64,000 nucleotides of DNA, from positions 224,001 through 288,000 of the forward strand of contig CAXXGJ010000002.1 in assembly GCA_963677895.2 (NCBI GenBank), in the 5' to 3' direction. The translations under genes and the position numbers were made by a program. The first letter of the stretch is position 1. Each line of letters starts with the position of its first letter. The DNA comes from Treponemataceae bacterium (GTDB lineage: Bacteria > Spirochaetota > Spirochaetia > Treponematales > Rectinemataceae). The notes under the pieces were generated by a model. It had not been told where the DNA came from, did no database searches, and worked only from the letters and a program-made list of their open reading frames with translations. Below are positions 1 through 64,000 of this stretch, in pieces.

Positions 1-142
1 CTCCAAATGGATCTAGCGCGTCGATCGCCGGAATGCCTTGAATTTTTTGGTGTAGGATGGTCAGTATCGTCAAACCGACGAGCGCTATGCCCAGAGTCAC
101 TCTTCTGATGATCTGGATAGGTGATAGTCTTCTAGCCGCCAC
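1..142 (-). CDS. 5' part of a probable membrane 4Fe-4S binding protein (NapH/MauN-like); runs off the window start
   Basis: Manual translation from GTG at 142 (RBS AGGAGA) gives MAARRLSPIQIIRRVTLGIALVGLTILTILHQKIQGIPAIDALDPFG: a TM helix plus an ALxPFG motif. Confidence 0.5.
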   Translation of the reverse strand, partial: MAARRLSPIQIIRRVTLGIALVGLTILTILHQKIQGIPAIDALDPFG

Positions 143-191
143 AAATGTCTCCTATTGTTTTGACAAGTATGAAAATATGATATAAAACAGC

Positions 192-446
192 TTAAATCTT
201 TATCTCGATTTCGCTTTTTATCGAACGGAAAGTATCGGCGTCTATCTCTCCGCGCACAAATCGTTCGGTGAGGATCTCGAGGGCCCGCCTTTTCGGGTCG
301 TCGCGATCAAGCCTTTCAGTCCTTCCCGCCCTGATAGCCAGGACAGCCACAAACACAACGAGAGCTATAAACAGTAATCCCATGATCAAACCTCCCCAAG
401 GAAAGCCAAATGCGGCGTAACCGCCGCCATTCCAGGTATGGTACAT
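192..446 (-). CDS. SHOCT domain-containing membrane protein
   Basis: One TM helix, then ALEILTERFVRGEIDADTF (SHOCT signature); RBS GGAGG. Confidence 0.85.
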   Translation of the reverse strand: MYHTWNGGGYAAFGFPWGGLIMGLLFIALVVFVAVLAIRAGRTERLDRDDPKRRALEILTERFVRGEIDADTFRSIKSEIEIKI

Positions 447-483
447 ATAAACCTCCAGTAATTAGATGACTAGAAATATATAA

Positions 484-500
484 TGCAATTAGCGTGCCAA
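484..500 (-). promoter_or_regulatory. sigma54 (-24/-12) promoter for the SHOCT/Fe-S genes
   Basis: Minus strand reads TTGGCACGCTAATTGCA, matching TGGCAC-N5-TTGCA, about 40 nt upstream of the start codon. Confidence 0.8.
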
Positions 501-661
501 ATTAAGAACTAAAAATTATGAAATTTTATGATGTTTTTGATGATTTCTACAAGGTTTTATCGAATCGAGGCCATGTGAGGGGTAATGCCTTCCGAGGCGC
601 AGGCAATTTTTTCCCATCTCCGAGCAGAGGAAAGATGGAAACTAAAATGCTGGAGGTGGCT

Positions 662-3115
662 TCACCGTCGTAGCATCGCCACTTTGATGGCATCATTCAC
701 GACGAGGCAGGAAAACATCGCATACGCGAATATGGCGAGTGTCTGCGGCCAGGGCAACGGCAACAAGCCTGGCAATCCGATGCGGGTCAAAATAGTGCCT
801 ACCACTATTTCAGCCGCGACTGCCGTCGCAAGCATTTTGCTGGGCCTAGTCGTCCAGAACCATCTGCGTTCCCTTGCCGACACGATGGAGAATGCGGCAA
901 AGTAGAGCAGCATCAGGAAACTGAAAGTGAAAAGGGCATTGTCGTTTGTCGCCAAGCCAAAGCGCGACCAGCCGATGTACAGGAATAGCAGCGCTTCAAG
1001 CAGCATCGCGACGCCGAGCACCACGGACACTTTTATAAAGCCTCCGATATTCCAGGTCTCCGGCTTTTTGGAAGGTTGGACATGGTCGGTGGCGAGGGAG
1101 ATTTTCGCGAAATCCGTCATGAAGACGAGGAGGAGCATCGCGAAGGCGGAGACGACGAACTTGCCAGTCACCACAAAAGCGATGGCCACGAAGGCGGACT
1201 TCAGGATCGTCCGGCTTATCTTATTGACGATCCATGTAAGCACACGCTGATAAATCGTCCGCCCCTGTTCGACCAAGGTAACGATGTTCGTCAGCCCTGG
1301 TTCCGTGAGGACGACGCTCGCGGCACCCTTGGCCACATCGGTCGCGCTGCTGACGGCGATGCCGACTTCGGCCTGGCGCAGGGCGGGCGCGTCATTGACG
1401 CCGTCGCCCGTCATGCCGGTGACGTGACCCGCGGCCTGCAAGCGCTGCACGACAATATACTTGTCTTCTGGATACACTTCGGCGAATCCATCGACCCCGT
1501 CCAGCAAATCCTTGCCCGCGTCGCCAGCCTGGGCATCAGCCTGTGCGCTCGCGGCTTTCAGGTCAGCGACACGCCTTATGATAGGCAGGCCGACTCCCTG
1601 AGCGATTTCGCTAGCGACAGCCAGGGCGTCGCCTGTCAGCATCTTCACGGAGACGCCGAGATCCCGGAGCTTCGCGATAAGTTCCCTGGCATCCGGCCGG
1701 GGCGGGTCGAATAGACTCACCAAGCCGACAACCTCAAGCTTGCCCCCGTCCGGACCGAGCGCTACCGCCAGACTACGATATCCCTTCAACGCCGCTTCGC
1801 CGACCCGCGCCTCCAATTCGGCGATTGCCGAATCTTCATATCCGCAGGCCGATGCGATGGTTCGAACGGCGCCCTTCATTACCCGCAGTCTCTGCCCGCC
1901 CTGCTCGACCACGGCTTCCGTCCGGCGGCTTTTCGCGTCGAAGGGCGCGAAGGATAGCTGTGTAACCGCGGGCAGGCCGTCGAAAATGTGCCGTTCTTTC
2001 GCGGCGGCGAGGAAGGCCTGGTCGATCGGATCCTGATTGGCCTCCTGGGATGCCAGAGCCCCCGCGAACAGCACATCGGCCTCGGTCGCCTTTTCTATCG
2101 GCATGATACCGGTGACGGCAAGACGATTCATCGTGATGGTGCCTGTCTTGTCCGCGCAGAGCACATCCATCGTCGCAGCGTCTTCCGCGGCGCTCAGACG
2201 CGTGACTAATACACCTTTTTTTGCCAGTTCCTTCGCTCCGACGGCCATGCTGACCGTGAACATGACGGGAAGCGCGACCGGAACCGCGCTCATCAGAAGG
2301 ACAAGGAGAAGCGGGACAACATCGAGCAGCGGGACACCGCGGATGACCGACAGGACAATGACCACGCCGAGCAGCGTTCCGACGATGACAAAAAGCCAGC
2401 GGACCACCTTCGTCACTACCGCTTCGATATGAAGCTTCGGCCGAGCATTCTGAACCAGTTCCGTCGTGCGGCCAAAATAGGTCTTCGCCCCCGTCAGCAT
2501 GACAGCCCCATTGCCTTCGCCCCGTCGGACGATGGATCCCGACGAGAGCACCTCGCCGGGCGACTTGTCGACATCCAGCGATTCGCCGGTAAGGGCCGAC
2601 TGATCGACGCTCAGCGCATCGGTCAGGAGCTTGATGTCGGCTGGGATGATATCGCCCGTCCGGAGACGGACGATGTCGCCCGGGACCAGCTCGCGAGAAG
2701 GAATGAGCCGCCACGCGGTATCCCGCAGGACGCGCGCGCTGACCTGCAAACGCTGCCTGAGCGCCTCTACGACGCCGGCAGCTCTTTGCTCCTGCATGAA
2801 GCTCAACACGGCATTGATGAAAAGGAGCGATCCCACCACGATGAGGTCGGAATATTTTCCGAGGACGACCGAAAGAATCATGATCAACTCGAGCATCCAC
2901 GCCGATATACCCCAGAATTTTCGCAAGAAAGCCCAGATAGGATGCTCTTTCTTTTCAGCTACTTCGTTGTAGCCATGCTCCTTCCGGCGGCTTTCCACCT
3001 CGGCGCCGGAAAGTCCGGTCCCGGGGTTTACCTGAAGCGCCGCAAGCGTATCGGAAATCGAAAGGGTCGCGATATCGGGAGCTTTGCTGGGTGGTGATGT
3101 TGAAGCTTGGCTCAT
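662..3115 (-). CDS. Proton-efflux P-type ATPase (type IIIA)
   Basis: TGES, DKTGT, TGDGVNDAPAL motifs; M4 PVALP; Asp in M6 (FMTDF). Confidence 0.88.
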   Translation of the reverse strand: MSQASTSPPSKAPDIATLSISDTLAALQVNPGTGLSGAEVESRRKEHGYNEVAEKKEHPIWAFLRKFWGISAWMLELIMILSVVLGKYSDLIVVGSLLFINAVLSFMQEQRAAGVVEALRQRLQVSARVLRDTAWRLIPSRELVPGDIVRLRTGDIIPADIKLLTDALSVDQSALTGESLDVDKSPGEVLSSGSIVRRGEGNGAVMLTGAKTYFGRTTELVQNARPKLHIEAVVTKVVRWLFVIVGTLLGVVIVLSVIRGVPLLDVVPLLLVLLMSAVPVALPVMFTVSMAVGAKELAKKGVLVTRLSAAEDAATMDVLCADKTGTITMNRLAVTGIMPIEKATEADVLFAGALASQEANQDPIDQAFLAAAKERHIFDGLPAVTQLSFAPFDAKSRRTEAVVEQGGQRLRVMKGAVRTIASACGYEDSAIAELEARVGEAALKGYRSLAVALGPDGGKLEVVGLVSLFDPPRPDARELIAKLRDLGVSVKMLTGDALAVASEIAQGVGLPIIRRVADLKAASAQADAQAGDAGKDLLDGVDGFAEVYPEDKYIVVQRLQAAGHVTGMTGDGVNDAPALRQAEVGIAVSSATDVAKGAASVVLTEPGLTNIVTLVEQGRTIYQRVLTWIVNKISRTILKSAFVAIAFVVTGKFVVSAFAMLLLVFMTDFAKISLATDHVQPSKKPETWNIGGFIKVSVVLGVAMLLEALLFLYIGWSRFGLATNDNALFTFSFLMLLYFAAFSIVSARERRWFWTTRPSKMLATAVAAEIVVGTILTRIGLPGLLPLPWPQTLAIFAYAMFSCLVVNDAIKVAMLRR

Positions 3116-3242
3116 TTAGCACTCCTTAGCGGTGTACATAAACGATGTTTTTCCTATGCTATAGAAGATAACAAAAACCACAACTCGAAAGTGGAAGCTT
3201 CATCTCTTTTAAAAGGACTGAAGCGATGGCTTTCCATTTTCC

Positions 3243-3271
3243 TTGACAGATTGCTGTGGTCCTCCTACCAT
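3243..3271 (+). promoter_or_regulatory. sigma70 promoter of the first ABC operon
   Basis: TTGACA-17nt-TACCAT. Confidence 0.65.
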
Positions 3272-3312
3272 TCAAGGCGTAACGAATCCCAATCCTTTTT
3301 CCGGAGGCTGCC

Positions 3313-4320
3313 ATGAAGAAAATCGCTCTTGCGCTCGCGTCGCTCATGTTGTTATGCGCGCTGTTGCCCGTCGCCGCGAAGCCCGGACAGACCCTCGTCG
3401 TCTATTCCAGCGTCGACGAAGTCAATTCCAAGAAAATCCTGGATTCCTTCACGGCCGACACGGGAATCGCCGTCCAGTTCGTCCAGCTTTCGTCAGGACC
3501 GGCCTACGCCAGAATCAAGGCCGAATCCTCCAATCCCCAGGCCGATGTCTGGCTGGGCGCCCCGAGCGAGAACCACATCATCGCCCGAAACGAAAAGCTC
3601 ACAATCGCCTACAAAGGCCCCAACTTCGACAAGCTGGGCAAGGAATTCAAGGACCCCGACGGCTATTGGCGCTCCTTCTACATGAATCCGATGGCCTTCG
3701 GCGTCAACACCCAGGTGTTGGCCAGGATAGGCGCTCCCAAGCCGACGAGCTGGGCGGATCTTCTCAACCCCGCCTTCAAGGGCCAGATCCAGATGCCCTC
3801 TCCCCAGTCCTCGGGCACGGCCTACAATATCATCGCCTCCCTCGTCGTCCTGATGGGCGAGGAAAAGGCCTACGACTATATGAAAAAGCTCGCCCCGAAC
3901 GTCCAGACCTACACTTCCTCGGGCACGGCTCCCTCCAAGGCCGTCCAGGTAGGGCAGTGCGCCGTCGCTCTCCAGTTCAGCCCCGGCTATTTCGAGGCTA
4001 TCGAGAAGGGCTTCCCCGTCGAAGTCGTCTTCCCGAAGGAGGGCGTCTGGTTCGAGGCTCCGGCCGTCTCCATCCTCAAGGGAGCCAAGAATCTCGAATC
4101 CGCCCAGGCTCTCGTGGACTGGCTTGAGACCGTGAAGGGTCAGAACGTGTACACGGAGAATCAGACTTACTTCTATCCCGTGCTGGCGGGCGCCAAGCTC
4201 GGCAAGGGCATGCCCGAGTTCGAATCCCTGAAAACGATCGACGTCGATCCCATCTGGGCGGCCGACAGCAAGAAACGCCTGGTGGAGAAGTGGGTTCAGG
4301 AAGTGCTCTCCGTAAAATGA
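3313..4320 (+). CDS. ABC transporter substrate-binding protein (AfuA/FbpA-like)
   Basis: Signal peptide; NPQADVWLG, PTSWADLL and PQSSGTAY motifs. Confidence 0.88.
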   Translation: MKKIALALASLMLLCALLPVAAKPGQTLVVYSSVDEVNSKKILDSFTADTGIAVQFVQLSSGPAYARIKAESSNPQADVWLGAPSENHIIARNEKLTIAYKGPNFDKLGKEFKDPDGYWRSFYMNPMAFGVNTQVLARIGAPKPTSWADLLNPAFKGQIQMPSPQSSGTAYNIIASLVVLMGEEKAYDYMKKLAPNVQTYTSSGTAPSKAVQVGQCAVALQFSPGYFEAIEKGFPVEVVFPKEGVWFEAPAVSILKGAKNLESAQALVDWLETVKGQNVYTENQTYFYPVLAGAKLGKGMPEFESLKTIDVDPIWAADSKKRLVEKWVQEVLSVK

Positions 4321-4335
4321 CGGCAGACTGAAATC

Positions 4336-6027
4336 GTGGGAACATCGTCTCCCTCGCGGGCGTTCGGCGACCTGAAGCGGATCGCCCGCGATCCTTTATT
4401 GCTGATCATCTCAATTCTCACCATGGTGTCGCTCATCGTCTTCGTGGTCTATCCCATTCTGAGCGTCGTGTTGCAGAGCCTTAAGACGAACGCGGGGTTT
4501 TCGACTGCCATCTACGGGGAAGTGCTGAAGTCGGCTTACCTGCGCAAGGCTTTCTGGAACAGCCTCATGATGAGCGCCCTCACCGCTCTTGTCGGAACCC
4601 TCGTCGGTTTCGCCTTCGCCTTCGCGGTGACGAGGGCGAATGTGCCCTTCAAGAAACTGTTCAACGTCATCGCCATCATCCCGATAGTGTCGCCGCCCTT
4701 CATCGGCGCCCTCGCCATCATCATGCTCTTCGGCAACAACGGTCTTATCACCTGGAATCTCCTGAAAATCCAGAACTTCCCGATCTACGGCTTCAACGGG
4801 CTGTTCCTGGCCCAGGTCGTCACCTTCTTCCCCGTCGCCTACATGACGCTGAAAGGGGTGCTGGAGGGGATGAATCCCGTCCTCGAGGACGCGGCGCTCA
4901 ACCTGGGCGGTTCTCGCTTCAAGGTTTTCCGCCGCGTGACCCTTCCCCTCGCCTTTCCGGGCATCGCGAGCTCGATCCTCCTTCTTTTCGTTGAAACGTT
5001 GGCCGATTTTGGAAATCCCCTCATCCTCGCGGGAAGCAAATTCCCCGTGCTGTCGGTGCAGGCTTATCTCCAGATCGTCGGCATGTACGACCTTCCCAAG
5101 GGCGCGGCGATCTCGGTATTCCTCCTCGCGCCTTCACTCGTGGCCTTCTATTTCCAGCGCGCCATGGTGAAAAGGAAAAAGTACACGACGGTGACGGGCA
5201 AGCCCCAGGCTTCCTCGGGCAAGATCGTGAGCCCTGGAGCGCGGATGACGTTATTCGCCATTTGCCTTGTCGTCGCCCTTCTCATCGGGCTGATCTACTT
5301 TTCCATTCTCCTCGGCTCTCTCGCCAAGGTTTGGGGCTATGACCACCACCTCACCTTCGATCACTACAAGTTCGTCTTCGGCGTCGGCTTCAAGGCGGTG
5401 CGCGACACCTTGATGATAGCGGGCATCGCGACGCCGATAGCCGGCCTTTTCGGCATGGTGATAGCCTTTCTCGTGGTGCGCACGAGGGTGCCCGGCAAGA
5501 AGCTCATCGGCGCGATGAGCATCCTTTCCTTCGCCGTGCCGGGCACCGTCATCGGCATCGGCTACATTCTCGCCTTCAACCACAAGCCGCTCGCACTCAC
5601 GGGAACGCTAACCATTCTCCTTCTCAACTTCGTGTTCAGATACATTCCCGTCGGCATCGAGTCGGGCACGGCCATCCTCCAGCAGATCGATCCATCGATT
5701 GAGGAGGCGGCCGTCGACCTGGGCGCCGACGCGCGGCGCACCTTCACGAAAATCACCCTGCCTATGATCGTGCCAGCTTTTTTCTCCGGCCTCGTCTTCG
5801 CCTTCGTGCGCGCGATGACGGCGGTGAGCGCCGCCATATTCCTCGTGTCGTCGCGATGGAACCTGATGACGGTGCATATAATGTCCCAGGTGGAATCGGG
5901 CAACCTGGGCGCGGCCGCCGCCTATAGCGTCATCCTCGTCCTCATCGTCGGCGCGGCGATAAGCCTCATCCGCCTTATATTGAAAGCCCAGTACGGCCGT
6001 TTCGGCGGCAACATGCTTCATTTCTGA
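4336..6027 (+). CDS. ABC transporter permease with two TM modules (AfuB/FbpB-like)
   Basis: Two EAA loops (LEDAALNLG, IEEAAVDLG). Confidence 0.9.
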   Translation: MGTSSPSRAFGDLKRIARDPLLLIISILTMVSLIVFVVYPILSVVLQSLKTNAGFSTAIYGEVLKSAYLRKAFWNSLMMSALTALVGTLVGFAFAFAVTRANVPFKKLFNVIAIIPIVSPPFIGALAIIMLFGNNGLITWNLLKIQNFPIYGFNGLFLAQVVTFFPVAYMTLKGVLEGMNPVLEDAALNLGGSRFKVFRRVTLPLAFPGIASSILLLFVETLADFGNPLILAGSKFPVLSVQAYLQIVGMYDLPKGAAISVFLLAPSLVAFYFQRAMVKRKKYTTVTGKPQASSGKIVSPGARMTLFAICLVVALLIGLIYFSILLGSLAKVWGYDHHLTFDHYKFVFGVGFKAVRDTLMIAGIATPIAGLFGMVIAFLVVRTRVPGKKLIGAMSILSFAVPGTVIGIGYILAFNHKPLALTGTLTILLLNFVFRYIPVGIESGTAILQQIDPSIEEAAVDLGADARRTFTKITLPMIVPAFFSGLVFAFVRAMTAVSAAIFLVSSRWNLMTVHIMSQVESGNLGAAAAYSVILVLIVGAAISLIRLILKAQYGRFGGNMLHF

Positions 6028-6037
6028 AGGAGAGCCC

Positions 6038-7165
6038 ATGAGCGTGCGACTCGTCGGCATTAACAAGGAATTCCCCGATCCCGAGCGCTCGGGAGGCATC
6101 ATGCTCGCCGTGAGGGACATGAACCTCGAGATACGCGAAGGCGAGTTCATCACCCTCCTCGGCCCTTCGGGCTGCGGCAAGACGACGACCCTGCGCATGG
6201 TGGCGGGATTCGAGATTCCCACGAGCGGGGAGATATGGATTTCGGGCGAGATGGTGAACGATGTGCCGCCCAACAAGCGCGACACGACGATGGTATTCCA
6301 GAGTTACGCGATTTTTCCCCATATGTCGGTGGAGCAGAATGTGGGATTCGGCCTTGAGCTGAAAGGCAGGCCCAAGGCTGAAATCAGGGAAGAGACGGCG
6401 AAGGTGATGGAAGTGATGGGCATCACCGAGCTCGGCAAGCGCAGACCCGATCAGCTCTCGGGCGGCCAGCAGCAGCGCGTAGCCCTCGCGAGGGCCGTGG
6501 TGAACAGGCCTCGCGTTCTTCTTTTCGACGAGCCGCTCTCCAACCTCGACGCAAAGTTGCGCGAAACCATGCGCGTGGAGATCAGGCGCATCCAGCAGAC
6601 CTTCGGCATCACGAGCATCTATGTCACCCACGACCAGGCCGAAGCCATGACGGTGTCGGACAGGATCGTCGTGATGGAGAAGGGGCTCGTGATGCAGGTG
6701 GGCAGCCCTTTCGAGGTCTATTCCAGGCCGGCCAGCCGCTTCGTCGCCGATTTTATCGGCAAGGTGAATTTCTTCCCGGTCACGGTGCTGACCGCCGGTT
6801 CATCGCCAATGGCCCGCGATCCGCGAGGCAGGGAGCTGCCCGCCGCGAGCATAGACCCCGCGCTGAAGGCGGGCGACGAAGCCCTGCTCACCGTGAGGCC
6901 TGAGTCGCTGAGGCTGGGCAAGGCCGAAAACGCGTCCGCGGGCGCGCTCCCGGGCGGAGCAGAAAAAACAGCGATTTTTGGCGAAGGAAAAGTGACGAAG
7001 GCGGTCTATCTCGGCTCCGTCATCGAGTACGAAATCGACGCGGGCTACGAAAAACCCCTCATGGCTCTCAGCCATGATCCCGTGAATGGCGAATTCTACA
7101 AGGTGGGCGACACCGTGCCTTTCTCGTTTTCAAAGAGGGCGGCGCACATTCTGCCGCGGGCTTAA
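6038..7165 (+). CDS. ABC transporter ATP-binding protein (AfuC/PotA-like)
   Basis: GPSGCGKT, LSGGQQQR, LFDEP; TOBE-like C-terminus. Confidence 0.92.
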   Translation: MSVRLVGINKEFPDPERSGGIMLAVRDMNLEIREGEFITLLGPSGCGKTTTLRMVAGFEIPTSGEIWISGEMVNDVPPNKRDTTMVFQSYAIFPHMSVEQNVGFGLELKGRPKAEIREETAKVMEVMGITELGKRRPDQLSGGQQQRVALARAVVNRPRVLLFDEPLSNLDAKLRETMRVEIRRIQQTFGITSIYVTHDQAEAMTVSDRIVVMEKGLVMQVGSPFEVYSRPASRFVADFIGKVNFFPVTVLTAGSSPMARDPRGRELPAASIDPALKAGDEALLTVRPESLRLGKAENASAGALPGGAEKTAIFGEGKVTKAVYLGSVIEYEIDAGYEKPLMALSHDPVNGEFYKVGDTVPFSFSKRAAHILPRA

Positions 7166-7169
7166 GCGT

Positions 7170-7568
7170 TCAGGGACGCAAGCCCTTCAGCGCCGTAGCC
7201 AGCAGGGTGGCGGCCAACATTCCCAGGACTATCGCTCCGCAGGCGAGGACATTGTTGAGGAAAAAATTGAGGAAGGCCGGTCCATAAGCCTTCTTCTGGA
7301 GAAGGGCGACGGTTTCGAAGGCGTAGGTGGAGAAGGTGGTGTAGGCTCCGACGAAGCCTACGGCGGCGAAGGGCCGCCAGGCAGCAGGCACGATAGCCAT
7401 TTCCATGAGCGACACGATAAGCCCGATGATGAAAGATCCTGTGACATTTACGAAGAGCGTTCCGAAGGGCAGGGCTGTTCCCGCCCTCGAACTCGCGGCA
7501 CCCGACAGCAAAAAGCGGGCGACGGCCCCAAGACCTCCGCCCGCGAATATCGCGAAAATATTTCCCAT
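7170..7568 (-). CDS. crcB: Fluoride efflux channel CrcB/Fluc
   Basis: GGGLGAVARF, PFGTLFVN, GFVGAYTTFST motifs. Confidence 0.93.
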   Translation of the reverse strand: MGNIFAIFAGGGLGAVARFLLSGAASSRAGTALPFGTLFVNVTGSFIIGLIVSLMEMAIVPAAWRPFAAVGFVGAYTTFSTYAFETVALLQKKAYGPAFLNFFLNNVLACGAIVLGMLAATLLATALKGLRP

Positions 7569-7638
7569 AGCCCCGATCGTAGCGCATCGGGGCTATGGGG
7601 CTCAAGCCGCCTGAAAGCGGCTTCCTGAATTTAACTTC

Positions 7639-8262
7639 CTAGAAACCGGCGTCCTCGTTCATGAGAATGATCTTGACGCGTCCGGGCTGAACTTCCTTGT
7701 TGAAAATGAGCACTTTCGAGGGCCCGCTGTTGAAGCTCTCGGGCAGGCCGTAGGCTTTTCGCGCCCTCGCGCTTTCCTGGGGCACGACATGCTCGACAAG
7801 GCGGTTCCAGGCTTCATCGAGGTTCTTGACGATCTTCTTCGTGCTGACGACAAAAATGGCGGTGCCCGCTCCGTAGGCGTAGGCGGGAAGCTGGCTTCCC
7901 GTGAGGGAGGCGACGAGGAACTTGCCGTCCTCGGTGAGCGCGTGGACGGAGCCCACGGATACGTCGGGTCCGGCTCCGAGCTTGCGCATCTCGCGGCCTT
8001 GGGTAGCGCCGTTCATCGAGCCCAGCTTCGCGCGCACAGAATCGTAGGTGCCGGACTCGTTCAGCGCGGCCGAGAGCCCGATCGAGTCGACGGTGACCGA
8101 CGCCATGGTGAAGACCTCGGCCTTGGCCGGTATGAATTCGAGCGCTTTGCGTTTCGCTTCCTCGGCATTAGCCGCGATGGTGACATCGAAGCCGTTGGCC
8201 CTGAGGGCCGCGGCCGTTTTTTCTACTGTTTCACTGCTGGGCAGGGTATTCCATGAACTCAT
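7639..8262 (-). CDS. LUD-domain (lactate utilisation-like) protein
   Basis: SVHALTEDG, TGSQL, STKKIV motifs; ATG at 8262 has RBS AAGGAG. Confidence 0.8.
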   Translation of the reverse strand: MSSWNTLPSSETVEKTAAALRANGFDVTIAANAEEAKRKALEFIPAKAEVFTMASVTVDSIGLSAALNESGTYDSVRAKLGSMNGATQGREMRKLGAGPDVSVGSVHALTEDGKFLVASLTGSQLPAYAYGAGTAIFVVSTKKIVKNLDEAWNRLVEHVVPQESARARKAYGLPESFNSGPSKVLIFNKEVQPGRVKIILMNEDAGF

Positions 8263-8417
8263 TTTTGATCTCCTTGCGATCACTGTATGATTAATAATAT
8301 ATAAAAGATAATCTATATAGGCAAATCGAAAGTCACGATCATAACGAGCAAAGCTGGCGGGAATGCCATTCCGGGCATATAATAAGGCGCGGTATATCGA
8401 TGAAAGGATATCGAAGC

Positions 8418-9725
8418 ATGATTGACGAATCGAGCGCTATCTACCAAATATTCCTGAGAAACTTCACGCCTGAGGGCGCGTTCGCCGCGGCCATTCCTCG
8501 CCTGGCGGGGGTCGCGGCCATGGGCTTTGACTGGATCTGTCTCACGCCGATTCACCCGATCGGGGTGAAGTCGCGGAAGGGCGCTCTAGGAAGCCCCTAC
8601 GCGATTAAAGATTATCGCGCCATCGATCCGGCGTTGGGGACGATGGACGATTTCCGGGCATTCCTGGCCGCCGCCCACAGTCTCGGGCTCAAGGTCATGA
8701 TGGATGTCGTCTACAATCACACCTCGCCCGATTCGGTCCTGGCGCGCGAGAATCCCGAATGGTTCCTGCACGAGGGCGCCGCCGGGGCTCTCGGCCGCAA
8801 ATGCGCCGATTGGTCGGATGTTGTCGATCTGGATTACGGTTCCTCGCCCCATCTCTGGGTGGAGCTTATGTCCATCCTTGTCGGCTGGCGGGAGGAGGGC
8901 GTGGACGGCTTTCGTTGCGACGTGGCTTCCCTCGTGCCGGTGGATTTCTGGAAACAGGCCAGGCAGCGCGTGAACCAGTACGATCCAGGCCTGCGCCGCG
9001 AGCGATATCCGCTGGTCTGGCTCGCCGAATCGGTACATCCGGCATTTCTCAAAAAGATGCGCGCGGCCGGTTATGGCGCCTGGTCCGAGCCGGAGTTGCA
9101 CAGCGTCTTCGACCTGAGCTACGACTACGACGGCTGGGAACGCCTGGAAAAGGTATGGGATCGGCAAAAAGGCGCGGATTACTATCTCGATTATCTCTAC
9201 GTTCAAGAGACTTTATATCCTAAATCGGCCCGAAAGATTCGATACCTGGAAAATCATGACCTGCCGAGGGCGGCGGGGCGCTTTAAAAGCCGCGCCGATC
9301 TCGAAGCCTGGACCCTGTTCTACCAGTTCATACCCGGTCTCAGCTTCGCCTACATGGGGCAGGAATTCGCCATAGATCACAAGCCCGATCTCTTCGAAAA
9401 AGATCCCGTCGACTGGGCTTCGGGCGATTCCGCCTTCCGCGGCTGGTTCGCGGCCGCTTTTTCTGCCTGCCAAAAAGCCAAGGCCAAGGCTCCTTTCTTT
9501 TCCTGGACCGAGGTGGGCAAAGGCGTCTATCTGCTGAAGCGGGCAGCGTCGGCCGCCTCGCGGGAGCCCGGATTCGCGGCCCTCCTCAACCTCGAGGGAT
9601 GGACGGGGCTGATCGAGTTGGCGACTCCCCTGCGAGGGCGAGACCTCGTGACCGGGGCCACCATCTCGCTCGAGGGCGAAATGATCGCGCCGAAAAATCC
9701 CCTCATCCTGGAATTATTCGCTTGA
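8418..9725 (+). CDS. GH13 alpha-amylase-family glycoside hydrolase (cytoplasmic)
   Basis: DVVYNH, DGFRCDVA (nucleophile), LAES (acid/base), ENHD; start could be 8400. Confidence 0.9.
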   Translation: MIDESSAIYQIFLRNFTPEGAFAAAIPRLAGVAAMGFDWICLTPIHPIGVKSRKGALGSPYAIKDYRAIDPALGTMDDFRAFLAAAHSLGLKVMMDVVYNHTSPDSVLARENPEWFLHEGAAGALGRKCADWSDVVDLDYGSSPHLWVELMSILVGWREEGVDGFRCDVASLVPVDFWKQARQRVNQYDPGLRRERYPLVWLAESVHPAFLKKMRAAGYGAWSEPELHSVFDLSYDYDGWERLEKVWDRQKGADYYLDYLYVQETLYPKSARKIRYLENHDLPRAAGRFKSRADLEAWTLFYQFIPGLSFAYMGQEFAIDHKPDLFEKDPVDWASGDSAFRGWFAAAFSACQKAKAKAPFFSWTEVGKGVYLLKRAASAASREPGFAALLNLEGWTGLIELATPLRGRDLVTGATISLEGEMIAPKNPLILELFA

Positions 9726-9752
9726 CCCTGACGTAAGGTCAGGCTGTATTCT
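9722..9752 (+). promoter_or_regulatory. MerR-type promoter with dyad operator
   Basis: TTGACC-19nt-TATTCT with inverted repeat CCTGAC-GTAAG-GTCAGG. Confidence 0.85.
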
Positions 9753-9758
9753 CTCTTC

Positions 9759-10520
9759 ATGTACCAGATCCACGAGCTGGCGGTCAAGGCGGGCATAACC
9801 GTCCGGACCCTCCACCATTACGACAGAATGGGCCTTCTCCACCCTTCGCGGCACAGCTCCGCAGGCTATCGCCTCTACGACGACGACGCGGCGCTGAGGC
9901 TTCAGCAAATCCTCTTCTATAGGGAGCTGGGACTGCCCCTCGCGGAGATCGGGGCTCTGCTCGACGCGCCGGACTTCGATCTGCTGTGGGCGCTCGAAAC
10001 GCACAGGGATGAACTGGGCAAGCGAATCGTTCGTCTGCAGCGGCTGTGTCGGACGGTGGACAACACGATGGCTTATCTGAAAGGAGAAAGCGGCATGGAA
10101 AAAGCGGGGATTTTTGACGGCTTCACGCCGGAGGAAGAAGAATTCTATTCTAAGGAAGCGGAAAAAATGTACGACCCGGAGACGGTGCAGGAATCCAACA
10201 GGAAATGGAAGAGCTATGGCGTCGTCGAGCAGAAGCGCATTCTCGCCGAGGGGAAGGCTATCTATCTCGACATGATCGCCGCCATGCCCAAGGGAGCCGG
10301 TTCGCCCGAAACCCAGGCCATCGTAGGGCGCTGGCGCGCGAATATGTCGCATTTCTGGACGCCCAGCCTTAATCAGTTGGTCCCTCTGGCCGAAACTTAC
10401 AGCGCCGATCCCCGATTCAAGGCCAATTTCGACGCGATGAGTCCCGATCTCGCCGAATTCATGGGTGAAGCGGTGCGGATCTATGTGGAAAGGCTGAAAA
10501 CTGGAAGCGCCGCGGGCTGA
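9759..10520 (+). CDS. MerR-family regulator with TipAS antibiotic-recognition domain (TipA/Mta-like)
   Basis: TVRTLHHYD HTH, GYRLY, LQQILFYRELG; C-terminal YSADPRF. Confidence 0.9.
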   Translation: MYQIHELAVKAGITVRTLHHYDRMGLLHPSRHSSAGYRLYDDDAALRLQQILFYRELGLPLAEIGALLDAPDFDLLWALETHRDELGKRIVRLQRLCRTVDNTMAYLKGESGMEKAGIFDGFTPEEEEFYSKEAEKMYDPETVQESNRKWKSYGVVEQKRILAEGKAIYLDMIAAMPKGAGSPETQAIVGRWRANMSHFWTPSLNQLVPLAETYSADPRFKANFDAMSPDLAEFMGEAVRIYVERLKTGSAAG

Positions 10521-10554
10521 CGCCGAGCGGCTGATGCCCAAGCGGGCGCGCCGC

Positions 10555-11352
10555 TCAGTCCGGGATTTCGAAGACTCCCTCGAGTATGTGGCGGGGTCCA
10601 TAGGCGAACTTGTCGAGGTGCTCGACGGCCGTTACGCCGGAGAGGACGAGGACCGTCTCCATGTCGGATTCGATGCCGGCGATGATGTCGGTGTCCATCC
10701 TGTCGCCGACGATGGCTGTCTCCTCGCGGGTGACGCCCAGCTTTCGGATGGCGTGGCGCATCATGAGGGGGTTGGGCTTGCCCACGAAGTAGGCTTTTCG
10801 CCCGGTGGCGAGCTCGATGGGGGCGAGGAGGGAGCCGCAGGCCGGCATGATGCCCTTTTCAGTGGGGCCCGTGAGGTCGGGATTCGTCCCGATGAGGCGC
10901 GCTCCCCCGAAGACCAGGGAGACGGCCTTCTCTATGGTATCGAGATTGTAGGACCTCGCCTCGCCCACCACGACATAGTCAGGGTTGACGTTGTTCATCG
11001 TATAGCCGGCTTCGTACAGCGCGTTGATGAGGCCGGGCTCGCCGATGGCGTAGGCCGAGCCATGCGGCCGCTGGCTCGCGAGGAATGCCGCCGTGGCGAG
11101 GGCGCTCGTGTAGAAGTGGCTCGCGTCCACCTCGATGCCGAGCCGGGCCAGCTTCTGCGATAGCTCGGCGGGCGAGCGCTCGCTTGAGTTCGTCAGAAAG
11201 AGGAATTTCTTGTCGTTCGACTTGAGCCAGGCCACGAATTCGGCGGCGCCGGTCAGGAGCCTGTTGCCATGGTAGATTACGCCGTCCATGTCGATGATGA
11301 AGGCGTTCTTGGCGCGTATTACCGCTAATTCGGCGCGCTTCGATTCGTCCAT
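10555..11352 (-). CDS. nagD: HAD-IIA family hydrolase (NagD-like)
   Basis: DMDGV, LTNSS, GKPN, GDRMDTDI. Confidence 0.88.
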   Translation of the reverse strand: MDESKRAELAVIRAKNAFIIDMDGVIYHGNRLLTGAAEFVAWLKSNDKKFLFLTNSSERSPAELSQKLARLGIEVDASHFYTSALATAAFLASQRPHGSAYAIGEPGLINALYEAGYTMNNVNPDYVVVGEARSYNLDTIEKAVSLVFGGARLIGTNPDLTGPTEKGIMPACGSLLAPIELATGRKAYFVGKPNPLMMRHAIRKLGVTREETAIVGDRMDTDIIAGIESDMETVLVLSGVTAVEHLDKFAYGPRHILEGVFEIPD

Positions 11353-11409
11353 TTTCAGCTCCTTCGTGTTGCTTGTCCTACTGATGATATATGGCGCGCC
11401 ATGGAGGGG

Positions 11410-11757
11410 TCAATCGAGGCCCCGCGCGAAGAGCTTCCACGCGGCTTCGTCGAGGCCGACGGCCGCCTGGCCCTTTCCGGCCCTGACGATGGGCGTACGC
11501 AGCAAAAGGGGGTCCCCGAGCAGCTCTTCCCGCGCGTCGTAATCCATGAAAGCGAGGCCGCGGGCCGTGGCCGCGTGACTTTTCAGGTCGACGAGGGCGG
11601 AATAGCCGCCGACGGCTCTCGCCACGTCGTCCAGCTCTCCGGGGCTCGGGGCTTTTTCCGTGATATCGCGGAACTGGATCTCGACGCCCCGCTCCTTGAA
11701 AAAGCGAAGCGCCTTCTGGGTGTCCTTGCATTTTTTCGTGCCGAATACCTGTATCAT
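11410..11757 (-). CDS. ArsC/Spx/YffB-family protein
   Basis: CKDTQKALRF and PLLLRTPIV motifs. Confidence 0.85.
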   Translation of the reverse strand: MIQVFGTKKCKDTQKALRFFKERGVEIQFRDITEKAPSPGELDDVARAVGGYSALVDLKSHAATARGLAFMDYDAREELLGDPLLLRTPIVRAGKGQAAVGLDEAAWKLFARGLD

Positions 11758-11822
11758 GAGCGCCTCCTTCCGAGTCGATACTACCTGATTCCGGCGAACG
11801 GCGACAGGGTGTCGGCGACAGG

Positions 11823-11851
11823 TTGACAGTCCCGGCGGGCACGCTTATAGT
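11823..11851 (+). promoter_or_regulatory. sigma70 promoter of the cobalamin operon
   Basis: TTGACA-17nt-TATAGT directly upstream of the riboswitch. Confidence 0.8.
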
Positions 11852-11854
11852 TTA

Positions 11855-12016
11855 GGCGTTGCGGCGCCATATGGCTTAATCGGGAAGTCGGTGAAAGACC
11901 GGCACGCCCCCAGGCACTGTAAGGAAGCTTAAAACCCTGTTCACGGCCACTGCGAAAGTGGGAAGGCCGGGAACCGAGCGAGGGATGCTTCCGAGTCAGG
12001 AGACCGACCGCACAGC
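11855..12016 (+). ncRNA. Cobalamin (B12) riboswitch
   Basis: AATCGGGAAGTCGGTGAAAGACCGGCAC, CACTGTAA, GCCACTG..TGGGAAGGC, B12 box GAGTCAGGAGACC; upstream of cob/btu genes. Confidence 0.93.
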
Positions 12017-12117
12017 TGCGTCGTGCGCGCGGATATCGCGATTATTCACTGGGTGTTGAATAATGAAGGTTGCCATTTCCCTCATTCCCCCCAAAGATCC
12101 AGTGTCCTCTCTCGCCT

Positions 12118-13686
12118 GTGGCCGCTAAAGCCATAATGGTGCAGGGCACCGCTTCCTCCGTCGGCAAAAGCCTCATTGCCGCGGCCCTCTGCCGCATTTT
12201 CGCGCGCTCGGGTCTCCTTGTCATGCCCTTCAAGGCGCAGAACATGTCCAACAACGCGGCAGCCCTTCCCGACGGTTCGGAAATAGGCAGGGCGCAGTAT
12301 CTTCAGGCCTTGGCCGCGCGCGTGGAGCCCCGGGTGGAGATGAATCCCGTCCTCCTCAAGCCTGAAAGCGACTCGAGATCCCAGGTAATCCTGATGGGAA
12401 AGCCCTACGAGACGCTCGGCGCCGTCCATTACTACGAAAGGAAGGCGCTGCTCTGGAAATCCGTCTTGAGCGCCTGCGCGACCTTGAGCGCCGAGGCCGA
12501 TCTTCTCGTCATCGAAGGGGCGGGGAGCCCCGCCGAGATCAACCTGGCTTCCTCCGACATCGTCAACATGGCCGTCGCGCGCCATCTGGGCTCGCCGGTG
12601 ATCCTGGTGGCGGACATCGATCCGGGCGGGGTTTTCGCCCAGGTGGTGGGAACGCTGGCCCTTCTTTCCGATGAGGACAGGGCTCTTGTCCGCGGCATCG
12701 TCATCAATAAGTTCAGGGGCGACCTAAGTCTTCTGGAGCCGGGCCTCGGCATGCTCGAGAGGCTGACGGGACTGCCCGTGCTCGGGGTAGTGCCCATGCT
12801 CAGGGGCCTGGCGCTTCCCGACGAGGATGGCGCGTCCATTCGGGTGCGGGGGGCGGCTGGCGGGGAGGCCGGCCCCTGCGGCTACGATGCCGGAGCCGCG
12901 GCTTTCCTGGACATAGCCGTGATAAAGCTGCCCCATATCGCCAATTTCGACGCGCTCGCCTCGGAGCCTTCCGTGGCGCTCCGTTTCGTGGAGGACGCGG
13001 GCGACCTGGGCCGGCCCGACGTCATCATCCTGCCGGGCACGAAATCGACCATGGCTGACCTTTCCTGGCTCAAAAGCCAGGGATTCGACGACGGGATACG
13101 CTGGCTCGCGAGGACAGGGAGTTCCGTCGTGGGGATTTGCGGCGGCTTCCAGATGCTGGGCGAGTCTATCGAGGACCCAGAGCGCGTCGAGGGGCAGGGC
13201 GGGTCGGCCAAGGGCCTGGGGCTCCTGCGCGCTTCCACCGTCTTCGGGGCGGACAAGAAGGTTTCGCCTCGGCGCGGGCATACGGCCGCCGCGCTTGGCG
13301 GGAAGCTCGCTTCCCTCGCGGGCATCGAACTCGAAGGCTACGAGATCCACAGCGGCGAGACGAAGGTGGATGGCCCGGCCTTCGCCCTGCTCGAACCGGA
13401 TGGCCGCGAGGGCTCGGGAGCGGCGGCGACAGCCGACGGCGCCTGGTCGCCGGACGGGGCTGTCTGGGGAACTTATCTGCACGACATTTTCAGCGCCGAC
13501 GAGTTCAGGAAAGCCTGGCTCGCCAGCTTCGGCGCGGCAGCTCGGCGGGAGAGCAGGAAGGCCGAACTCGACGCTTCCATAGAGGCTTTGGCCGACGCGG
13601 TGGAAGCGTCGCTCGACATGGACAGGCTTCGCGAAATAATCGGAATAAGCGGCATTCAGCCGATTGGAAAAGGAGTACGCATATGA
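12118..13686 (+). CDS. cobQ: Cobyric acid synthase (start uncertain, 12070-12136)
   Basis: MVQGTASSVGKS, PFKAQNMSNN, EGAGSPAEIN, GICGGFQMLG, GYEIH. Confidence 0.92.
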   Translation: MAAKAIMVQGTASSVGKSLIAAALCRIFARSGLLVMPFKAQNMSNNAAALPDGSEIGRAQYLQALAARVEPRVEMNPVLLKPESDSRSQVILMGKPYETLGAVHYYERKALLWKSVLSACATLSAEADLLVIEGAGSPAEINLASSDIVNMAVARHLGSPVILVADIDPGGVFAQVVGTLALLSDEDRALVRGIVINKFRGDLSLLEPGLGMLERLTGLPVLGVVPMLRGLALPDEDGASIRVRGAAGGEAGPCGYDAGAAAFLDIAVIKLPHIANFDALASEPSVALRFVEDAGDLGRPDVIILPGTKSTMADLSWLKSQGFDDGIRWLARTGSSVVGICGGFQMLGESIEDPERVEGQGGSAKGLGLLRASTVFGADKKVSPRRGHTAAALGGKLASLAGIELEGYEIHSGETKVDGPAFALLEPDGREGSGAAATADGAWSPDGAVWGTYLHDIFSADEFRKAWLASFGAAARRESRKAELDASIEALADAVEASLDMDRLREIIGISGIQPIGKGVRI

Positions 13687-14741
13687 CAAAGCTCGAGGCG
13701 ACACTCGACAACATCATCGAAACGGACAAGAAGGCCGAAGAAGCCGCGAGGACGAGGCAGGCCGCGTTGACCAAGCCTGCGGGAAGCCTGGGCGATCTCG
13801 AGGAACTCTCGATCCGCATCGCGGGCATCCAGCGCAGGGCCGATCCTGTCGTGGATCCGGGAGCCATCTTCGTAATGGCCGGCGACCATGGGGTCTGCAG
13901 GGAAGGCGTGAGCGCCTATCCCTCGGAGGTGACACCCGAAATGGTCCTCAACTTCGTGGCGGGCGGCGCCGCTATCAATGTGCTCGGCAGGCACGCGGGC
14001 GCGCGTGTCGTCGTCACCGATGTGGGCGTGGCCTACGATTTCGACAAAAGTATCCCCATCTACCATAAAAAGATCGCCAAAGGAACGAAGAACCTGGCGG
14101 CCGAAAACGCGATGAGCCGCGAGGAAGCCGTCCGGAGCCTCGAAGTCGGCATCGAGGTATTCGAAGCCGAGTTGAAGGCCAAGCCCTTCGGCATATCAGC
14201 CACGGGCGACATGGGAATCGGCAACACGACGGCATCGACGGCGATGGCTTCCGTGTTCACAGGCCACAGCGTGCGGATGCTCGTAGGCAGGGGAACGGGC
14301 ATCGACGACGCGGCGCTCGAGCGCAAGATCGGCATCATCGAAAAGGCGCTGGCGCTGCACAAACCCGAGGGCGCCGATCCTATCGGCGTACTTTCCAAGG
14401 TGGGCGGCTACGAGATCGGCGCCCTCGCCGGTGTCATTCTCGCCTCGGCGGCCCATCAGGTTCCCGTTCTCGTCGACGGCTATATTTCCGGCGCGGCGGC
14501 CCTCCTTGCCCAGGCGATTTCGCCATTGTCGGCCAAGTATATGATCGGGACGCACGTCTCGGGCGATTCCGGCCACGGCCTCATGCTCGATTTCCTTGGA
14601 CTCAAGCCCCTTCTCAGGTTGGGAATGAGACTCGGGGAGGGGACAGGCGCCGCCCTCGCCATGCTGATCTGCTCGGGCGCCTGCAAGATCCTGAACGAAA
14701 TGGCCACCTTCGAGTCGGCCGGAGTGAGCGGAAAAGAATGA
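13683..14741 (+). CDS. cobT: Nicotinate-nucleotide--dimethylbenzimidazole phosphoribosyltransferase
   Basis: LTKPAGSLGDLE, AGDHGV, GDMGIGNTT, MRLGEGTGA; ATGA overlap with cobQ. Confidence 0.95.
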   Translation: MTKLEATLDNIIETDKKAEEAARTRQAALTKPAGSLGDLEELSIRIAGIQRRADPVVDPGAIFVMAGDHGVCREGVSAYPSEVTPEMVLNFVAGGAAINVLGRHAGARVVVTDVGVAYDFDKSIPIYHKKIAKGTKNLAAENAMSREEAVRSLEVGIEVFEAELKAKPFGISATGDMGIGNTTASTAMASVFTGHSVRMLVGRGTGIDDAALERKIGIIEKALALHKPEGADPIGVLSKVGGYEIGALAGVILASAAHQVPVLVDGYISGAAALLAQAISPLSAKYMIGTHVSGDSGHGLMLDFLGLKPLLRLGMRLGEGTGAALAMLICSGACKILNEMATFESAGVSGKE

Positions 14742-15637
14742 AAAAGCTGATATTGATTGGCGCGGCGCTCTGTTGCGCCGCGACTATTGCCTTCGGCCAG
14801 GGGAATACCCAGGTCCAGGCCGTCGATTTTCTGGGGAAGACTATCGTACTGGCTAAGCCGGCCCAGCGCGTGGTATCCCTCGCGCCGGCGTCCACGGAAG
14901 TGCTTTTCGCGGTGGGCGCCAATGTCGTCGGCGATACGACCTACTGCATCTATCCGCCCGAGGCGCAGAATGTCGCCAAGATCGGCGGATTTTCCGCGAA
15001 ATCCATGTCCATCGAGAAAATTCTCTCGCTGAAGCCCGACCTCGTCGTCAGCACGGGCTCGATCCACGCCTCGGTGACGGACGAGCTGGCGCGTTACGGC
15101 ATCCCGAGCTTCGCGTATTCGCCGAGCGGCTTCGACGAGATAGCGGCCGGAATTCTCGCGATAGGGAAACTGACGGGCGGGCGGGAAAAAGCCGCCCTCG
15201 TTGCTTCCGCGATGCTGGATAAGATCGAAAAAGTGCGGAAGACGGTCGCTACGATTCCCGCCAGCCAGCGCCTGAGCGTTTTCTGGGAAGTGTACGACGA
15301 GCCCCTCATGACCTGCGGTTCGGACACCTTTCAGCACGCCATCGTGGAGGCTGCTGGCGGCGTGGATATCTTCTCCGATCTGAAGGGCTCTTGGCCCAGA
15401 GTCAGTTCCGAGGAAGTGATCAAGCGCGCCCCGCAGGCGATCATGGGCGCCGACGATCACGGCGACAAGTTGACGCTGAAAGCCGTATCGGCCAGGCCGG
15501 GCTGGAATCTCATTCCGGCGGTGGTTTCCGGAAAAGTCCTGCTTCTGCCGACCTATCTCGTATCGGGCCCCGGTCCGCGCATTGCCGATGGCGTCCTTCT
15601 CGCCGCCAAGGCCCTCTATCCGAGATATTTTCCATGA
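14738..15637 (+). CDS. btuF: Cobalamin ABC transporter substrate-binding protein
   Basis: Signal peptide; RVVSLAPASTE, EKILSLKPDLV, PGPR; operon context. Confidence 0.85.
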   Translation: MKKLILIGAALCCAATIAFGQGNTQVQAVDFLGKTIVLAKPAQRVVSLAPASTEVLFAVGANVVGDTTYCIYPPEAQNVAKIGGFSAKSMSIEKILSLKPDLVVSTGSIHASVTDELARYGIPSFAYSPSGFDEIAAGILAIGKLTGGREKAALVASAMLDKIEKVRKTVATIPASQRLSVFWEVYDEPLMTCGSDTFQHAIVEAAGGVDIFSDLKGSWPRVSSEEVIKRAPQAIMGADDHGDKLTLKAVSARPGWNLIPAVVSGKVLLLPTYLVSGPGPRIADGVLLAAKALYPRYFP

Positions 15638-16656
15638 AGAAAGTCCTTCTCGCGATAGCTTTGTCCGCGGGCGCCCTGATCGCCCTCGTGGGCAGCCTCT
15701 GCCTCGGCTCGGTGGCCCTCACGCCGGGTCAGATTTTCGCTGTCCTCGGCGCCAAGCTATTCGGGATCGTTTCTAACGTGGACGAGGTGACGCTCGTCAT
15801 CGTCTGGCAACTACGCCTCGCGCGGACCCTTCTCGCCGGCGTGGCTGGGGCGGCCCTCGGCGTCTCCGGCGCCGTCCTCCAGGGCCTTTTCAGGAATCCT
15901 CTCGCCGACCCCTACTCCCTCGGCGTCTCCTCGGGCGCCTCCCTCGGAGCCGTGGCCGCCATAGCCCTCGGCGCGAAGATCGGCCTCGATTTTCCCGGGG
16001 CCACCGAGGCGGCCGCCTTCGTAGGCGCCGTCGTCTCGGCCGTCATCGTCTATGCCGTGGCCACCGTCAACCGGCGGACCGCCCCGACCGCCGCCCTCCT
16101 CCTGGCGGGGACGGCGGTCGGCTCCTTCCTCTCGGCCATCGTCTCCCTCATCGTGTCGGTCAACGACAAGGACCTCCACGCCGTGTTTTTCTGGATGCTC
16201 GGAGGCTTCGGCGGCAAAGGCTGGTCAGAACTGGGCACAGCCTTCCCGGCCGCGCTCGTCGCGATCGTGGCGGCCCTGATTCTCGCCCGCCCGCTCGACA
16301 TCCTCGGCGCGGGGGAAGAAGCCGCCGGAATCCTGGGCCTCAACGTGGGCCTCCTGCGCGCCCTCGCCGTGGCGGTCGCCTCCCTGGGCGCGGCATCGGC
16401 CGTGGCGGCCGGCGGCGTCATCGGCTTCGTCGGCCTCTTGGGCCCGCATTTCGCGAGGCTTCTCGTCGGTTCGCTCCATAAAAGGCTCATCCCCATCTCG
16501 GCCGCCACGGGAGCCATCCTCCTCATGCTGGCCGATGCCGTGGCGCGCTCGGTGATGGCCCCTCTGGAACTGCCCGTCGGCGTCGTCACGGCCTTGCTGG
16601 GAGCCCCGCTTTTCCTGAAGCTCCTCGCCACCTCGCGGGAGGGCAAGGCCCTATGA
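15634..16656 (+). CDS. btuC: Cobalamin ABC transporter permease
   Basis: QGLFRNPLADPYSLGVSSGA, IGFVGL, ELPVGVVTALLGAP. Confidence 0.9.
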   Translation: MKKVLLAIALSAGALIALVGSLCLGSVALTPGQIFAVLGAKLFGIVSNVDEVTLVIVWQLRLARTLLAGVAGAALGVSGAVLQGLFRNPLADPYSLGVSSGASLGAVAAIALGAKIGLDFPGATEAAAFVGAVVSAVIVYAVATVNRRTAPTAALLLAGTAVGSFLSAIVSLIVSVNDKDLHAVFFWMLGGFGGKGWSELGTAFPAALVAIVAALILARPLDILGAGEEAAGILGLNVGLLRALAVAVASLGAASAVAAGGVIGFVGLLGPHFARLLVGSLHKRLIPISAATGAILLMLADAVARSVMAPLELPVGVVTALLGAPLFLKLLATSREGKAL

Positions 16657-17526
16657 TAGCGACACCCATCCTCACCGCCGAAGGACTGACCGTCGGCTAC
16701 CGGCCCAAATCCTTCATCCTCCACGATATCTCCATCCATCTTGACCGGGGGGAAGATCCTCGCCGTCATCGGCCCGAACGGCGCCGGCAAGACCACCCTG
16801 TTCAAGGCGCTCTCGGGCGAGCTGCCGGTTACCATCGGAAAAGTAAGGCTTTTCATGGAAGGGAAACATTCGGCCTCCCGCGTCGAGATCCACCGGTTGT
16901 CGTCGCGCAGAAGAGCGCTCCATGTGGCGCGGGTCCTGCAGAACGAACAGCCAGCCTGGGCCGTTCCCGTGGATTCCTATGTCGAAGCGGGGTTCTTCGC
17001 CAGGGAAGGCTGGTTCGGGCGCGATTCGGGCGGAAGGAAGGCGATGGTGCGGCGAAGCCTGGAGCGTCTGGGCATCGGCGACCTCGGCTCTCGCCTCGTG
17101 ACCGAACTGTCGGGCGGGGAATTCAGGAGGGTCGTGATCGCCAGGGCTCTCGCGCAAGATCCCGACGTCCTCCTCCTGGACGAACCCACGGCCGACCTCG
17201 ACATGGCCCATCAGATGGAAACCTTGGAAATCATGCGGGATCTGGCCCGTTCCGGAAAGGCGGTGGCCTTTTCCGTCCACGATCTCAACCAAGCGGCCAT
17301 GGCCGCCGATGAGATACTTCTCCTGGTGGAGGGAAGGGTGGCGGCCCTCGGCAGCCCCGAACTCGTCCTGACGCCCGAGATCATCGAAAAAGCCTACGGC
17401 GCCAGGGTGATCGTGAAAAACCACCCCACCGTCGCGGTGCCCCATATCATCCTCGACCCGCCGTGGCTGCACGCGCCGCGGTTACCCACGTCCCGCGACG
17501 AGGGATCCGAAGGAGAAGGCAGATGA
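16653..17526 (+). pseudogene. btuD: Cobalamin ABC ATPase, frameshifted near 16750 (pseudogene or sequencing error)
   Basis: N-terminus MIATPILTAEGLTVGY..SIHLDRG is in one frame; ILAVIGPNGAGKT..LSGGE..LLDEPT is in the +1 frame; junction at G6 run 16747-16752. Confidence 0.8.
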
Positions 17527-18056
17527 AGCGCGGCTATGTCCAGGTATACACGGGAAACGGCAAAGGCAAGACGACGGCCGCCCTGGGACTCTGCATGCGC
17601 GCCCTCGGCGCCGGGCTCTCCATCTACATAGGCCAGTTCATCAAGGGAATGAAATACTCGGAAATCGTCACGCTCGAAAAGCTCTCCGCGCTTCTGGGCG
17701 CGGAAAGGCTCGTCGTCGAGCAGTACGGACGGGGCTGTTTCATCTTCCGCGAACCCCAACCGGAGGATCTGGCGGCCGCCCGCGAAGGACTCGAAAAAGC
17801 CATGGCGGCGATGCGTTCCGGAAAATTCGACCTCGTTATCCTGGACGAAATCAACGTGGCTTCGCGCTTCGGCTTCGTCACCGAAGGAGATTTCGCCTCG
17901 CTTCTCGACGCCCGCCCCGGGAACGTCGAGTTGGTGCTGACCGGCCGCTATGCTCCCGAGTATCTCCTCGCGCGCGCCGACCTCGTCACCGAGATGAAGG
18001 ACATCCGCCACTACTACGCCGCCGGCGTCGAGGCGAGGGACGGGATAGAGCGCTGA
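17523..18056 (+). CDS. cobO: Corrinoid adenosyltransferase (CobO/BtuR type)
   Basis: VYTGNGKGKTTAALG, QFIKG, ILDEI, LVLTGR, ADLVTEM. Confidence 0.93.
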   Translation: MKRGYVQVYTGNGKGKTTAALGLCMRALGAGLSIYIGQFIKGMKYSEIVTLEKLSALLGAERLVVEQYGRGCFIFREPQPEDLAAAREGLEKAMAAMRSGKFDLVILDEINVASRFGFVTEGDFASLLDARPGNVELVLTGRYAPEYLLARADLVTEMKDIRHYYAAGVEARDGIER

Positions 18057-18160
18057 GGCTCCGGCGACGCCGCCGCGCTCCGGTAGCCGCGCCCAGCGGC
18101 GAGCATCCGGCGCCGCCGCGCCCTATTTGCCGCCATCGCCGCGGCGCCTCCGCGCCGACA

Positions 18161-18194
18161 TTGACAACCTTCTAGGCTGAATATATAGTTCAGC
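18161..18194 (+). promoter_or_regulatory. sigma70 promoter overlapped by a palindromic operator
   Basis: TTGACA-17nt-TATAGT; dyad GCTGAA-N7-TTCAGC spans the -10. Confidence 0.75.
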
Positions 18195-18222
18195 AACTTA
18201 AGTTATACTTAAGAAGGTGGCC

Positions 18223-18801
18223 ATGAAGTATAAATTCGGCGAAAAAATCCGAAACGTGAGGGACCGGCGCGGCCTCACGCTCAAGGAAGTGGCGGAAAAG
18301 GCCGGGATCAGCGAAAGCATGGTCTCCCAGATCGAACGCAATCGGGTTTCTCCCGCCATAGACACCCTGCTGGCCCTCGCCGACGCCCTGGATATAGACC
18401 TCGAATACCTCTTCTCCGACTATAGGCGCGAAAGATCGGTGCAGATCGTCAAGGCGGCGGACCGATCGACCCTCGCCAAACCGGGCATCCTCTACGAGCG
18501 CTTAGCCCAGCTCGAAGGCATAATGCCGGGTATCGACGGCATAGAAGCCTACGAGATCAGCCTGGAACCGGGCGCGCAGACCGGAAGCGACGAATACGGC
18601 CATAAGGGCTCGGAGCTCGGCCTCGTCGTGGAAGGCCGCGCCGAACTCGTCATCGGAAAAGAAACCTACAGCCTCGAGAAGGGCGATTCGGCCGGCTTCG
18701 CTTCCGATTTCCCCCACATTCTCCGCAACACGAGCCAGAAACCGCTTCGCGTATTCTGGGTCATAACCCCGCCCAAAAACGAAATATCCAAGAGGAGCTG
18801 A
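18223..18801 (+). CDS. XRE-family HTH regulator with cupin domain
   Basis: LTLKEVAEKAGISESMVSQIERN HTH; cupin HKGSE..PH. Confidence 0.9.
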   Translation: MKYKFGEKIRNVRDRRGLTLKEVAEKAGISESMVSQIERNRVSPAIDTLLALADALDIDLEYLFSDYRRERSVQIVKAADRSTLAKPGILYERLAQLEGIMPGIDGIEAYEISLEPGAQTGSDEYGHKGSELGLVVEGRAELVIGKETYSLEKGDSAGFASDFPHILRNTSQKPLRVFWVITPPKNEISKRS

Positions 18802-18803
18802 TT

Positions 18804-20090
18804 ATGGGAAAGACGCTCTCGGAAAAGATCTTCGAGACCCATCTCGTCGACATGCCCTTCGCCGACACCTGGGTGCTCAAGCTGGACACCGTTTTCTGCC
18901 ATGAGATCACGACGCCGATAGCCATCGACGATCTGGTCAAAAAAGGCATGGACAGAGTCTACGACGCCGACCGGATCAAGGTAGTCATCGATCATGTCTC
19001 GCCCGCCAAGGATTCCAAGACCGCCGAGCAAGGCAAGACGCTCCGCTCCTGGGCGCGCAGGCACGGGATCGCGGACTTTTTCGACATCGGAAGAAACGGC
19101 GTCTGTCACGCGCTCTTTCCCGAAAAGGGCTACGTGAGGCCGGGCTACGCCCTCGTCATGGGCGACAGCCACACCTGCACGCATGGCGCCTTCGGGGCTT
19201 TCGCCGCGGGCGTCGGGACCACGGACCTCGAAATCGCTGTTCTGCGGGGCGTCTGCGCCTTCAGGAAGCCCGATACCCTCAGGCTGAACCTGAACGGAAC
19301 GCTGAAGCCCGGCATCTACGTCAAGGACGTCATCCTGTACGCGATTTCCCGGCTGGGCGTGGCCGGCGCCACCGATAAGGTGATCGAATTCCGCGGACCC
19401 ATCGTCGACGAGATGTCCATGGAAGGGCGCATGACGCTCTGCAACATGGCCGTCGAGGCCGGCGGCACGAGCGGCGTCTGCATGCCCGACGCGAAAACGG
19501 TCGCGTACCTCTGGCCCTTCATCGGTCCCAAGGGCGAAAAACTCTACGAAACTGAACAGGAAGCGCTCGCCGACTACGCCCGATGGCGCAGCGACGAGGA
19601 CGCGGTTTACGCTTCCACCATGGACATAGACTGCTCCTACATCGAACCCCTCGTCACGACAGGCTTCAAGCCCGATCAAGTGGCGCTGGCCAGAAACATG
19701 TCGGCGGTGAAGGTGGATCAGGTCTATATCGGGTCCTGCACGAACGGCAGGATCGAGGATCTCCGCGCGGCGGCCAAGGTGCTCAAAGGCCGGACGATAG
19801 CGCCCGAAGTCAGGGGAATCGTTTCCCCCGCGACGCCTGCCGTGTACGCGCAGGCCTTGAAGGAAGGCATCATCGAAATCTTCCTCGAGGCGGGTTTCTG
19901 CGTGACGAATCCGACCTGCGGCGCCTGCCTCGGCATGTCCAATGGCGTCCTGGCATCGGGGGAAGTCTGCGCCTCGACCACGAACCGCAATTTCAACGGG
20001 CGGATGGGCAAGGGCGGCATGATCCATCTGATGAGCCCGGCTACGGCCGCGGCCACCGCCATCGCGGGGCACATAGCCACGGCGCAGTAA
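18804..20090 (+). CDS. leuC: 3-isopropylmalate dehydratase/homoaconitase large subunit
   Basis: DSHTCT, IGSCTNGR, CGACLG, STTNRNFNGRMG. Confidence 0.88.
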   Translation: MGKTLSEKIFETHLVDMPFADTWVLKLDTVFCHEITTPIAIDDLVKKGMDRVYDADRIKVVIDHVSPAKDSKTAEQGKTLRSWARRHGIADFFDIGRNGVCHALFPEKGYVRPGYALVMGDSHTCTHGAFGAFAAGVGTTDLEIAVLRGVCAFRKPDTLRLNLNGTLKPGIYVKDVILYAISRLGVAGATDKVIEFRGPIVDEMSMEGRMTLCNMAVEAGGTSGVCMPDAKTVAYLWPFIGPKGEKLYETEQEALADYARWRSDEDAVYASTMDIDCSYIEPLVTTGFKPDQVALARNMSAVKVDQVYIGSCTNGRIEDLRAAAKVLKGRTIAPEVRGIVSPATPAVYAQALKEGIIEIFLEAGFCVTNPTCGACLGMSNGVLASGEVCASTTNRNFNGRMGKGGMIHLMSPATAAATAIAGHIATAQ

Positions 20091-20212
20091 GGCTGCCCCG
20101 ACGACGCGTGCGCGCGGCCCCCTCCGGGGAGTCTCATCGTAAAGATGCAGGCCCCGGGGGCCGCGCGCCGGCACCGCGAAATTAATACTAGCTAAAAGGG
20201 AGGATTTCCACC

Positions 20213-20740
20213 ATGAAACAGTTGGGCGGCACGGTACTTTTCCTCGATAGGAACGACATAAACACCGACGAGATTATCCCGGCCCGATATCTGAACGAGG
20301 ATTCCAGGGAAGCCCTGGGGCCGTACTGCTTCGAGGACCTAGCGCTGCCGGGCTTCGACAGGCTCCGCGATATTCCGGGCAAGGGCGCCATCGTCTCAAG
20401 GGCCAACTTCGGCTGCGGTAGTTCGCGCGAGCACGCGCCCTGGGCCCTCGAGGCCAACGGCATCAACGTGGTCATCGCCGAAAGTTTCGCCCGCATCTAC
20501 CGGCGGAACATGTTCAACTGCGGGATGGTGGCCGTTGAATTGCCGGCCGTCAGCATCAACGCGCTCTTCGGGCGCTTCGCGGGCCAGCCCGCTGAAATGT
20601 CCTTCGACATCGAAGGCAGGACGATGAGCTTTTCCTCCTCGTCCGGGGAGAAGATGACCGTACCCTTCGTCCTGGGCGATTTCGAGATCGCCATGGTCAA
20701 GGCCGGCGGCTGGGTGCCCTTCGCCGCGGAGAAGTACTGA
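20213..20740 (+). CDS. leuD: 3-isopropylmalate dehydratase small subunit
   Basis: DINTDEIIPA, NFGCGSSREHA, SFARIY..N. Confidence 0.9.
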   Translation: MKQLGGTVLFLDRNDINTDEIIPARYLNEDSREALGPYCFEDLALPGFDRLRDIPGKGAIVSRANFGCGSSREHAPWALEANGINVVIAESFARIYRRNMFNCGMVAVELPAVSINALFGRFAGQPAEMSFDIEGRTMSFSSSSGEKMTVPFVLGDFEIAMVKAGGWVPFAAEKY

Positions 20741-21121
20741 GGCGCGGCTATCTACACTTCGGCGACAAGGTCGCGAGGCCTAGAGGCCGCAAGATTCCGA
20801 GGTTTCGGTTTTTGACTTATTTTGAGCCTGTCGTTATGTTCTGATCAGGATTGGTTTTATGGAGGCTATCATGATTAAGAATATGGGAAAGGTGGATAAG
20901 GTGATCAGGCTCGTATTGGCGCTCATCGTGGGCGTCCTGATCATAACCGGGAATCTTGTCGGAACCGCGGCCGTCATCCTGGGAATCCTGGCGCTGGTAT
21001 TCCTCGCCACGAGTGCCATCGGGACCTGTCCGCTTTATATTCCCTTTAAAATCAGCACGAAGAAGAAATAGAAGCCAGCGGCTGGTTGCCCTTCGCCGCC
21101 GAAAAAATACTGAGGCGCGGC
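20706..21121 (+). repeat. Imperfect direct repeat of about 43 bp (20706-20748 and 21078-21121) duplicating the leuD 3' end
   Basis: GCGGCTGGGTGCCCTTCGCCGCGGAGAAGTACTGAGGCGCGGC vs GCGGCTGGTTGCCCTTCGCCGCCGAAAAAATACTGAGGCGCGGC. Confidence 0.9.
20871..21071 (+). CDS. DUF2892 (YgaP-like) small membrane protein
   Basis: KNMGKVDKVIR, two TM helices, GTCPLY..FKIST; RBS GGAGG. Confidence 0.88.
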   Translation: MIKNMGKVDKVIRLVLALIVGVLIITGNLVGTAAVILGILALVFLATSAIGTCPLYIPFKISTKKK

Positions 21122-21191
21122 GCCAGCCTCGGCGCCAGCGCAAGCGAGAAAAGGCTCTCCGTTTCCGCCCTCTCCTGACTTTTCGTCCGCC

Positions 21192-22307
21192 TCAAACGGC
21201 CGGATACCAGAGCGTCCTGTTGATGCGAATCCTACAGCGCGCGCCCTCGGCCGGTCCCCGCTCATGGCGCGGTTTTTGCACCCGCAGCTCGATGTTTCCG
21301 ACCGCGAGCTTGTAGTCGATGATATCGCCCAGGTAGGTTCGTCTCGCCACCAGGGCTTCCGTCGTCGCGTCGCCAGTGCCACTGCCCACGCCACTGCCCG
21401 CGCCGATATTACCGGCATTGCCGGAATCCACAACCCCCTGTCCCACAAAGTCGATGTCCGACGGTCTGCATGCCATCAAAGCCCTGTTTCCAAATTCCGC
21501 GGGAGCCCTATGGCTCAAGGCGCCCTCAGCGCCCGCTACGATAGCCTTGCCGCCCGCGATATCCACCGGTATGAAATTCGACAGACCGATGAACGAGAAC
21601 ACGAATTTATTCGCGGGTTTGTTGTATATATCGAGCGGCTTTCCAATCTGCTGTACTATGCCGTGATCCATGACGAGCATGCGGTCCGATAGGGCCATCG
21701 CCTCTGCCTGATCATGGGTCACGTAGATGATGGTGAAACCGAACTTTTTCTGCAGATCTTTTATCTCGAAGCGCATTTCTTCGCGAAGCTTGGCGTCGAG
21801 GTTCGACAACGGCTCGTCGAGGAGCATCACCTTCGGATTGATGGCGATGGCTCGCGCGAGCGCTATTCGCTGCTGTTCGCCGCCTGAAAGCTTGCCAGGA
21901 TAGCTCGCTTCCCGATGCGTAAGGCCGGTGCTCTGCAGCGCCATCGTAACCCGCTCGGCGATTTCTTGCTTGGGCCGCCTGCGGATCTGCAGCGGGAATG
22001 CCACGTTGTCGCGCACCGTCAGATGAGGCCATACGGCGAATGCCTGGAAAACCATGCCGAAATCCCGCTGCTCGGGAGGGAGATAATATTTCTTGAAACT
22101 GGATGAGAACACCTTTCCGTCGACGGAGAGTTCCCCTTCGTCCAGGTCTTCGAACCCGGCGATCATGCGGAGCGTCGTCGTCTTGCCGCATCCTGAAGGA
22201 CCGAGAAAGGAGAAGCATTCGCCTTTCTCCACCTCGAGATTGAGCCTGTTCACCGCGATGACATCGCCGAAGCGCTTGGTTACGTCCACGAGTTTTAGCT
22301 GCGCCAT
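21192..22307 (-). CDS. ABC transporter ATP-binding protein
   Basis: GPSGCGKT, LSGGEQQR, LLDEP. Confidence 0.92.
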   Translation of the reverse strand: MAQLKLVDVTKRFGDVIAVNRLNLEVEKGECFSFLGPSGCGKTTTLRMIAGFEDLDEGELSVDGKVFSSSFKKYYLPPEQRDFGMVFQAFAVWPHLTVRDNVAFPLQIRRRPKQEIAERVTMALQSTGLTHREASYPGKLSGGEQQRIALARAIAINPKVMLLDEPLSNLDAKLREEMRFEIKDLQKKFGFTIIYVTHDQAEAMALSDRMLVMDHGIVQQIGKPLDIYNKPANKFVFSFIGLSNFIPVDIAGGKAIVAGAEGALSHRAPAEFGNRALMACRPSDIDFVGQGVVDSGNAGNIGAGSGVGSGTGDATTEALVARRTYLGDIIDYKLAVGNIELRVQKPRHERGPAEGARCRIRINRTLWYPAV

Positions 22308-22311
22308 CGCT

Positions 22312-24012
22312 TTATTCCTCCACCTTCGCCCTGGGCTTGTCCAGCTGGGCTAAAAATTTGCGTATGATAGCCTCGCCCATGAATATGATGAGAAGCGCTA
22401 CGCTGGCCAGGGCTGCCGCGCGCACGGTCTCGCCGTCTTCATTGAGGGCGTAGATGGCGACGCCTATCGTCCTTGTCGTCGGTCCGTACAGGAGCACCGA
22501 CGTCGTCAGCTCGCGGAGAGCGGGCAGGAAGATGAGGAAGAAGGCGCTGATCATACCCGGCTTGATTAAGGGGATTACGATATTCTTGAGACTCTGCCAG
22601 TGTGTCGCCCCGCAGGCGCGGCTCGCCTCCTCGAGCGAATCTGAGACCTGCGAAAGCGATGCCGAATTCGATTTGATGGAGAAGGCCATGTACCGGGCAA
22701 TGTATGCCACGAAGATGATCCAGGGCGTGTTGTAGAGATTTACGCCGAACCTGCCGCTCCAGGTGAGGATCACGCCCAGGGCTATGACCGTTCCGGGCAG
22801 GGAGAAGGGCAGCACGCCGAGGAATTGCAGCATGAATTTGCCTCGCACCTTCATCTTGACGATCACGTAGGAGATCATCGTACCCGCCAGCATGGTCACG
22901 AAAGCGGCGCCCAGCGATAGGTAAATCGAGTTCCAGATGGCGTCCCTCGTCATCTTCCACTGAAAGATTTTCAGGTAGTTGTCCCAGGTCATGCTCTTGG
23001 CGGCGAAGGGCAGGCCGTAGGTCTTGAGGCCGCCGACCATGAAGATCGTCACGGTGGGGAGGACTACCGTTATCGCGATATAGATGACGCTGATGATGAG
23101 AAGGGGGATCTTGAGGCCGCGCAGCTTGAGTACCATGGGACGCATGCTTTTGCCGGCGATGATCTGATACTGTCCTTTTTTAAGGAGAACATCCTGCAGT
23201 TTGAGGATGAGGGCCGCCGCGATGACCAGGATCATGGATAAGATTGTGCCGACGCGGATCGCCCCGAATGAGCCTCCGGAGGCGTAGATCCGCTCATAGA
23301 TCTTGGTGGGGATGTTATAGATGCCCTTTTCGGTGCCCAGAATCGAGGGCACGCCGAAATGCGAGAGGGAATAGAGGGCGACGAGGAGGGCTCCCGCCAG
23401 GATGCTCGGCATGACGAGGGGCAGGGTGATCCTGCGCGTGATCGTTCCAAGGCCCGCGCCCGAGATGCGGGCGGATTCTTCAAGCGTGGGGTCCATGCGC
23501 TCGAGTGCTCCGGCCACTTGGAGAAAGACGAAGGGGAAGAGGTACATGCTTTCGATGGCGATGATGCCGCCGAGACTCATGATGTCGATAGGCGCCTTCT
23601 CGAGGCCGAACATGGCGATGAGGAGCTTGTTGATGTAGCCGGCCCTGGAGGAGAGAAGGACTTTCCACGCGAGCGCGCCAATAAATGAGGGCAGCATGAA
23701 GGGAACGAGGAAAAGCGCCTTCATGATTTTCTTGAAGGGCAGATCGGTGCGGGCGACGAGCCAGGCGAAAAAGGTGCCGATCGTCGTCGATACAAGGGTT
23801 ACGCCGGCGGCGATGATTACCGAGTTGAGGAGTGCCTGGTAGGTGTCGGGGTCCGAGAGGATTTTCATCACGCCGGCGATGTTGAATTTGCCATTCTCGA
23901 AGAAGGCGGTGATGAAGATGAGTATGACGGGTACCGCCACGACTATGACGAGGACGAGTATCGAAAAGATCAGGACGAGGTTCGCCGTGTTGATTTTCTT
24001 GCCGTTGTTCAT
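22312..24012 (-). CDS. ABC transporter permease (AfuB/FbpB-like, two modules)
   Basis: LEESARISGA and LEEASRACGA loops; ATG at 24012 overlaps the upstream stop. Confidence 0.9.
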   Translation of the reverse strand: MNNGKKINTANLVLIFSILVLVIVVAVPVILIFITAFFENGKFNIAGVMKILSDPDTYQALLNSVIIAAGVTLVSTTIGTFFAWLVARTDLPFKKIMKALFLVPFMLPSFIGALAWKVLLSSRAGYINKLLIAMFGLEKAPIDIMSLGGIIAIESMYLFPFVFLQVAGALERMDPTLEESARISGAGLGTITRRITLPLVMPSILAGALLVALYSLSHFGVPSILGTEKGIYNIPTKIYERIYASGGSFGAIRVGTILSMILVIAAALILKLQDVLLKKGQYQIIAGKSMRPMVLKLRGLKIPLLIISVIYIAITVVLPTVTIFMVGGLKTYGLPFAAKSMTWDNYLKIFQWKMTRDAIWNSIYLSLGAAFVTMLAGTMISYVIVKMKVRGKFMLQFLGVLPFSLPGTVIALGVILTWSGRFGVNLYNTPWIIFVAYIARYMAFSIKSNSASLSQVSDSLEEASRACGATHWQSLKNIVIPLIKPGMISAFFLIFLPALRELTTSVLLYGPTTRTIGVAIYALNEDGETVRAAALASVALLIIFMGEAIIRKFLAQLDKPRAKVEE

Positions 24013-25130
24013 CGCACGGCCTCCCCATCGATGCCGAACCACCTGAGATTGGTGAATCGCAGGCCGCACAAGTCGCCTTCCGCTATGATCATGTCGCGCG
24101 CCGTGGCTTCCTCGGTCTGCATCTGCGCGCGGAGTTGAACGCCGCCCACTTCGACAAGGTAGTCGATGATAGGCCCCAGGAGAGAAAGTCGCAGGACTTT
24201 GGCCGGAAGTGCGTCCGCGGCCTCAGCGCTCTTCTCCATTTGAATATCCATCGGCCTGCATGCTGCTTTTCCGGCCTTGTCTAAGAAGGCCGCCGGAGGT
24301 GCCTCGGGAATCCTGATTCCGGCCGCGCCTTTTGCGCCGCCAGGCGAGGCGCCGCCAACTGAAATGAAGGCCGATCCGTCGCGAATCTCGAAGGGGATAT
24401 AGTTGGGGATTCCGAGGAATTGGTGCACGAATTCGTTCACCGGCTGTTCGTAGACTTGATCGGGCGTTCCCGTCTGCCTGATTTTTCCCTCTTCGTCCAT
24501 GATCGCCATACGGTCGGAAATCGCGAGGGCGACTTCCTGGTCGTGGGTGACATAGAAAATAGTCGTGCCCGTCTTGCGTTGAAGTTCTTTTATCTCGAAG
24601 CGCATCTCTTCGCGCAGGTTCGCGTCCAGATTCGTCAGCGGTTCATCGAGGAGCATGACGGCGGGTGCGGTCACAAGCGCGCGGGCGAGGGCTACGCGCT
24701 GCTGCTGGCCGCCGGAAAGCTGGTAGGGATAGCGGTTGGCAAGGCCCTTGAGGCCTACCTGGTCGATCGCTTTCTTAACGTCTTCAGCGATCTTTTCCTT
24801 GGAGGTTTTGGCGATTTCGAGAGGATAGGAGATGTTTTCATGAACGGTTTTATGCGGCCAGACGGCGTAGTCCTGGAAGACGACGCCAATGTGCCGCTCT
24901 TCTGGTGGCAGAGCGTGTTTTGCGTCGGCTACGACCTTGCCCCCGATACTCACGGTTCCGGCGTCCGGCGTTTCGAAACCGGCGATGAGACGCAAAATGA
25001 CTGTTTTTCCGCATCCCGAAGGACCAAGGAGAGTGAAACACTCCCCCGATTTTATGGTGAGATCGAGGCCGTCGAGGACTTTTCTCGTCCCGTATGATTT
25101 CGATACTCCCGACAGCTGAAGATCAGCCAT
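24009..25130 (-). CDS. ABC transporter ATP-binding protein (second paralogue)
   Basis: GPSGCGKT, LSGGQQQR, LLDEP. Confidence 0.92.
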   Translation of the reverse strand: MADLQLSGVSKSYGTRKVLDGLDLTIKSGECFTLLGPSGCGKTVILRLIAGFETPDAGTVSIGGKVVADAKHALPPEERHIGVVFQDYAVWPHKTVHENISYPLEIAKTSKEKIAEDVKKAIDQVGLKGLANRYPYQLSGGQQQRVALARALVTAPAVMLLDEPLTNLDANLREEMRFEIKELQRKTGTTIFYVTHDQEVALAISDRMAIMDEEGKIRQTGTPDQVYEQPVNEFVHQFLGIPNYIPFEIRDGSAFISVGGASPGGAKGAAGIRIPEAPPAAFLDKAGKAACRPMDIQMEKSAEAADALPAKVLRLSLLGPIIDYLVEVGGVQLRAQMQTEEATARDMIIAEGDLCGLRFTNLRWFGIDGEAVR

Positions 25131-25270
25131 GCTTAGGTCTCCTTGTAAAATTTAGTAAATTCGCGTCTATTCGAGAGACAGCGCCGCGGTCTGTGTCGCA
25201 TTGCCTGGATTGCCGGTGGGACCGCGCCGGATGAAAGGATTTTCCTCCCCGGCGCGATCGGTCGCTCGGT

Positions 25271-26260
25271 CTATTTCTTCTGCATTATCTCGGTGAACTT
25301 GTCGATGGTGGCCTGTTTTTCGACCATTAGTTTGATGTAATCGATTTTCATGGCCCGTTTGACAGCCTCTTCGGGCGTCACGAGGCCGACGCCCTGGACG
25401 ATCGGTACATCCTTCCGGATGGGGAGGGTATAGTTGCCCGCGATAATGGTCTGCCCTTCCTTGGAGAGGAGGAAATCGACGAATTTCTGGGCGGCGGAGA
25501 GGTTCTTCGTACCCTTGAAGATGGCGACAGGACTCGGAACGACGAGCATTTCCTTAGGATAAGCGAAGCCGAGCGAGGCGCCCAGCTTGATCTTGTCGAT
25601 GGTGATGTAGTCCACGCCGATGCAGCCGACGAGATCTCCGGCCGCGGTGTTGTCGACGACCTGGCCTGAGCCCTGTCCGAGCTTGCCGCCGTTGGCGCGC
25701 AGCTTGGTGAAATAATCCCAGCCAAGGTTTTCGGCTATCATGCCGACGGAAACCATGGCGGTGCCGGAGAGGGCCGGATTGGCGATGGCGAAGCTGTCCT
25801 TCCACGCGGGACCGAAGAGATCGGACCACTGGGTGGGCGGCGTCTTAATCTTGTTGGTATTGTAGGTCACACCCAACGTGCCGAGGCGGGCGGGGGTAAA
25901 CTCATAGTCCGGATCGATGAGGGGGCTTACCACGTACTGAGCCTCAGGCGATTTATATTTCTGCAGGATGCCTTCCTTCTTGAGGGCGTAGAAATCGGGA
26001 ACCTCGCTTGTCCACAGAACGTCGACGACGAGTTTCCCCGACTGCCGTTCGGCCGCTATCTTGGCCATGATTTTGCCGGCGCCCGCCGAATAGTAGTCGA
26101 ATTGGATGTTCGGGTACTTTTTGACGAATCCATCCCTGAGTTCGCCGATCAGTACTTCCTTCATCGAGGTGTAAACCATCAGCTTTTCTTTTCCCTGGGC
26201 AAAGGCCGGAACGATTCCCGCCGAGAGCAGAATCATGATCAACAGTAGTGCACGTTTCAT
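25271..26260 (-). CDS. ABC transporter substrate-binding protein (AfuA/FbpA-like)
   Basis: Signal peptide; LMVYTS, PTQWSDL, NPALSGT, KFVDFLLSKEGQ. Confidence 0.88.
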   Translation of the reverse strand: MKRALLLIMILLSAGIVPAFAQGKEKLMVYTSMKEVLIGELRDGFVKKYPNIQFDYYSAGAGKIMAKIAAERQSGKLVVDVLWTSEVPDFYALKKEGILQKYKSPEAQYVVSPLIDPDYEFTPARLGTLGVTYNTNKIKTPPTQWSDLFGPAWKDSFAIANPALSGTAMVSVGMIAENLGWDYFTKLRANGGKLGQGSGQVVDNTAAGDLVGCIGVDYITIDKIKLGASLGFAYPKEMLVVPSPVAIFKGTKNLSAAQKFVDFLLSKEGQTIIAGNYTLPIRKDVPIVQGVGLVTPEEAVKRAMKIDYIKLMVEKQATIDKFTEIMQKK

Positions 26261-26342
26261 GTATTCCTCCTTGAACGTGATTGTTCATCTTCAGGAGGGT
26301 TTTCGAAACCGGCAACGAGTACTTTGGTACTTTTGGGGCTTT

Positions 26343-27710
26343 TTAGCAGAAAAGACGCGAATCGGCGCAGAATTCTGGGTGCGATTCGGTGTAGAGACGC
26401 AGGGAATCGAGGGTGAGGCCGGCTTCCTGCATGAGGATGAGGGCGGAGAAGCGGTCTTTGGCGCCGATCTGCTGGTAGATGGCATGAAGGTGATTCTTGA
26501 CGGTCTGCTCGCGGATATCGAGCATATAGGCAATTTCCTTATTGCTCTTCCCCGTCAAAAGAAAGAGGAGGATTGTCTGCTCCTTGGGAGGCAGCGCGGA
26601 ATACCAGGGAGGCAGTTCGGTGAGTTGTTTGGAGCGTGAAGCTGAGGCTTCGACGGCGTCGGTTCCGTCCGCTGCAAGATTCCTTAATGTCGAGTATATG
26701 AGCCAGATGGCGCCCATAAAGCCTATGGCGAGGGCAATTTTCCCCAGAATCGAAAGCACGTTGCTCGACAGAGGCAATATGGAGATAAGCGTCCAGTCCC
26801 TATCGGGAATGGGACAGTAGACGACTCCGTACGTGGCCATCTTCCCGCTGTCGCCAATGACGGCCCGGTACGTGTAGCTTCCGGCTTCGGCAATGGGTGC
26901 TTTACCGTTGAAGCGCTCCTTGTAGCCGGGTATGGCTTCCGCCACAGGCTTCATCGCGAAGGAAGGATCCACCGAGGCGAGTATGGTCCCTTGCCCCTCC
27001 ATTAGCACACTGTAGTCGGTCTTCTGCGATACGGCGATACCTTCGTCCTGGGAGTAGCCGCTCACTGTCCTGGCAAGCCTGTCCGGATCGATGAGGAGTA
27101 TAAGGACGCCGAGAGACTTGTGGTCTGATCTGCGTTTGATGAGACGGGCGCAGAGGAGGATGGAGGGCGTCAGGCTGTCGCTCTGTTCATCAAACTCCCC
27201 GCCGCCGCTCAGTATTCCCCACGTCGTCCGCCCGTCCGCGATGAGCGCTTTACCCATTATCGCGGCTCTCACTGGAATCCACAACGAGCGCGTCAGAGAA
27301 TCGCTCATCGTCAACGGGATTCGGTTTTTTCCGGTGGCGTCGAAAAACACCGCGTCCCGGAGTTCTGGAACCGTTTCGGCTAATCCTTCGATATATTCCG
27401 AAAAGATGACGTTCCATCGGCTGACGTCATAATCCTCGCTGTCTGCGATATAGTCGGCTAGGGTGTCGTTGAGTATTTGGTTCGTGAGGAACTGGTAGGA
27501 AATGGTTTCGATGGCTTCCGCCAGCTCGGCGGTACGTCGCGCGCGCATCTGCAGTACATCGGCCGCATACTCCATTGGATTGCGCTGACGTTGCGAATTC
27601 CGAACATCCACCATAAAAAGCAGCATCGATGCGAGGGCAAGAAGGATACCTGCGGCGAGGGTCCATCGCCGCAGTGTAATTTTTGTTTTTCCCTCTTGAG
27701 ATAGTGGCAT
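26343..27710 (-). CDS. Membrane-anchored regulator: TM, Cache-like extracytoplasmic domain, TM, LuxR HTH
   Basis: Two hydrophobic helices around a ~280 aa domain; C-terminal LLTGKSNKEIAYMLDIREQTVKNHLHAIY. Confidence 0.75.
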   Translation of the reverse strand: MPLSQEGKTKITLRRWTLAAGILLALASMLLFMVDVRNSQRQRNPMEYAADVLQMRARRTAELAEAIETISYQFLTNQILNDTLADYIADSEDYDVSRWNVIFSEYIEGLAETVPELRDAVFFDATGKNRIPLTMSDSLTRSLWIPVRAAIMGKALIADGRTTWGILSGGGEFDEQSDSLTPSILLCARLIKRRSDHKSLGVLILLIDPDRLARTVSGYSQDEGIAVSQKTDYSVLMEGQGTILASVDPSFAMKPVAEAIPGYKERFNGKAPIAEAGSYTYRAVIGDSGKMATYGVVYCPIPDRDWTLISILPLSSNVLSILGKIALAIGFMGAIWLIYSTLRNLAADGTDAVEASASRSKQLTELPPWYSALPPKEQTILLFLLTGKSNKEIAYMLDIREQTVKNHLHAIYQQIGAKDRFSALILMQEAGLTLDSLRLYTESHPEFCADSRLFC

Positions 27711-27765
27711 TGAAACAGTATAGCCTGATATTTCGTAATTTCAGAGCCAAATTTACGCGAATTTC

Positions 27766-28350
27766 TCAAACATGCTTTATTACGTGCTCTATCGCGATCT
27801 TGAGTCCGATGAGGACGAGGACGGAGCCGCCGACGATTTCGGCCCACTCTTCGAGGACGTTTTTCAGCTTTCTGCCGAACTGGATGCCCAAGGCGCAGGT
27901 GACGAAGGTGGTCGCGCCTATGACGATGGCCGGCACCATGATGGGCGAGCCGATCATGCTGTAGGATAGTCCCACGGCGAGGGCGTCGATGCTGGTGGCC
28001 ACCGAGAGCACGATGAGCGTGTTGAGCTTCATGATGCCGTGGCTTTTTTCCTCGTCGGGGTCGGGACAGTTCTGGGGGTTCCTGGCGCGAATGCCTTCGT
28101 AGATCATCTTCCCGCCGACGAAGGCGAGGAGGACAAAGGCGATCCAGTGGTCGTAGCCTTGGATCAGCAGTTTGAAGGTGCCGCCGAGGAGCCATCCCGC
28201 GATGGGCATGGCGAACTGGAAAAATCCGAAAAAGAAGGCGGCTCTGAGCCCTATCGCCGCCGGGATGGCGGTGGTGCAGATCGACGCCGACACCGAAACC
28301 GCGAAAGCGTCCATTGAAAGCGCGAGTCCGATCAGGAAATTCGTAAGCAC
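27766..28350 (-). CDS. mntP: Manganese efflux pump MntP
   Basis: LSMDAFAVS, FQFAMP..GW, DHWIAF, ATSIDALAVG. Confidence 0.92.
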   Translation of the reverse strand: MLTNFLIGLALSMDAFAVSVSASICTTAIPAAIGLRAAFFFGFFQFAMPIAGWLLGGTFKLLIQGYDHWIAFVLLAFVGGKMIYEGIRARNPQNCPDPDEEKSHGIMKLNTLIVLSVATSIDALAVGLSYSMIGSPIMVPAIVIGATTFVTCALGIQFGRKLKNVLEEWAEIVGGSVLVLIGLKIAIEHVIKHV

Positions 28351-28374
28351 GAAAAGCCCCTAGTGCGCGGCCTC

Positions 28375-29355
28375 TCAGTAGGTCCGCGTGAGAAGTTTTT
28401 GGGTGATGGAAAGCAGATCGTCCCTCGCTGCGCAGGAGGGGAGCATGTCTATTTCCTTGAGCGCCCTGGCGGTGAAATGGCGGGCGACGCTCCTGGCATG
28501 TTCCAAGGCGCCGGTGTCGGAGACGATCTTCAGGATGCGGGCGACGTTTTCGTCGTCCATGCCCTCTTTTCCGAGAAGGGGACGCAGGGCGGCTTCGGCC
28601 CGTTTCATGGCGAAAATAAGGGGGAGGGTGCAGAGCCCTTCCTTTATGTCGTTGCCGACGGGTTTCCGGAGCGTCTTATCGTCGGATTCGTAGTCGAGGA
28701 TGTCGTCGATGATCTGGAAGGCCATCCCGATATCGTAGCCAGCGCGCCTGAGCGCCTGGGTCAAGGCCGCGCCGGCCTTGGCCTCGCTCGCTCCCACATG
28801 GAGAGACAAGGAAAACAGCGCCGCCGTTTTCCCCGCTATCGTCCGCAGATAGCCGCGGCGAGATGTGGCGTAGCGGAATTTGGAAAGGTCCTGGTGGATT
28901 TCGGCCGAGCAGACGCTGCCCATGAATCGGGCGAGCACTCGCGCGCTTTTGTTGTCGGCGTAATCGGCCACGAGCCGGAAGCTCCTGGAGAAAAGCCAGT
29001 CGCCGGCCAGGATGGCGTTCGTGACGCCGAAACGCGTATGGAGGGTTGGCACGCCTCTTCGGATATCGGCCCGGTCGAGGACATCGTCGTGGATGAGGCT
29101 GGCGGCATGGATCATCTCGATGGAGGCGGCTATGTGGTTTATCTTGTCACGCTCGCCTGATTTTTTGCCTTGTTTGCCGAAGCCGGCTCCCATGAGGACA
29201 AAGGCGGGCCTCAGCATTTTGCCGCCCGAGAGGACGATTTCCTTCGTTTCGGCCGCGAGCGGGTACGAGGGATCGCTCAAGGTCTCGGCCAGTATGGCCT
29301 CGACGTCCGCGAGCCTCTTCCCGATCATCGGGGAATCCTTCCAAATATCAGTCAT
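28375..29355 (-). CDS. Polyprenyl (heptaprenyl-type) diphosphate synthase
   Basis: GGKMLRP, LIHDDVLD..RRG, GKTA, FQIIDDILD; ATG at 29355 has RBS GAGG. Confidence 0.92.
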   Translation of the reverse strand: MTDIWKDSPMIGKRLADVEAILAETLSDPSYPLAAETKEIVLSGGKMLRPAFVLMGAGFGKQGKKSGERDKINHIAASIEMIHAASLIHDDVLDRADIRRGVPTLHTRFGVTNAILAGDWLFSRSFRLVADYADNKSARVLARFMGSVCSAEIHQDLSKFRYATSRRGYLRTIAGKTAALFSLSLHVGASEAKAGAALTQALRRAGYDIGMAFQIIDDILDYESDDKTLRKPVGNDIKEGLCTLPLIFAMKRAEAALRPLLGKEGMDDENVARILKIVSDTGALEHARSVARHFTARALKEIDMLPSCAARDDLLSITQKLLTRTY

Positions 29356-29387
29356 GTAACCTCGAAAGCCATCCAATAGGATCTCAT

Positions 29388-29432
29388 AAAAAAACCGGAC
29401 GTCCGGAATGCCAGTATCGGGGACGTCCGGTC
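29388..29432 (-). terminator. Rho-independent terminator downstream of ndh
   Basis: ACCGGACGTCC..GGACGTCCGGT stem followed by a T run on the minus strand. Confidence 0.7.
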
Positions 29433-29523
29433 ATTATGTTCGTGCCGCGGCAGCGAGCGCGGTTGGTCCGTTCGGAAGCGGGCCGCGCTCAAACGTCGCG
29501 CTAAAGCGTCGCGGGCGAATCCC

Positions 29524-31533
29524 TTATTTCGTGGGATCGTCGCCGTAGAAATGCCAGTTGCGGGCGAACTTCGTGCCGTTCCACCAGCGCTTGACGGGGG
29601 GAACGAGCCAATAGTCGCATCCGAAGGCCCTGCCCGCTCCACCCATCATCACGATGGCGGCGAAAACGAACCAGAGCTGGTTCCAGGCGAACATGCCCGA
29701 CATCGTGAAGATGAGGCACATTCCGATGCTGGCCACCGCGGCGAGCCAGGTGAAGCATCCGCCGAAGAGGGCGAGGCCGATGGCCATCTCCATCACGACG
29801 ATCATGATCTGGAAGAAGCTGAAGGGCAGGAAGGCGAAGATGCCGTCCATGAAGGTGGTCCTGAACCAGGTGACTATGCCTGAGCTGGGGTCGAAAATGG
29901 GTTTCGTGAGATCCCAGACGGCCTTGAAAGCCTTGGTCGCGGTGTCGGCGACAGCCGCCGCTCCGTCCGTCACGGCGCCCGAGGCCGCGCTGGTGGCCGC
30001 CGCTATCGTTGTCGCGGTAGTGTCGACTACCGCGCTGGCCGCGCTCGTCGCCGCGGCTATCGTGGTGGTCGTGGCTTCCGCTCCGCCTTCCCAGGCCGCG
30101 CTCGTCACCTCGGCTACTTTCACGCCCGCCTGGGTGACGCCGGGAGAGAACATCCAGCTGGAACTGGAGCCTTTGCCGAAATTGAGCCAGCCTTCGCCGA
30201 TCTTGTTGATGCCTTCGAAGAGCCACATGAGTCCGAGCCACATCCTGAGGAGGAGCGGCCAGTATCCGCGGACCTTGTAGGAGATGAATTCGCCGATGAA
30301 CGAGCGCTTGTTCTTCATGTCGAGGAATTCATGCTTGAAGTATTCCCAGACCTGATTGAAGCCGGCGATGGTGAAGAGGTAGAACATGTTGATGAAGTGC
30401 TTCATGAACATGGCGATGAAACCGGAGGTCTTGAGGTTCATGGCGTTGGCGACACCGTAGCGGCCGCCGAGGGACACCATGAAGCCGTGGTAGTTCGGCT
30501 TGAACTCGTGGCGCTCTCCGCCCTCGATGTCGGCGATGATGTTCTTGGCTGCCGTCTCGGCGGAGAAATGCGCGGACTCGACGATCTGCGCCATCGGCTT
30601 GCCGTTGTCCATCATGAGGCCGGCGTTGTCGCCGACGACGTAGACGTTGGGGTACTGGGTGGAGCGCATGCCCTTGTCGCATTCGATGCGGTTGCGCTTG
30701 CCCATCGGCAGGGCGAGGGAGCCGGCGAAGCTGGAACCCTTGACGCCGCAGGTCCAGATGAAGGAATCGGTCTCGAAGATGCTGCCGTCTTTGAGGAGGA
30801 CCTTGCCGGGTTCGGCGCCGACGATGGCCGTTCCGAGGTGGATTTCGCAGTTCTTCTTCTTGAGGTAGTTTTCGGTTTTTACGCGCAGCGGTTCCTCAAG
30901 GATGGGGAGGATCGTGGGCAGCGCCTCGATATTGACGACCCGGACTTCCTTCGGATCGATGTAGAGCTTGCGGCACATGACGTCGCGGTACTCGAGAAGC
31001 TCGCCGATCAGTTCCATGCCGGTAAAGCCGGCGCCTGCCACCACGAAGGTGAGCATCTTCCTGCGCTTGTCGGCGTCCAGTTCCTTGGATGCCTCGAGGT
31101 ACATGTGCTCGACGTGGTTGCGCAGCTTCATGGCGTCCTCGAAGGACCAGAGCGAGAAACTGTTTTCCTTGATGCCGGGAATGCCGAAGTATTCGGGCTC
31201 GGCGCCGACACCGACGACGATGAAGTCGAAAGCGTATTCGCCCACGGTTCCGAAGGCCTTTTTGGCCTCAAAGTCCACTTTTACGATCTTGTCCAACGCG
31301 ACGTTGATGCGCCTCGCGCCGAAGATTTTCTTGAAGCTCACCTGGACGGATTCCGGTTCGGTCCTCCATCCGGCGACTTCATGAAGTTCGGTCATGAGGG
31401 TGTGGAAGGGGCGCATGTCGACCAGGGTTATCTCGACATTCGGCTCTTTCCTGAAATGTTTTTCAAGGATCTTCGCCGCTTTGACGCCGCCGTAACCGCC
31501 GCCAAGGATAAGGATTTTCTTGGAAATGCTCAT
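29524..31533 (-). CDS. ndh: Type II NADH dehydrogenase with C-terminal DoxX-like membrane domain
   Basis: GGGYGG and GAGFTGME Rossmann motifs, WTCGV, YVVGD; C-terminal LRMWLGLMWLFEG..GGAGRAFGCDYW. Confidence 0.85.
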   Translation of the reverse strand: MSISKKILILGGGYGGVKAAKILEKHFRKEPNVEITLVDMRPFHTLMTELHEVAGWRTEPESVQVSFKKIFGARRINVALDKIVKVDFEAKKAFGTVGEYAFDFIVVGVGAEPEYFGIPGIKENSFSLWSFEDAMKLRNHVEHMYLEASKELDADKRRKMLTFVVAGAGFTGMELIGELLEYRDVMCRKLYIDPKEVRVVNIEALPTILPILEEPLRVKTENYLKKKNCEIHLGTAIVGAEPGKVLLKDGSIFETDSFIWTCGVKGSSFAGSLALPMGKRNRIECDKGMRSTQYPNVYVVGDNAGLMMDNGKPMAQIVESAHFSAETAAKNIIADIEGGERHEFKPNYHGFMVSLGGRYGVANAMNLKTSGFIAMFMKHFINMFYLFTIAGFNQVWEYFKHEFLDMKNKRSFIGEFISYKVRGYWPLLLRMWLGLMWLFEGINKIGEGWLNFGKGSSSSWMFSPGVTQAGVKVAEVTSAAWEGGAEATTTTIAAATSAASAVVDTTATTIAAATSAASGAVTDGAAAVADTATKAFKAVWDLTKPIFDPSSGIVTWFRTTFMDGIFAFLPFSFFQIMIVVMEMAIGLALFGGCFTWLAAVASIGMCLIFTMSGMFAWNQLWFVFAAIVMMGGAGRAFGCDYWLVPPVKRWWNGTKFARNWHFYGDDPTK

Positions 31534-31796
31534 TAAGAAACTCCCAGTTTAATAGTAGATTGGATTTTTCCGGACAGATTCTAGCACAGGTTTCTAAAAA
31601 TTACTATATACTTGTATCGATATATCTAAAGCTTAATCGGCTCCAGGATCCATCGAAGGGCATGCCGGTTCCGCATTTCGTCGATCCCGGCCATAGCTTC
31701 ACTTTTCCTTCGGATTAGGGTATTATCGGACGCTTACCTGCGAAGCAAAACGTCCCCGGAGAGCCGGGCACATATTTTTATAGTTTAGGAACGTAT

Positions 31797-33746
31797 ATGG
31801 ACTTATCGCGTTTTTCCATCGACGCGGCGCTGTTTTCGGGCGCCGACGCATCCAATGCATATCGGTCGATCTTTTTCGAGAGGCTGCTAGCGGGTCTCTT
31901 CGAAGCCAATGAAAATCTTTTCGTGAGGACGGACATCCAGAAGGAAAGGGAGCAGATTTTCAGCTTCCCCGCCCTGTATTGGCTCACCCTTGCCGGGCAC
32001 GCGGCCCTGAAAGGAAAGGCCCTGTATCTCTGTATCGACGAGGCTTCGGCGGCGGCGGCGCACGGGGCCGCGCTCAGGATGGCGGAAGGCTTGACCGGTA
32101 CGACGAAACCCGTTCTTCTCGGCGGGGAAAACGCGGGAAGCGAAGAAGTCAGGAACGCGCAGCTTCTGTACGGCGCGGTTCAGACCTTCCATGACCTCAT
32201 CCCCACCGGCGCTTTCGTGCCGAGGGATTACGGCTTTGTCATCGCCGATCAGGCCGATCAAATGGCCGAATTGCCGGGCGAATTGCTCCGCAAGCTCCAG
32301 GGCAGCCTCTTGCCCTCCTGGGAGAGGAAAACCCTCGTCATAGCGAACAAGCATACGCCCAGAGCCAAGAACTTCGCCTGGGATTTCGCGGACAATCCGA
32401 AGGAAGTAAAGCTGGGCGAGGCGATGGGCTATGCCGGCACTACCTCCACAATATCCCGCGAGATTCAGGAAGCCGACAAGATCCGATTCATCCTCCATTT
32501 GCTTCAGGAGGGCGAAAATCATCATATCTGCGTTTTCTGCAATCTGAAATCCATGGCCTCAGAGCTATCCGCCCGCTTCGTCATGAACGGCGTCACCGCG
32601 GACTACATCGCCGGCAATCTCAATCCCGACAGGAAAAACCAGATAATCACCAAGGCGCTGACCTGGACCGGGCAGCGCGGCGAGCCGGAGCCGGCCCAGG
32701 CTGGAGATGAGGCTTCGGAAACTTCCGAGGCTTCGGATGCTTCCGCGGCTTCGGATGCTTCCGCGGCTTCTGAAGTCGCCGCGGCAGCGGTTCCCGATTC
32801 GCGTTTCCCCGCCGACAGTTTCGTCCTCATTCTCACGGACGAAGGCGCGAAAGGCCTGACCAGGCCGGAATTTCTCAACGTCGTCAACTACGACATTCCT
32901 CTCGAACCCGAATTCTATTTCGAGCGTCTCAATTTCCTCAAGCGGGAGGATCCGGACGCCCTTCTCTACAACCTCGTCTGCGAGCGCTATATGTATGGGA
33001 TTCCCGCTATCCAGCGCATGGTGGACGCCTCGCTTTCCGTCGCGCCCCTCGACGCCAACATTGAACTGCCCAAAGACATGAGCGCCGGCCGGACGATCGA
33101 ATCGCCGGAGCCCCGCTTCCATAGCCGATTCGACCGCGACCGGCACGGCCGGGACGACAGACCGGGCAGGGACGACAGGCCGGGAAGGGATGACAGACCC
33201 GGCAGGGACGACCGCCGCGACGAAAGCAAGCGCGAGCCAAAGCCCATGGTCAGGCAGGACAGGCCTCGCCAAGCCGAACCCCGACTCGCTGAGCCTTATA
33301 AGGCTCAGCCCCATAGAGACGAACCTCGCAAGGCCGAACCCCGTCAGGCCGGGGCCGAACATTTCCCCGTGGTCGATCCCTACGCGATGTCCATGGAAGA
33401 ACGCATGGCCCTGTATAAGAAAAAGTACGGCAAGCGCATCGAGCAAAAACCCGCGGCCAATGGCGGCAGGGGCGATCCCCGGCGCAAAGGCCGGCCCGAC
33501 GGCGATCGCCAGGATCGGGAAGGCCGCAATCCCGAGCGCCGCAACCCCGAGCGCCGCCGCGGTCCGGCGGCCGGACCCTCCGCGAATCCCGGCGGGAACG
33601 CCGCTAAAGCCGACAAACCCGTTGTCGAAGCCAAACCGCAGACACCAGCGCAGGCGCCGGCGAAAACCGAGACTCCGCCCGCGGGAGAAACGCCGCGAGG
33701 TTTCTTCGGAAGGCTTCAGGACCTTTTCGGATCCCGCAAAGAATAA
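31797..33746 (+). CDS. Degenerate DEAD-box helicase-like protein with a long charged repetitive tail
   Basis: VIADQAD (motif II-like), VFCN (IV), VVNYDIP (V); no Walker A and no HRIGR. Confidence 0.7.
   Translation: MDLSRFSIDAALFSGADASNAYRSIFFERLLAGLFEANENLFVRTDIQKEREQIFSFPALYWLTLAGHAALKGKALYLCIDEASAAAAHGAALRMAEGLTGTTKPVLLGGENAGSEEVRNAQLLYGAVQTFHDLIPTGAFVPRDYGFVIADQADQMAELPGELLRKLQGSLLPSWERKTLVIANKHTPRAKNFAWDFADNPKEVKLGEAMGYAGTTSTISREIQEADKIRFILHLLQEGENHHICVFCNLKSMASELSARFVMNGVTADYIAGNLNPDRKNQIITKALTWTGQRGEPEPAQAGDEASETSEASDASAASDASAASEVAAAAVPDSRFPADSFVLILTDEGAKGLTRPEFLNVVNYDIPLEPEFYFERLNFLKREDPDALLYNLVCERYMYGIPAIQRMVDASLSVAPLDANIELPKDMSAGRTIESPEPRFHSRFDRDRHGRDDRPGRDDRPGRDDRPGRDDRRDESKREPKPMVRQDRPRQAEPRLAEPYKAQPHRDEPRKAEPRQAGAEHFPVVDPYAMSMEERMALYKKKYGKRIEQKPAANGGRGDPRRKGRPDGDRQDREGRNPERRNPERRRGPAAGPSANPGGNAAKADKPVVEAKPQTPAQAPAKTETPPAGETPRGFFGRLQDLFGSRKE
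33147..33216 (+). repeat. 18-bp in-frame tandem repeat (GRDDRP, about 4 copies)
   Basis: Visible in DNA and protein; copies differ at synonymous sites. Confidence 0.85.
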
Positions 33747-33769
33747 GTAAAAGAGAAGGTGGCATCGAG

Positions 33770-36307
33770 ATGAAAATTCTGACCCATACGGTAAAACCAA
33801 GGCTGGAAGGCGAACTCGCCGCCCTCGATCCTATAGCACGCAATCTGTGGCTGTCCTGGAACTTCGATGCCGTCTCGCTTTTCATCCGCATAGACCCGGA
33901 CGCCTGGGCGGCGAGCGGCCAGAATCCGATCAAAATGCTGGGCATGGTGAGTCAGGAACGTTTCGACCAGCTGGCGCAGGACGATTCCTTCATCGCTTCC
34001 CTCAATGACGTGAAAAACCGCTTCGAGCGTTACAAAAAGGGAGACACCTGGCACAAGGGTCCCAAGACCCCCGTCACCGCCTATTTCTCCATGGAGTTCG
34101 GGATCGACGTCTCCCTGCCAACCTATTCGGGCGGCCTGGGAATCCTGTCGGGCGATCACATGAAAACCTCGAGCGACCTGGGGCTTCCCCTCGTCGGCGT
34201 GGGCCTTCTGTACCGCCAGGGCTACTTCAAACAGTACCTGAACGCCGACGGCTTCCAGCAGGAATCCTATCCGGAGAACGACTGGTACAATATGCCCGTC
34301 CAGCAATGCTCGGATGCCGATGGCAAGCCCATCCTCATTTCGGTGGAGTTGGCCGGAAAGCTCGTGTACGCCGCGATCTGGGAAGTGAAGGTCGGCCGGG
34401 CGAGTCTCTATCTTCTCGACACCAACATCCCTGAGAATTCCCCCGAGGACAGGATCATCACCGCCACGCTCTACGGCGGCGACAAAGAAACGCGAATCCG
34501 CCAGGAAATCGTTCTGGGCATCGGCGGCATCAGGGCGCTCTCAGCCCTCGGCGTCGAAGTCGCCGCCACGCATATGAACGAGGGGCATTCCGCCTTCCTT
34601 GCCCTGGAAAGGGTGCGGATACTCATGACCGAACAGGGGCTTTCCGCGCGGGAAGCCATCCAGGCATTCATCCCCACGAATATTTTCACCACCCATACCC
34701 CAGTCCCGGCCGGCAACGAACGCTTCGGCATCGATCTCATCGATAAATATTTCCGCCGCTGGCTCCAGAACCTCGGCGTCGATTGGTCCGAATTCCTCGC
34801 TCTCGGCAGGGAGAATCCCGGCGACAACAACGAAAGTTTCTGCATGACCGTTTTCGCCCTCAAGCTCTCGGCCCGCGCGAACGGCGTTTCGGCTCTCCAC
34901 GGCCAGGTGAGCAGGGAAATGTGGAAGAATCTCTGGCCGCAGCTGCCCATAGGCGAAATTCCCATCGGCCACGTCACGAACGGCGTCCATCCCAGGACCT
35001 GGATCAGCCACGATATGCTCACCCTCCTGGACCGTTTTCTCGGCCCGCGCTTCAGCGACGAACCGGGCGCCACGGATATATGGGACAGGATGGACAGGGT
35101 TTCGGACGAAGAGCTGTGGCGGACTCACGAACGGCGCAGGGAACGCCTCGTGGCCTCCTGCAGGGACAGGCTCGGCGCCACGATGGAGCGCCTCGGCATC
35201 ACCGATCCCGCCCTCATCAAGGCGGGCGACGCCCTTTCTCCCTCTCTCTTCACCCTTTCGTTCGCGCGCCGATTCGCCACGTACAAGAGGGGAAACCTTC
35301 TCCTGCGCGATCCCGACCGACTCATCAGGCTTTTGTCCAGCGGCGCCATGCCCATACAGATCATCTTCGCCGGCAAGGCGCATCCCCACGATATTCCCGG
35401 CAAGGAAATAATCAGGGAACTCGTGCACTTCTCGCGCAAGGATGAAGTGCTGGGGCGCCTCGTGTTTCTCGAGGACTACGACATGGGCCTTTCCCGCTAC
35501 ATGACGTCCGGATCGGATGTCTGGCTCAACACGCCGCGCCGTCCCCTGGAAGCCTCGGGCACCTCGGGCATGAAAGCCGGCATGAACGGCGTCCTCAACT
35601 GCTCCATCCTCGACGGCTGGTGGGCCGAAGGCTACGGCCCGGACATCGGCTGGGCCATCGGACAGGGCGAGGAATACAAGGACGAAGAACTGCAGGACAA
35701 GATCGAGAGCGAAAATCTCTACGACCTTCTCGAACGCGAAATCCTGCCCACCTTCTACAGACGAGGCAGGGACAACCTCCCCAGGGAATGGATCGCCAGA
35801 ATGCGCGCGTCGATCAAGTCGATCGGCAGGAACTTCTCATCCCACAGGATGCTCGAAGAGTACTACGACGGCTACTACAAACCAGCCATGGCCGAAGGCA
35901 TCAAGCTGAAAGCCGAGGGCTATGCCTCGTCGCGGTCGCTGTCCGCTTATCTCGACAGGGCCGGATCGCTCTGGAATTCCGTGGCCGTCCTGGAACTCCG
36001 CGACGACGCTTCTCCCGTCATCGCGCGCGGGACCAAGATCCATGTCGAAGCCACAGTGAACCTCGCCGGCCTTTCGCCCGAGGAAGTGCGCGTCGAATGC
36101 TACCGCGGACCGCTGACCAGCAAGGGCGAGATACAGTCGCCCGAGAGGACCGAAATGACCGCCGCCTCGAACGAAGGTTCGGTCTGGAAATACGGCGCTA
36201 CCGTCAACGGAAAGCTCACCGGGCAGATCGGCTACTCCATAAGGATACTTCCCAAGCATCCCGCACTGGGCGATCGTTTCGTACCGGGAATGATGCGCTG
36301 GGCCTGA
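33770..36307 (+). CDS. glgP: Alpha-glucan (glycogen/maltodextrin) phosphorylase
   Basis: YSGGLG, HMNEGH, ARRFATYKR, EASGTSGMK PLP site. Confidence 0.95.
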   Translation: MKILTHTVKPRLEGELAALDPIARNLWLSWNFDAVSLFIRIDPDAWAASGQNPIKMLGMVSQERFDQLAQDDSFIASLNDVKNRFERYKKGDTWHKGPKTPVTAYFSMEFGIDVSLPTYSGGLGILSGDHMKTSSDLGLPLVGVGLLYRQGYFKQYLNADGFQQESYPENDWYNMPVQQCSDADGKPILISVELAGKLVYAAIWEVKVGRASLYLLDTNIPENSPEDRIITATLYGGDKETRIRQEIVLGIGGIRALSALGVEVAATHMNEGHSAFLALERVRILMTEQGLSAREAIQAFIPTNIFTTHTPVPAGNERFGIDLIDKYFRRWLQNLGVDWSEFLALGRENPGDNNESFCMTVFALKLSARANGVSALHGQVSREMWKNLWPQLPIGEIPIGHVTNGVHPRTWISHDMLTLLDRFLGPRFSDEPGATDIWDRMDRVSDEELWRTHERRRERLVASCRDRLGATMERLGITDPALIKAGDALSPSLFTLSFARRFATYKRGNLLLRDPDRLIRLLSSGAMPIQIIFAGKAHPHDIPGKEIIRELVHFSRKDEVLGRLVFLEDYDMGLSRYMTSGSDVWLNTPRRPLEASGTSGMKAGMNGVLNCSILDGWWAEGYGPDIGWAIGQGEEYKDEELQDKIESENLYDLLEREILPTFYRRGRDNLPREWIARMRASIKSIGRNFSSHRMLEEYYDGYYKPAMAEGIKLKAEGYASSRSLSAYLDRAGSLWNSVAVLELRDDASPVIARGTKIHVEATVNLAGLSPEEVRVECYRGPLTSKGEIQSPERTEMTAASNEGSVWKYGATVNGKLTGQIGYSIRILPKHPALGDRFVPGMMRWA

Positions 36308-36344
36308 TCACCATGTAACAACGAAGCGATAAAAGGGAGGTCCC

Positions 36345-37631
36345 ATGCCTTCATCGGCGATGGACCAGAAGACGATAGCGCAAGCCCAGGAAACCTTGGA
36401 CGGCGTAACGAAGGGAGGGCGGATCAAGAGGATCCTGCCCTTCCTCGGCCCTGCCATCATCGCGAGCATCGCCTATGTCGACCCGGGCAATTTCGCGACG
36501 AACATACAGGCCGGAGCCAAGTTCGGCTATATGCTCCTCTGGGTCATCTTCGCGAGCAACCTCATGGCCATGCTCATCCAGACGCTTTCCGCGAAACTCG
36601 GCATCGCCACGGGAAAGAATCTGGCCGAGCACTGCGGACAATCCTTTCCGAAGCCGGTCGCCTACGCCCTGTGGATCGTGATGGAACTGGCGGCCATGGC
36701 CACCGATCTCGCCGAGTTCCTCGGCGCGGCGGTCGCCTTCAACCTGCTCTTCGGCATGCCGCTCTGGATCGCCGGACTGCTGACCGCTCTCTGCACCTTC
36801 GCCATACTCGCGCTGCAGAGGTTCGGATTCCGTCCCCTCGAGGCCGCGATCGCCGTTTTCGTCGGCGTCATCTCGCTCTGCTATCTGACGGAACTCATAC
36901 TCGTAAAGCCGATCTGGGCCGATGTCCTTCCGCACGCCTTCATTCCCCTCTTCAGCGGACGCGAGAGCGTCGTTCTTGGCGCGGGCATCCTGGGCGCGAC
37001 CGTGATGCCCCATGCCATATTCCTGCACTCCGCCCTCACCCAGGGGCGCATACCCCACAGTCCGAGCCAACGCAAACGCCTCTACCGCTTCGAGATCGTC
37101 GACGTCGTTTTCGCGATGGGCATGGCTGGCCTCATCAACGCCGCCATGCTCATCGTGGCGGCCGGAACCTTCTTCCTCCACGGCGCGAGCGGCGTCGGCA
37201 CGCTCGAACAAGCCCACAAGACCTTGGAGCCCCTGCTCGGCCCGGCGGCCAGCACGGTGTTCGCCATTTCCCTCCTCGCCTCGGGCCTCTCATCATCGAC
37301 GGTGGGCACGCAGGCCGGCCAGATCATCATTCAGGGTTTCATCCAGAAGGACATACCCATCTGGATACGGCGCCTCGTCACCGTGGTGCCCTCGCTCATC
37401 GTCATAGCGATCGGACTCGATCCGACGCAGACGCTCGTTCTGAGCCAAGTCGTCTTGAGCTTCTGCCTGCCTCTCGCCGTTGTTCCCTTAATACTGTTCA
37501 CCAACGACAAGAAGATAATGGGCGACCTCGTCAACGGACCCGTCACCAAGGTCGCCATCGGGATCGTCGCGGCGGTCATCATTTCCCTCAACGTTTTCCT
37601 CATCTTCAACACATTCGTGGCGGGAGGTTGA
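36345..37631 (+). CDS. mntH: Nramp divalent metal transporter
   Basis: AYVDPGN, GATVMPH, GTQAGQ. Confidence 0.93.
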   Translation: MPSSAMDQKTIAQAQETLDGVTKGGRIKRILPFLGPAIIASIAYVDPGNFATNIQAGAKFGYMLLWVIFASNLMAMLIQTLSAKLGIATGKNLAEHCGQSFPKPVAYALWIVMELAAMATDLAEFLGAAVAFNLLFGMPLWIAGLLTALCTFAILALQRFGFRPLEAAIAVFVGVISLCYLTELILVKPIWADVLPHAFIPLFSGRESVVLGAGILGATVMPHAIFLHSALTQGRIPHSPSQRKRLYRFEIVDVVFAMGMAGLINAAMLIVAAGTFFLHGASGVGTLEQAHKTLEPLLGPAASTVFAISLLASGLSSSTVGTQAGQIIIQGFIQKDIPIWIRRLVTVVPSLIVIAIGLDPTQTLVLSQVVLSFCLPLAVVPLILFTNDKKIMGDLVNGPVTKVAIGIVAAVIISLNVFLIFNTFVAGG

Positions 37632-37633
37632 GC

Positions 37634-38524
37634 ATGTTTTCCACTATTCTCGTGCCGCTCGACGGTTCCGTCGCGGCCGAATCATCCTTGCCGATGGTTG
37701 AGGCGCTCAGGCGCGCCTTCGATTCCACGGTGACGCTCATCCACCTTCTAGAAGCGGACGCCCCGCGCGAGATTCACGGGGAGCGACACCTCGGCGATGA
37801 ACGCGAAGCCATCGAATACCTGGATAATGTCGCGACTAGCGCTTTTCCCGCGGGCGCTCGCGTGGAACGCCATGTCCACGTCGCGCAGGTCGCCGATGTG
37901 CCGCGGAGCCTCGCCGAACACGCAGCGGAACTCTCCCAGGACCTGGTCGTGCTCTGCGTCCACGGAAAGGGCGGGCTCTGGCGCCTCTTCGAGGGCGCCA
38001 TAGGCGAGCGGATCATGAGGCATCAGACCGCCCCAGTCCTTCTTCTGCGGTCGGATTCCCCGCCGCGCGCGCCTTTCGCGCGCATTCTCCTGGCGCTCGA
38101 CGGCAAGCCCGAGCACGAACAGTCCTTTGCCCTCGTCGAGGAATTCGCGGCAGCCACAGGCGCTGCCGTGGATGTGACGACCGTGGTGCCCACCCGGTCG
38201 ACGCTCAAGGGGCCCGGGCGCGCGTCCGTGCTATTCTCTCCCTCCGCCGGCAGGGAAGCGCTGCGGCTCGCCGAGGAAGAGGCTGATCTGTATGTGGGCG
38301 AGAGAGCGGGAAGGCTCGCGGCGAGAGGCATAGCGGCGAGCGCGATACGGCGACGAGGCGATCCCGCGCGGCAGCTCGCCCGTATAGCGAGAGAGAGCGG
38401 CTCGGATCTGATAGTGCTCGGGACTCACGGCCGCGCGGGAAGCCGCGCTTTTTGGGCCGAAAGCGCCGCCGTGCGCATAATCGCCGCGACCAGGCTTCCG
38501 GCACTCCTCGTGCCCGGGGCGTAG
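37634..38524 (+). CDS. Tandem-domain universal stress protein
   Basis: ILVPLDGS, ILLALDG, DLIVLGTHG. Confidence 0.9.
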   Translation: MFSTILVPLDGSVAAESSLPMVEALRRAFDSTVTLIHLLEADAPREIHGERHLGDEREAIEYLDNVATSAFPAGARVERHVHVAQVADVPRSLAEHAAELSQDLVVLCVHGKGGLWRLFEGAIGERIMRHQTAPVLLLRSDSPPRAPFARILLALDGKPEHEQSFALVEEFAAATGAAVDVTTVVPTRSTLKGPGRASVLFSPSAGREALRLAEEEADLYVGERAGRLAARGIAASAIRRRGDPARQLARIARESGSDLIVLGTHGRAGSRAFWAESAAVRIIAATRLPALLVPGA

Positions 38525-38547
38525 CTGGAAAGTCGCCAGGCTGGGAT

Positions 38548-39492
38548 TCAGGGTGAAGTTTTTATATCTCTCGGTTTCGCGAAAGCCTGCCATTCCTGGA
38601 AAGGCACGAAGGTGACGGATTGCCGCTTTTCTTCCGCTCTCGCGAGGTAAGTCCAAACCCTGTGGTCGACGACGTCGAAATGCTCCGAAACCTTTTTCGC
38701 TTCGCGGAAAGCCGCGCTCATCGCGTCGTAGAAACCCGGCTGGGCTATCGTTAAGTAAGGTCCGTCCAGCAGCATCAGGAGGGGGCCGCCCTGCTCGAAG
38801 GGAGCCTTCCTGTAGAAGTTGGCCGGCGGAAGAAAGGGCACGGGATCGAAGGCAGCGGTGACGCGCACGACGGGCAGGGACTTGAATGCCAGCCAGCCTT
38901 CGGCGTCGGTCACCTTGGGCGGCCCCGAGGCGACGATTTTTTCGACGTCATATCCCGCCTTCGTCAGGAACATGCCGACAATGATCGATTCCGCGGCCCC
39001 AAGCGAATGGCCGCAGACGACGATGGGAAGATCGCTTCTCAGGTATTGTTTGACATCGTTGAAGACGATCGAGGCGGCGACCTCGAATCCATGGTGCAGC
39101 ATGATCCCGAGCTCAGGGCTTCTTTGTTTCCAGGTTTCCACGTCGAGCAGCGCGTTCATGAGATTCGCCGTCCCCCGGATCGCGATGATCTGCCTGCGCC
39201 GGAGCGGATCCACCGCGTACGCGTAACGGTTTTCGCTTCTCTCCAGCTCCCTCAAGGTCAGCTTCTCCAGCCTCGAATCCCAATCCGCAAGTATCTTCGA
39301 ACTTGGGTCGAGGCGGACGGAGCGCTGGAAGCTCAATAGTTCGATGAGCTCGTCGGTGGTGACGTCGAAGCCCGAACCTTTCAAGTCCTGATCGTTCGAG
39401 ACGTTGGGCGCCTCAGCCACCGAAATCGAGACAAGCGCGAAGAAGAAAATCAGAACCGTCGAAAAGACGAATAGTCCGCGTCGGTTGCTCAT
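38548..39492 (-). CDS. Secreted class 3 lipase-family alpha/beta hydrolase
   Basis: Signal peptide; IAIRGT, HHGF, GHSLG, DPVPFLP. Confidence 0.85.
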   Translation of the reverse strand: MSNRRGLFVFSTVLIFFFALVSISVAEAPNVSNDQDLKGSGFDVTTDELIELLSFQRSVRLDPSSKILADWDSRLEKLTLRELERSENRYAYAVDPLRRRQIIAIRGTANLMNALLDVETWKQRSPELGIMLHHGFEVAASIVFNDVKQYLRSDLPIVVCGHSLGAAESIIVGMFLTKAGYDVEKIVASGPPKVTDAEGWLAFKSLPVVRVTAAFDPVPFLPPANFYRKAPFEQGGPLLMLLDGPYLTIAQPGFYDAMSAAFREAKKVSEHFDVVDHRVWTYLARAEEKRQSVTFVPFQEWQAFAKPRDIKTSP

Positions 39493-39529
39493 ATGACAAG
39501 TATCGCACCGATCGCGGGCAACCTCAATA

Positions 39530-40366
39530 TCAGATTTCGAACTGGTCCCCGCAGCGCATGGGCTGAATCCGATCGCCGAGCCTCGTCTTCAGGCGCTCGT
39601 AGGCGACCTGGCCCGTGCAGTGGCCCGCGTAATAGGTCGTGCCGGGAAAGGCCGCGAGATCGTCCGCGAAACGGTCGAGGATGGTGGGGCTCTCGGTCTG
39701 CGTGCCCGGCGCCCGGTAGAGATGCATGCCGGCGAAGACGAGATTCCTGGGGCCGAGCAGGCCCTTTTCCGCGAGACAGCCCATGATGTTCTGCAGGCCA
39801 GTGTGCGAGCAGGAGCTGAAGACGCAGGTAGTGCCCGTTTCGCCTTCGCGGACCACGAGGGCTAGTTCATGGGAAAAGTCGTCGCGTTCGAAGCGCCAGC
39901 CCTTTCTCATGTAGAGATTCGAGCTCGTCGTCAGGTATGCGGAAGTTCTCGGGATATTGACGACGGCTTGGACGCCGGGACTGAGTTCCCTGTCCTCGTC
40001 CAGAAAGGCGATGCCCTCATCGTTCGCGAAAGCCCTGTCCATGCCGACGTTGAAGTACAGAATCCCGAAGGATCGCACGTAGCAGCGTCGCGTCGCCGTT
40101 CTCGCCATGTAGACGGGAGCGCTCGGGTTGACTTCCCTGAAGGCGGCCAGCCCCCCCGAATGGTCGCCGTGCCCGTGGGAGAGAACGGCATAGTCAGCGC
40201 CCGCGACATCGCATCCAAGGAGAGCCGCGTTTTCAAGGAAGAGGCTCCTCTGCCCCGCGTCGAGGAGGATTTTCTTGCCGCCGGTTTCGATGAAAAAAGA
40301 AAGGCCATGTTCAGCCTTTATGGAAGCGTCTTTCGGCGTGTTTTCCACGAGCAGCGTTATTTTCAT
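39530..40366 (-). CDS. MBL-fold metallo-hydrolase
   Basis: MKITLLVEN, EHGLS, LSHGHGDHSGG, CSH, GHCTG; own RBS GGAGG. Confidence 0.88.
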   Translation of the reverse strand: MKITLLVENTPKDASIKAEHGLSFFIETGGKKILLDAGQRSLFLENAALLGCDVAGADYAVLSHGHGDHSGGLAAFREVNPSAPVYMARTATRRCYVRSFGILYFNVGMDRAFANDEGIAFLDEDRELSPGVQAVVNIPRTSAYLTTSSNLYMRKGWRFERDDFSHELALVVREGETGTTCVFSSCSHTGLQNIMGCLAEKGLLGPRNLVFAGMHLYRAPGTQTESPTILDRFADDLAAFPGTTYYAGHCTGQVAYERLKTRLGDRIQPMRCGDQFEI

Positions 40367-40891
40367 GCTTTTCCCTCCGCGCAGGCGACGAGATCCTTTA
40401 TACGCTCTCTCTTGGTGAAATCGACGGGCCGCGAATAGGCGGCGAGCATGCCCTTTTCGTCCGGCGTCTTCTCTATTCTTCCGCGCGAGCTTCAGCTTGA
40501 GCAGGTTCATAAGGAGCTTGTCGGCCAGCCCGAGCTTCAAGTAGTCGAAGCCGCCGCGCAGGTAAAAGAAATGGATACGCTCGCGTTCTTCGGGCGAAAA
40601 ATTGGCGTTGATGACTTCCGCGGGCACATCGGCCCTTGATGGCGTGGCGCCCGTCGCGAAAACGATGACGCGTTTGCCCTCCAGCCGCGCGAAGTTCTTC
40701 TTGAGCGCCTTGACGCCCCGTATCCCCACGGCATGGAGGCTGCCGCCGTAGATTATCGTGTCGTAGTTTTGAAGCGTTTCTGGTCGCAGTCTTCGCGCCT
40801 CGACGAGATCGGCGCTCAAGTCCTGGGCGATCCACTCGGCGTATTTTTTCGTGAAACCGGTGGTCGAAGTATAGATGACGATGGCTCTCAT
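40363..40891 (-). pseudogene. Flavodoxin-domain (HemG-like) protein, frameshifted near 40477
   Basis: YTSTTGFTKKYAEWIA..FFYLRGGFDY; the plausible native C-terminus TPDEKGMLAAYSRPVDFTKRERIKDLV..* is in another frame and ends in an ATGA overlap with the MBL gene. Confidence 0.75.
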
Positions 40892-41709
40892 CGCGCGTTC
40901 TCGCCATGGGCGCCGGCGGGCGAACGCAGCGCCAGCAGCGTATCGGCAATCTCGGCGAAGCCCGCCCCGCATTCCTTCGTCGCGACGAAGGCTGGCAAGG
41001 ATCGCATAAGCTCCCGATATCGGCTAACGTTTGCCACGCCGCAGGCCAGGGGAAAATGAGCGAACATGGGCTCGTCGTTGGGCGAATCACCGACGAAGAC
41101 GACGCTCGATCGATCGCGCGCATCGTCATAACCGAAACGCGCGGTCAAGTAGCGGATCGCCATAGACAGTTTGTCGTAATCGCCCATCCATGCGTTGACG
41201 TGGATGGAGCTCACCTTGGCCTTCGCGCCTTCCTCGTCGCATATCGTTTTTATTTTCAGCGCGTCGGAGAGGGGAAGCACAGGTTCCTCCTCGGCGAAAT
41301 CGATGGCAATGTCATAGAGCCGGGCGAACTGGTCGCGGGCCGGCCGGCATCCCGGGACTTCGGCCATCGCGCGCGCCATCACCCGGGAAAGGGCGGGCGC
41401 GTCGTTTTTCACGGCGCTGGGGTGGGTGATGGCGCGGAGGTGCCGCCCCTCCGGCTCCTCCCAAAACACGAAAGCCCCGTTTTCGCCCACGACGCCGTCC
41501 ACCGGCCATTCGCGCGCGATGAGATCGCACCAGCCGGCCGGCCGGCCCGTTATGGGCAGCACCACAAGCCCGGCGCCCTTGAGTTTCCATAGCGCCGCGT
41601 AGCTTTCCGCCGTCAGTTTGCCTTGGGTCGTGAGCGTATCGTCTATATCCATGAGGACAAAGCGAACGGCGCGCGCCTCGGCCGCCGTCATGTCTTGTAT
41701 CGTTCGCAT
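40888..41709 (-). CDS. HAD-IIB family hydrolase
   Basis: [25 protein letters not shown]. Confidence 0.88.
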
Positions 41710-41825
41710 GGCCGCAAGCCTATCACTTTTCCCGCGCCGAATTCCATATGTCCGATGCCCGCGAAAATCCGCGGAAAGCGGAATTCTGTGGCGCTCGCGG
41801 GCTTTTTTGGATACAATGCGTTTAT

Positions 41826-43367
41826 ATGGCCAAAATGAAAGCACCCACTCCCGATGAACCGATAGAAAAACAGCTTTGGAAAGCGGCCGACAAGCTCCGC
41901 AAGAACATAGACGCCGCCGAGTACAAACATGTCGTCCTCGGCCTCATTTTCCTCAAATACATATCTGCGGCGTTCGAACGACTCCGCGCCACCCTCGTCG
42001 CGGGCCAAGGCGATTACGCGGGCGCCGATCCCGAGGACAGGGACGAGTACAAGGCCGAAAATGTCTTCTTCGTGCCCGAAGCCGCCCGCTGGTCCACACT
42101 CCAGGCCAACGCCAGGATTCCCACTGTCGGCAAGCTCGTGGATGACGCCATGGAAGCCCTGGAGAAGGATAATCCCTCCCTCAAGGACGTCCTGCCCAAA
42201 GTCTATGCCCGAGGTAATCTCGACGCCGCCAACCTGGGCGGCCTTATCGATCTCATCTCCAATATCGACTTCGGCGCCGCCAAAGAGCGGAGCGCCGACC
42301 TCTTGGGTCACGTTTTTGAATACTTCCTGGGTGAATTCGCCCTCGCGGAGGGCAAGAAGGGCGGCCAGTTCTACACGCCCCGCAGCGTCGTCGAACTCCT
42401 GGTCGAAATGCTCGAACCATACAAAGGCCGTGTTTTCGACCCCTGCTGCGGTTCGGGCGGCATGTTCGTGCAGTCTGAAAAATTTGTTCAGGCCCGACAG
42501 GGGCGGGTGGACGATATCTCCGTCTACGGCCAGGAATCGAACCTCACCACCTGGCGCCTTTGCAAGATGAACCTCGCCATACGCGGAATCGACAGCTCAC
42601 AAGTGAAGTGGAACAACGAAGGTTCCTTCCTCAACGACCTCCACAAGGATCTCAAAGCCGATTTCGTCATAGCCAATCCGCCCTTCAACGATTCCGACTG
42701 GTCTGGCGAATTGCTGCGAAAAGACGGCCGCTGGAAATTCGGCGCCCCGCCTTCGGGAAACGCCAACTACGCCTGGATCCAGCACTTTCTCCACCACCTC
42801 AAACCGGCAGGCACCGCCGGCTTCGTCCTCGCCAAGGGCTCCCTCACTTCCAAAAGTTCAGGCGAAGGCGAAATCCGCAAAGCGATTGTAGAAGCCCGCC
42901 TCGTCGACTGTATCGTCAACCTTCCGGCCAAGCTCTTTCTCAATACACAGATACCGGCCTGCCTCTGGTTCCTCTCGCGCGACAAGGCGGGCGCAGGCCA
43001 TCGCAACCGCGCCGAAGAAGTCCTCTTCATCGACGCCAGAAACGAAGGCCACCTCATCAACCGCCGCAGCAAGGAATTCGCGGCCGAAGACATCGAAAAA
43101 GTCGCCGGCGCCTACCGCGCATGGCGCGCCGGCGAAGGCTACGAGGACGTCAAAGGCTTCTGCGCCTCAGTCCCATTGAGCCGCGTGCGCGAACTCGACT
43201 ACGTCCTCACCCCCGGCCGCTACGTCGGTCTTCCCGACGAAGAGGACGACTTTGATTTCAAAGAACGCTTTACGCGTCTGAAAGCCGAGTTTGAAGACCA
43301 GCTTGCCGAGGAAGAGCGACTCAACAGAGCGATTTTGGAAAATCTGAACAAGGTAAAACTGCCATGA
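41826..43367 (+). CDS. hsdM: Type I R-M methyltransferase subunit
   Basis: [28 protein letters not shown]. Confidence 0.96.
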
Positions 43368-44242
43368 GTGAAATTATAGCAATGCAGGAGATACAAAAGT
43401 GCATTTTTACGCTTCGTCAGACTCAGGTGATGATTGACGAGGATATCGCGGCTCTCTATGGCGTCGAAACGCGCGCCTTGAATCAGGCGGTGAAGAGAAA
43501 CAGCCAGCGTTTCCCGCCAGAATTCATGTTCCGGCTTTCGGAATCGGAGATGGAAATCTTGAGATCACAAAGTGTGACCTCAAAGTGGGGTGGTAGAAGA
43601 TATTTGCCTTTCGCCTTTACCGAACAGGGCGTGGCCATGCTGTCAGCCGTTCTTCACAGCGAAACGGCGGTAAAGGTCAGTATTCAGATCATGAGCGCCT
43701 TCGTGGCCATGCGCCGATTCCTGTTGACGAATGCGCAGGTATTCCAACGTCTGGATACTCTAGAGCTGAAGCAAATCCAAACCGATCGTAAAATCGACCA
43801 GGTTCTGGCAGCCATCGAGGATACAAGTATTCAACCAAAGCAGGGTATTTTCTATGATGGACAAGTCTTCGAAGCCTGGCGGTTTGTTTCCGATCTTGTG
43901 AGGTCGGCAAAAAAAACGATAATTCTCATCGACAATTATGTGGATGATTCGGTCTTGTCGCTCTTTTCAAAAAGGAAAAAATCGATCGCCATCACTCTCC
44001 TGACGAAAAGTATTTCCAAACAGCTTGAAATAGACGTAAAGAAATTCAATGAGCAGTATCCACCTATAACGGTTACTCAATTCAATACATCGCATGACCG
44101 CTTCCTGATTATCGATGAGATGGAATTGTATCATTTTGGGGCTTCCCTTAAAGACCTCGGAAAGAAATGGTTCGCGTTCTCGAAACTGGAAATGAAGGCG
44201 ATGGAAGTACTCGAAAACCTCAAAAAGGCGAATCTCATATGA
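43364..44242 (+). CDS. ORF6N (KilA-N-like) DNA-binding protein with C-terminal PLD-like domain
   Basis: [51 protein letters not shown]. Confidence 0.85.
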
Positions 44243-46062
44243 GAGAGTGGTCGGAAACAACACTATCGAGCTGTATACTAACCAATACAACCAGTATCGA
44301 TCAAAAATACTCCTATAAAATCATTAAATACCTCGACACTGGTTCAATTACTTGTAATAGAGTTGACTCTCTACAAGAAATAAAAATTGAAGAAGCACCA
44401 AGTCGAGCAAAAAGGTTAGTTAAGAAAGACGATATAATTTACTCATTGGTAAGGCCTAACCAGCTTCATTATGGATATATTGTTGATCCTTTACCAAATC
44501 TTGTGGTGTCAACGGGTTTTGTAGTAATTGAAAACAATAAGGAAAAAATTAACTCTCGATTTTTATACTATTTTCTTACACAAAATGAAACAACTGAGTA
44601 TCTTCATTCAATCGCTGAAGCCTCAACATCCGCTTATCCCTCGCTAAAACCAAATGACATTGAAGCGCTTGAGATTAATCTTCCCCCTCTTCCCGAACAG
44701 CGCGCTATCGCCGCAGTTCTCTCCGGCCTCGACGACAAGATCGAACTTCTGCGCCGCCAGAACCAAACTTTAGAGGCGATGGCTGAGATACTTTTCAGCC
44801 AGTACTTCGTGGAAGAGGCCGATGAAAAAGCTGTCGGGAAAATTGCAGATTTTGTGGACTTTAATCCTTCGCGTCAACTTGCAAAAGGAACAGCTGCTCC
44901 TTATCTCGAAATGACCAATGTGAGCTCGCAGTTTTTCTGCCCTGCGGAGTGGTATAGCAGAGAATATTCTTCCGGAATGAAGTTTATAAATGGCGATACT
45001 TTACTTGCGCGAATAACGCCCTGCCTTGAAAATGGAAAATCTGCCTTTGTCACCTTCCTTGAAAAAGATCAGGTAGGGTGGGGTTCTACAGAGTTTATCG
45101 TTATGCGTTCTAAAGGAAATCTTCATCCGCTGTTTTCCTATGCATTGGTGCGAAATAGAGATTTTCGCGATTATGCCGAAAGCTGCCTTGCAGGTTCGAG
45201 CGGTCGCCAGCGCATCGAAATTGAACACCTTATGAACTATGAGATAATCATTCCGACAGAGCGAGCAATACTAGAATTCAATCAGCAGATGAGCACGATA
45301 GCGCCAAAGCTTCATAGCAATTTTCTACAAATACGAACATTGGAAAAAATGCGCGATACACTTCTTCCCAAGCTCATGAGCGGCGAAGTACAAGTCAAGG
45401 ATCAAGCGTCACCTCCATCGGCAACAATCAAGACCACAATTTTTGAAAAAGAAAATGCACATAAGACAACAGACGAGTTTATTGAAGCGGTTGCGATTGC
45501 TTATTTAGTACGACTGCTCTCAAGCGAAAAGTTTCCTTTAGGCCGAAAACGTTATAATAAAATGGCTTATTTGGCACATCGAAAATCTGAAAATGATGTT
45601 CGAGACCAGTATCTAAAAAAGGCCGCAGGTCCATACAGCCCTTGGGCTAAATATAAAGGGCCAGAGCGAATAGCCATTCAGAATGGGTATGTGAAAGTTA
45701 TTAATTCCGGAAAGCTTGAAGGGTTTGTAATTGGAATAGATAACTATAAAATTGATAAGTATTTAGAGCACTATTCGATACGTTCTAGTCTGGAATGGGT
45801 TGTTAAAGAATTTCGGTACGCAAAAAACGACTATCTCGAATTGCTAGCTACTGTAGATTTTGCAGCCCTAGATTTACTAGCAGAGAAACAAAAAATTGGT
45901 GTCAACAATATCAAGTCTATTATTTTAAATAATAAAGACTGGGCTCCAAAGCTTACTCGTACAACTTTTTCTGATTTCAACATACAACAAGCGCTCGAAA
46001 AACTTGGAAGCATATTCCCGGCGATGTACAGGAGGTTGCCTCATGACACAAATCCATCCTAA
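44239..46062 (+). CDS. hsdS: Type I R-M specificity subunit with an extra C-terminal domain of about 200 aa
   Basis: Two TRDs; PPLPEQRAIA..LDDKIE central conserved region; RDTLLPKLMSGEV normal end; ORF continues past it. Confidence 0.9.
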   Translation: MREWSETTLSSCILTNTTSIDQKYSYKIIKYLDTGSITCNRVDSLQEIKIEEAPSRAKRLVKKDDIIYSLVRPNQLHYGYIVDPLPNLVVSTGFVVIENNKEKINSRFLYYFLTQNETTEYLHSIAEASTSAYPSLKPNDIEALEINLPPLPEQRAIAAVLSGLDDKIELLRRQNQTLEAMAEILFSQYFVEEADEKAVGKIADFVDFNPSRQLAKGTAAPYLEMTNVSSQFFCPAEWYSREYSSGMKFINGDTLLARITPCLENGKSAFVTFLEKDQVGWGSTEFIVMRSKGNLHPLFSYALVRNRDFRDYAESCLAGSSGRQRIEIEHLMNYEIIIPTERAILEFNQQMSTIAPKLHSNFLQIRTLEKMRDTLLPKLMSGEVQVKDQASPPSATIKTTIFEKENAHKTTDEFIEAVAIAYLVRLLSSEKFPLGRKRYNKMAYLAHRKSENDVRDQYLKKAAGPYSPWAKYKGPERIAIQNGYVKVINSGKLEGFVIGIDNYKIDKYLEHYSIRSSLEWVVKEFRYAKNDYLELLATVDFAALDLLAEKQKIGVNNIKSIILNNKDWAPKLTRTTFSDFNIQQALEKLGSIFPAMYRRLPHDTNPS

Positions 46063-46564
46063 CCTTTTTATCGGCACCGAACACGACTTCGAGCAAAGAG
46101 TCAAGAATCAGCCTGGCTGGTATGTCGTCCACGCATGCAAGGAACCTTACCACCGAAAGCTTTTAGGTTATACGACGCAGGGCGCTCCGAAGAGCCATCC
46201 CGAATACCTTTGGGCGAAGCGCGAAAATAGACTTTACCTCAATTTGGTAGATGTTGCCGATCCCGCGTACATTTCCGACGACATCGTTCGCGCAACGATG
46301 AAATTCATAGATGAAGCCCTCGCTACGGGAAACAAGTGCCTCGTACACTGCAATCTGGGCGAGAGCCGATCGCCAGTCCTCGGTCTTCTCTACATGGCGC
46401 ACCGAGGCCTTATCCCGAACGAGTCTCTCCCAATCGCGGAGTCTGCATTCATGAAGCTATATCCCGGTTATAACCCCAAGGCCGGTATGCGGGGCTTCCT
46501 CTCACAACATTGGGAGGAATACACTGCTCATATGTCATTTCAGGCCAAACAGGAGCTTGCGTGA
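46043..46564 (+). CDS. Dual-specificity (Cys-based) phosphatase family protein
   Basis: LVHCNLGESRS = HCxxGxxR(S); ITQI/PNLFIG-type N-terminus; C-terminal NP..GMRGFL; RBS AGGAGG. Confidence 0.85.
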   Translation: MTQIHPNLFIGTEHDFEQRVKNQPGWYVVHACKEPYHRKLLGYTTQGAPKSHPEYLWAKRENRLYLNLVDVADPAYISDDIVRATMKFIDEALATGNKCLVHCNLGESRSPVLGLLYMAHRGLIPNESLPIAESAFMKLYPGYNPKAGMRGFLSQHWEEYTAHMSFQAKQELA

Positions 46565-48408
46565 GTATGCTTACTCTCACTGACGTGGAATCGCTCGTCG
46601 AGTCCACCGATGTAGAGTGCAAGGCCGCTCGGGGGAAGTCCGGCGAAGGCGCAGTACCCGACAGTTTTTGGGAAACCTATTCGGCGATGGCCAATACGAA
46701 AGGTGGCATCGTCTACCTTGGAATTGAGGAGAAACCCGCAAGCATTTTCCATGTTGTGGGAATCCAGAACGTCGAAAAAATGCTCAAGGCTCTTTGGGAT
46801 ACTTTAAATGCAGGCAACAAGGTCAGCAAAAATATACTCGAACATGATGCCATTACTGTTCAGGAGATCGAGGGGAAAAGAATTATTCAAATAGCGGTTT
46901 CCCGTGCCCGCCGCAAGGATCGACCAATATATATTGGTCAGAATCCTCTTAAAGGTACCTTTGTCCGTCGTCATGAGGGTGACTATCATCTCGATGAAGA
47001 AGAAGTGCGCCGCATGACTGCCGAAGCGGTCGAGGATTCTCGGGACGAAACAGTACTACCAGACTTTAAGGTAGCTGATCTCGATATGGAAACAATTCTG
47101 AGCTATCGTAATAGATTCGCCGCGCTAAAACCAGCAAGCCCTTGGCTTGATTTGCCAGTTGAGGATTTTTTGCTGCGTATTGGTGCCGTACAAAAGAATC
47201 GCTCGACAGGTACAAATGAGGTACGTCGCGCTGGCTTGCTGATGTTCGGAAGATTCGATGCTATTCACGATGTGTATCCCTACTATTTTGTTGATTATCA
47301 GGAAAGATTATCTGCTAAATCCGATGAGCGATGGTCCGATCGCTTGGTTCCTGATGGTGATTGGTCTGGGAATCTATACGACTTCTTTCAGCGGATATAT
47401 CGAAAATTGACCGCCGACGTGAAAATTCCCTTCCGCTTGAGCGGCGCGACCAGGATCGATGATACGCCGATACATGAAGCGCTTCGAGAGACACTCGCAA
47501 ACACGCTCATTCATGCCGATTATACTGGTCGTGTTTCTGTGCTTGTGGAAAAATATCCAGACCGATTCATATTCCGGAACCCGGGACTCATGCGTGTCCC
47601 ACTAGAGCAAGCTCTTGCTGGCGGAATTAGTGATTGTCGGAACCGAAATCTTCAAAACATGTTCCGTTATGTCGGATATGGCGATCATGCGGGATCGGGT
47701 ATCCCAAAGATATTGCACAATTGGCATGAACAGCACTGGCAGGTTCCGTTTCTAACAGAAAACAATGAGCTTGGCTTTACTAAAATTGAACTGCGGATGA
47801 TTAGCCTCTTTCCTGAAGAAACGCATGAACACCTTTTATCGCAGTTTGGATCAAAGTATTCAGAAATGCCCGAACGGGACCGGATTATTCTTGTGACGAC
47901 CGCTCTTGAAGGCATGGTTACTCATAAACGGGTTATGCAACTCAGCAGCGAACATCCTAAAGATATCACCGCAAGGCTTTGCCGGCTTGTGCAAGATGGG
48001 TTCCTGTTGAAAACCGGCGAAACCCGCGCGCGGGTGTATTTCTTGCCAAGCTCCCCAGATAAGGCCTCGAGCTCCCCAGATAAGGCCTCGAGCTCCCCAG
48101 ATAAGGCCTCGAGCTCCCCAGATAGCACAGGTATATCAACGCTGGTTCAAGCTAAAATGGATGCTATTCTGTCTTCCCATGGTTGGCTCCGATTCCCTGG
48201 AAGACTTGCGCCATCAATGATGCGTGGTCTAATTCTCGATCTTTGTACAGGCGAGCCACTTGAGCTGCGGGTGTTGGCTAAGGCCTTGGCAAGGGATCCC
48301 AAAGGCCTGTATGAGGCCTATTTGAATCCAATGATCTCCGAAGGCCTTCTGGAGCTTAAGTATCCCGCGGCACGCAATCATCCTAACCAGGCCTATCGAA
48401 CTAAATAA
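46561..48408 (+). CDS. AlbA_2 (Schlafen-like) + HATPase_c_4 + HTH protein
   Basis: ESTDVECK, SAMANTKGG..LGI, ALRETLANTLIHADY, FRNPG, RN, GSGI; C-terminal HPNQAY. Confidence 0.85.
   Translation: MSMLTLTDVESLVESTDVECKAARGKSGEGAVPDSFWETYSAMANTKGGIVYLGIEEKPASIFHVVGIQNVEKMLKALWDTLNAGNKVSKNILEHDAITVQEIEGKRIIQIAVSRARRKDRPIYIGQNPLKGTFVRRHEGDYHLDEEEVRRMTAEAVEDSRDETVLPDFKVADLDMETILSYRNRFAALKPASPWLDLPVEDFLLRIGAVQKNRSTGTNEVRRAGLLMFGRFDAIHDVYPYYFVDYQERLSAKSDERWSDRLVPDGDWSGNLYDFFQRIYRKLTADVKIPFRLSGATRIDDTPIHEALRETLANTLIHADYTGRVSVLVEKYPDRFIFRNPGLMRVPLEQALAGGISDCRNRNLQNMFRYVGYGDHAGSGIPKILHNWHEQHWQVPFLTENNELGFTKIELRMISLFPEETHEHLLSQFGSKYSEMPERDRIILVTTALEGMVTHKRVMQLSSEHPKDITARLCRLVQDGFLLKTGETRARVYFLPSSPDKASSSPDKASSSPDKASSSPDSTGISTLVQAKMDAILSSHGWLRFPGRLAPSMMRGLILDLCTGEPLELRVLAKALARDPKGLYEAYLNPMISEGLLELKYPAARNHPNQAYRTK
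48049..48124 (+). repeat. Perfect 21-bp tandem repeat, about 3.6 copies (SSPDKAS)
   Basis: AGCTCCCCAGATAAGGCCTCG x3 plus AGCTCCCCAGATA. Confidence 0.95.
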
Positions 48409-48447
48409 GGAAGTAAAAGGTTTCATCGGAAAATAATAGGAAAAAAG

Positions 48448-51400
48448 ATGAAAAACAGGCTCGCGGAGTCGGATATCGAGGAATTTGCCCTTGAACTTCT
48501 GGGAAAGCGTGGCTATTGCTGGCTTTATGGCCCTGAAATAGCTCCCGATGGGGCGGCTCCCGCCAGGGCTTCGTTCGGCGAGGTGGTCCTGACCGATCGG
48601 CTCAGGGCGGCCTTGATGCGCATCAATCCATCGATCCCGCCCGATGCCCGGGAGGCGGCTCTCAAACAGCTTGTCAACCTCCACGCTCCCGATCTCGTGG
48701 CGGGCAACGAAACCTTTCATCGCCAGCTCACGGAAAACGTGAAAGTCAATTACCGGAAGGATGGCGATGTCAAGGGAGACTATGTCCAGGCCATCGATTT
48801 CGACCATCCCGAAAGGAACGAATTCCTTGCCGTCAACCAATTCACGGTGATCGAGGGCCGCGCCAACAAGCGACCCGATATTGTCCTTTTCGTGAACGGT
48901 ATTCCCCTTGTTGTCATCGAGTTGAAGAACCCCGCCGACGAAAACGCCACTGTCCATAGCGCTTTCAAACAGTGCAAAACCTACCTGCAAGAAATTCCCT
49001 CGCTCTTCACCTCGAATGGCTTTCTCGTCATCTCGGACGGACTCGATGCCCGCGCGGGAACGATCTCCTCCGATTTCGGACGCTTCATGGTCTGGAAGAC
49101 TTCCGATGGAGCGACCGAGGCGCCCGGGAACGCCAGCCAGCTCGAAACGCTTATCGCGGGGATGCTCGCGCCCGCGACCCTCCTGGATCTCGTTCGTCAC
49201 TTTATCGTCTTCGAGAAAGATAAAAAGGAAGACGCGAAGTCGAAGCAGGTCTTCATTGTGACTACCAAGAAAATGGCCGCCTATCACCAGTATCACGCGG
49301 TCAACCGCGCCGTGGCTTCGACCCTTCGTGCTTCGGGCTATGCCGCGAGGCGGACAAGCGTGGCAGCGGGACTTATAGTCCCTGAATCGCCAGAAGCCTA
49401 CGGACTTCCCGGCGTGAAAAGCCAACCGGCCGGCGATCGCAAGGGCGGCGTGGTCTGGCACACCCAGGGTTCGGGGAAATCCCTTTCGATGGTATTCTTC
49501 GCGGGCAAGATAATCCTCGCCATGGAAAATCCCACCCTCGTGGCGATAACCGACCGCAACGATCTTGACGACCAGCTCTTCGACACCTTCGCCGCCTGCC
49601 GCCAGCTTTTACGCCAGGAGCCCGTCCAGGCGGAAAGTCGGGAACACCTGAAGCGCCTCCTCCAGGTGGTTTCAGGCGGGATTGTCTTTACCACTATGCA
49701 GAAGTTCCAGCCCGAAGAGGGCAATGTCCTCCAAACCCTCTCCGACCGGGACAATATTGTCGTCATCGCCGATGAGGCCCACCGCAGCCAGTACGGATTC
49801 AAGGCCAAGACCATCGACGAAAAGGACGACGGGAAGCGCGTGATCGGCAAACGGACTGTCTACGGTTTCGCCAAATACCTGCGCGACGCCCTCCCCCTGG
49901 CAACCTACCTTGGATTCACCGGAACCCCAATCGAGAAAGCGGATGTCAACACGCCGGCTGTTTTCGGCAACTATGTGGACGTCTACGATATCGCCCAAGC
50001 CGTGGACGACCACGCGACCGTCCGGATCTACTATGAGAGCCGCCTCGCCAAAATCGCCTTGAGCGACGAGGGCAGAAAGCTTGTCGAGGATTTGGACGAA
50101 GACCTTGAAGAAGACGACCTGAGCGATTCGCGGCAGGCCAAGGCGAAGTGGACGCAACTCGAGGCGCTCATCGGAAGCCGGGACCGCATCCAGCGTATCG
50201 CCGCCGATATTGTCTGGCACTTTGAAAGGCGCATAGCGGCTATCGATGGCAAGGGTATGATCGTCGCCATGTCGCGGCGCATCGCGGCCGAACTCTACGC
50301 CGAAATCATCGCGCTGCGGCCCGGGTGGCACGATCCCGACCTGCGCAAGGGCGTCGTCAAAATCGTCATGACATCGGCCTCTTCCGATGGACCTGAAATT
50401 TCCGCGCATCATACGACCAAGAAGGAAAGGCGCGTGCTTTCCGACCGGATGAAGGATCCTGATGACCCGTTGAAACTCGTCATAGTCCGCGACATGTGGC
50501 TTACTGGCTTCGATGTCCCCTGTCTGCATACGATGTACATCGACAAGCCCATGAAGGGCCATACGCTCATGCAAGCCATCGCGAGGGTCAACCGTGTCTA
50601 CAAGGACAAGAAAGGCGGGCTTGTTGTCGACTACCTCGGCATAGCCTCCGACCTCAAGGAAGCCCTCTCCTTCTACTCGGATTCGGGCGGGAAGGGCGAC
50701 CCCGCCGCCACCCAGGAAGAGGCAGTCCGTCTCATGGAGGAAAAACTCGAAGTCGTCGCGGCGATGTTCCACGGCTTCCCCTATCGGGACTATTTCCGCG
50801 CCGGCACGGGCCGCAAGCTCTCGATTATCCTCGAGGCGGAGGAACACGTCCTGGGCCTGCCCGACGGCAAAAAGCGTTTTGTCGACGAAGTGACGGCCCT
50901 CTCGCAAGCTTATTCCATCGCCGTCCCCCACGAACGGGCCATGGAGGCGGGCGATGAAATCGCTTTCTTCCAGGCCGTGAAGGCCCGTCTTGTGAAGTTC
51001 GACCGCTCCGGAACCGGGCGGAGCGATGAGGAAATCGAAACGGCGATCCGCCAGGTCATCGATGAAGCCCTCGTGAGCGAAAAGGTCGTGGACATTTTCG
51101 ATGCCGCCGGCATCAAGAAACCCGATATCTCCATTCTCTCGGAGGATTTCCTCATGGAAGTCCGCCACATGAAGCACAAGAACATCGCCCTGGAAGTGTT
51201 GCGCAAGATAATGGGCGACGAGATATCGGCTCGTATGAGGACCAACCTGGTACAAGGAAGGAGCCTCATGGAGATGCTCGAAGCCTCCATCCGACGCTAT
51301 CACAATAAAATTGTCACCGCGGCCGAGGTGATCGAGGAGATTATCGGCTTAGGCAAGGAAATCCGGGCGATGGACGCTGAAGGCTCGGCGCTGGGCCTCA

Positions 51401-51702
51401 GCACCTACGAATACGCCTTCTATACTGCAGTCGCGGACAACGAAAGCGCCCGCGAACTCATGGGTAAGGAGAAACTCCGGGAACTCGCCGTCGTCCTTTA
51501 CCGGAAGATCAAAGACAACACCTCGATCGACTGGACGATCAAGGAAAACGTCAAGGCGAAACTCAAGGTCATCATCAAGCGGACGCTCAGACAATATGGC
51601 TATCCGCCTGACATGCAGAAGCTCGCCACCGAAACCGTGCTCAGGCAGGCCGAGATGATCGCCGATGAACTGACGAAGCCCAATTTATATTCGCATGTAT
51701 AG
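48448..51702 (+). CDS. hsdR: Type I R-M restriction subunit
   Basis: PD..IELK nuclease, WHTQGSGKS, DEAHRSQ, FTGTP, LTGFD, QAIARVNR. Confidence 0.96.
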   Translation: MKNRLAESDIEEFALELLGKRGYCWLYGPEIAPDGAAPARASFGEVVLTDRLRAALMRINPSIPPDAREAALKQLVNLHAPDLVAGNETFHRQLTENVKVNYRKDGDVKGDYVQAIDFDHPERNEFLAVNQFTVIEGRANKRPDIVLFVNGIPLVVIELKNPADENATVHSAFKQCKTYLQEIPSLFTSNGFLVISDGLDARAGTISSDFGRFMVWKTSDGATEAPGNASQLETLIAGMLAPATLLDLVRHFIVFEKDKKEDAKSKQVFIVTTKKMAAYHQYHAVNRAVASTLRASGYAARRTSVAAGLIVPESPEAYGLPGVKSQPAGDRKGGVVWHTQGSGKSLSMVFFAGKIILAMENPTLVAITDRNDLDDQLFDTFAACRQLLRQEPVQAESREHLKRLLQVVSGGIVFTTMQKFQPEEGNVLQTLSDRDNIVVIADEAHRSQYGFKAKTIDEKDDGKRVIGKRTVYGFAKYLRDALPLATYLGFTGTPIEKADVNTPAVFGNYVDVYDIAQAVDDHATVRIYYESRLAKIALSDEGRKLVEDLDEDLEEDDLSDSRQAKAKWTQLEALIGSRDRIQRIAADIVWHFERRIAAIDGKGMIVAMSRRIAAELYAEIIALRPGWHDPDLRKGVVKIVMTSASSDGPEISAHHTTKKERRVLSDRMKDPDDPLKLVIVRDMWLTGFDVPCLHTMYIDKPMKGHTLMQAIARVNRVYKDKKGGLVVDYLGIASDLKEALSFYSDSGGKGDPAATQEEAVRLMEEKLEVVAAMFHGFPYRDYFRAGTGRKLSIILEAEEHVLGLPDGKKRFVDEVTALSQAYSIAVPHERAMEAGDEIAFFQAVKARLVKFDRSGTGRSDEEIETAIRQVIDEALVSEKVVDIFDAAGIKKPDISILSEDFLMEVRHMKHKNIALEVLRKIMGDEISARMRTNLVQGRSLMEMLEASIRRYHNKIVTAAEVIEEIIGLGKEIRAMDAEGSALGLSTYEYAFYTAVADNESARELMGKEKLRELAVVLYRKIKDNTSIDWTIKENVKAKLKVIIKRTLRQYGYPPDMQKLATETVLRQAEMIADELTKPNLYSHV

Positions 51703-51751
51703 TGGATATATCCAATAGAGCGCTCATCACCGATTCTCTCAAATCTGTTCG

Positions 51752-52633
51752 CTATCGATACGCCCTTTCCAGCTCTGCGATATCGAATTTCTTCATCGCG
51801 AGGAAGGCTTCCTGAACCCTTTTGGACTTGGCCGGGTCCTTGTCGCTCATCATCTTGTCCAGAACCCTGGGCACGATCTGCCAGGAAAGCCCGAACTTGT
51901 CCTTCAGCCAGCCGCATTGCTCGGCTTCGGGATGGGCCGAAAGCTTTTCCCAGAAATAATCGATCTCTTCCTGGTTCTCGCAGAAAACCATCAGCGAGAT
52001 GGCTTCGTTGAACGAAAAGCCGTGATCGTAGGCGCTATCCATCGCCGAGAAGCGCTGCCCCTCAAGGGTGAAAGCCCCGAATTTCAACGTGCCTTCCCTG
52101 TCCGGCTTGTCATCGGGGCCATAGTGAAGAATTCCATCCACCGAGGCGCCGCTGAATACCGAGGCATAGTAGTGAATCGCCTCCTCCGCCTTTCCGCACT
52201 GTTCCCCGACGAACATGAGAACGGGCGCGATTTTTTGTGAAACGCTTTTTCCGCCATTGTACATGATCTGCCAGGATAAGCCGAATTTATCCATCAGCCA
52301 CCCATACTTTTCGCTGAAGGGATACTCGCCCAGCGACATGAGTTCGCCGCCGCCCGGGCGCAGGGCATTCCATAGCCGATCCACCTCCGCTTTCGTCTCG
52401 CAGCTGACCATGAAGGATACCGCGGGGGTGAACTTGAAAAGCGGGCCGGCCGACAGGAGCATAAATTCTTGTCCCGAAAGGACTATCTTCGCCGTCTCCA
52501 CCGTTTCCGAGGGCGTGCCCTCCATCTTTGAACTGCTTTCGATGCTCGAATCGTCAAAAAGCGAGGTATATAATTTCGCCGCCTCGAGGGCTTCGGTGTC
52601 GAACCACAAATGGGGGACTATTTTTCTCATCAT
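51752..52633 (-). CDS. VOC/PhnB-family tandem-domain protein
   Basis: IVPHLWF, FTPAVSF, YGWLMDKFGLSWQI and CGWLKDKFGLSWQI. Confidence 0.88.
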   Translation of the reverse strand: MMRKIVPHLWFDTEALEAAKLYTSLFDDSSIESSSKMEGTPSETVETAKIVLSGQEFMLLSAGPLFKFTPAVSFMVSCETKAEVDRLWNALRPGGGELMSLGEYPFSEKYGWLMDKFGLSWQIMYNGGKSVSQKIAPVLMFVGEQCGKAEEAIHYYASVFSGASVDGILHYGPDDKPDREGTLKFGAFTLEGQRFSAMDSAYDHGFSFNEAISLMVFCENQEEIDYFWEKLSAHPEAEQCGWLKDKFGLSWQIVPRVLDKMMSDKDPAKSKRVQEAFLAMKKFDIAELERAYR

Positions 52634-52726
52634 AAGCCTCCTGATCCCTATAATATGGCAAAAATTTTCCTTCCGTGGTATATAGACATTCGTAATTCAT
52701 TCCATGCTTTTCCAAAGGAAGGGTTC

Positions 52727-54157
52727 ATGACTGAGCATTACGACGTCGCCATCGTCGGCGCGGGCGTCTGCGGCGCCAACGTCGCGCGCAAACTCTCGCA
52801 GTACGAGCTGAAGGTCGCGCTCCTCGAGAAGGAGATCGACGTTTCGCTCGGGACGAGCAAGGCCAACTCGGGCATCGTCCACGGCGGTTTTCACGACAAC
52901 AAGAAATATCTGAAGGCCAGGCTCGAGCTCCAGGGGGCCCTCATGTTCGAGCGCCTCCACAACGAGCTGGACTTTCCCTTTGAACGCTGCGGCATCGTGG
53001 TCGTCGCCCTCCACGAGGACGAGATGCGCTCCATCGAGCAGCTCTACCAGCAGGGCGTCGACAACGGCGTCATAGGCATCGAGATGTGCTCGCGCGAGCG
53101 CATGCTCGAGCTCGAGCCCAAGCTCAGCCCCGACACCGTGGGCGGGCTTTACGCTCCTTCGGGCGGCATCGTCGAGCCCTATCGTTTCGTCTTCTCCCTC
53201 GTCGAAAACGCGCGCAAGAACGGCGTAACCCTGCTTACGGAGTTCGCCGTCGCCTCAGCGCGACGCGAGGGCGATCTTTGGGCGGTGAAGGCCGCCGACG
53301 GCAGGGAGGTGCGCGCCCGCTACGTCGTCAACTCGGCCGGCCTCTACGCCGACGCCGTTTCCAAAGCCTTCGGCGCCGAGGAATTCGCGATAAAGCCCCG
53401 AAAAGGCGAGTACTACCTCCTCGACAAGATGACGAAGGCGAAACCCAACCGGGTGATATTCCCAGTGCCCACCGCGGTGTCGAAGGGCATGCTCATCATT
53501 CCCACGGTCGAGGGAACGGTGTTGATAGGCCCCACCGCCACATCAATCGAGGACAAGGAAGATTTCTCCACGACGAGGAAGGAGCTCGAGGGCATCCTGC
53601 GCAGCGCCAGGACCATGGTTCCCTCCATTTCGGAGAATGACGTCATCACGAGCTTCGCCGGCCTGCGGCCCGTCTGGGGCGAGGACTTCTACATCGACCT
53701 TTCGGCTAAAGTGCCCAATCTCGTCCACGTGGCGGCCATCCAGTCGCCCGGGCTCACCGCGAGCCCCGCCATCGGCGAATACGTGAAGGACCTGCTGAAG
53801 AAAGCGGGCCTGCGTCTCGTCGAGAAATCGGACTGGGATCCCTATATGCACAAGGTGCCGCGCACGCGCGATCTTTCGCCCTACGAGCTGGACGAGCAGG
53901 CGAAGAAGGACCCCGCCTACGGCGATATCGTTTGCCGCTGCGAGCGGGTGAGCGAATCGGAGATCATCCAGGCCATACGCGCCGGGCACACGACGCTCGA
54001 CGGCATAAAGTACGTGACGCGAGCCCAGATGGGCCGCTGCCAGGGCGGATTCTGCACCTACAAGATCATCAAGATTCTCATGCGCGAGACGGGCATGAGT
54101 TATGATGAAGTGACGAAACGCGGCGGCGCGAGCGTCGTCCTGAAGGGCGAATTATGA
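52727..54157 (+). CDS. FAD-dependent oxidoreductase with C-terminal BFD-like [2Fe-2S] domain (GlpA-like)
   Basis: GAGVCG, SKANSGIVHGG, CRCE..GRCQGGFC. Confidence 0.85.
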   Translation: MTEHYDVAIVGAGVCGANVARKLSQYELKVALLEKEIDVSLGTSKANSGIVHGGFHDNKKYLKARLELQGALMFERLHNELDFPFERCGIVVVALHEDEMRSIEQLYQQGVDNGVIGIEMCSRERMLELEPKLSPDTVGGLYAPSGGIVEPYRFVFSLVENARKNGVTLLTEFAVASARREGDLWAVKAADGREVRARYVVNSAGLYADAVSKAFGAEEFAIKPRKGEYYLLDKMTKAKPNRVIFPVPTAVSKGMLIIPTVEGTVLIGPTATSIEDKEDFSTTRKELEGILRSARTMVPSISENDVITSFAGLRPVWGEDFYIDLSAKVPNLVHVAAIQSPGLTASPAIGEYVKDLLKKAGLRLVEKSDWDPYMHKVPRTRDLSPYELDEQAKKDPAYGDIVCRCERVSESEIIQAIRAGHTTLDGIKYVTRAQMGRCQGGFCTYKIIKILMRETGMSYDEVTKRGGASVVLKGEL

Positions 54158-55404
54158 AACAAATGCGATACGACACCGTCGTCATCGGCGGCGGGGCGGC
54201 GGGCATGTCAGCCGCGGCGGAGCTGAAGGCGAAGGGATATTCGGCCATCATCATCGAGCGCGAAGAGGAGTTGGGCGGCATACTCATGCAGTGCATCCAC
54301 AACGGATTCGGCCTCATCGAGTTCAACGAGGAACTCTCGGGTCCCGAGTTCGCCCAACGTGTCCAGGAAAAAGTCTCGGCTCTCGGCATACCGGCCCTCT
54401 GCGGGGCCACCGTCCTCGATCTGCGGCAGGAGGGCGACAGCCATGTCGTCTACTGCGTCTCCAAAGCCTCGGGCGTCGTCCGCGTAGAGGCGCGAGCCGT
54501 CATCCTCGCCATGGGATGCAGGGAGCGCAACCGCGGCAACATCAGGATCCCCGGCTCGCGCCCCTCGGGCGTCTTCACCGCCGGTCTCGCGCAACGTCTC
54601 GTCAATATCGAGGGCTACATTCCCGGCAAGGACGTCGTCATAATCGGGTCGGGCGACATCGGCCTCATCATGGCTCGCAGGCTCACCTGGGCCGGCTGCA
54701 AGGTCCACGCGGTAGTCGAGATCCTGCCCTATCCCAGCGGACTGACGCGCAATATCGTCCAATGTCTCAACGATTTCGGCATTCCCCTCTACCTTTCCCA
54801 CCTGACCACGGAGATCTATGGCCAGGACAGGGTCGAAGGCGTGGAAGTGACGCCCATCGAAAACGGCGCCCTAATGTTCGACAAAAGTTTTAAGATCCCC
54901 TGCGATACCGTCCTTCTGTCGGTCGGACTCGTGCCCGAAAACGAGCTCTCGAAGAACGCCGGCGTCGAGCTCAACCCCGCCACGAACGGCCCCTGGGTCG
55001 ATTCCACCCTCATGACCAGCGTGCCCGGCATCTTCGCCTGCGGCAACGTACTTCACGTGCATGACCTCGTGGATTTCGTGGCGGAGGAATCGCGCCGCGC
55101 CGGTTCCTTCGCGGCTGACTGGCTTTCCGGCAAGCGCCCGAGGAAGGAGCTCAGGATCAAGACCGGCCCGAACGTCCGCTACGTCAACCCCGCGCGCGTC
55201 GATCCCGAGCGGGAGAACAAGCTGTACATGCGCAGCATGGTCGTCAAGAACGGCGCCGTCCTCGAAGTGAAGGTGGACGGCCGGGTCGTCAAGAGCGTCA
55301 AGAAACCTCACGTCCAGCCTTCGGAAATGCTGACGGTGAGTCTGGGACCCCAGGATTTCGCCCAGGCGGGCATGGACGCCCAAGTCGAGATTTCAATCGT
55401 CTGA
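54154..55404 (+). CDS. NAD(P)/FAD-dependent oxidoreductase, partner of the GlpA-like subunit
   Basis: GGGAAG, QCIHNGFG, GSGDIG, ACGNVLHVHDLVD. Confidence 0.88.
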   Translation: MKQMRYDTVVIGGGAAGMSAAAELKAKGYSAIIIEREEELGGILMQCIHNGFGLIEFNEELSGPEFAQRVQEKVSALGIPALCGATVLDLRQEGDSHVVYCVSKASGVVRVEARAVILAMGCRERNRGNIRIPGSRPSGVFTAGLAQRLVNIEGYIPGKDVVIIGSGDIGLIMARRLTWAGCKVHAVVEILPYPSGLTRNIVQCLNDFGIPLYLSHLTTEIYGQDRVEGVEVTPIENGALMFDKSFKIPCDTVLLSVGLVPENELSKNAGVELNPATNGPWVDSTLMTSVPGIFACGNVLHVHDLVDFVAEESRRAGSFAADWLSGKRPRKELRIKTGPNVRYVNPARVDPERENKLYMRSMVVKNGAVLEVKVDGRVVKSVKKPHVQPSEMLTVSLGPQDFAQAGMDAQVEISIV

Positions 55405-55446
55405 AAGCCGCGCGCCCGCCGTCCCACGGCGGAAGCCGCGCTTGGA

Positions 55447-55854
55447 ATGGAGCACTATATGACCGAAATGATATGCATAACCTGCCCAATGGGCTGTCAT
55501 CTCAGCATCGAGCGACTTTCGGAGAATGACATAGCCGTCACCGGCAACCGCTGCGCCCGCGGCGAGCAGTACGCGAGGGAGGAAATGCTCTCTCCCCGCC
55601 GCGTCGTGACCGCGACCTGCCGGACGGCCACAGAGGCTGGCGCGGGAGTGGGCGCCGGAGCCGCTGCGAATAGCCAATACCGGCCGCGCCGCGTTCCGCT
55701 GCGCACGAGCGCGGGCTTCCCCAAGGAATGCATTCCCGAACTGCTCGCGCTCATCTATAGCCTCGAGCTGCGGCTCCCTGTGAAACGCGGTCAGGTGGCG
55801 ATCCCTGACGCTCTAGGGACGGGCGTCGATGTCATCGTGACGAGATCAATGTGA
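55447..55854 (+). CDS. DUF1667 CxxC protein (start may be 55459)
   Basis: ICITCPMGC..GNRCARG..PRRVVT. Confidence 0.85.
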   Translation: MEHYMTEMICITCPMGCHLSIERLSENDIAVTGNRCARGEQYAREEMLSPRRVVTATCRTATEAGAGVGAGAAANSQYRPRRVPLRTSAGFPKECIPELLALIYSLELRLPVKRGQVAIPDALGTGVDVIVTRSM

Positions 55855-55951
55855 CCTGTGCGCAGAAATCCAGAAGCATATATGAGAGGTGCTGTCCGCT
55901 ATCATTGACGACCCTTCTCCGCGATTATCCAGCGCTCCAGGCACGGTTCGG

Positions 55952-56743
55952 TCAGGTGTTGTATCCCATGTAATAGGAAATATTACGTCCTGTCTCGGCG
56001 AGCACGGGCAAGGCATCGTCAAGTTCCTTGACGCTCATGTAGCTGTCGAAGGCCGAAATGCTTATCGCCGCGATGATGGCACCGCTTACATCGCGCAAAG
56101 GCACGGCGTTGCAGTTATCGTTTGGGATGAACTCTTCGCGATCGTTCGACGCGCGTTCTTTTCTTACCTTGGCGAGCACTTTTTTTAAAGCTTCCGGGCT
56201 CGTGATAGTACTCGGTGTATAGGCTTTGAGACCTTTTTTCTCTATCAAGGCATCGAGTTCCTCTTCGGGCAGCTCACAGGTCAGGGACTTGCCCATGCCG
56301 GTGGCGTGGAATGGAAGGCTTTTGCCGGGGGCGAAATAGGTTCTCGGCAGGCTCATGCTGTCGATCCTGTCGATGACGATGACATCCCCCTGATAGAGCA
56401 CGCCGAGGTTGAGGTTTGCCTTGGGATATCTCTGACGGAGCATTTCGAGGAAGGGCATAACGACGCGCCGAATTTCCAGCGACATGAGGGCTTTCCTCGA
56501 TAGCGGAAGGAACTTCAGCGACACTGAAAATAGACCCGTTTTTTCATCCTTCTGGAGATAGCCGGCTTTCGTCATGGTCGCCAGCATGCGGAACGCCATA
56601 TTGGCGTTGATATCCAGCTCTCTGCACACCGCCTGAATCGTCAGGTTCTCCTCGGATTGGGCGAAGATATCAAGAATCTCGAGGCATCGTTCCACCGCTT
56701 TTATGTTGTACTTGTCGGATTTGTCTACCGTCTCGATGTCCAT
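55952..56743 (-). CDS. IclR-family transcriptional regulator
   Basis: AVERCLEIL wHTH, PFHATGMGK, AVPL..AAISIS. Confidence 0.9.
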   Translation of the reverse strand: MDIETVDKSDKYNIKAVERCLEILDIFAQSEENLTIQAVCRELDINANMAFRMLATMTKAGYLQKDEKTGLFSVSLKFLPLSRKALMSLEIRRVVMPFLEMLRQRYPKANLNLGVLYQGDVIVIDRIDSMSLPRTYFAPGKSLPFHATGMGKSLTCELPEEELDALIEKKGLKAYTPSTITSPEALKKVLAKVRKERASNDREEFIPNDNCNAVPLRDVSGAIIAAISISAFDSYMSVKELDDALPVLAETGRNISYYMGYNT

Positions 56744-56774
56744 CTGATTCCATCCTAGGCATATTTTTCACTAT

Positions 56775-57656
56775 TCAGAATTTCAGCAATTCGTGCAGGC
56801 AGTCCGAGAGTTCCTGATATTTTCCGCTCGAAAGAGCGCTTACAGGAGCCCGCGGATTGCCCGCGGCGAACCCACGAATTTGCAGTGCGGCCTTGATCAC
56901 TGTCGGAAAAGTGCCGAGGCTGAAGAGTTGACGCAGTTTCGCGAAATTCATTTGTTGCCGCAGAGCTTCATCATAATCGCCTGAAACGTATGCATTGTAA
57001 ATACCTACGGCAAGTTCCGGACATGCTGACGCCACCGACGAGATGGCTCCTTTGCCGCCGTGGATGAGTGTCGACAGAATCAGGTTATCCCGACCTGCGA
57101 GAACGGCGAAGTTCTCTTTATTGATGCGGAGGAACTCGAGCGTCATCCCCAAGTCTCCGCTTGAGTCCTTGACGCCGACGATATTGTCGATGATCGCGAG
57201 TCTGTTCATGAGTCTTGGCGTTATGATCAGACCGGTGACAGCTGGATTGTTGTAGGGAAGCACCGGAAGCGACGTCGACCTGCAGATCGCCTCATAATAG
57301 GAAAACAATTCGTCTTCGGTGGGTTTGATGAGATAGGGCGTGATGATCGAGAGAGCGTCGGCGCCTTCGGCCTCGGCCATCTGCGCGAGACGGATGGACT
57401 CAGCTGTCGACGCGGAGCCGGCGCCGAAGAAAACGGGGACCTTCCCAGCGACCACTTCGAGCGTTTTGCGAAGAACTCGCTTCTTCTCTTCCATATCGAT
57501 CGCATAGAATTCACCAGCGTTTCCGACGGCGAAGATACCATGGATTCCCGAGCGTAGAAGAAAATTGAGAATTCTTCCCAACTCCTCTTCGTTTATCGCG
57601 CCGCTAGAAGTAAAGGGCGTCGGAATTGCCGCGATGATGCCTTTAATATCTATCAT
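56775..57656 (-). CDS. DHDPS/NAL-family lyase (probable keto-deoxy sugar-acid aldolase or dehydratase)
   Basis: TPF, GNAGE, YNNP, GVKDS Schiff-base Lys; context. Confidence 0.85.
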   Translation of the reverse strand: MIDIKGIIAAIPTPFTSSGAINEEELGRILNFLLRSGIHGIFAVGNAGEFYAIDMEEKKRVLRKTLEVVAGKVPVFFGAGSASTAESIRLAQMAEAEGADALSIITPYLIKPTEDELFSYYEAICRSTSLPVLPYNNPAVTGLIITPRLMNRLAIIDNIVGVKDSSGDLGMTLEFLRINKENFAVLAGRDNLILSTLIHGGKGAISSVASACPELAVGIYNAYVSGDYDEALRQQMNFAKLRQLFSLGTFPTVIKAALQIRGFAAGNPRAPVSALSSGKYQELSDCLHELLKF

Positions 57657-57684
57657 AGTAACCTTCAGGGGTATTGATGCTCGA

Positions 57685-57713
57685 ATAGTACGATGATTTT
57701 TATAGTGTGTCAA
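57685..57713 (-). promoter_or_regulatory. sigma70 promoter for the DHDPS-family/IclR genes
   Basis: Minus strand TTGACA-17nt-TACTAT. Confidence 0.7.
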
Positions 57714-57771
57714 ATATAATTATAAAAAAACAGTATAAAACATCAAAAGCATAATATTTTTATAAATATTA

Positions 57772-57801
57772 TTGACAATATTTGATACCCGTTCCTATAA
57801 T
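57772..57801 (+). promoter_or_regulatory. sigma70 promoter for the tctCBA operon
   Basis: TTGACA-18nt-TATAAT with AT-rich upstream sequence. Confidence 0.75.
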
Positions 57802-57880
57802 TCGTCCAGTTCCATTATTGTGTTCATCAATTATGGAATGAATCTCAAACGATTCAATTGTTTGTAAAAAGGAGCGATGT

Positions 57881-58873
57881 ATGGGGAAGACTGGCCTGAT
57901 CCGAAAATTCGTTGTCCTGACGGTTCTTTTGTTCGCGGTGACAGCGCTCGCCACGGCACAGGAGATCGGCTTGCCAAAAAATATCGATGTCTATGTACCC
58001 GCGAAGGCGGGTGGCGGCACCGATGTCATGGCCCGTTCGATCGCCAACCAGATATCGAAGGTTTCCGGCAGTAACCTCGTGATACTGAACAATGTCGATG
58101 GCAACGGCGTCGTGGCCATGGAGACGATCCGGAACGCCAAGCCGGACGGAAAACAGATCATGCAGTACCATACTTCGATGCTCATTCTCTCCGCCATGGG
58201 CAAGTATAAGTACAACGTTCTGGACGACTTCACCGTTATTGCCGTGGGACGAGGTCCGGCTGTGTCAGGCTATGTGCTTCTGGTGCCTCCTGCTTCGCCG
58301 TATAACACGCTCCAGGAGTTCATTAACTACGCTAAAAAGAATCCCGGTAAGATTCTCGCAGGAGTTCAGACGGGCGCCAGTACGCACCTCATGGTGGGAA
58401 TGCTTGAGAAGGAAGCCGGGATAAAGCTCAGGACGGTGGAGGCCGGTTCCGATACGGAGAAGCTCACCGCGCTCGCCGGAAACAATATAAACGCGGCATT
58501 CGTGAACGTGAATCAGGCTAAGCAGTATCTCGAGGCCGGAAAGCTAAAGGCGCTTGGCTGCGTAACGACCGATGAAAAAGGCGCGAGGGCTGAGATACTC
58601 TCCGACGTGCCCAGTTTCGTGGAGCAGGGCATCAACGTAGTGTATGATACGTTCAGTTTCATTCTTGGCCCGAAGGGAATGGACAAACACTTGGTTGAGA
58701 CACTCAATACCTATTATCAGAAGGCCGCTGTCGAAAAATCGGTCGATGATCTGCTCGCCAAAGCCGGGCTTCAGCTCCGATTCTACGGGGTGGACGAGGG
58801 CGTAAAAATGCTGAAAGTGCATGCTGAACAGATAATCGATGCGGTCAACGCTATCGGGTTGGGCAAAAAATAA
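57881..58873 (+). CDS. tctC: Tripartite tricarboxylate transporter substrate-binding protein
   Basis: Signal peptide; VPAKAGGGTDVMAR, PDG, VPSFVEQG. Confidence 0.9.
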   Translation: MGKTGLIRKFVVLTVLLFAVTALATAQEIGLPKNIDVYVPAKAGGGTDVMARSIANQISKVSGSNLVILNNVDGNGVVAMETIRNAKPDGKQIMQYHTSMLILSAMGKYKYNVLDDFTVIAVGRGPAVSGYVLLVPPASPYNTLQEFINYAKKNPGKILAGVQTGASTHLMVGMLEKEAGIKLRTVEAGSDTEKLTALAGNNINAAFVNVNQAKQYLEAGKLKALGCVTTDEKGARAEILSDVPSFVEQGINVVYDTFSFILGPKGMDKHLVETLNTYYQKAAVEKSVDDLLAKAGLQLRFYGVDEGVKMLKVHAEQIIDAVNAIGLGKK

Positions 58874-58886
58874 CGGAATTCAATTT

Positions 58887-58930
58887 GTCATGGGAGAAAG
58901 GTGGCGGATGCGCCATCTTTCTCCCATGAC
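58887..58930 (+). other. Long intercistronic stem-loop between tctC and tctB
   Basis: GTCATGGGAGAAAG..TGGCG-GATG-CGCCA..CTTTCTCCCATGAC. Confidence 0.8.
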
Positions 58931-58945
58931 GTAAGGTGATGACAT

Positions 58946-59416
58946 ATGAAAATAGCAGTGAAGAGAGATCAGTTTGTCGGGGCGTTTCTCATCCTCATTG
59001 GTGGTGTGTACTTTGCGCTTGCGGGTAAAATTGATTTTCCTATGGCCCCGGACTACCCGGGACCCAAGGCTTTCCCGTATATCGCAATCTTTGGCCTTAT
59101 CATCTGCGGGCTCGGAATATTCATTCAAAGCACAGTGAGCAAAGTTCCTCAAAAAATGTTCATGGTCAGAGATGGTTGGGTGGATCTTATCAAGTCGTTT
59201 TTGGCGCTCGTCGTGTATGTCATAGGACTCAAGTTTCTCGGATATTTTATCAGTACGCCTGTGCTTCTTTTTGTGTTGTCTGTCTTTTTCGGTAAAAAAG
59301 TCAAGGTCAAGCTTGTTGGCAGAATACTCTTTGCGGTGCTGGTAACCGTGGCGGTTTACGTGTTCTATGTTTATGGGTTCGGCATGAAATTGCCGGTTGG
59401 AGCGCTTTTTCAGTAA
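58946..59416 (+). CDS. tctB: TTT small membrane subunit
   Basis: PGPKAFP, LGYFIS, LPVG; four TM helices. Confidence 0.88.
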   Translation: MKIAVKRDQFVGAFLILIGGVYFALAGKIDFPMAPDYPGPKAFPYIAIFGLIICGLGIFIQSTVSKVPQKMFMVRDGWVDLIKSFLALVVYVIGLKFLGYFISTPVLLFVLSVFFGKKVKVKLVGRILFAVLVTVAVYVFYVYGFGMKLPVGALFQ

Positions 59417-59452
59417 TACAGCGCTGACATACAAATTCATATTGAGGTAATT

Positions 59453-60949
59453 ATGGGAAGCTATTTGCCGTATATTTTGCAGCAGTTTGCGCAGCCGATA
59501 AACCTTCTCTTTGTTGTTGTCGGAAGCGTGATCGGAATAATCTTTGGCGCGATTCCCGGTCTGTCGGGGGCTTTAGCGGTGATGCTCGTGCTGCCGCTTA
59601 CCTACACGATGAATACAGGTTCCGCGATCATCCTTCTCATCAGCCTATGGGTGGGTGGCACATCGGGCGGCTTCATCGGCTCGATATTGCTTGGAATCCC
59701 CGGTTCGCCTGCATCGGTCGCCACGGTCTTTGATGGGTACAAAATGACCCAGAAGGGGCAGACCAATAAGGCGCTTGCCATAGGCATGATAGCGTCGTTC
59801 ATAGGAAATATCGGAGGCATCGTTATCGCCGCGCTGTTGTCCGAAAAGATCGCGGACGTTGCGTTCATGCTTGGACCCTGGGAGTATTTCGCGCTCTGTT
59901 TCGTCGCGATCACGCTCGTTGTGGGGCTCTCCAGAGGGAACATATTCAAGGGTCTCGCTTCTGCGTCCTTAGGTCTCCTGATGACTTGCACCGGATACTC
60001 ACCGATCGATGGCGTTGAGCGTTTTACTTTTGGAAGTTATTTCCTGACAGGAGGACTGTCACTCTTCGCGGTGCTCATGGGAGTGTTCGGCCTGAGCCAG
60101 ATCCTTACTGATTTGGGATTGGGCAACTACACGACGGCGAAACCCGTCGAGACGGAAAAAAAGGGTTTGGACCTGTCCTTCAAGGAAATGTTGCTCCAAA
60201 AATGGAATATCCTTCGTTCGTTCCTCATTGGATTGTGGATTGGCTTTCTTCCCGGACTTGGCGCAGGGCTTTCCAATCTTGTCGCCTATTCTTCCGCGAA
60301 GAACTCATCCAAACACCCCGAAACGTTTGGCAATGGCGAACCTGCCGGAGTCTGGGCTTCGGAGACGTCCAACAATGCTTCCATCGGAGGAGCCCTCATA
60401 CCAATGACAGCTCTTGGCATTCCGGGGGATACGGTCACCGCGATCTTGATCGGCGCGCTAACGATCCATGGGTTACAGATGGGGCCGATGGTGTTCAAAA
60501 ACAGCGGCAATATTGTCTACTTAATTTTCGCCGCAGTTTTTATCGTATCGATTTTCGTGTTCGTCCTTGAGCTGTCAACCATGAAATACTATTCGGCTAT
60601 ACTCAAGATTCCTTTCTATTATCTCTACCCTGCGCTTGCGATGTTGCTCCTTATAAACTCTTACGTAGATTCCAACAATCTTTTCAATACCAGCCTTATG
60701 CTTCTGTTCGCGGTTGTTGGAGTCATTATGACGCTTGGGAATCTTCCAACATCTCCGTTTATCCTAGCCTTCGTGCTCGGGCCTACGATTGAGTCCAATA
60801 TGTTGAAAGGCTTCCAGTACTCCGGGACCGGGGCGACTTTCTTTACGAGACCGATATCTGCTTTATTGCTCTTTGCCGGCGTAGCCAGCATCGTTTACCC
60901 GGGGCTGAAATCCATATTTCTGAAAGCGAAAGCCAGAACTGCGGCTTAA
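59453..60949 (+). CDS. tctA: TTT large membrane subunit
   Basis: GAIPGL, IPGSPA, ETSNNA, LGIPG, FFTRP. Confidence 0.92.
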   Translation: MGSYLPYILQQFAQPINLLFVVVGSVIGIIFGAIPGLSGALAVMLVLPLTYTMNTGSAIILLISLWVGGTSGGFIGSILLGIPGSPASVATVFDGYKMTQKGQTNKALAIGMIASFIGNIGGIVIAALLSEKIADVAFMLGPWEYFALCFVAITLVVGLSRGNIFKGLASASLGLLMTCTGYSPIDGVERFTFGSYFLTGGLSLFAVLMGVFGLSQILTDLGLGNYTTAKPVETEKKGLDLSFKEMLLQKWNILRSFLIGLWIGFLPGLGAGLSNLVAYSSAKNSSKHPETFGNGEPAGVWASETSNNASIGGALIPMTALGIPGDTVTAILIGALTIHGLQMGPMVFKNSGNIVYLIFAAVFIVSIFVFVLELSTMKYYSAILKIPFYYLYPALAMLLLINSYVDSNNLFNTSLMLLFAVVGVIMTLGNLPTSPFILAFVLGPTIESNMLKGFQYSGTGATFFTRPISALLLFAGVASIVYPGLKSIFLKAKARTAA

Positions 60950-60983
60950 TGATCTATAGCTTGATGATCAAGGAGATACATAA

Positions 60984-61841
60984 ATGCCTTTGAACAGTGT
61001 TCCCCCGGCGGGAGATCCTGCCCTTGTGATGGAGCGTTCATGTAGGCGCCCCTGGGACTGCTATCTGCCGCCGATTAGGATGGCAGCAGGCGTGTACTAT
61101 GTCTCGGGCAACGACTGGGTCGGAAGCTACCTGATCGAGAGCGAAGAGGGGCTCATCCTCATCGATGCGGCGATGCACGAAACTCTCTATTTGCTGCTTG
61201 AAAACATAAGAAAGCTGGGACACAAGCCCTCGGACATTAAAAAAATTCTCATCAGTCACGCCCATATCGACCATATGGGCGGCGCGAAAGCCTTGAAGGA
61301 GCTCACGGGCGCGACCCTCTATGTCGGCGAGAGGGATATGTTGTTCTTGAAAGAGCGAAAGGATTTGATAGGAAATGACGGGGGAAAATATACCTGCGGC
61401 GACCTTGAGCCGGATGTTCACTATTCGGACGATACGCCGATCCAGCTCGGTTCGGTGAGCGTCCGGACCGTTTCGACTCCCGGACACACGCCAGGCTGTA
61501 CATCATTCTTCTTTGACGTTCGCGATGTGGACGGAAAGACGAGACGATGTGGCATGCACGGCGGTGTCGGTCTTAACACGATGTCCAGAGAATATTTCCA
61601 TAGCAGCGGGCTGCCCGTATCGTTGAGGGATGAATATATCGCGGGACTTGAAAAGCTCGATTCGATGGAAGTGGATATTTGCCTTCCTTCACACACGAAT
61701 CAAGTGGGCATTCTCCGACTCGTGGACAAGGTTTCTGAAACCTATAACCCCTATTTCGAGCCTTCGATCTGGCACGAACTGATGCGCGAAAGGCTCCAGA
61801 AAGTACGCGATTTAATCCGAAAAGAAGAAGGGCGGGCTTGA
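60984..61841 (+). CDS. MBL-fold metallo-hydrolase (subclass B3-like)
   Basis: SHAHIDHMG, TPGHTPG, PSH; no signal peptide. Confidence 0.85.
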   Translation: MPLNSVPPAGDPALVMERSCRRPWDCYLPPIRMAAGVYYVSGNDWVGSYLIESEEGLILIDAAMHETLYLLLENIRKLGHKPSDIKKILISHAHIDHMGGAKALKELTGATLYVGERDMLFLKERKDLIGNDGGKYTCGDLEPDVHYSDDTPIQLGSVSVRTVSTPGHTPGCTSFFFDVRDVDGKTRRCGMHGGVGLNTMSREYFHSSGLPVSLRDEYIAGLEKLDSMEVDICLPSHTNQVGILRLVDKVSETYNPYFEPSIWHELMRERLQKVRDLIRKEEGRA

Positions 61842-61877
61842 TGGGAAGGAACTTCTCATGCGGGTGAGGGCACTAGA

Positions 61878-63221
61878 ATGAGCGGGACACCAAAGGTCGT
61901 CGATTATCAGGTATTCGCCGTCGCGGGATACGACAGCATGCTGCTCACCTTAAGCGGCGCGCATTCGCCGTACTTCACGCGCAACATCGTCGTGATGACC
62001 GACAGTTCCGGCAACATGGGCGTTGGGGAAGTGCACGGCGGCGAACATATCAGGCTTGTGCTGGAAAGCTATCGGCCCTACCTCCTGGGTAAGGCAATTG
62101 GCGACTGGAAGGGCATCGTGAGTGGCATCCGCAGCGGCAACTACACTCACAAGGAAGACGACGGCCAGGGACTCCAGGGCCTTGACCTCAAGAACTTACG
62201 CTTCGTCGTCCACGCAGAGACCGCCGTCGAGTGCGCCCTCCTGGACCTTCTCGGCAAGTTCATGGACCTGCCGGTGGCGGCCTTTCTCGGTGACGGCATG
62301 CGGCGCGATTCGGTACTCTTTCTCGGCTACCTCTTCTATGTGGCCGACGCGGCCAAGACGGGATTGCCTTACCTGAACGAAGACGACAGTCCGAACCGCT
62401 GGTTCAGGATGCGGCGCCGCGCGGTGATGACGCCGGAGGCTATCGTTGAGCAGGCGCGCGCCGCCAAGGAACAGTATGGGTTCAAGGATTTTAAGTTGAA
62501 GGGCGGCGTGCTGCGCGGCGAGGAAGAGATGGAAGCGGTTCGGGCGCTCAAGGAAGCCTTCCCCGACGCGAGAATCAACATAGATCCCAACGGCGCCTGG
62601 TCCCTGGACGAGGCAGTCCGCCTCTGCGCGGACATGCGCGGCATAATGACCTACGTTGAAGATCCCTGCGGCCCCGAAAAGGGTTTCTCGGGGCGCGAGA
62701 TAATGGCCGAATTCAAGCGGGCGACGGGCTTCCGCGTTGCAACCAACATGATCGCCACGGATTGGCGCCAGTTCCGCCATTCAACGGTGCTGGACTCGAT
62801 CGACATCTGCCTGGCCGATCCGCACTTCTGGACCATGTCCGGCTCGGTGCGCGTCGGACAGCTCTGCGACGATTGGGGCCTTACCTGGGGCTCGCATTCC
62901 AACAATCACTTCGACATTTCCCTGGCCGTCTTCGCCCACGTGGCGGCCGCCGCCCCGGGCGAGATAACGGCCGTCGATACGCACTACATCTGGCAGGACG
63001 GACAGTACCTCACGAAGGATCCGATGCGCATCGAGAACGGCCGCATCGCCATCAGGAAGGACAGGCCCGGCCTCGGCGTCGAGATCGACATGGGGGCCGT
63101 GAAAAAGGCCGCCGCCCTCTACGCCACCCTGCCGTCGGGCGACCGGGACGACGCGGCCGCCATGCGTCGCTTGATTCCAGGCTGGAAATTCGACCCCAAG
63201 AAACCTTGCCTGGTGCGGTGA
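61878..63221 (+). CDS. Glucarate dehydratase-family enolase (GudD/GudX-like)
   Basis: [38 protein letters not shown]. Confidence 0.9.
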
Positions 63222-63233
63222 CGGGGAGAATTC

Positions 63234-64000
63234 ATGAACAATAAGAAGGAAAAGGCCGCGCGCGGCACCCCCAAGGTCATCGAGATGCAGGTCATCCCGG
63301 TCGCCGGCCACGACAGCATGCTGCTGAACCTGAGCGGCGCCCACGGCCCCTTTTTCACGCGCAACATCGTCATCCTGAAAGATTCGGCCGGGCGAACGGG
63401 CTTGGGCGAAGTACCTGGCGGCGAGAAAATCCGCGCGACGCTCGAGGATGCTATCTCCCTGGTCGTAGGCTCTTCGATCGGCGCGTATAACAATACACTG
63501 AACGCGATGCGCAAAGCTTTCGCCGACCGGGATTCCGAGGGAAGGGGACTCCAGACCTTCGACCTCCGCACCATGGTGCATGCCGTCACGGCGGTGGAAT
63601 CGGCCCTCCTCGACCTTCTTGGCCAATTCCTGGAACTTCCCGTGGCCGCCCTCCTCGGCACCGGCCAGCAGCGCCGCGACGTCGAGATGCTCGGCTATCT
63701 CTTCTTCATCGGCGACAGAAAGAAGACCGATCTGCCCTATCAGGAGGAATCGGAAGCCGGCTGTGCCTGGTACCGTCTCCGCAACGAAGAAGCCATGACG
63801 CCCGGATCGGTGGTCGCCCTGGCCGAGGCTTCGCGCGAAAAGTATGGATTCCGCAATTTCAAGCTCAAGGGCGGCGTTCTTTCGGGCGACGAGGAGATGG
63901 AAGCCGTGAAGGCGCTCAAGGCCCGTTTTCCAGATGCCCGCATAACGTTGGACCCGAATGGGGCCTGGTCGCTCGACGAAGCCATTAGGCTCTGCAGGGA
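63234..64000 (+). CDS. gudD: Glucarate dehydratase, second paralogue (runs off the window end)
   Basis: Manual translation [50 protein letters not shown]. Confidence 0.88.

Follow-up and report, generated by a model that had tools for sequence, protein, structure and literature searches.

Does the type I restriction–modification (R-M) operon at positions 41826 to 51702 of the window, the 64,000-nt stretch of DNA analysed here, encode one guarded defence system, or have its accessory genes been gathered independently? The first-pass annotation proposed a four-module cassette in which an antitoxin-like domain on HsdS couples the state of the R-M complex to a phosphatase and/or a Schlafen-like nuclease. 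The present analysis indicates that the locus is a type I R-M operon with three unrelated passenger genes and not a four-part system, whereas the domain on HsdS is a homologue of the C-terminal domain of DarG2.

Operon layout and mosaic composition

All six open reading frames lie on the forward strand in the order first described, and the tight junctions were confirmed, with ATGA at 43364 and 44239, a 20-nt overlap at 46043, and GTGA at 46561. The first gene, hsdM (41826..43367), encodes a type I N6-adenine methyltransferase of 513 amino acids (N6_Mtase, E 2e-105; HsdM_N; PADLOC MTase_I, E 5e-198). It is followed by a gene for an ORF6N-domain protein (43364..44242; ORF6N, E 2e-33), hsdS (44239..46062; 607 aa, Pfam Methylase_S), a gene for a protein with the dual-specificity-phosphatase fold and an intact HCxxGxxRS loop (46043..46564; DSPc, E 4e-8), and a gene for a protein combining Schlafen AlbA_2, GHKL ATPase, and HTH domains (46561..48408; the last a weak PF21247 match). 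After a spacing of 39 nt, hsdR (48448..51702) encodes a type I restriction endonuclease/translocase of 1084 amino acids, with the Pfam domains HSDR_N, helicase, and T1RH_C (TIGR00348 above cut-off; PADLOC REase_I). The operon was thus rightly annotated as type I R-M, and function as such is predicted from the intact domains of hsdM, hsdS, and hsdR. The scan for promoters and terminators returned matches at chance level only, and no tRNA gene was found in the window.

The R-M operon, together with one downstream gene, is an insertion. In genome G005, the sequences that flank it in the window (41693 and 52725) are approximately 160 bp apart, and the corresponding site, empty in G005, is occupied by other genes in G001 of the same genus. 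The downstream gene (51752-52633, reverse strand; 293 aa), which belongs to the same inserted block and is missing with it from G005, is presumably VOC/PhnB-like. Furthermore, GC3 differs between modules (hsdM 0.73, ORF6N 0.55, HsdS appended domain 0.33, phosphatase 0.60, Schlafen-ATPase 0.47, and hsdR 0.74), as expected for separate acquisitions. Within the Schlafen-ATPase gene, an in-frame 21-nt unit present in approximately 3.6 copies (48049-48124) encodes a Ser/Pro-rich linker.

Independent occurrence of the accessory genes

Scanning of metagenomes for the appended domain of HsdS (hereafter the extension) yielded 130 confirmed relatives, the best 80 of which, with six genome regions, gave 86 loci. 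The phosphatase profile, which matched all six control loci, matched none of the 86 other extension loci, and at least 600 nt of downstream sequence was present at 68 of the 83 extension loci measured. Conversely, the extension was found in none of the six other type I operons containing the phosphatase (L110, L150, L152, L157, L158, and L159). The co-occurrence of phosphatase and extension expected from the cassette proposal was thus not borne out across genomes. One sister locus probably keeps the two together, which fits common descent: its HsdS (P0002) has a different TRD1, a near-identical TRD2, an extension 73% identical, and the same overlap-encoded terminal peptide, and P0256 is a phosphatase 88% identical to the present one. 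ORF6N was also found in none of the 86 loci, whereas eight of them contained a RhuM-family gene, a kind that may fall under the same PADLOC type as the ORF6N gene.

Both hsdM and hsdR were visible in 38 of 83 extension loci, and 19 of these 38 complete operons were cargo-free, with no other same-strand ORF of at least 70 aa between the two genes; four loci in which no ORF could be indexed were left out of the cargo count. Directly after the extension (83 loci) stood hsdR in 29, a Schlafen-ATPase-type gene in 10, and RhuM in six; the gene was not visible in seven, and the rest were assorted, including GmrSD, Kiwa, SIR2-HerA, AbiEii, HipA, and PD-Lambda-5. The 10 Schlafen-ATPases are the commonest single cargo, a rank that lacks an adequate baseline, and are 22-28% identical to the present one; those with a visible hsdM belong to a long-HsdM subfamily, unlike this locus. 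This recurrence of a distant Schlafen-ATPase directly behind the extension counts in favour of the first-pass annotation.

Considered singly, each passenger likewise occurred elsewhere. The ORF6N gene is a full-length match to the PADLOC candidate PDC-S05 (E 6e-124). Homologues with 65-74% identity lie between hsdM and a plain hsdS at L218 and L219, and neither extension, phosphatase, nor Schlafen-ATPase was found near ORF6N homologues in seven regions (of eight places). Pfam gave no match to the C-terminus of the protein, which is putatively PLD-like from an HxR motif. The Schlafen-ATPase carries SLFN_AlbA_2 (PF04326) and HATPase_c_4 (PF13749), both above cut-off, the domain pair that defines a 'Schlatpase'. 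No close relative was found in 180 other genomes, and there were 13 plasmid matches; of the three viewed, two were stand-alone and one, with 45% identity, lies in a type I operon between a plain hsdS of 405 aa and hsdR.

The phosphatase has the CX5R loop, Asp, and DUSP fold of dual-specificity enzymes. C103, R109, and D70, presumably the general acid, are invariant in 18 members, and the invariant Met1 in the 18 aligned members backs the start at 46043. The family gave 696 matches and occurs in 48 of 401 genomes, 35 of these with a distant subfamily within one family; 25 loci were inspected (12 genome regions, 12 viral, and one further genome), among them the six type I operons named above. 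In three of the six type I operons, the phosphatase abuts an AAA_13 ATPase (PADLOC PDC-S06; L110:6001-8863, L157:5886-9014, and L159:3557-6599) that we assume to be RloC-like, and a phosphatase-ATPase pair is possible. Intact or decayed, the phosphatase gene also adjoins CRISPR-cas genes (cas3-like by eye) at L151, L160, and L161 and lies near terminase genes in phages (L113-L119), suggesting a general conflict-related family. Because no PADLOC model matched it, the family is apparently a separate, unlisted defence-island candidate; no description of it in R-M or defence islands was found in the literature covered, mostly the main texts of non-subscription papers.

The accessory genes thus occur independently of one another, the genomic half of the outcome that the first-pass annotation itself had named as refuting its proposal, and are best seen as cargo stacked at a known hotspot, the gap between hsdS and hsdR having been termed a potential hotspot in a report on the EPEC RRDM island (PMC12255303). 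The four-gene 'system' should not be treated as a co-evolved unit, and each of the three passengers may be a free-standing defence gene.

A DarG2 C-terminal homologue on HsdS

HsdS is among the best-studied specificity proteins and is pictured as two TRDs with conserved helices. In the present protein, this core covers approximately residues 1-390 (44239..45410; PADLOC Specificity_I, E 5e-87), and a K/P/A/S-rich linker, variable among homologues, leads from the terminal helix (45411..45471) to the extension (45472..46062). Residues ~412-595 make up a folded domain of ~185 aa past the normal end of HsdS (AlphaFold pLDDT 93.9). Foldseek matched this model to 7YK3_B (E 7e-5, TM 0.57), all other matches having E >=0.2; 7YK3 is a DarTG complex reportedly published by Deep et al. 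in 2023. Comparison with the DarG chain gave Z 14.1 and rmsd 4.1 over 167 aligned residues, and the next value was 6.3, the nearest folds after DarG being LmuC and PadR/MarR winged helices (Z 5-6). Furthermore, hhalign linked the extension to the DarG C-terminal domain (94%, E 1e-7), the PADLOC DarG model matched it (positions 168-326, E 1e-6), and in a small database, the ORFs of 14 darT loci, its profile found seven DarG proteins at E<0.001. A PADLOC type I methyltransferase model also contains a related domain. Although identity to DarG is about 15-17%, the appended domain is a homologue of the C-terminal, DarT-binding, winged-helix domain of DarG2, and the antitoxin-like domain suspected on HsdS is real.

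Seven columns are invariant across 145 extension sequences, and the motifs KLxY, GPY, and LELLATV, shared with DarG, are among the best conserved. No Pfam family matched in 14 members scanned, the PDB sequence search gave no match, and no viral fold matched at E<=0.001. The extension is basic (median pI 9.1). Mimicry of single-stranded DNA is cited in PMC11481870; the reading 'basic, hence no DNA mimic' was dropped because seven of eight true DarG C-terminal domains are basic as well.

The search recovered 277 relatives among 1342 candidates, with Methylase_S on 112 of 120 among the matches listed, and 467 representatives at 50% clustering. Proteins with this fusion of HsdS to a DarG C-terminal-type domain number in the hundreds and span many phyla; named sources are Bacteroidota, Chloroflexi, Nitrospiraceae, Acidobacteria, Planctomycetes, and Proteobacteria. 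The domain is nearly always C-terminal, separated by a variable linker from the final HsdS helix, and its HsdS hosts come from at least three type I subfamilies. Its distribution is sporadic (7/301 and 1/301 genomes in two phyla), and none was found in the plasmids and viral contigs searched. Two weak matches from a single-protein scan of genome contigs were both spurious. In the genome studied here, at least two other type I-like methyltransferase loci (G000:C18 38-46 kb; C6 ~383 kb) are without the extension.

The domain was also seen in other settings. A stand-alone second copy (L108:7719-8381) lies behind an HsdS that carries a distant form of the extension at L108:5881-8381. In P0138, the domain follows a C-terminus that, from a motif, we take to resemble type IIG R-M enzymes, and it may thus ride on other R-M classes. 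A family of ~287-aa proteins (~49 members seen; L026:493-2063 and L027:6190-10561) ends in the same DarG C-terminal-like domain; its gene follows one that looks sigma-factor-like by eye and, at L027, within an element carrying an integrase, is transcribed divergently from the ThiF/JAB and multi-ubiquitin/E2 genes. A tree of 51 rows, 32 of them chosen from the HsdS-type set, placed the extension family outside DarG, as a separate group on long branches (support 98/92), with the ~287-aa family nested among HsdS forms; the tree is unrooted, leaving the direction of origin unset.

The partners of this domain in DarTG were not found alongside it. The DarT model PF14487, which matched 14 of 251 genomes, matched none of the seven extension genomes to which the whole-genome search extended, namely the present one (92.8% complete) and six others. 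A purpose-built DarT profile and a macrodomain profile each matched none of the 86 extension loci, many of which, from metagenomes, are short, with toxins elsewhere in those genomes out of view, and no macrodomain scored above threshold in the present genome. A complete DarTG2 within a type I operon was seen in the same phylum (G072, L184:3114-8621), in the order hsdM-darT-darG-hsdS.

Possible roles of the extension and comparison with known systems

Considering these results, we propose the following scenario, of which the joint content, independent cargo plus an extension acting on the R-M complex itself, appears moderately probable. A type I operon encoding HsdR2M2S would have gained its three passengers one by one, at the hsdM/hsdS and hsdS/hsdR junctions. 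Its HsdS bears the DarG2 C-terminal homologue on a flexible linker. Median dN/dS in the extension was 0.17 over 105 related, non-independent pairs, cargo-free operons included, with a value of 1.5 for one near-identical pair on very few changes. Since the extension is thus kept by purifying selection where darT, the macrodomain, and often cargo are lacking, its job is most likely with the R-M complex. The winged-helix module would most likely add either a DNA contact, for loading, affinity, or operator binding, or a protein contact on the M or R subunits. The EPEC RRDM island has the order hsdS-darT-darG-hsdR-M48 (PMC12255303), from which one in-frame deletion would yield such a fusion. Probably, darTG was inserted beside hsdS, and darT and the macrodomain were then lost, the reverse direction also being possible.

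It is also conceivable, though we consider it doubtful, that the extension is an orphan antitoxin or decoy. It would then have kept its affinity for a DarT-like ADP-ribosyltransferase, whether encoded by a phage, on a plasmid, or at an unlinked locus, or would recognize an anti-defence protein of a phage, and would thereby shield or arm the R-M complex. The DarG C-terminal domain alone reportedly sequesters and neutralizes DarT by binding (PMC7003065); the fold is not known to have another proven function, which speaks against the DNA contact proposed above. The clear homology, the conserved motifs shared with DarG, the flexible tether, the stand-alone copy, and the presence of the domain on unrelated proteins all agree with retained binding. 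Against it stand the lack of darT in seven of seven genomes and 86 of 86 loci, the separate long-branched group, and the low identity to DarG. A complex predicted for a spirochaete DarT and the extension scored 0.00, which weighs neither way. A widespread HsdS class would, on this rather unlikely account, have co-opted the toxin-binding half of DarG as a working antitoxin or decoy, so that R-M complexes capture ADP-ribosyltransferases or phage anti-defence proteins; if true, a mobile domain common to both would connect this class with the tendency of DarTG2 to insert in hsd operons.

The guarded system first proposed, in which the extension holds back the phosphatase, the Schlafen-ATPase, or both as long as the complex is not disturbed by an anti-restriction protein, now seems improbable. 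It has in its favour the tight translational coupling of the genes, the Schlafen-ATPases directly behind the extension at 10 of 83 loci, the precedents of PrrC and Ronin (bioRxiv 2023.04.06.535777), and Schlatpase modules reported as fused to HsdS (bioRxiv 2026.05.29.728809). However, phosphatase and extension did not co-occur in the counts above, half of the complete operons have no cargo to guard, the 10 Schlafen-ATPases are distant and, where hsdM is visible, accompany another HsdM subfamily, and the closest type I case viewed pairs a Schlafen-ATPase with a plain HsdS. RonA, by contrast, is described as always linked to hsdMS (bioRxiv 2023.04.06.535777), whereas here the effector has no conserved linkage to its HsdMS. 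The extension is thus unlikely to guard a fixed cargo, though a promiscuous domain could guard a changing one.

SocA has an adaptor role, and restriction alleviation is ClpXP-based. A SocA/Panacea-like extension passing HsdR to a protease is nevertheless very unlikely: the nearest named ESM Atlas cluster, with PF13274 in 13% of its members (score 0.82), offers a lead only, whereas PF13274 matched none of 14 extension members and the extension profile reached E 0.39 against one Panacea protein. Finally, a functionless relic of a darG fusion, although close HsdM relatives operate with a plain HsdS (G029, 80% HsdM identity), is scarcely credible and is largely refuted by the purifying selection and invariant columns described above.

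The HsdS variant described here, with its DarG C-terminal-type domain, is real and apparently undescribed. No description of an HsdS–DarG fusion or HsdS extension was found in the literature covered, mostly the main texts of non-subscription papers; such loci may appear in the supplements of surveys of Schlatpases or PADLOC types. This conserved, toxin-free homologue without a Pfam family is found on hundreds of HsdS proteins and offers a concrete handle on why DarTG2 so often lies within type I operons, a question noted as open in PMC5179494. Further background is given in PMC12707154, PMC11543638, and bioRxiv 2025.05.14.653371 and 2025.10.09.681413.

Among known systems, the PDC-S05 match differs from the tested member in having ORF6N instead of Virulence_RhuM; one PDC-S05 member reportedly gave E. 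coli protection from T7, T5, and T4 (bioRxiv 2024.09.26.614923). The candidate Schlatpase has the same order of SLFN AlbA_2 and GHKL ATPase, with a C-terminal HTH, as the 60,692 proteins reported, some of which are linked to type I R-M (bioRxiv 2026.05.29.728809), and is without Argonaute. As in EcoprrI-PrrC and Ronin, candidate effector genes lie inside the hsd operon, but extension operons have no fixed effector linkage, and sequestration here is conjectural. The hsdM-x-hsdS-y-hsdR order is that of the type I hsd hotspot, at which relatives carry RhuM, GmrSD, Kiwa, SIR2-HerA, AbiEii, and PD-Lambda-5; compared with ordinary operons there, the present HsdS is ~200 aa longer and three cargo genes are stacked. 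The closest parallel to the extension is DarTG2 in type I operons (EPEC RRDM island; DarTG of T. aquaticus and M. tuberculosis; 7YK3), to whose DarG2 C-terminal domain it is homologous. The EPEC island occupies the same hsdS/hsdR neighbourhood, and many extension operons likewise end in hsdR-M48, an M48 gene being present at 25 extension loci. Unlike DarG2, the extension has neither darT nor a macrodomain and is fused to HsdS instead.
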